Notes: a model not told the origin generated them from the sequence alone. A stretch of DNA of 24,037 nt from Pseudomonadota bacterium (GCA_043767805.1 JAYUGC010000159.1:1-24037), one strand, 5' to 3'. Shown: positions 1-24,037, counted from the first letter of the stretch. Program-made: numbers and translations.

Positions 1-99
1 AACCGCCGTCGTCAGGGTGAGAAAAACACCCCGCAGGGTGCCGTCGCTTAGGTGAGAATTTCAGGCTCTAAAGTGCCGTCGGGTGGGTGAGACGGAACA
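1..99. mobile_element. Probable terminal end of a DDE transposon/IS (IS21, Tn402 or Tn7 type); the element body lies upstream of the window
   Basis: Three copies of GCCGTCG-N4-GGTGAGA at 5-22, 40-57 and 75-92 (exact 35-bp period), followed by ...CGGAACA ending at 99. On the minus strand this reads TGTTCCGTCTCACC-N4-CGACGGCAC: a 5'-TGT terminus plus repeated binding sites. All three + frames contain stops here. No transposase is visible. Confidence 0.5.
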
Positions 100-300
100 A
101 TCGCGACGAAGCTTTACTGTGACTCCCTGCTTAACGAGGACCCCTGTGCCATTCGCTGGATGTACCACGACACCAAAGACCTTGCGGGTGAGGAAAGTAT
201 CTGTGAGGTCGTGATGGAGTGGAACGGCGAACGCTACGCTAAACCAAAGTGGAGCTGCCGGCGCGTGTTCGCGGACGGCCAGGCCTTAACTCCTTCTTAA
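100..300 (+). pseudogene. 3' remnant of a CDS apparently decapitated by the insertion ending at 99
   Basis: Open frame IATKLYCDSLLNEDPCAIRWMYHDTKDLAGEESICEVVMEWNGERYAKPKWSCRRVFADGQALTPS* ends at TAA 298-300. It is protein-like but has no start before the internal ATG at 160. No family recognised. Confidence 0.4.
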
Positions 301-324
301 GCCGTAACCAAACGAGTAATCGGA

Positions 325-351
325 GGGCTCGGGGTTTATGGCCCCGGGCCC
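325..351. other. GC-rich stem-loop between the truncated CDS and the coupling protein gene
   Basis: GGGCTCGGGGT (325-335) pairs with GCCCCGGGCCC (341-351) with G-U wobbles around loop TTATG. There is no U-tract, so it is not a canonical terminator. Confidence 0.45.
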
Positions 352-450
352 GGCCGCTTACACGGAGGACCTATGTTTTATCCCGAACCTAGACCATAAG
401 CCATTTCCGAGCGCGTGCATTCCGGCCCCACTTAAGAAGGAAGGTAAATA

Positions 451-2043
451 ATGTCTCTCTTTTATCCCGATTCTCCGAAAACTGACCCTAAGCAAGACGA
501 CGCCTCAGTACGTGGCGCCATTGTGACGATATTCACGCTACTTGTCGTGCTGGGTGCCAACAAACTCCCCCGACTGGAGTGGTGGTACTTCAAGTATTTC
601 CAGGAACTATACCTCGGCGGCTACGCCTTTATTGCGATCTTCATCGTGGCGACCATCTGGTTCATCAAGAAAAAGACGAGGCCACTCATCGACCGGATCC
701 ATATCCTAGATGAGGTTGGTCGCTCGCGGGATTCAATCCTGGTCGGAGCCACAGCCGACGGGGTGAAACTATATCTCTCGGAAGATGATCGGACAGGTCA
801 TATTCAGGTCCTCGGAGCGACTGGACGCGGGAAAACTGAGAGCGTCATCATTGCTTGGATGTGCCGCGACATCCTAGCTGGAAGAGACGTCATCCTTATC
901 GATGGTAAAGGCGATCCTGACATCCTGGAAGCAATTAGGATCGTAGCCGAGAAGAGTTCTTTCCACCCAGAGGTGAAGGTCTTTGACCTTGGAAACTTGA
1001 GTCAGTCCTGCGCTACGAATCCCCTCCGGTATGGATCCGCCCAACAGATCACGGACCGGCTCTTCACGGCGTTCGAGTTCCAAGATCCGTATTACCGGGC
1101 GGTTCAGTACGATATTGCGGGAAGTATCGTTCAGCTCGTCTTGGAGGCGGACGAAACAGTCACCTTCAAGCGGCTCTATGAGCTTTTGACCTGTGACACC
1201 GCCCTCGGGAAGGCCATCGCTGAAATCAAAAACGATGCCCTAAAGATAAAGGTCACTAAGTTCCTTTCAACGCCCATCAGGAGCCGGGAGGAGAAACTCT
1301 CTGGGCTTCTAAGCCAAATCGCTCCCTTTGCAGTCGGTGAGGTAGCTGAAATCGTCAACGGACCAACCGCCGATAGGCCGGAGGAATGCGCAATTTCCGA
1401 TCTCGTCCTTAAAAACTCTAGACCGGGTGGTTTACGGGATCAGCATGTGTTTGTCGTTCTCCTGCCGACGCTGAAATACCAACAGCTTGGCCACCAGCTA
1501 GGAAAGCTACTCCTCCAGGAACTCGGATGGGCCATTGGGGAAAGATCCAGTCGGAGTGGGAAAAATGCCCCGTTCTTGCCGGTTTTTCTCGATGAGTTCG
1601 CGGCCTTCGTCTATGAGGGCTTCACCAGTATTCTCAACAAAGCGCGCACAAGCCGTGTGGCACTTCACTTGTCCCATCAAAGCCTCGGTGATCTCGCAGT
1701 TGTATCACCGGAATTTGCGCAGGTGGTCACTACCAACACCAACGTGAAGTGCATTTTGGGGCTAAACGATCCTGAGAGTGCCGACTTCATGGCGCGCCAC
1801 TTGGGAACCGAGACCGCAGAAAAAATCACGGAGCAGGCTGAACAGGGCGGCATGTGGGCCACTCGCCAAAAGACGGGAAGCGTCTCGGTGCGGGAGGTGG
1901 AAGCCTACAAGATCCATCCCAACCTATTAAAGAACTACACGCACGGCAAAGGGGTGCTGCACTTGCCCACGCGCCGTGGAAACGTCACCGAGGAAATCCA
2001 GTTCCAACGTGTTTCGAGGGGTGAGGTTTATGGAAATGAGTGA
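451..2043 (+). CDS. Type IV coupling protein (VirD4/TraD/TraG family ATPase)
   Basis: Two N-terminal hydrophobic helices, Walker A GATGRGKT, IDGKGD, Walker B FLDEF, HQSLGDL, and DPESADFMARHLGT typical of the TraD C-terminal domain. RBS AAGGAAGG upstream. Confidence 0.9.
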   Translation: MSLFYPDSPKTDPKQDDASVRGAIVTIFTLLVVLGANKLPRLEWWYFKYFQELYLGGYAFIAIFIVATIWFIKKKTRPLIDRIHILDEVGRSRDSILVGATADGVKLYLSEDDRTGHIQVLGATGRGKTESVIIAWMCRDILAGRDVILIDGKGDPDILEAIRIVAEKSSFHPEVKVFDLGNLSQSCATNPLRYGSAQQITDRLFTAFEFQDPYYRAVQYDIAGSIVQLVLEADETVTFKRLYELLTCDTALGKAIAEIKNDALKIKVTKFLSTPIRSREEKLSGLLSQIAPFAVGEVAEIVNGPTADRPEECAISDLVLKNSRPGGLRDQHVFVVLLPTLKYQQLGHQLGKLLLQELGWAIGERSSRSGKNAPFLPVFLDEFAAFVYEGFTSILNKARTSRVALHLSHQSLGDLAVVSPEFAQVVTTNTNVKCILGLNDPESADFMARHLGTETAEKITEQAEQGGMWATRQKTGSVSVREVEAYKIHPNLLKNYTHGKGVLHLPTRRGNVTEEIQFQRVSRGEVYGNE

Positions 2044-2791
2044 AGGGCCGTTGAAAGTAAGGCTCACCAGAAGAGACGGATCCATCCTGGAAGATTGCTA
2101 CCGGCAAACTGTCCTGAGCTTTACTCAAATGCGAGAAAGGCACTTTCCGGGTAAAGCCGTTACCACGGTATCTAATCGGCTGGGGCAGCTCTGCCGGGGA
2201 GGGTATCTAAAAAGAACCAGGGTAACTTTGCCGGGCTACGGTGGCGCGGGTGAGGTCGGGGTGGTCTACCAGGTAACAAAGCTCACGCTTGGTTGTCTCC
2301 AGCGCCGCCATCCCGATGAAGTGATCTCAAGGCAAGTAGTCCCCCTCAACCTGAATCAGCTAGGCCATGATCTGCGACTCAGCGACACCATATCGGCATT
2401 GAGAAAGCGCTTTTCCAGTCACCAGATTATCCATGGGACGCATTTTCATAGGGCCAATCCCGGAGAAAAAAAGCACCCGGACGCGATCCTTGTGGACTCG
2501 GGAGACGAGCAAATCGCCGTGGAGCTGGAGCTGACCGCAAAATCTGAGAACCGCTACCGAGCCATTGTTCTCGAGTACCGGCTCCATTCTCGGTTTGGGA
2601 AAGTGCTGTACGTCGTGTTGGGCCGGGCCATTTCACAAAAAATCCAGTACCAGATTACTCAATCAAGAAGCCTTCCGGGCCTGCCAGCGATCCCAACTGG
2701 GAAGTTCTATTTCACCACCCTTCGAGACCTACTACGCAGTCCTCTGCAAGCTCCCATCACAAATGGCCGCGACCTTTTGGTCGTGTCCTAA
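2030..2791 (+). CDS. Replication-relaxation (Replic_Relax, MOB-L-like) relaxase
   Basis: N-terminal winged HTH (LTRRDGSIL...VSNRLGQLCRGGYL...VYQVT), then LGHDL, HPDAIL, IAVELELTAKSENRY and KVLYVV (PD-(D/E)xK-like core). Start moved to ATG 2030 after GAGG; overlaps the end of the coupling protein gene. Confidence 0.8.
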   Translation: MEMSEGPLKVRLTRRDGSILEDCYRQTVLSFTQMRERHFPGKAVTTVSNRLGQLCRGGYLKRTRVTLPGYGGAGEVGVVYQVTKLTLGCLQRRHPDEVISRQVVPLNLNQLGHDLRLSDTISALRKRFSSHQIIHGTHFHRANPGEKKHPDAILVDSGDEQIAVELELTAKSENRYRAIVLEYRLHSRFGKVLYVVLGRAISQKIQYQITQSRSLPGLPAIPTGKFYFTTLRDLLRSPLQAPITNGRDLLVVS

Positions 2792-2820
2792 CCTGTAAAG
2801 TCCAAGAAAGTGAGAAAAAC

Positions 2821-3123
2821 ATGGTGACCCTACGTGACAAACTAGGCGGACGCGAAAACGTGCTGTGGCTTTTATATAAATTCGTCAGGCCGAGTACCTG
2901 GGTGATCGTCATAGGAGCTATTCGCTTCTGGAAGTTCGCGCAATACGGCACCCTGATGTACCCAGAGCTGAAACCAGGCAAGATGAGCATCCCTGCGGCC
3001 TTCGAGCTATTTGCGAAACAAAGCATCGAGCCGCTCTTTCTGTGGCTGCTACTCTTCCTGTTTCTGGAAGCACTCGTCGTTAGGCCGGCTTACGAGAAAT
3101 ACGTCATCGCCAACGAGGACTAG
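2821..3123 (+). CDS. Small hypothetical membrane protein (100 aa)
   Basis: ATG start, co-oriented with neighbours, hydrophobic segments WVIVIGAIRFW and LFLWLLLFLFLEALVV. Confidence 0.65.
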   Translation: MVTLRDKLGGRENVLWLLYKFVRPSTWVIVIGAIRFWKFAQYGTLMYPELKPGKMSIPAAFELFAKQSIEPLFLWLLLFLFLEALVVRPAYEKYVIANED

Positions 3124-3125
3124 AC

Positions 3126-3166
3126 CCAAAAGTCACCCCCGAATGAGGTTTTGGGGGGACTTTTGG
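3126..3166. repeat. Inverted repeat/hairpin
   Basis: CCAAAAGTC (3126-3134) pairs with GACTTTTGG (3158-3166); inner CCCCC (3136-3140) pairs with GGGGG (3153-3157). Confidence 0.8.
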
Positions 3167-3194
3167 ACTTTGCCTATCAGGATCCAGAGATAAC

Positions 3195-3343
3195 TACTCG
3201 TAAGCATTCCCGCCCCCCAATCCGCGGTAGTTGTGGTTCCGGGCTCTTCGCTCGCTGACCTCACTCCCTCTACGATGGATTGAGGTCAGCGAGACACCCT
3301 ACACCACAACACCAAGGACAGGGGGGCGGGAAGGAACGAGGTA
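3195..3343. other. Long nested inverted repeat (rod-like hairpin); oriT, single-strand origin or ncRNA candidate
   Basis: Concentric perfect stems: 3251-3263/3281-3293 (13 bp), 3230-3237/3303-3310 (8 bp), 3207-3218/3321-3332 (12 bp) and 3197-3201/3336-3340 (5 bp). The structure is seen directly; the function is inferred. Confidence 0.7.
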
Positions 3344-3386
3344 AGGGAAAAAGGTTCATAAAAAATTACAAAAACAAAAAATCTCA

Positions 3387-3746
3387 ATGGGGAAAGACAT
3401 GGAAAAATCGAAATCGACAACCGGCACTAAATCGAAGCTCAAGAAAGTCACCATTACGGAGGAGGCTGAGAAGGCACTGGATCGAATGCACAGCTCGATT
3501 AACCAGGGGAACAACGGAGGGAAGGTTAGCAGAATCGATCTACTCTCCTGGGCGATACTTCATTTTGAAAAGAATTCCTTTTCCGAGACCATTGAGGACA
3601 TTCGCCGTGCGCACTTCGACCGCCTCGCCTATCTGGGATCGGTCTATGACCAACTAAAAAAAGCACAACGTGATGGCACTATTGAACCGGACCTCGCGGA
3701 ACTTTTGGCCCCTCTTTCATCTACGACGGTCCGAGAAGGCAATTAG
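3387..3746 (+). CDS. Hypothetical protein, probably ribbon-helix-helix-like DNA-binding (relaxosome accessory or regulator)
   Basis: Strand-helix-helix pattern KKVTIT-EEAEKALDRM...GKVSRIDLLSWAI. Start may be ATG 3399. Confidence 0.6.
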   Translation: MGKDMEKSKSTTGTKSKLKKVTITEEAEKALDRMHSSINQGNNGGKVSRIDLLSWAILHFEKNSFSETIEDIRRAHFDRLAYLGSVYDQLKKAQRDGTIEPDLAELLAPLSSTTVREGN

Positions 3747-3824
3747 GCAGGTACTTTTTTCGCGCTGCTCAAGGCTGCTCCATTGCTATTTCATGTCCTG
3801 TCTCTAAGTAATTCAGGAGCCCCT

Positions 3825-4148
3825 TTGAAAACATTTGAATCTACTTCCGTCCCGGAAAATATCCGGAGTGAAGGCCTTTCCACGCCCCTCGTCTGTACTA
3901 TTACGCAACTCGCCACCACTCTCCAGGTCCCTGTAAAAACGATCTATTACTGGGTTCACCGAAAACAGATTCCCTTCGTCAAAATGGGCCGGCACCTGCG
4001 TTTCAATCCAACGGATGTTCTGGGCGCCTTCGTGGCAAAGACTGCGGGAGAAGGGACTCCTTGCTTCGGGGATCGGCCCATATTAAAAGATCCAGGACGT
4101 AGGTCTTTGAAAATTAGGAACGCAAATCCTGCTCAAACCAAGGAGTAG
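3825..4148 (+). CDS. Excisionase-like helix-turn-helix protein (HTH_17/MerR-like)
   Basis: TITQLATTLQVPVKTIYYWVHRKQIPFVKMGRHLRF is a typical Xis pattern, directly upstream of the integrase. TTG 3825 follows AGGAG (3815-3819); the track start is 3783. Confidence 0.85.
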   Translation: MKTFESTSVPENIRSEGLSTPLVCTITQLATTLQVPVKTIYYWVHRKQIPFVKMGRHLRFNPTDVLGAFVAKTAGEGTPCFGDRPILKDPGRRSLKIRNANPAQTKE

Positions 4149-4151
4149 GAA

Positions 4152-5318
4152 ATGCCAATATACATAAGAGGAAATAGCTTCCAGGTGAAGCTACTGGATG
4201 CGAATGGCTTCTGGATTACGAAGACGTTCCGGTCGAGGCGGGATGCCGAGCTTTTCGAGGCTCGAACCAAAGTGCAAAGGCTTGGTGGAGAATCGGTTCA
4301 GGGCTCAGGCCAACAACCCACGCTCGATACTTATTTCGAACAATGGTTTGAAACCGTAAGACACCAAGCTTCCGACGGATGGCGCAGTACCCAGAAGCAA
4401 CTGTATCAGCACTATGTCTCCCCCTTTCTGGGAGATAAGAGACTGCAGAAAATAACACCGCCTATGGTCTCTCACGTTCTTAACCGCATGAGAGAGAAGG
4501 GCATGTCCGATCAGCTCCAATTACACGTCTATGCGCTTCTGAAGAAGATGATGCGAGACGCGATGGAACTGTTCATGATCCTGCCTCACAATCCAGTGCT
4601 TCGAACGATGCGGCCCAAGGTTCCTACGAAAGAGGCAAGGCATCTTGCCATCGATGAGTTGAAGAAACTGATGACTCATGTGGTGGGGAAGCCTTACGGG
4701 GTCGCGGTTTGGCTCCAGGCCTTCCTGGGCCTTCGGGTAGGAGAACTGCAGGCCCTAACTTGGGGCAATGTGGATCTCAACGAGGGAGTCATTCGAATCT
4801 GCCGGAACTACATCCGGCAGGAAAAGAAGTTCCGCGATTACCCGAAGGGGAGAAAGCAGCATAGCCACAAGGTTCCTCCAGAACTCCTCGCTCTCCTGAA
4901 GAGGGAGAGGGAAGTCTCTAGGAACGAATTTGTGGTTTCTGATCCTGACGGGGCGATCCTTAGATACGAGTCCTACAACCGGGCTCTGGGGGCCTATTGC
5001 GAGGAGCTTAAAATCTCCTTCATCGGGACCCACGGTCTGAGGCACTCGACGGCGGAACTCTACCTAGCGAATGGTGCGACCTCGGATGACCTGAGAAGGT
5101 TGTTCGCGCATTCGTCGTCTCGGGTGACTGAGAGGTACATCCATAACAAGGGAACGCGGTTGGAGGAGATCTCGGGGAGCATGAGGCTCTTTGATAAGTC
5201 GCCACCACCGCACGCTGAACCGACTACTACCGATGATGACCGATTGGAACTTTCCCAAAGTTTCCCAAATAACGCGGTTGCGAAGGTGATTTCGATTCAA
5301 CGAAGGAGGTTAAGTTAA
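4152..5318 (+). CDS. Tyrosine recombinase/integrase
   Basis: Full catalytic set: GLRVGEL (R), PKG (K), HGLRH (HxxR), FAH (H) and TERY (Y). SAM-like core-binding domain present. RBS GGAGTAGGA. Confidence 0.95.
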   Translation: MPIYIRGNSFQVKLLDANGFWITKTFRSRRDAELFEARTKVQRLGGESVQGSGQQPTLDTYFEQWFETVRHQASDGWRSTQKQLYQHYVSPFLGDKRLQKITPPMVSHVLNRMREKGMSDQLQLHVYALLKKMMRDAMELFMILPHNPVLRTMRPKVPTKEARHLAIDELKKLMTHVVGKPYGVAVWLQAFLGLRVGELQALTWGNVDLNEGVIRICRNYIRQEKKFRDYPKGRKQHSHKVPPELLALLKREREVSRNEFVVSDPDGAILRYESYNRALGAYCEELKISFIGTHGLRHSTAELYLANGATSDDLRRLFAHSSSRVTERYIHNKGTRLEEISGSMRLFDKSPPPHAEPTTTDDDRLELSQSFPNNAVAKVISIQRRRLS

Positions 5319-5338
5319 TGAAATAGAAAGAGGAAAAT

Positions 5339-5415
5339 TGGAGCGGGAGACGAGGTTCGAACTCGCTACCCTCAGCTTGGAAGGCTGATGCTCTAGCCAA
5401 ATGAGCTACTCCCGC
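5339..5415 (-). tRNA. tRNA-Gly, anticodon TCC
   Basis: Minus strand GCGGGAGTAGCTCATTTGGCTAGAGCATCAGCCTTCCAAGCTGAGGGTAGCGAGTTCGAACCTCGTCTCCCGCTCCA. Acceptor stem GCGGGAG/CTCCCGC, anticodon loop CTTCCAA, GTTCGAA T-loop, encoded CCA. Confidence 0.97.
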
Positions 5416-5515
5416 ATCCTAGAACAATCGCAAATTTTTGTGGCCCTTAACTTCGACGGGTCCCGCACCAGCCAGGGCTGATGGCACGTTAGATGCGGTC
5501 GCTACGCTCCCTTAG

Positions 5516-5542
5516 GCCAAATGAGCTACTCCCGCATCCTAG
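5516..5542 (-). repeat. Exact 27-bp duplicate of the tRNA-Gly 5' end plus leader
   Basis: GCCAAATGAGCTACTCCCGCATCCTAG occurs at 5396-5422 and 5516-5542, 120 bp apart. Confidence 0.92.
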
Positions 5543-5846
5543 GACAAAAGCCAAGAGACCCGAATACTTAGCATGAGACCCTAAAATCCGTCTACTTAGT
5601 TTTTTTGCCCGCCGAGATGGGGCTGGGGGCCTCCCGGAAATAGCGGGATTACTTAGGCTCTCTCTCGAGCCTTCCTTGAGGACTAATCATTGATCACATC
5701 TTTTTCACCCGCGCTCATGGTGGTTTAGCGCCGTCCATTGACGTTTCAACAATGCGGGAAAGAACAATGACTCCGGAGAATTGTCGCCCCATGTGACGAA
5801 TGATTAGCGCCAGCGAACGCGCCCAAATATCAAACGGAGAGTGCCG

Positions 5847-5882
5847 GGTCAAAGCGGTCAAAGCGGTCAAAGCGGTCAAAGC
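5847..5882. repeat. Tandem repeat (GGTCAAAGC)x4
   Basis: Four exact 9-bp units at 5847, 5856, 5865 and 5874. Confidence 0.95.
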
Positions 5883-5976
5883 AGAGAAAATAATGCCCAT
5901 AATTCCTTGAGCTTGGCTAAAACGTACCAGGTATCGAGATATCTTTTTGTCGGGAGGAACCCTTGGAGCGGTGAGT

Positions 5977-6909
5977 CTATTGAATGGCCTTGTCGCAAAT
6001 CTCCTGGAAGGCCCGCGCGAAAGAGCGCAGCAGGACATCGTCTTTCTTTTGGCCGTGGCACGCGAGCCAAACGCGGTACTTCCAGTAGCCGCCTTTGGGA
6101 CCCAGAACTCGGATGGATTTCTCCCGAATCTCCCGGGCCACGTAGAGCAGAGGCAGAAAGGCCATGCCCACTTCATCGATGACGGAGCGAACTAGCGACG
6201 CCATGACGTCACTCTCAAAGACCACGCGGCCTTTGAGAGAGTTCTCTTCGAAAAAATTATCGATCTCGGCCCGAAGCTTGAATCTGGAAGAAGGCATCAG
6301 CCACTGCGCGTCCTCTCCTCCGACGATCTCTTTAACGGCCGCTCCCGCTTTTAACTTTCCGGTATTAGACCGCGTCACCCAGTTGCTGGAACAGGTCAGT
6401 GCCACGGGAACTTCGGCGCGGGTCAAATTCTCGAGCTCGGGTTCCGTCATGGCGAAAGGCGTGACCACGGCGTCGAGCTCGTGAAAGCGCAAGCGCTCGA
6501 CCAGCTGCACGTGCGTCCCGGAAACGACCGTCACCTTCGGACGCTGCGCCAAACCATGTTTCTTGAGGAACAAGCTGACCACTTCCACTACGAAGGGCCG
6601 ATCCACTTCGTCCGAGACGCCGATGTGAATGCGCCTCGCCGCGGAAGGAATGCGCTTCGAAAGAAGCGCTCCGAGCTCCTCGGATAACTCGAACATCTTC
6701 GTACAAAGCCCATAAACGAGTGAGCCCGTGTCGGTCAGAACGTTGTTTCTCCCCACTCGGCGAAACAGTCTTACGTCGAGAGCCTCCTCCAAAACTTTTA
6801 GCTGGCTGCTCAAGGAAGGCTGGCTGATCTTCAGCCGGTCCGCCGCGAGCTTAACGCCGCCGGACTTCGCCGTAACGTAGAAGTAATACAAGTGGTTGAA
6901 GTTATACAT
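5977..6909 (-). CDS. LysR-family transcriptional regulator, NhaR-like
   Basis: N-terminus NFNHLYYFYVTAKSGGVKLAADRLKISQPSLSSQLKVLE is a LysR HTH of the NhaR subtype; C-terminal substrate-binding domain present. Confidence 0.93.
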   Translation of the reverse strand: MYNFNHLYYFYVTAKSGGVKLAADRLKISQPSLSSQLKVLEEALDVRLFRRVGRNNVLTDTGSLVYGLCTKMFELSEELGALLSKRIPSAARRIHIGVSDEVDRPFVVEVVSLFLKKHGLAQRPKVTVVSGTHVQLVERLRFHELDAVVTPFAMTEPELENLTRAEVPVALTCSSNWVTRSNTGKLKAGAAVKEIVGGEDAQWLMPSSRFKLRAEIDNFFEENSLKGRVVFESDVMASLVRSVIDEVGMAFLPLLYVAREIREKSIRVLGPKGGYWKYRVWLACHGQKKDDVLLRSFARAFQEICDKAIQ

Positions 6910-6960
6910 AGCTATTACCTATATAACACATGATTTTTATATATTTTTATTATGTTACCG
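6901..6960. promoter_or_regulatory. AT-rich divergent promoter region with a dyad, candidate LysR operator
   Basis: GTTATA (6901-6906) and TATAAC (6922-6927) form an inverted repeat overlapping the lysR start, followed by an AT-rich tract. Confidence 0.4.
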
Positions 6961-6994
6961 AACGCGCCAGTATGAATGGGAAGGGACAATAAAA

Positions 6995-7285
6995 ATGAAT
7001 AAAGCCACCAAAGACGCGTATCTGGACAAGATGAGCGCCCAGCTCGGCGAATGGGGCGCCCGCCTCGCCGTCGTCAAAGCCAAGATCGCTCAAGGCTCCG
7101 CCGACGTGCGGATCGATTACCAAAAACAGATTTCGGACTGGCAGAAGAAGGAAGCGAACTTCAAAGCCAAAATGGAAGAATTACGCGCCGCCGGCGCGGA
7201 AGGCTACGAAGCCGTCAAAGCTAGCGCGCATACCGCGTGGACGGAGCTAGCTACCATCGTCGACAAATTTGGAGATAAAAAATAA
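6995..7285 (+). CDS. Small coiled-coil protein (sll1863-like stress-response family)
   Basis: KDAYLDKMSAQLGEWGARL...EELRAAGAEGYEAVKASAHTAW matches the family pattern as I recall it. ATG 6995 after AGGGA; TAATG overlap with the next gene. Confidence 0.75.
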   Translation: MNKATKDAYLDKMSAQLGEWGARLAVVKAKIAQGSADVRIDYQKQISDWQKKEANFKAKMEELRAAGAEGYEAVKASAHTAWTELATIVDKFGDKK

Positions 7286-8652
7286 TGAAAATCAAAAACG
7301 TAATACTGTCTGTCTCGTTCGTGGGTGTTTTACTCGCTGGCTGTAGCCACGGTCCCGTGGTGCAGGATTATGCCACCACGGCTAGTCCCGCCGAGGAGCT
7401 GACGAAGCTCAACCTCGACATGGACCTCGCCGTAAAGAATCAGGTGGATGCCCTTTCACCGACGCATTTCAACGAAGCCAGAGGGGCACAGTCCGACGCC
7501 AAGAACAGCCTGGAAAAACAACGCGACCCGAAAGACACGCTTCACAAAATCGCGGAGAGCCGGGCCTACCTGAACATGGCCACCAAGGCCTCCGAGCTGT
7601 CGCACCAAAACATGGAAGACGTGGTTAGCGCGCGCCTCGCGGCCGTGACCGCAGGAGCACCTGGCTATTTCAAAAGTGATTTTCAGCGCATCGACGGCAA
7701 CCTCAAGGACGTCACCACGGACCTCGAGAAGAACGATACGGCTAGCGCCGCTCAGCGACGGTCCGAGTTTCAGGCGGCTTACCTAGCCATCGAGCTCAGA
7801 GCCATCAAGCACGCCAATCTCGAAGCGGCCCGCAGCGCCGTCACCTTGGCCAAAAAAGAAGGCGCGAGCGAGTATGCTCCCCGAAGCCTGGCCATAGCGG
7901 AGAAGAGTCTCCTGGATACGGAAGCCTTCATCACGGCAAACCGTCACGACGCGGCTAACGTATCCACCCGCTCGGCGCAGTCTTTGGCCTCGGCCAATCA
8001 CGTCCTCAAAATCAACCGCGACTCCAAAGCCGGAAAAAAAGTCTCGTCGGAAGACGCCGCTTTGACTCTCGAGGGCGCGCAGACCCAAGCGACTCAAGCT
8101 CGTTCCCAGCTCGTCGATACAAAAGTGGAGCTCGCGGACTCGCAAGAAGAGCTGAACAGCGAAAAAGGGGCCAACCGAGCCCTTAGCGCGGAAAACAAGA
8201 GCTTGGAGTCCGACCAAACCTTCAACGAAAGCTTCGAGGAAGCCCGCGCCGAGTTCACGAAGGAAGAAGCGGAAGTCTACAAGCAAGGCAACACGCTGAT
8301 GATTCGTCTCAGAGGCCTCGAATTTCCGACGTCTCAGGCCGTCATCAAAGGATCCAACTTCGCTTTGCTTTCAAAATTGAGCAAAGTGATTCAGGGGTTC
8401 GGTAAGAGCAAGGTGATCATCGAAGGACATACCGATTCCGTCGGCGATAAGGACAAGAACGAGAAGCTCTCTTCCGAGCGCGCCGAAGCAGTGAGAGATT
8501 ACCTCGCGTCGAACGGCGTGACGGCAACCGACCTTACGGCCATCGGTTATGGTTACCAAAAGCCTTTGGGCACCAATAAGACCAAGGAAGGCCGGGCGCA
8601 GAATCGCCGGGTGGATGTTCGCATCTCGCCCGCTAAGACCGCGACGCTCTGA
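7285..8652 (+). CDS. OmpA-family lipoprotein with helical N-terminal region
   Basis: Lipobox LLAGC. C-terminal OmpA peptidoglycan-binding motifs IEGHTDSVG, NEKLSSERAEAV and GRAQNRRV. Confidence 0.92.
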   Translation: MKIKNVILSVSFVGVLLAGCSHGPVVQDYATTASPAEELTKLNLDMDLAVKNQVDALSPTHFNEARGAQSDAKNSLEKQRDPKDTLHKIAESRAYLNMATKASELSHQNMEDVVSARLAAVTAGAPGYFKSDFQRIDGNLKDVTTDLEKNDTASAAQRRSEFQAAYLAIELRAIKHANLEAARSAVTLAKKEGASEYAPRSLAIAEKSLLDTEAFITANRHDAANVSTRSAQSLASANHVLKINRDSKAGKKVSSEDAALTLEGAQTQATQARSQLVDTKVELADSQEELNSEKGANRALSAENKSLESDQTFNESFEEARAEFTKEEAEVYKQGNTLMIRLRGLEFPTSQAVIKGSNFALLSKLSKVIQGFGKSKVIIEGHTDSVGDKDKNEKLSSERAEAVRDYLASNGVTATDLTAIGYGYQKPLGTNKTKEGRAQNRRVDVRISPAKTATL

Positions 8653-8674
8653 TTCGTCTCTGTGAGACTTAAGC

Positions 8675-8711
8675 AAGAGCCGGGATCGCCAAAAGCGGTC
8701 CTGGCTTTTTT
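8675..8711 (+). terminator. Rho-independent terminator after the OmpA gene
   Basis: Stem GCCGGGATCGC (8679-8689)/GCGGTCCTGGC (8695-8705) with G-U pairs, followed by T6. Confidence 0.8.
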
Positions 8712-8750
8712 GCGTTTGGCTAAAAGTATCCAACCTTCCTCGGGGAAAGC

Positions 8751-8966
8751 TCAGTCCAGCGGCTTCCAGGGCCCGAACGGCGCGCCCGCTTTTTCCTCGG
8801 CCATCCGGTAGCGGCGCAATTTCTTGTCGAGCTGATACATCCGGCGCGAGCTCTTATCGAAATAGACGTCGACCGTGACTGCCGCGAGACTTTCCGAATA
8901 GACCTCGTCGGAGAGTGAGACGCCCGTCTGCTTCAGCTCGAACTTTCGAAAAATTTCTTCTCTCAT
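8751..8966 (-). CDS. Hypothetical protein (71 aa)
   Basis: Fills the gap between the terminator and the divergent SGNH gene; protein-like composition; no family recognised. Confidence 0.6.
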   Translation of the reverse strand: MREEIFRKFELKQTGVSLSDEVYSESLAAVTVDVYFDKSSRRMYQLDKKLRRYRMAEEKAGAPFGPWKPLD

Positions 8967-9052
8967 TGGCCTGCGAGTTTAGCTCTCAGACACCCCTCGT
9001 CAGTAGTCGCTCCGCGTTAGGTCTAAACCCTCGAATTTACCGATAAGCCTAG

Positions 9053-10021
9053 GTGGATCGCGCCTCTACCTTACTTCTCGCCGCTTTGATCTTTCTGCCG
9101 CGCCCAGCGGCGGCGCGAGGGCATACCGTTCCACATCCGTCGCTCGGCTATCGCTTCCGCCCCAATGCCAACGAGGTTTCCGAAAAACGAGTCCATTCGA
9201 GGCTCATTTACCGAGTGACCTATCGAGCCGATGCTCTGGGCCGACGCCTTACGCCGGTGACTGGAGAAGGAAGAGCTCAGTTCGCGATTTTCTTCGGCGA
9301 TTCGAACGTGTTTGGAGAGGGCTTGCACGACCAGGACACCCTTCCCGTTCGCTTCGCCCAAGCCGCGCCTCAGTTCGCCCCCTATAACTACGGCTTCTCG
9401 GGCTGGGGTCCGGCCCACACCCTTCTCCTACTCCAGAACCCAAAGCTGGAAAAAGAAATCCCTGAGAAGCAGGGCATCGGCTTCTTCGGCTACTACGCGT
9501 TTCACAAAGATCGCGTTCAGGGAGACACGAAAGTTATCGACTGGTCCCAGGGAACCTATCCTTGCTTCGAGCTCGACGACAACGGCCGAGCGATCTTCCA
9601 GGGCTCTTTCGCAAAACGCTTTCCCTACCGCGTTTGGCTCGCGAAAAAAGTAGAGCCGTGGGTAAAGCGCTTTTCGCCAGGGACGGCCTTTCCTTTGCGG
9701 CTGGGGAGCCGCAGCCGAGAAGAGCTCACGTGTGAGATCCTCACGGAATCCAAAACGGAGTTCGAAAAGCGCTTTCCGGGAAGTCCCTTCGTCGTCGTAC
9801 TCATGCCCAACAAAAGCGCGGTCGATCCCATCCAAGAGACTTGCCTCGCACCGCGAGGAATCATGAGCCTCGACTTACGCCAGTCCCTGCCGAAAGGGAA
9901 GGAAGGCGACTACGTCTACCCTTTCGACGGCCATCTAAATCAAGCGGGCGCCGCCTTCGTGGCGAAAAAGATCGCGGAATGGACAGCGTCGCGCAACCGC
10001 TCGCTCGCCGGCCGCCGATAA
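9053..10021 (+). CDS. SGNH/GDSL hydrolase-family protein, probably exported
   Basis: Block I FFGDSNVFGEG, block II NYGFSGWG, block V DGHLN; signal-like N-terminus. Confidence 0.85.
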   Translation: MDRASTLLLAALIFLPRPAAARGHTVPHPSLGYRFRPNANEVSEKRVHSRLIYRVTYRADALGRRLTPVTGEGRAQFAIFFGDSNVFGEGLHDQDTLPVRFAQAAPQFAPYNYGFSGWGPAHTLLLLQNPKLEKEIPEKQGIGFFGYYAFHKDRVQGDTKVIDWSQGTYPCFELDDNGRAIFQGSFAKRFPYRVWLAKKVEPWVKRFSPGTAFPLRLGSRSREELTCEILTESKTEFEKRFPGSPFVVVLMPNKSAVDPIQETCLAPRGIMSLDLRQSLPKGKEGDYVYPFDGHLNQAGAAFVAKKIAEWTASRNRSLAGRR

Positions 10022-10025
10022 ACCC

Positions 10026-10487
10026 TTAAGTTCGAAGCACGGACCGAAGCACCTCGACGAGGAAACGATGGGACTCGACGAATTTCCGCGTCGTTTCGGA
10101 GTCCATGGTATCGCCAAGCTTTCTGTAGGCGGCGTGTAGTCTCGCCCGAGCCTGCTTGATGGCGAGCCTCCCCTTGCGAGTGGGCGCGACCGAGACCACG
10201 CGATCGTCCTCTGGAGAACGTTGACGGGTCACGTAGCCGGCCGTCACCAGACGTTTTACCGTCTCGCTCAAGGTGCTCTGACCGAGGCCGAGACTGCGGG
10301 AGATCTCCGACATAGTCATCGCTTTGCCCGACAGAGCCAGGCTCTGTAGCACTTTGAACTGCTGAGGAGTGATGTCCCCTTCGGGCACCCAGGAATTTAA
10401 ACGGAGCAGGTGCTGCAGAAGCTGAGGCGATAGCTCGGCCAATTGCTTGGCTTCGCTCGCCGATTTCTTGGTCGTTTTGGTCGGCAT
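10026..10487 (-). CDS. MarR-family transcriptional regulator
   Basis: ITPQQFKVL...TMSEISRSLGLGQSTLSETVKRLVTAGYVTRQRSPEDDRVV...TRKG. Probable start is ATG 10487 (track start 10526). Confidence 0.92.
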   Translation of the reverse strand: MPTKTTKKSASEAKQLAELSPQLLQHLLRLNSWVPEGDITPQQFKVLQSLALSGKAMTMSEISRSLGLGQSTLSETVKRLVTAGYVTRQRSPEDDRVVSVAPTRKGRLAIKQARARLHAAYRKLGDTMDSETTRKFVESHRFLVEVLRSVLRT

Positions 10488-10537
10488 GATCCCGCCATAG
10501 TACCCGGCGAGACTCATTCCGAGCACCGCAATGTGCG

Positions 10538-12094
10538 TTAGTAGATCGTAACTGAGCCGGCCAGGGCCGCGCCGCCATTGCAGACCGTTCCCGTCGAGAC
10601 CGACTGAGCGAAAATCCGCACGTTTTTCAATCCGGCGTACGAGTAGTACACGCCGAGCGGAGGATAAAGCGGATACACAGGGCCTCCCGACGTCCAGGCC
10701 TCGCCCGGATCGAAGCTGGTGACTTTCAGCGGCTCGCCCGTGGCGGCCGTGACGTAGAAGATGACCGTCTGACCGACGTAAGGGTACTGAGGCCAGTAGC
10801 TCGCGTAACAGGTCAGAGCCGAACTGCTTCCCGATCCGAACTGAATCGTGACCGGGCTGGTCTTGTAAATCGAAGCGTTGGAGGCGCTCGTGGCCGTGAC
10901 GTTAAGCACGAGGCTAGCCGCGTATTGGCTGCTCACGTAGAAAACACCCGTTCCACCCGTGTAGTAAGTCACGCCCGAAGCCGGGGCGCTCACGAGGGAC
11001 AAAGCGTAAATCGGATCGCTGATCCCGCTGGCTACCGCCGACACAGTCACGGTGCTGCCGACCGCAACGACTCCGGTGGGAGACGCGGTCACGGCCAGGG
11101 AATAGCCCGAAGAGCCCGATCCCGTGAAGACGATGGGCACACTCAAAGTCAAAGTTCCGACTCCGCTGGAGTTGGAAACGAGCGTGACGTTCACATAGAC
11201 CGTCGTGGCGACGGAGCTATAAACGTAACCGCTCGTGCCCGAGCCCGACACGCTGACGCCGGTCTGAGAGTAGCTCTGAGAGAAAGAGTAAACCGGGTTC
11301 ACGATGGTGCTGGACGCTACGCTCAAGGTTACCGTGGCGCCGACCGTCGCGGTCGCCGACGGAGACACCGTTACCGTGTAAGACCCGTTCGTAAAAGTAT
11401 TGGTGCCCGACGAGGATCCCGTGAAATAGAGAGTGACATTGAGGCGACTCACGGCGGCGCCGCTGGCGTTTGAGACCATCGTAACTGTGACGTTCGCCGT
11501 CGTGGCCACCGTGCTCGTGACCGTCGCCGTAGTTCCCGATCCGGTAACCGTCACTCCCGAGACGGTAGAAGTCTGAACGAAAGAATAGACCGGGCTCGTC
11601 ACGCTAGGCGCGCTTACGGAAAGCGTGATGGTGCTGCCCACGGTCGCCGTAGCCGAAGGAGACGCGGTTACCGTGAAGGTACCGTTAGAGAAAGTGTTCG
11701 TGCCGGAGCCGCCGGAGCCCGCGGAGATGACACAAGCCGCGGTTTTACTCGTCGCCGTATCCGTGACGGAGACCTGAGACGTAACTCCGCCCGAGGCGCC
11801 CGTCGTTACCGTAAAGTTGTTCGCGTACGTATAAGCGATGGAGGCGCTCGAAACGGTTCCCACAGTGGGGACGACCATCGAGTAGGGCCCACCCTGCCCG
11901 TTCAAGACTTGCACCGAGAGGTTATTTAAAACCACCGAGGTGTTTGCGGTGGCGGTGTTTCCCGAGACGACCGATGCCGAAGCGTAGCAGGTCATGTCTC
12001 CCGAGGATTGTTTTGTGCTGCTACTGCAACCCGAAAGAACGGCTACCGTAAGAGTGAGAAGTATCAAACCGTGCTTAAAAAACGATTGCTTCAT
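10538..12094 (-). CDS. Ser/Thr/Val-rich surface lipoprotein with tandem Ig-like beta repeats
   Basis: ATG 12094 after GAGGA, lipobox VLSGC. Repeats of about 99 aa (GTNTFSNGTFTVTASPSATATVG and GTNTFTNGSYTVTVSPSATATVG, 297 bp apart) plus a third diverged copy. Confidence 0.85.
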   Translation of the reverse strand: MKQSFFKHGLILLTLTVAVLSGCSSSTKQSSGDMTCYASASVVSGNTATANTSVVLNNLSVQVLNGQGGPYSMVVPTVGTVSSASIAYTYANNFTVTTGASGGVTSQVSVTDTATSKTAACVISAGSGGSGTNTFSNGTFTVTASPSATATVGSTITLSVSAPSVTSPVYSFVQTSTVSGVTVTGSGTTATVTSTVATTANVTVTMVSNASGAAVSRLNVTLYFTGSSSGTNTFTNGSYTVTVSPSATATVGATVTLSVASSTIVNPVYSFSQSYSQTGVSVSGSGTSGYVYSSVATTVYVNVTLVSNSSGVGTLTLSVPIVFTGSGSSGYSLAVTASPTGVVAVGSTVTVSAVASGISDPIYALSLVSAPASGVTYYTGGTGVFYVSSQYAASLVLNVTATSASNASIYKTSPVTIQFGSGSSSALTCYASYWPQYPYVGQTVIFYVTAATGEPLKVTSFDPGEAWTSGGPVYPLYPPLGVYYSYAGLKNVRIFAQSVSTGTVCNGGAALAGSVTIY

Positions 12095-12148
12095 ATGTCC
12101 GTTCCTCGATGCTGCTACGTTCTCAATCGATGCGTTTGTGGTTAAAGA

Positions 12149-12166
12149 TTGCAAACCAAACGCCAG
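12149..12166 (-). promoter_or_regulatory. Sigma-54 (-24/-12) promoter candidate for the surface lipoprotein gene
   Basis: Minus strand CTGGCGTTTGGTTTGCAA = TGGC-N7-TTGCA with GG-N10-GC spacing; predicted start near 12139. Confidence 0.65.
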
Positions 12167-12633
12167 TTGCCCCATGCCTAATTAGTACACAAAAAGCGCA
12201 ATTCCACTGACAGGGGGCACCCCCTACCGCGAATAACCGAAACAATCGGAGCAGATCGGCGTGACGTCTTTCTGGACAGGGGGCGAGTGGCGTGCGTTCA
12301 CCGACCTAAAAGTTTGATTTGACTGGGCAAAGGCGCTTCGTGCCTGAGTGCCCAAAAGCTTCCAAAAAGCTATCTATTCGGACCCCGTTTATTTCGTTTT
12401 TAGAACATATATTACTATTAATTACAATATCTTACGATTATTAATGAACTGTTTCAAATAGACACGATTCCGAGAGAATGCAGCCCTTGCCGGGAAACTC
12501 GCTTCTTTCCTGTATCTAAGTCAGGTACCCCTTCCCACACGCAAAACTAATCAATACGTCTCAGTGGCCCGACGATTCTGACGCATAGACCGCGTGAGTA
12601 CAGGGGTAACCCCGCAGGCGCGAGCGATTAAGG

Positions 12634-12650
12634 CTGGTCCGCTTTCTGCA
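12634..12650 (+). promoter_or_regulatory. Sigma-54 promoter candidate for the glucoamylase-like gene
   Basis: CTGGTCCGCTTTCTGCA has GG-N10-GC spacing; the predicted +1 coincides with the GTG at 12661. Confidence 0.5.
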
Positions 12651-12660
12651 CTCCTTTGCC

Positions 12661-14220
12661 GTGGGGGCCGACATCATTCACAAAACCATTTTCTTTTGGA
12701 TCTGCTGTATCGCTTTAATCTCGGCCGTGCCGAGCAAGGCGGTGCTTTGCCTTGACGCCTTCGAGACGATTGCCCTCGAGTCCCTCCAATTGGCGACCGG
12801 TGAATTTACCGTTCTGCCATTCCGCCCTCGCAGCGCCTTCGCTAAAAAACTTTCGCCCGAGGCGAAAGCCCAATACGAGCGCTACCTCGCCGATACCTTT
12901 CGCGGCCATCAAGCGATGCGCGGGCAAAATGGTCTCATTATGGATACAGTCTTTCTGGCCCAGGACGGAAACGGTGGGTTTCAAACCGTGCCTTACAAAA
13001 CAGGCGCCGCGCCGACGGACATTGGGCTCGATCTCATCCTTCAAGTAGGAATGGCAAAGCGCCCCGAGACCAAGGAGCAGGCGACTCAGAATATCGAGCG
13101 TGTTATGGAGACGCTGGAGCAATTGCCCGAGCACCAAGCAACCGGACTATTTTATCGGCTATATGAAACCAGGCCTTCGCCCTGGAAGCCCGTCATCGAT
13201 GCCGACGTTTCCTCCGTCGACAATATTCACCTAGCCCTCGGGCTTTGGACCGTCGCCCAAAATTTCCCCGGTACTCCGATTGCCGCCCGCGCTGAAAAGA
13301 GACTGTCTCGGATGAATTTTTCCGCGTTCTACGATCCGCAGTTGAAGCTCCTGGGAGGCAATCTAAAGAACGAAACCTCAGAGACCGGAGAGGCGTGGAG
13401 ACTCGAGCCGTATCGCTATCATTTTGGTACTGAGGCCCGTTCGGTCTATACATTGGGGCATGCCATGGGACTTTTCCGTGACCATGTCGACGGTAATGCC
13501 CTCCAAGCGGCCCTAGCGGAAATCCCGATCGAGCTACGGCGGCGCGGAACGCACGATCACGTTCTCGTCTGGAACGGAGGAGTCTTTCAAGCCCTCCTCC
13601 CCCGCGCCCTCGCGAACGAAGAGCTCTATTCAAAGTTGATGAAGGAAAGCGCCGGTAACGTAGGCAAGTACATGTTGAGCCAAGGACCCTATTTACCGGC
13701 CGCCGAAGGGCGCGGCTTTCGTTTACCCGCGGGCCACTCGGCCTCGGTAACCGGCGTGGATACTTCACCTGATCTTTTCGTGACCTACAATGGTGAGCTC
13801 GGAGGAAGGCCCTTCAAGGTCACGGCAAACCCGAATACCATGGACGATTCCATCGTGACCATGCACGCAGTCCTGCTCGGCGCCTCCGTCAATCCGGTCG
13901 CCTTCGCTCCGCGCTTAGCCAAGCTCGAAACGCTGGAGAGAAACGGCAGCCGCCTCTACTTGAAGGGCTTCGGCTGGGTCGATTCGACGACGCTCATAAC
14001 CGTAGAAGGCAAGAAGCGGGAGACTCAGCCCAACTCCGCCGGGGTCGGTGTGGATAAAGGCATCGAGCTGCTTTCGCTGCTTCAAATTTTAGACAAGGAC
14101 GGCATGAGCGTGTCGGGGAAAGCGCTCGCGGACAATCCGGTCGCTTCCGGGCGGCTACGCGAAGCGTTTGGCATCATCGACCAGCGCTGGTCGGCGAGCC
14201 GGCCGAAAATACCTCGCTAG
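12661..14220 (+). CDS. Secreted glucoamylase-like (alpha/alpha)6 glycoside hydrolase, GH144-related
   Basis: Signal peptide plus motifs SSVDNIHL, FGTEARS, WNGGVFQALLP, VTMHA, GFGWVDS and VDKG, recalling the PF10091/DUF3131 families. Substrate uncertain. Confidence 0.7.
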   Translation: MGADIIHKTIFFWICCIALISAVPSKAVLCLDAFETIALESLQLATGEFTVLPFRPRSAFAKKLSPEAKAQYERYLADTFRGHQAMRGQNGLIMDTVFLAQDGNGGFQTVPYKTGAAPTDIGLDLILQVGMAKRPETKEQATQNIERVMETLEQLPEHQATGLFYRLYETRPSPWKPVIDADVSSVDNIHLALGLWTVAQNFPGTPIAARAEKRLSRMNFSAFYDPQLKLLGGNLKNETSETGEAWRLEPYRYHFGTEARSVYTLGHAMGLFRDHVDGNALQAALAEIPIELRRRGTHDHVLVWNGGVFQALLPRALANEELYSKLMKESAGNVGKYMLSQGPYLPAAEGRGFRLPAGHSASVTGVDTSPDLFVTYNGELGGRPFKVTANPNTMDDSIVTMHAVLLGASVNPVAFAPRLAKLETLERNGSRLYLKGFGWVDSTTLITVEGKKRETQPNSAGVGVDKGIELLSLLQILDKDGMSVSGKALADNPVASGRLREAFGIIDQRWSASRPKIPR

Positions 14221-14229
14221 GACAAAGAT

Positions 14230-16014
14230 CTATTTCTTCGCGACTTCCTCGACGATGCGATCGACTTTCGCCCGGAGCTGTCCGGGATCAAAAATCGGAA
14301 GCGAGCAGCTACTTGCCGTGCAGGCAAATGCCGCTGCCTTCGCAAGGTCTGGATACGTCACCGTTTGATTGGGAAGCTTTCCCTCAGCCCGATCCCACCA
14401 GTCGAGCCGCATATAGCCCGAGGGATATTTGAGAGCGGCCTCCATGAGACGCCTCGCGCCTTCATCCCCCTTGCCCCCGACGACCGTCAGATGCACAGGC
14501 GGGTGCTGAAGCTCCCAGTTGGCAATCAACACAGGAGCCGCGGTGCCATCTTCCGCAATCTCAGGCACCGCGAGATAGCGCATCGCCGTTTCGGCCATCG
14601 AGCGATGAGCCGGGTTTCCCGTGTAGTGATGGAGCAGGTTTGCAAAACGAACGAGACGTCCATTCTCATCCCGATTCGGCTTTGCGCCCAGGATGCCGGC
14701 CGCCGAGGCGGAAGCCGTGTAACCCAGAGCCTGATCGCCGCGCCGGTGGGCGAATTTGGTTTGTAGGAATGCCGCCACGGATTCCGCTTTTTTCAGATAA
14801 TCCCGGGAGCCCGTCCCTCCATAGAGCGCGAGATAGGCCTGACCCATGGCCAAACTATCGTCGAGATACGGTCCGCCTTGATCCTTTTCCCGGTGGCGAA
14901 AGCCTCCGCCGGGCAAAGCCCGCTGCGTTTCCGCCCAAAGCGCGGCTTTTTCGGCCCGTTCCAGGTACTCTTTCTTTCCGGTCGCGCCGTAGAGAAGCGC
15001 AAGCGATCGAATCATCCAGCCGTTCTCCCGCGCGTACTGATTTTTATCAATGGCGGGAATGCCGAGCTTTCGCCTAACCGCGTCCTTCTTTTTGAAATAC
15101 TCCGCGGAGTGCTCTCCCTTTTTTAGATCGGCGTCCTGACTGACGTAGAAGCCACCTTCGGGCGAGGTCAGAAACTCATGCACGTAGCGCGCGATGGCTT
15201 CCGCCGTTTTCAAGTGCGCTTTTTCACCCCAAAGCGCGTAGGCGAGAGAGTAAAGGCGGATATTTTCAGCCTGAAAACGAATGAGCTTTTCGAAATGCGG
15301 CTCGTTCCATCCCTCAGCGGAATACTGGTAGATCCCTCCCCAAACCGGATCGAGAAGCTTCTGTTGGAGATTCAGAGTCGCCCTGACGCGTTTTTCCTCT
15401 TCCCTATCTCCCTGTCTCGCCGAAAGGATCGCCCACTCGGCCAAATCCCAGTCCATGAACTTGTGGCGCTCGCCCCAGCCGCCGTACTTCTTGTCGTAGT
15501 TGTCCTTATGGTAGCCGCGCAACTTTCCTTCGAGCTCAGCCGAGAGAAACACGCCGGTGGGAACCGTCCAGGGTTTTTCGGCTTCGACGGAAGGCCCTGG
15601 ACTGGGATCGTCGATGATGGCTTGAAGGAGATTCGCCATCCGATCGGGCTCGATATAACCCCGGCGCTTGACGATTTCCTGACCCGCTCCGTCAAAAACG
15701 ACGGTGGCCGGCCATCCGTACTCTTCGTAACGCAGGGACAGATCGGGGCGAGAGTCCTGATCGACGCGGACCGGCAGATACCTTGCCTTCACCAGCGCCA
15801 CCACTTTGGGATCGCGGTAGGTTTTCTCATCCATGACGTGGCACCAGTGACACCACACGGCTTCAAGATAGAGCAGCACGAAGCGGTTCTCTGTCTTGGC
15901 TTGGGTAAAGACGTCGTCCGTCCAGGGCTTCCAATCGACCAAGGACGCGGAGCTTCCGAAAGCCCGCGCGCCGAGCAGTAAGATTACGACGAGAAATTTA
16001 GCTTTCACGGTCAT
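14230..16014 (-). CDS. DUF255 thioredoxin-domain protein (YyaL/SPATA20-like), with signal peptide
   Basis: WCHWCHVMD, GWPATV, DPVWGGIYQYS and PHFEKL motifs. Probable start MTVKAK at 16014 (track start 16041). Confidence 0.9.
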   Translation of the reverse strand: MTVKAKFLVVILLLGARAFGSSASLVDWKPWTDDVFTQAKTENRFVLLYLEAVWCHWCHVMDEKTYRDPKVVALVKARYLPVRVDQDSRPDLSLRYEEYGWPATVVFDGAGQEIVKRRGYIEPDRMANLLQAIIDDPSPGPSVEAEKPWTVPTGVFLSAELEGKLRGYHKDNYDKKYGGWGERHKFMDWDLAEWAILSARQGDREEEKRVRATLNLQQKLLDPVWGGIYQYSAEGWNEPHFEKLIRFQAENIRLYSLAYALWGEKAHLKTAEAIARYVHEFLTSPEGGFYVSQDADLKKGEHSAEYFKKKDAVRRKLGIPAIDKNQYARENGWMIRSLALLYGATGKKEYLERAEKAALWAETQRALPGGGFRHREKDQGGPYLDDSLAMGQAYLALYGGTGSRDYLKKAESVAAFLQTKFAHRRGDQALGYTASASAAGILGAKPNRDENGRLVRFANLLHHYTGNPAHRSMAETAMRYLAVPEIAEDGTAAPVLIANWELQHPPVHLTVVGGKGDEGARRLMEAALKYPSGYMRLDWWDRAEGKLPNQTVTYPDLAKAAAFACTASSCSLPIFDPGQLRAKVDRIVEEVAKK

Positions 16015-16081
16015 CCCCCATACCAAATTCAAAACGATCATGAGATTCTAGCACGATCAAATTCTTCCCCTTGGAGTAACT

Positions 16082-16669
16082 ATGACCGGAAAAAGCCTCC
16101 TGGTTTCGATAGCGATTCTCACTTTCTCGCTCGCGGCTAGCGCCGATAAGTACAAAATCGACGCTTCCCACTCCGAACTCGGATTCAAAGTGAAACACTT
16201 AGGCATCTCCACCGTGACCGGAAAGTTCAAGACCTACACGGGCGGCTTTCACTACGATCCGAAGACCGGAAAGCTCTCCGACGTAAAAGCCGAGATCGAG
16301 GCGACCTCCATCGATACGAATGAGCCCGAGCGCGACAAGCACCTTCGCTCCGCGGATTTCTTTGACGTGGAGAAAAGCCCCAAGATCACCTTCGAGTCCA
16401 CCAAAGTGGAAGAAGCCGGCAAGAAGCCCTCGAAGATCGTCGGCAAACTCACCCTCCACGGCGTCACCAAGGAAGTGACCCTCAACGTGGAATGGGGCGG
16501 CGCCGCGGAAGATCCGTGGGGCAACCAGCGTGTCGCTTTCAGCGCGACCGGCATGATCGACCGCAGCGAGTTCGGATTAAAGTGGAATAAGGGCGTCAAA
16601 AAGGCGGCGGGACTCTTGGTCGCCAACGAAGTTAAGCTCGCCCTCGAAATCGAAGGCTTAAAAGAATAA
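16082..16669 (+). CDS. yceI: YceI-family periplasmic lipid/polyisoprenoid-binding protein
   Basis: YKIDASHSELGFKVKHLGISTVTGKF, RDKHLRSADFFD, GKLTLHGVTKEV and DPWG motifs; signal peptide; RBS GGAG. Confidence 0.95.
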   Translation: MTGKSLLVSIAILTFSLAASADKYKIDASHSELGFKVKHLGISTVTGKFKTYTGGFHYDPKTGKLSDVKAEIEATSIDTNEPERDKHLRSADFFDVEKSPKITFESTKVEEAGKKPSKIVGKLTLHGVTKEVTLNVEWGGAAEDPWGNQRVAFSATGMIDRSEFGLKWNKGVKKAAGLLVANEVKLALEIEGLKE

Positions 16670-16693
16670 CGTCCCTCACTTAAAGGAATCACC

Positions 16694-16975
16694 ATGACTC
16701 ACAAAAGAGGGTTACTTCTTGGCGCAGCCCTTACCGGCCTTCTCACCGTCGCGGCTTGCAGCTCGGGCGGCTCGACCACGGACTCCGCGAGTCCCGCGGT
16801 GGACTCTGGCGCGACGGGCGAGTGCCACGGCATCAATAGCTGCAAAGGCACCGGCGATTGCGGCGGCAAAGGCTACTCCTGCGCGGGGAAAAATGCGTGC
16901 AAGGGCCAGGGCTGGCTGAAGCTGAAAAAAGCCGAGTGCGAGAAAAAGGGCGGCAAGTTCAAAGCTGACGCCTAA
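16694..16975 (+). CDS. Cys-rich BufA2-like (bufferin-type) precursor, lipoprotein form
   Basis: CHGINSCKGTGDC...CAGKNACKGQGW...CEKKGG core; lipobox-like TVAAC; RBS AAGGA. Confidence 0.8.
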   Translation: MTHKRGLLLGAALTGLLTVAACSSGGSTTDSASPAVDSGATGECHGINSCKGTGDCGGKGYSCAGKNACKGQGWLKLKKAECEKKGGKFKADA

Positions 16976-18951
16976 TGAGTCTCGCCCCTTATAGAAAGAA
17001 ACGAAAATTCAAGCGCACTCCCGAGCCCAAGGGCAAGAAGAGTGCGAACAAGGGGCCGCTGCGTTTTGTCGTGCAAAAGCATGATGCGACTCGCACCCAT
17101 TATGACTTTCGGATCGAGCTCGATGGGACCTTGAAAAGCTGGGCGGTGCCGAAGACGCCCTCGTTAAATCCGCTCGATCAACGCCTCGCCATCCGAGTCG
17201 AGGATCATCCTTTGGAGTATGGGAAGTTCGAGGGCGTAATTCCCGAAGGCAATTATGGCGCCGGCGCGGTCATCGTCTGGGACCGCGGCACCTATCAGGA
17301 ACGGCATTCGGAAGGCCGGGCTCAATCGGAGAAGGCGTTGCGAGAAGGCCTGCTCAAAGGGAAGGTCACGCTCCTTCTCTCAGGCGAGAAGTTGCAAGGC
17401 GAGTTCGCCCTCATTCGCCTGAAGAAAAAAGGAAAAGAAAAGGGAGACCCGTGGCTACTCATCAAAAAACGCGACGAGCACGCGGTTTACCGGCGGAGCG
17501 AGCCCGACCAGGGCCGCTCGGTGAAGTCCGGCCGGCTGCTCTCGGACTTCAAGCCCATCCCGAAGCCGATCCCTAAAGCCTCTCGCTCCCTCCCCCACCG
17601 CGTGCGCCCGCAAATCGCGGCGTCCGTGCCGGAGCTGCCCACGGGCAAAGACTGGGTCATCGAGCCTCTTTTTGGCGGCACGCGCGCGCTTGCCGAAATA
17701 GAGCCAAGCCGCGTGACTCTGCACTCTTCGCATCTCGTGTCTCTCGATCGAAAGTTCCCGACCCTCCTCGCGGAGCTTCGTAAGTTGAAAGGCCCGCTGC
17801 TTCTCGACGGAGAAATTACCGAGGGCAAAGACGGCCCTACTTATTGGATTTCCGATCTGCTCTACGAGAAGGACAAGGATTTGCGACCGCTCGCTCTCTC
17901 CAAACGCCGCACTCGACTGGAGAAGCTGAAGTTACCGAGCCGAACGCTCTCGCTCGTCTCCTGGAAAGAGCGCCCTCGGACCGCACAGATCATCGCGAAG
18001 TACCTGCCCGCCCCTTATCGCTCCGGCGTTCAGAGCACTTGGCAACGGCAACGCTCGCAGTCGACGTTTCAAGAGCCGCCGCTCACTCACTTGGACAAAC
18101 TTTTTTGGCCGAAAGAAAAGATCACCAAGGGCGACTTGCTCGAATACCACCGGAGAATGGCGCCGTATCTGATCCCGCATTTGAAGGACCGCCCTCTGTC
18201 TTTGCACCGTCATCCCGACGGCATCGAAGGCAAAAGTTTTTTCCATAAGGACATGTCGGGCTATCTGCCTCGCCGTATCCGCACGTTCGCGGTGGAATCC
18301 CGGTCGAGCGAGAAGACGGTGCATTACCTCGTTTGCGACGATCTCTTTTCGCTCCTTTACGTGGGAAACATGGGCTGCATCGAGCTGAACCCGTGGCTCT
18401 CTCGGACGGGTTCCCCCGATAGACCCGATTATCTCGTCATCGATCTCGATCCGGACGGAAATCCGTTCAATGAGGTCGTCCGGGTCGCAAACGAAGTGCA
18501 CCGGGTCCTGGAAAGCATCAAAGTGAAGAGCTTTCCGAAAACTTCAGGCGCGTCGGGCCTGCACATCGGCGTTCCGCTCGGCGCGAAATATTCCTACGAT
18601 GAAGCTAGGGACTTCGCGATCGCTGTGGCGGAAGTGGTCCACGAACGCTTACCGAAACTGACGAGCCTCGAGCGAAGCCCCGCTCGCCGGCGGCGGCTCA
18701 TCTACCTCGATTGTTTTCAAAACCGCAGGAGCCAAACCCTGGCCTGCGCCTACACTCCGCGTCCCATCCCAGGCGCCTCGGTGTCGACGCCGCTCAAATG
18801 GAGCGAGGTCAAGCCAGGCCTCGATCCCAAGGCCTTCACGCTATCGACGATACAAAAGCGGGTGGCTCGCGTGGGGGATCTCTGGAAAGGGGTTCTCGGA
18901 GAAGCGGAGGACCTGCCTAAAGCCTTAGCCCGCCTGAAGAAACAATCGTAG
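16975..18951 (+). CDS. ligD: LigD-like protein: phosphoesterase, degenerate ligase domain, primase-type polymerase
   Basis: PE: FVVQKHDATRTHYDFRIE, SWAVPK, EDHPLEY. POL: RHPDG, IDLDP, KTSGASGLHI, YLDCFQN. The ligase region lacks the motif I lysine (EPLFGG) and the OB domain. Confidence 0.9.
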   Translation: MSLAPYRKKRKFKRTPEPKGKKSANKGPLRFVVQKHDATRTHYDFRIELDGTLKSWAVPKTPSLNPLDQRLAIRVEDHPLEYGKFEGVIPEGNYGAGAVIVWDRGTYQERHSEGRAQSEKALREGLLKGKVTLLLSGEKLQGEFALIRLKKKGKEKGDPWLLIKKRDEHAVYRRSEPDQGRSVKSGRLLSDFKPIPKPIPKASRSLPHRVRPQIAASVPELPTGKDWVIEPLFGGTRALAEIEPSRVTLHSSHLVSLDRKFPTLLAELRKLKGPLLLDGEITEGKDGPTYWISDLLYEKDKDLRPLALSKRRTRLEKLKLPSRTLSLVSWKERPRTAQIIAKYLPAPYRSGVQSTWQRQRSQSTFQEPPLTHLDKLFWPKEKITKGDLLEYHRRMAPYLIPHLKDRPLSLHRHPDGIEGKSFFHKDMSGYLPRRIRTFAVESRSSEKTVHYLVCDDLFSLLYVGNMGCIELNPWLSRTGSPDRPDYLVIDLDPDGNPFNEVVRVANEVHRVLESIKVKSFPKTSGASGLHIGVPLGAKYSYDEARDFAIAVAEVVHERLPKLTSLERSPARRRRLIYLDCFQNRRSQTLACAYTPRPIPGASVSTPLKWSEVKPGLDPKAFTLSTIQKRVARVGDLWKGVLGEAEDLPKALARLKKQS

Positions 18952-19019
18952 AGAAATCTCCACATTGCTCTTCTCAAGCAAGGTCTCTTCCGGCGCCGAA
19001 GGGTGTACTGGAGGGTACC

Positions 19020-19631
19020 ATGGCCAAAGCTCCCGCAAAGAAGGCTACAGTGAAAAAGAGTCCTTTCAAGACCCGTAAGACCCGTTCCGAGGTCTCCAAG
19101 GAATCCGACACGCTGACGCCGCCCTCCGCCATCGCGCAAGCCATCGATTCGTTCCGTGATTGCCAGGAGCAAGCCCGGCACTTCGAAGGCGAAGCGACCA
19201 TCCACAAAAACCAGGTCCTCGACTTCTCCGAAGCCGAGTACGCGAAACGGTTAATTGGCGGCATGGGAAAATCCTTCAAGGTGCTCGGCGAGGAGTCGAT
19301 GGTCACCTATGTGGTGATGGACGCGAGCGCGGGCCTTGCCGACGAAGACGTGGAATCGTTTCGCCAGCGCTGGGGCGACCAAGCCGCGGACGAGCTTATT
19401 CAGCGCGACTTCAACAGCATTCGCTTCGACGGAGACGTGCTCGAAGCCAACTACGATAAAGTCGTGGAAGCCCTCGAAACGCTCCCCGAGGAAATCGTCG
19501 AAACTCTCTTCAAGCCGATGCTCATGAAGGCTCGGCCCGGTGCGGCAGAGACCGCGAAGAAGTACGCGAAAAACGCGAAGGAGCTGCGCGAGCTTCTCAA
19601 GATGCTGAAAATCCGCAACTACATCAAGTAG
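19020..19631 (+). CDS. Hypothetical protein with basic N-terminal tail
   Basis: RBS GGAGG, host-like codon usage, N-terminus MAKAPAKKATVKKSPFKTRKTR; no family firmly recognised. Confidence 0.85.
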   Translation: MAKAPAKKATVKKSPFKTRKTRSEVSKESDTLTPPSAIAQAIDSFRDCQEQARHFEGEATIHKNQVLDFSEAEYAKRLIGGMGKSFKVLGEESMVTYVVMDASAGLADEDVESFRQRWGDQAADELIQRDFNSIRFDGDVLEANYDKVVEALETLPEEIVETLFKPMLMKARPGAAETAKKYAKNAKELRELLKMLKIRNYIK

Positions 19632-19679
19632 CGGATCGTAGGTTGCCGGGCCGGTCCCCCTCCCCTATATTCTCGGCAC

Positions 19680-20285
19680 ATGTTGAGGGACCGCCAGAGC
19701 ATTTTCACACCTAATTTTTTCACCCGACAGGTTTCCGTGGCTCCTTCCCGTTTCATTCGACCCCAACATCCCAAAACGGAAATTCGTCCCGATCCGGCGG
19801 CCATGCGCCGGGTGCTGGATTCCGGCTGGGCGGGACAGCTCAAAGTGCACGGCCACCGCGCGCAAATTCACGTGCCCGCGTCGAGCTCCCAAAAGATTCT
19901 CGTCTTCAACCGCCAAGGAAACCCTCACAAGAAGGCCTTGCCCGCGGCGGCCGCACTCGAGCTACGGCGCCTCTTTCAGCCGGCCAAGGGCTGGAACGTG
20001 GTCGACGGAGAATGGCTCAAAGAAAAAGATCATTTCTTCATATTCGACTTCTTGAAGCAGGACGACCGGCTGCTCTCCGATTTGACCTACTCCGAGCGCC
20101 ATGCGCTGTTGCCACGCGCTTTTTTGTCGCCGCATATCAAGGTACTGCCGCTCTTGAGAGCCCTCGAGGATTGCGTCGGCACCCTCGAGAGGCTTCCCGC
20201 CCACGCGGAAGGCCTGGTGTTTAAGTCCTTGGTCTCGCCGGGTTTCGAAGACACCGCCATCGTGCGCTGCCGCGTCAAACGCTAA
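19680..20285 (+). CDS. Stand-alone ATP-dependent ligase nucleotidyltransferase domain without OB fold
   Basis: Motif I QLKVHGHRAQIH, Ia FNRQG, III VVDGEW, IIIa FFIFDFL, TYSERH, IV EGLVFK; stops just after motif V. Start may be GTG 19737. Confidence 0.82.
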   Translation: MLRDRQSIFTPNFFTRQVSVAPSRFIRPQHPKTEIRPDPAAMRRVLDSGWAGQLKVHGHRAQIHVPASSSQKILVFNRQGNPHKKALPAAAALELRRLFQPAKGWNVVDGEWLKEKDHFFIFDFLKQDDRLLSDLTYSERHALLPRAFLSPHIKVLPLLRALEDCVGTLERLPAHAEGLVFKSLVSPGFEDTAIVRCRVKR

Positions 20286-20317
20286 CTCCTTATCGTCGAT
20301 ATTCCGATAAGGAGGGC

Positions 20318-21139
20318 ATGGCTAGCCCGCGCATCGGAATTTCCGGTTGGACGTTTCCTCCCTGGCGCGGAGACTTTTATCCCAAGGGACTACCCCAGCG
20401 GCAAGAGCTCGAGCACGCGAGCCGCCAGCTCGGTACCATAGAAATCAACGGCACTTTCTACTCGTTACAACGGCCGGCGACGTTTCAAAACTGGCACGAC
20501 TCGGTGCCTGAGTCTTTCAAGTTCGCGGTCAAAGCGCCGCAGTACATGACGCACATCCGTCGGCTTAAGGACATCGAGGAATCTCTCGCCAACTTTCTCG
20601 CGTCCGGACTGCTTTGCCTCGGTAAGAAGCTGGGTCCCATCCTCTGGCAGTTTCCCCCGAACGTAATGCTGAAGGACGATCGCTTCGAGAAGTTTTTGAA
20701 GCTTCTGCCGAAGAACATGACCGAAGCCGCGAAGCTCGCCAAAGAGCACGGCCCAAAAGTCGAAGGCCGCGCCTGGACGAAAGCTTTGCTTAAGGCCCCC
20801 CTTCAGCATGCCTTCGAGTTTCGTCACAAGAGCTTTCAAGACCCCGCCTTCTTGAAGTTGATGAAGGCCCACAACGCGAGCCTCGTGCTTAGCCAGGATC
20901 ATCCGAAGTGGCCTTATCTCGAGCAGCTCACTGCGGATTTCGTCTATGTGCGCTTACACGGCACGGACATGAAGAAAGGCTACTCGCCTAAACAGCTGGG
21001 CGAGCTCGCCGCCAGCACCGAGCGCTGGAGCCGGCAAAGACAGGTCTACGTCGTTTTCGCAAACGACGCGAAAGAAACCTCTCCGAGGAACGCCTTGCAA
21101 CTGCAAGAGCGTCTGCCCCGAGCCGCTAAAGCCGCTTAA
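20318..21139 (+). CDS. DUF72 (YecE-like) TIM-barrel protein
   Basis: IGISGW, IEINGTFYSLQ, FAVKAPQYMTH, LWQFPP, AFEFRH and VYVRLHG motifs; RBS AAGGAGG. Confidence 0.95.
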   Translation: MASPRIGISGWTFPPWRGDFYPKGLPQRQELEHASRQLGTIEINGTFYSLQRPATFQNWHDSVPESFKFAVKAPQYMTHIRRLKDIEESLANFLASGLLCLGKKLGPILWQFPPNVMLKDDRFEKFLKLLPKNMTEAAKLAKEHGPKVEGRAWTKALLKAPLQHAFEFRHKSFQDPAFLKLMKAHNASLVLSQDHPKWPYLEQLTADFVYVRLHGTDMKKGYSPKQLGELAASTERWSRQRQVYVVFANDAKETSPRNALQLQERLPRAAKAA

Positions 21140-21251
21140 TACCTGGTCCCCTATCCTGTGCGCGTCGTTTTGTCGCGGGCTTCTCTTTCCTTTAGCAAGA
21201 CGCTCCCCTAAGCCCATTGGCGTCTGCAGGCAGGGCAAATATTTTGCCCCG

Positions 21252-21728
21252 GTGAGCCGACGTGAATGTCCAAATCGAGATTGTGGGGGAAAGGGTTCGC
21301 TAATAAAGCGAGGCCACTTCATCACGCGAAGTAACGCCCAGCCCGTGCGCCGCTACTATTTTAATAGCTGTAAGAAATCCTCGTCGGCCCGCACGTCTCG
21401 GCGAACGTACCGTCAGAAAAAGCCCCAACTCAATCGCCTGGTGTTTGGGCTCTATGTTTCGGCCCTGAGCCAGAGACGTATCGCGCGGATACTTCGCATC
21501 AACCGTAAAACGGTCGTGAGGAAGTTGCTCTTCCTTGCCTCTCTTTCAAGAGAAGCGTACGAACGATGGCTCAAGGAATTTAAGAGCTCTCGCATGCAGT
21601 TCGACGAAATGGAAACTTTCGAGCACACCAGGCTAAAACCTTTGAGCATCGGCCTTTGCGTTGACGAAGCGACCGCGAAGACCTTAGAGGTTGCGGTCGC
21701 AACATTCATGGTCGACTCCTTGGTTTAA
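21252..21728 (+). pseudogene. Truncated IS1-like transposase remnant
   Basis: Zn-ribbon CPNRDC...RYYFNSC (third Cys lost), HTH SQRRIARILRINRKTVVRK, first catalytic motif QFDEMETF. The frame then ends at the convergent CBS gene with the rest of the DDE domain missing. Confidence 0.75.
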
Positions 21729-22210
21729 AGGCCCGCTCCCGTAAGGAGGCGATTCAATGTCTCGAAAAGGGGGCGAGTCAAAAACACTTTTCCTTTCTCG
21801 ACGAGATTCGAAAGGTCGCTTTTACCTTCCAGTTCCGCATCCAAAAGCCGAAGCATGTCGGTACTCGTCAAAATCCCTTTAACGACGTCCCCCCGCTTCA
21901 AGGGAATGGCGGTCACGCCGCACCCCACCAGTCTCTTGACCACCGTACCGATGTCCGTATTCTCGTCGACCGGAACGACGTCCGAACGCGTGAACTCTCC
22001 CAGCCCCGCCTCTTCAACGGATACGCCGGCTAGATCCCGGGCGTCCAAAATGCCTCTAAACTTCTTTCCCTCCATCACCACCAGATGGTGCACGTCGAGT
22101 TTGGCCATACGCTCGACGGCCTCGCCGACGCTGGCACTCAGCTGGATGCTGGCGACTTCGGGACGCATCCAATCCCAGATGATTTCGTTTTTCAATTGAA
22201 CGGCTTTCAT
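21725..22210 (-). CDS. CBS domain-containing protein
   Basis: Two CBS repeats (WMRPEVASI...HHLVV...GILDARDL and GILTSTDML). ATG 22210 overlaps the kinase stop codon (ATGA). Confidence 0.88.
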   Translation of the reverse strand: MKAVQLKNEIIWDWMRPEVASIQLSASVGEAVERMAKLDVHHLVVMEGKKFRGILDARDLAGVSVEEAGLGEFTRSDVVPVDENTDIGTVVKRLVGCGVTAIPLKRGDVVKGILTSTDMLRLLDAELEGKSDLSNLVEKGKVFLTRPLFETLNRLLTGAGL

Positions 22211-24037
22211 TTGTTGCTTTCCTTTTCCGTAAGTTCGATTTCTCCGGGAACGCGGTCGGGAATAGTGAGTAGAAAACGGGAACCGTTCCCGGCAATGGAT
22301 TCCACGCAAATACTTCCCCCGCGCAGCTCTACGATCTTTTTACAAATAGCTAAACCGACGCCCGTTCCCGGAATGGCTCTAGAGGCATTCCCCCGATTGA
22401 ACATTTCGAAAATCTTGCCGGCGGATTCTTTATCGATCCCGAGGCCATTGTCGGTCACCGACACGAGCCAGCCGTCAGGTTTTCTTTCCGCTTGAATCCG
22501 AATGAGCGGAGCAGCCTCGGACCGGTACTTGATGGCGTTCCCGATCAGATTTTGAAACACATGCATCAGCCCCTCAGGGTCGGCCAAGACCCGAGGCAAG
22601 GGACCCACTTCGATACGCGCTTCATTGTCGGTGATGGTTCCCGAAAGGAAACCAAGAGCTTCGTCCAAGGCGTCCTTTATTTCGATTTCCTTGAAACCCA
22701 TCGGTCTTCGGGAGATTTGGGAATACTCCAGCAAATCACGGATGAGCTGCGACAGCCTTTGAGAAGCTTCCACCACAAACTTCAGATGCATCACAGATTC
22801 TTCATCCAAATGCGGCTGAATCCTGCGCTCGAGAAGCTGAAGGCAAATGCTCATCGTCCTCAATGGTTCTTGCAAATCGTGGGACACCACGGAAGCATAT
22901 TGTTGAAGCTCGAGGTTGGATCGCTTGAGCTCGAGATCGCTGATCTCGAGCAGTCTCTGGCGTTCTTTCAACTCAGAGATGTCCTTAACGATGTTGCCGA
23001 TGGCCACCACCTTCTCGCCCAGAGAATCCTTCACCGGAAAAACCGTGACCAGACCCGGTACTGTCGTACCTTGTTTGCGTCGGAATTCCCGCTCGTAGGA
23101 ATAAGATTGTCCTCCCAACAACAATTTTTTTCGGAGCAGATTACCTTGCTCATAGCGCAGGTCGTCGGTGATGTCCTGGTAAACCCGGCGATTCACCAGC
23201 TCCTCGCCCGAGTACCCGGTAAAGGCCTTGAAGGCAGGGTTGACCTCGAGAAAAGTACCGTCTAAAGCGCAGTAAGCCATGGGGTCGGGCGAAAAGTTAA
23301 ATAGCTCGGAAAACCGACGCTGTAAGGCCTTTGAGTTTTTCTCCGCCAGCCACTTCTCGGTGAGATCCTTGTCGGACGAAACGAAGTGGGTCACTTTTCC
23401 GTCGTCCCCAACCAGCGGCGTTATGGTCTTTTCTATGTGATAAATACTTCCGTCCTTCCGGCGGTTCGTCATGGCGGCCCGGAAAGGATTCCCTTTCAGA
23501 ATGGTGGCCCAAAGATCCTTGTAGAAAAGGCGAGAGTGTTTTCCGGATTTTAGGATTTTTGATTGCCTACCCAAAATTTCCTCTTTGGAGTAGCCACTCA
23601 TTTTCGTGAAAGCGGAATTGACGTACTCGATAGTGCCGCTGCGATCGGTAATCATGACGGAATCGGCGATCTGCTCGACGACGCGGGAGAGCTTGCGGAC
23701 CAGGTCCGCGGTCCGCTTTTGATCGCTTACGTCTCGCAATACCAGGGAAACCTCAGTGAGCTCTTCGCTGTCGTGATAGATGGGAGATAACCGAACGGAC
23801 AAGTCGAACTTCTCTCCGTTCTTTCTCATCATCTGGGTCTCGAACGCGGGGACAGACTCACCTTCACGCAGGCATTTAATCCGTTCCTGAAAATCCGCCC
23901 CCTTTCCCAAAGGCACCAGCTTGTAGACCGTATCGTCCAGGACTTCTGACCGGGAAAACCCAAACAGCTTCTCCGCGGCGGAGTTAAAGATCTTTATCTT
24001 TGCGTCTAAGGAAATCGAAAGCATTCCGTCTTCCGCG
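22207..24037 (-). CDS. Multi-PAS sensor histidine kinase, 5'-partial
   Basis: Three PAS/PAC domains, H-box SHDLQEPLR, N-box NLIGNAIKY, DNGLGI and GTGVGL. The frame is open to the window edge. Confidence 0.95.
   Translation of the reverse strand, partial: AEDGMLSISLDAKIKIFNSAAEKLFGFSRSEVLDDTVYKLVPLGKGADFQERIKCLREGESVPAFETQMMRKNGEKFDLSVRLSPIYHDSEELTEVSLVLRDVSDQKRTADLVRKLSRVVEQIADSVMITDRSGTIEYVNSAFTKMSGYSKEEILGRQSKILKSGKHSRLFYKDLWATILKGNPFRAAMTNRRKDGSIYHIEKTITPLVGDDGKVTHFVSSDKDLTEKWLAEKNSKALQRRFSELFNFSPDPMAYCALDGTFLEVNPAFKAFTGYSGEELVNRRVYQDITDDLRYEQGNLLRKKLLLGGQSYSYEREFRRKQGTTVPGLVTVFPVKDSLGEKVVAIGNIVKDISELKERQRLLEISDLELKRSNLELQQYASVVSHDLQEPLRTMSICLQLLERRIQPHLDEESVMHLKFVVEASQRLSQLIRDLLEYSQISRRPMGFKEIEIKDALDEALGFLSGTITDNEARIEVGPLPRVLADPEGLMHVFQNLIGNAIKYRSEAAPLIRIQAERKPDGWLVSVTDNGLGIDKESAGKIFEMFNRGNASRAIPGTGVGLAICKKIVELRGGSICVESIAGNGSRFLLTIPDRVPGEIELTEKESNK

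What the first reader, a model, noticed from the sequence alone, without database searches (positions are those of the whole stretch)
16975..21139. Candidate split, Ku-less end-joining locus: dead-ligase LigD, unknown basic-tailed protein, stand-alone ligase domain and DUF72
Seen: four co-oriented, closely spaced genes. LigD keeps its PE and POL domains but its ligase domain is inactivated; a separate small gene two positions downstream carries the ligase catalytic motifs LigD lost; no Ku gene is in the window. Established: canonical bacterial NHEJ uses Ku plus LigD with an active KxDG adenylation domain and OB fold, and the genes are often clustered. Inference: the functions have been redistributed to end processing (LigD PE/POL), end binding (19020-19631), sealing (19680-20285) and a possible nuclease (DUF72). 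I do not recognise this architecture as described.
Basis: partly seen in the sequence, partly recalled or inferred. Interest (0 to 1): 0.85.

Follow-up and report, generated by a model that had tools for sequence, protein, structure and literature searches.

The report
Ku-less LigD operon, split ligase
A conserved four-gene DNA-repair operon of Bdellovibrionota keeps the end-cleaning and polymerase parts of the LigD repair enzyme but has a dead internal ligase, and probably hands strand sealing to a tiny separate ligase core that always travels with a protein of unknown fold.

Summary
Four co-oriented genes (16975-21139, +) encode four proteins. (1) A LigD-like protein has intact PE and POL domains. 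Its middle nucleotidyltransferase (NTase) domain lacks the motif I lysine, and there is no OB domain. (2) A 203-aa protein has a disordered basic tail, no Pfam family and no fold match found. (3) A 201-aa OB-less ATP-dependent-ligase NTase core keeps the motif I lysine. (4) A DUF72 protein.

The genome (100% complete by markers) shows no Ku, no canonical ATP-dependent ligase and no ligase OB domain. NAD-dependent LigA is present.

LigD-ORF2-ORF3 are adjacent in every related locus where the contig allows (34 loci, three classes of Bdellovibrionota). ORF2 and ORF3 occur in exactly the same 18 of 251 phylum genomes. Of 60 genomes with a LigD polymerase, 40 have Ku and 18 have this pair (2 have both).

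Distant ORF2 relatives sit beside mini-ligase cores without LigD in a metagenome contig and a 735-kb phage. I therefore read ORF2 as the ligase's partner subunit rather than a proven Ku substitute. The complex prediction gives weak support only.

I found no paper describing this. The scan noted the same module earlier in three other genomes. New variant of a known kind; biochemistry untested.

The parts
16975..18951 (+). LigD-like protein, 658 aa: PE domain, dead NTase remnant, POL (primase-polymerase) domain; no OB domain
   Evidence: Pfam PF13298 2e-41 and PF21686 8e-86. NCBIfam LigD models score below their cut-offs: PRK05972 532 vs 895, TIGR02776 300 vs 373. It is 150-200 aa shorter than the canonical LigDs of relatives (808-859 aa).
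16975..17544 (+). 3'-phosphoesterase (PE) domain, residues 1-190, active site intact
   Evidence: Aligned to P. aeruginosa LigD PE (2lj6_A, E 3e-52), window H36, H42, D44 and R46 match H42, H48, D50 and R52. These residues are invariant in 8 of 8 module LigDs. The Mn triad His42/His48/Asp50 is taken from a passage of PMC8656161.
17581..18051 (+). Degenerate ligase NTase domain (about 157 aa), without the catalytic lysine, followed by no OB domain
   Evidence: Motif I reads EPLFGGTR. Of 27 module LigDs that keep the domain, 26 lack Lys at the motif I position, and 1 of 28 module LigDs has lost the domain altogether. It is homologous to ORF3 (hhalign probability 96.6%, E 7e-10).
18082..18951 (+). 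POL (AEP primase-polymerase) domain, residues 370-658
   Evidence: PF21686 covers the full profile 1-254. PDB LigD/NHEJ polymerase domains match at E 3e-46 to 2e-29. The D490-L-D492 motif and K522-T-S-G are invariant.
19020..19631 (+). ORF2, 203 aa: disordered basic N-terminal tail with the conserved PFKTRK motif, then an acidic alpha/beta globular domain of no known family. Proposed partner subunit of the ORF3 ligase core.
   Evidence: No Pfam, NCBIfam or PHROG family. 414 homologs, none with a functional name. 135 clusters among 1.84 billion representatives, nearly all full-length ones about 180-290 aa. Model pLDDT 80. No PDB match: Foldseek E above 1, VIA best Z 4.4. Always next to ORF3.
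19680..20285 (+). ORF3, 201 aa: stand-alone ATP-dependent-ligase NTase core with motifs I, III, IIIa, IV and a variant motif V (RCR); no OB domain or motif VI
   Evidence: PF01068 32.3 bits (cut-off 26.2) and PF09414 30 bits (cut-off 27). Model pLDDT 90. Foldseek gives 117 PDB matches at E <= 1e-3; the 50 best listed are all ATP-dependent DNA ligases or NHEJ assemblies that contain one (best E 9e-10, TMq 0.58-0.70). K55 aligns with the motif I lysine of human LIG1.
20318..21139 (+). DUF72 protein, 273 aa, fourth gene of the module
   Evidence: PF01904 4e-68. Present in 27 of 34 related loci, downstream of ORF3 or, in Oligoflexus, upstream of LigD. It is also the last gene of a Lig-Ku-PE/POL-DUF72 operon in a relative.

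Best explanation
This is a self-contained, Ku-independent, LigD-type DNA-break repair module. The sealing step has been moved out of LigD to a two-protein ligase.

Shown:
- LigD keeps intact PE (3'-end cleaning) and POL (gap filling) domains.
- Its internal ligase NTase domain has lost the adenylylated lysine, and the OB domain is gone.
- ORF3 is a conserved OB-less NTase core that retains the nucleophile lysine and the nucleotide-binding motifs.
- ORF2 and ORF3 are an inseparable gene pair.

Inferred:
- ORF3 self-adenylylates with ATP and seals the 3'-OH/5'-PO4 nick left after PE and POL have acted.
- ORF2 binds ORF3 and supplies in trans what the missing OB domain normally gives: DNA grip and/or help with adenylylation. 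Its basic tail touches DNA or docks on LigD.
- The dead NTase domain in LigD survives as a scaffold or DNA-binding spacer.
- DUF72 acts as an upstream nuclease or end-processing enzyme.

The substrate is not settled. Both single-strand breaks, gaps or abasic sites and double-strand ends remain possible.
For: Domain content and dead motifs.

PE triad intact and invariant.

ORF3 catalytic motifs are invariant or nearly so in 46 sequences. It has the ligase fold, and K55 aligns with the LIG1 motif I lysine.

Own genome: no Ku, no canonical PF01068 ligase and no PF04679 OB domain.

Gene order LigD-ORF2-ORF3: ORF3 follows ORF2 in 33 of 34 loci; the exception ends inside ORF2. LigD lies upstream in 31 of 34; the three exceptions start at ORF2. 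Only these four gene families are shared by the flanks.

Phylum sample of 251 genomes: ORF2 in 18, ORF3 in the same 18, all 18 with a LigD Prim-Pol. Ku is in 40, all with Prim-Pol. Both are in 2, each of which has two LigDs. So 56 of 60 Prim-Pol genomes carry either Ku or the pair.

Canonical LigDs next to Ku in the same phylum have full NTase and OB domains.

The pair exists without LigD in two places. In metagenome contigs L058/L059, an ORF2 relative overlaps the start of an ORF3 relative (hhalign 99.9%). In the 735-kb phage LR756501, an ORF2 relative lies 190 nt upstream of a 211-aa PF01068 core.

Complex prediction ORF3+ORF2: weak support, ipSAE 0.50 (runs 0.45-0.56), best of 3 controls 0.00. 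The mark was reached by 116 of 157 solved complexes and 2 of 215 mismatches. At 0.60 or under it was reached by only 18 of the 157 solved complexes and by both mismatches. The runs agree in at least 85% of contacts, and the partner pLDDT is at least 81.

Charge complementarity: ORF2 globular part pI 5.0, ORF3 pI 10.3.

Precedent for an accessory fold hypothesised to be given in trans to a ligase core: trypanosome editing ligases with KREPA1/A2 (passage of PMC12936278).
Against: - No biochemistry exists for any of the four proteins.
- In ATP-dependent DNA ligases the OB domain (motif VI) is needed for adenylylation (established knowledge, recalled). ORF2's model is not an OB fold, so how step 1 would work is unexplained.
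- ORF3's motif V is RCR rather than KxK.
- The complex score is only in the weak band.
- One divergent ORF3 relative (L059) has Thr at the motif I lysine position, so not every pair can be a ligase.
- One phage (LR745206, L061) has an ORF2 relative with no adjacent ligase core.
- No fusion of ORF2 with another domain was found (weak evidence).
- Ku and the pair are not statistically exclusive: 2 of 18 pair genomes have Ku, against 38 of 233 others.
- LigA is present and could seal nicks.
Confidence: 0.6

Rival explanations
1. This is true non-homologous end joining in which ORF2 is a functional replacement for Ku (it binds and bridges double-strand ends and recruits LigD), with ORF3 simply the ligase. 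It overlaps with the best explanation and differs only in the role given to ORF2 and in the substrate.
For: Among 60 phylum genomes with a LigD Prim-Pol, 40 have Ku and 18 have ORF2/ORF3, so the pair occupies the genomic place of Ku. The operon of a relative reads Lig(NTase+OB)-Ku-PE/POL-DUF72. That parallels PE/dead-Lig/POL-ORF2-ORF3-DUF72, so [ORF2+ORF3] stands where [Ku+Lig] stands. ORF2 has a basic, disordered tail.
Against: ORF2 has no Ku profile match, and no Ku structure is among its fold matches (inconclusive). Its globular domain is acidic. Its relatives pair with mini-ligase cores in contexts with no PE/POL. Two genomes keep both Ku-LigD and the module, which argues against simple replacement.
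Confidence: 0.2
2. This is a short-patch excision or single-strand-break repair module rather than end joining. DUF72 incises or cleans at a lesion, PE removes 3' blocks or ribonucleotides, POL fills the gap, and ORF3/ORF2 seals. It would be analogous to the Ku-independent Prim-PolC/LigC excision repair of mycobacteria (recalled, not read here). This concerns the substrate and is compatible with the split-ligase mechanism.
For: No Ku in the genome. DUF72 is linked to the module in 27 of 34 loci even where the gene order differs. DUF72 (Tm1631) was computationally predicted to be an endonuclease IV-like DNA-lesion enzyme (PMC3828134, abstract).
Against: The DUF72 function is a prediction only. 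DUF72 is widespread (97 of 251 genomes, 3 copies in this genome) and also accompanies a Ku-containing operon. LigA is available for ordinary nick sealing.
Confidence: 0.35
3. ORF3/ORF2 is not a DNA ligase. It is either an RNA ligase or RNA-repair pair, or a nucleotidyltransferase with another target, and is only loosely coupled to LigD.
For: ORF3 also matches the Rnl2-type family PF09414 (30 bits vs cut-off 27), and its motif I KxHG resembles Rnl2-type ligases (recalled). The pair occurs in phage-like contexts without LigD. One relative lacks the motif I lysine.
Against: The fold matches listed are DNA ligases, and the best profile matches are DNA ligase I. There is strict adjacency to a DNA-repair LigD in 18 of 18 genomes. 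Canonical LigD ligase domains also hit PF09414, so that hit is not specific.
Confidence: 0.1
4. This is a decaying remnant. The module is a degenerate NHEJ locus with no ligase function of its own, LigA seals, and ORF2/ORF3 are passengers.
For: The ligase domain is dead, the OB domain is lost, and one lineage has deleted the middle domain entirely (L015/L035). LigA is present.
Against: All four genes are intact and conserved across three classes. ORF2 shows 52-70% identity and ORF3 46-57%. The catalytic motifs of PE, POL and ORF3 are invariant. No stops lie inside any match.
Confidence: 0.05

Closest known systems
Bacterial LigD of the PE-LIG-POL type (P. aeruginosa class; NCBIfam PRK05972, TIGR02776), with Ku
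   Same: Same PE and POL domains in the same order, with active-site residues kept. The middle domain is a recognisable homolog of the LigD ligase NTase domain. The same phylum also has canonical Ku-LigD operons.
   Different: The motif I lysine is absent and the OB domain is absent. The scores fall below the NCBIfam cut-offs. There is no Ku in the genome. Instead there are two extra conserved genes, ORF2 and ORF3.
Split ('nonconventional') NHEJ operons with stand-alone ligase (LigC-like NTase+OB), Ku and PE/POL proteins
   Same: The ligase is encoded separately from PE/POL. A relative has Lig-Ku-PE/POL-DUF72, ending in DUF72 like this module. The categories are described in PMC7719229 (passages).
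   Different: There the separate ligase has its OB domain and Ku is present. Here the ligase is a 201-aa NTase core without OB, paired with a protein of unknown family, and LigD still carries a dead NTase domain.
Minimal ATP-dependent DNA ligases and NTase-superfamily ligases whose accessory domain is hypothesised to be supplied in trans (trypanosome editing ligases REL1/REL2 with KREPA2/KREPA1)
   Same: A catalytic NTase core lacking an OB domain, bound to a separate partner hypothesised to give the substrate-binding fold in trans (passage of PMC12936278).
   Different: Those are RNA ligases of a eukaryotic editing complex, and the partner has an OB fold. ORF2's model is not an OB fold and matches no solved structure. 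The interaction here is only predicted, and weakly.
Mycobacterial Ku-independent Prim-PolC/LigC excision-repair pair
   Same: An AEP polymerase plus an ATP-dependent ligase working without Ku.
   Different: LigC has NTase+OB. That system has no PE domain fused, no ORF2-like partner and no dead ligase domain.

Membership tests
Bacterial LigD (PE-LIG-POL) | 3'-phosphoesterase domain with the Mn-binding His/His/Asp triad | tested here: met
   PF13298 2e-41. H36, H42 and D44 align with P. aeruginosa H42, H48 and D50 and are invariant in 8 of 8 sequences.
Bacterial LigD (PE-LIG-POL) | AEP primase-polymerase domain | tested here: met
   PF21686 8e-86, full length. TIGR02778 scores 237.6 against a cut-off of 214.7.
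Bacterial LigD (PE-LIG-POL) | Ligase NTase domain with the motif I KxDG lysine | tested here: not met
   PF01068 scores 15.3 bits against a cut-off of 26.2. Motif I reads EPLFGGTR. 26 of 27 relatives that keep the domain lack the lysine.
Bacterial LigD (PE-LIG-POL) | OB domain (PF04679) after the NTase domain | tested here: not met
   No PF04679 hit. Zero residues align to the OB region of canonical LigDs.
Bacterial LigD (PE-LIG-POL) | Score over the curated whole-protein cut-off of the NCBIfam LigD models | tested here: not met
   PRK05972 532 vs 895; TIGR02776 300 vs 373; PRK09632 350 vs 989.
Canonical bacterial NHEJ (Ku + LigD) | A Ku gene (PF02735) in the genome | tested here: not met
   Zero matches and zero candidates in G000, which is 100% complete by markers in 204 contigs. 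The control rang in B. subtilis. 16 of 18 module genomes also lack Ku.
ATP-dependent DNA ligase NTase domain (PF01068), for ORF3 | Profile score over the cut-off, and NTase motifs I (K), III, IIIa and IV | tested here: met
   32.3 bits vs 26.2. In 46 sequences K55, G58, H59, R60, E111, F122, D123, E177 and G178 are invariant, and H57 and D109 are nearly invariant (90% or more).
ATP-dependent DNA ligase NTase domain (PF01068), for ORF3 | Motif V with two lysines (KxK) | tested here: inconclusive
   The family has an invariant R196-C197-R198 in its place. Charge is kept, but function is untested.
ATP-dependent DNA ligase (complete enzyme), for ORF3 | OB domain with motif VI in the same polypeptide | tested here: not met
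   The protein ends 3 residues after motif V. There is no PF04679 in the protein or anywhere in the genome.
ATP-dependent DNA ligase fold, for ORF3 | Predicted structure matches solved ligase adenylation domains | tested here: met
   Model pLDDT 90. Foldseek gives 117 matches at E <= 1e-3, and the 50 best listed are all ATP-dependent DNA ligases or NHEJ assemblies that contain one.
Covalent ligase activity (enzyme-AMP formation, nick sealing), for ORF3 | Biochemical activity | not testable with these tools
   Needs purified protein.
Rnl2-like RNA ligase (PF09414), for ORF3 | Profile score over the cut-off, and the family's C-terminal domain | tested here: inconclusive
   30 bits vs 27, but canonical LigD ligase domains hit the same profile. 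No C-terminal domain is present.
Ku (PF02735), for ORF2 | Ku beta-barrel profile or fold | tested here: inconclusive
   No Ku profile hit at E <= 0.1. No Ku chain is among the listed fold matches, which does not exclude the fold.
DUF72 (PF01904), for the fourth gene | Profile score over the cut-off across the full profile | tested here: met
   230 bits vs 25.3, profile positions 1-217.

The most novel reading that the evidence does not exclude
ORF2 founds a new class of ligase subunit. It has a previously unseen fold that binds an OB-less ATP-dependent ligase core and replaces, in trans, the OB domain (and possibly also Ku's recruiting role). The result is a heterodimeric DNA ligase used both by a Ku-less LigD repair operon of Bdellovibrionota and by huge phages.
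Probability: 0.35. Interest if true: 0.85.

Novelty: new variant of a known kind. Interest (0 to 1): 0.72.

Why it matters
Bacterial LigD systems are the model for minimal end joining and are used as genome-editing helpers. Every characterised version uses an NTase+OB ligase, and for end joining also Ku.

A widespread natural version differs in three ways: LigD keeps a dead ligase domain, sealing is done by a 200-aa core, and a new partner protein is always present. If confirmed, this would show that the OB domain is not indispensable in cis. It would also define a new protein family with a testable function, and give a very small two-gene ligase for biochemistry and tools. It would further explain part of the 'LigD only' genomes that surveys file as incomplete NHEJ (PMC7719229). 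A cultured carrier, Oligoflexus tunisiensis Shr3, makes genetics possible.

Tried and rejected
**ORF2 searches that found nothing**
- Fold search of the ORF2 model against PDB: Foldseek found no match at E <= 1e-3, and VIA wide gave a best Z of 4.4, below the noise level stated by the tool. No fold assignment was possible.
- BFVD: the best hits are two uncharacterised phage proteins of about 210 aa, at E 4e-3 and 2e-2 with TM 0.33. A lead only.
- ESM Atlas by features: the nearest clusters are viral hypothetical proteins (score 0.94), but recognition is below the tool's mark. A lead only.
- ORF2 and ORF3 themselves found nothing in the phage collection by tblastn. ORF2's close-relative patterns found nothing in viral contigs.
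- Divergent members P0325, P0311 and P0326 found nothing in viral contigs. P0330, P0326 and P0311 found nothing in 'phages'. Only P0299 did.
- Search for longer, fused forms of ORF2: none found (weak evidence by the tool's own note).
- PADLOC: only a sub-significant SIR2 stretch for ORF2 (6.7e-4, 16.6 bits). I did not take this as a defence system.

**Other blanks**
- Promoter and terminator scan: counts are at chance level, and no + strand terminator lies between the four genes. Not used as evidence.
- Sequencing runs: no RNA holder is listed. There are four DNA runs of one sediment study, one of which may be the source.

**Readings dropped**
- I first read the roughly 17-aa deletion between motifs III and IIIa, shared by ORF3 and the dead domain, as a sign of recent duplication. 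Oligoflexia dead domains keep that segment, so I dropped this.
- Ku versus pair exclusion: 2 of 18 pair genomes have Ku against 38 of 233 others, which is no clear anticorrelation. I do not claim that the pair replaces Ku on this ground.

**Literature**
- Searches for a description of this architecture found none. Subscription journals and supplements were not covered.
- DUF72 searches gave only the Tm1631 computational papers.

Full report
**What is in the window**

They are separated by 68, 48 and 32 nt. The start of the first overlaps the stop of a small upstream ORF (TAATG).

Pfam and NCBIfam give the following for the first protein:
- A LigD 3'-phosphoesterase domain (2e-41).
- A full LigD primase-polymerase domain (8e-86).
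- Between them, only a sub-threshold stretch of the ligase NTase family (15.3 bits against a cut-off of 26.2).
- No OB domain.
- Every whole-protein LigD model scores below its curated cut-off.

The second protein matches nothing. The third passes the cut-offs of PF01068 (32.3 bits) and PF09414 (30 bits). The fourth is a full-length DUF72 (4e-68).

**The dead ligase domain**

As a natural reference I took canonical LigDs from Ku-bearing genomes of the same phylum. These are 808-859 aa and have PE, NTase (up to 1e-39), OB (about 1e-28 to 1e-31) and POL domains.

In an alignment their motif I reads E[IT]K[WFY]DGYR. The window has EPLFGGTR. Motif IV has lost its EG, motif V reads WQRQ, and the sequence ends before the OB domain.

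Across the window plus 27 full-length relatives:
- 26 lack a lysine at the motif I position.
- One (L029) keeps KLDGLR.
- One (L035) has deleted the whole domain.
- None has an OB domain.

The remnant still keeps the motif I Gly and Arg, LDGE of motif III, and the DLL...R segment. It has been retained from Bdellovibrionia to Oligoflexia. I read this as a structural role, but that is an inference.

PE is intact. H36, H42, D44 and R46 align with P. aeruginosa H42, H48, D50 and R52. The first three are the Mn triad according to a passage of PMC8656161. They are invariant in 8 of 8 sequences. POL keeps its DxD and KTSG motifs; their catalytic meaning is recalled, not tested.

**ORF3**

The family (46 sequences) keeps these residues invariant: K55, G58, H59, R60, E111, F122, D123, E177, G178, R196, C197 and R198. 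A profile search against PDB aligns GQLKIHGHRAQIH with the motif I segment YKYDGQRAQIH of human DNA ligase I. The model (pLDDT 90) gives 117 Foldseek matches at E <= 1e-3. The 50 best listed are all ATP-dependent DNA ligases or NHEJ assemblies that contain one (best E 9e-10, TMq 0.58-0.70).

The protein ends three residues after motif V, so it is an NTase core only. It is homologous to the dead domain of LigD (hhalign 96.6%, E 7e-10, 23% identity) but not strikingly close to it.

**ORF2**

It has 414 homologs, none with a functional name. A profile search of 1.84 billion representatives gives 135 clusters, and nearly all full-length ones are about 180-290 aa. It has no Pfam, NCBIfam or PHROG family.

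The model (pLDDT 80) has a disordered tail (residues 1-26) followed by a helical hairpin and a mixed alpha/beta domain. Neither Foldseek (E above 1) nor the full VIA scan (best Z 4.4) finds a solved relative.

The tail is basic (pI 10.5) and carries an almost invariant PFKTRK motif. The globular part is acidic (pI 5.0), while ORF3 is basic (pI 10.3). ORF2 is the best conserved of the four genes: 52-70% identity against 46-57% for ORF3 and 39-57% for LigD.

**The genome**

The assembly is 100% complete by markers, in 204 contigs. I found:
- No Ku, with no candidate at all.
- No PF01068 match at the genome-level threshold.
- No ligase OB domain.
- One NAD-dependent LigA.

**Conservation**

ORF3 is found in 10 of 40 relatives. 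In nine fetched loci the order LigD-ORF2-ORF3 is the same.

A scan of one genome per species found 34 loci. All are named Bdellovibrionota or are unclassified MAGs. They include Bdellovibrionia, Bacteriovoracia and Oligoflexia, with the cultured Oligoflexus tunisiensis Shr3 among them. Nine of these loci are the same places as the fetched ones.

In these 34 loci:
- ORF3 follows ORF2 in 33; the exception ends inside ORF2.
- LigD lies just upstream in 31; three contigs start at ORF2, and in L027 LigD is divergent.
- DUF72 is present in 27: usually right after ORF3, displaced by 0.9-3.7 kb in three, and upstream of LigD in three Oligoflexus loci.
- Of the 7 loci without DUF72, at least 2 are cut by contig ends.

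A clustering of all flanking ORFs finds no fifth conserved family. The module is therefore self-contained and sits in varying contexts.

**Phylum tally (251 genomes, the same sample each time)**

| Feature | Genomes |
|---|---|
| ORF2 | 18 |
| ORF3 | the same 18 |
| LigD Prim-Pol | 60 |
| Ku | 40 |
| DUF72 | 97 |

All 18 pair genomes and all 40 Ku genomes have a Prim-Pol. Two genomes (G003, G098) have both Ku and the pair. Each of these has two LigDs: a long one by Ku and a short one by ORF2. Four genomes have a Prim-Pol with neither.

So a LigD polymerase in this phylum comes with Ku or with the pair in 56 of 60 genomes. The pair and Ku are not significantly exclusive, however: 2 of 18 pair genomes have Ku against 38 of 233 others. 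The coexistence suggests that the two systems are not simply redundant.

**What ORF2 is tied to**

- *Metagenome contig.* A divergent ORF2 relative (P0326) lies in metagenome contigs L058/L059. It sits directly before, and overlaps, a 177-aa ORF3 relative (hhalign 99.9%, 36% identity). No LigD lies in the 3.4-3.9 kb held, and the neighbours look phage-like. In that copy the motif I lysine is a threonine.
- *735-kb phage.* Another divergent member (P0299) matches three distinct huge uncultured phage genomes; a fourth record, LR756503, gives the same match at the same coordinates. In LR756501 (735 kb) the ORF2 relative (hhalign to the family 80%, E 1.4e-5) is followed after 190 nt by a 211-aa PF01068 core (32.3 bits). 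That core has a KFNG motif I and ends after motif V.
- *634-kb phage.* In LR745206 the ORF2 relative has no adjacent ligase.

The claim is therefore partly confirmed. It moves ORF2 from 'Ku-like end binder' towards 'partner of the OB-less ligase core'.

The complex prediction of ORF3 with ORF2 gives weak support:
- ipSAE 0.50 (runs 0.45, 0.50, 0.56), with the best of 3 controls at 0.00.
- The mark was reached by 116 of 157 solved complexes and 2 of 215 mismatches.
- At 0.60 or under it was reached by only 18 of the 157 solved complexes and by both mismatches.
- The runs agree in at least 85% of contacts, and the partner pLDDT is at least 81.

**DUF72**

It is common in the phylum, and this genome has three copies, so presence alone means little.

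The linkage survives a change of gene order in Oligoflexus. In a relative with a split Ku system the operon reads Lig(NTase+OB)-Ku-PE/POL-DUF72 (L063). Two canonical Ku-LigD loci have no DUF72 nearby.

The only functional proposal I found is computational: an endonuclease IV-like enzyme acting on DNA lesions (PMC3828134, abstract).

**Mechanism proposed**

Shown: the domain content, the dead and live motifs, the co-occurrence, and the absence of Ku and of any OB domain.

Inferred:
1. DUF72 and PE prepare the ends.
2. POL fills the gap.
3. ORF3, held and helped by ORF2, adenylylates itself and seals.
4. The dead NTase domain and the ORF2 tail tether the ligase pair to LigD or to DNA.

The substrate remains open: nick, gap or abasic site on one hand, double-strand ends on the other. 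The main gap in the model is how an NTase core without motif VI would adenylylate. The hypothesised in-trans supply of an OB fold to trypanosome editing ligases is a partial precedent (passage of PMC12936278).

**Novelty**

Surveys file Ku-less LigD genomes as 'LigD only' or incomplete NHEJ (PMC7719229, passages). My three literature searches found no description of the ORF2 family, of an OB-less ligase paired with it, or of a LigD with a conserved dead ligase domain. Subscription journals and supplements were not covered.

The scan itself has noted the same module in three other genomes. I rate it a new variant of a known kind, with a protein family of unknown fold at its centre. All functional statements await biochemistry.

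Noticed in passing
L063 (G119:C86:91000-101000), 3733-7884, - strand: A Bdellovibrionota relative has a fully split Ku-type operon: stand-alone ligase (NTase+OB, 353 aa), Ku (285 aa), a PE-POL protein with no ligase domain (503 aa) and DUF72 (248 aa). All are contiguous on one strand.
   Followed up: partly
L029:5538-6002 (LigD middle domain): This is the only module LigD of the 27 that keep the middle domain which retains a canonical-looking motif I (KLDGLR). Its other motifs are degenerate (FDGDIL, KKHIAK, WLIVE) and the OB domain is absent.
   Followed up: no
L015:9717-11639 / L035 (same place, G017): This LigD has lost the whole dead NTase domain and has gained a C-terminal extension of about 90 aa. 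ORF2 lies 1.7 kb away, and no DUF72 lies in the 14 kb held. The dead domain is therefore dispensable in at least one lineage.
   Followed up: no
L059:2840-3373 (also L058:769-1302): The ORF3 relative paired with a divergent ORF2 in a phage-like metagenome contig has Thr where the motif I lysine should be (TTVGKR instead of KIHGHR). It may be a second, independent case of a dead NTase core.
   Followed up: partly
L060 (LR756501.1:438987-449583): In the 735-kb uncultured phage, the ORF2-like/mini-ligase pair lies directly after an ADP-ribosylglycohydrolase gene (PF03747, 6e-35).
   Followed up: no
L061 (LR745206.1:516974-527570): The ORF2-like gene of a 634-kb phage has no adjacent ligase core. 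It is followed by a weak AAA-ATPase match, an RNase H-like protein and a bifunctional-nuclease/UVR-motif protein.
   Followed up: no
window 16694-16975 (+): A 93-aa Gly/Cys-rich ORF with a lipoprotein-like N-terminus has a stop that overlaps the LigD start (TAATG). It has no Pfam family and no tblastn match in any related locus, so the coupling is local to this genome.
   Followed up: partly
window 21252-21728 (+): A 158-aa ORF has a Cys-rich N-terminus and weak HTH-like hits (sigma-70 region 4 at E 0.07). A 42%-identical copy lies about 3 kb downstream of the DUF72 gene of the module in L032 (12193-12648). It may be a small mobile-element or regulator gene.
   Followed up: no
G000:C36:51140-51772 and G000:C125:16603-17364: The genome has two further DUF72 paralogs outside the module (8e-56 and 3e-33).
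   Followed up: no
G003 and G098 (handles): Two genomes carry both a canonical Ku-LigD locus (LigD open frames of 870 and 792 aa) and the ORF2/ORF3 module (709 and 715 aa).
   Followed up: partly
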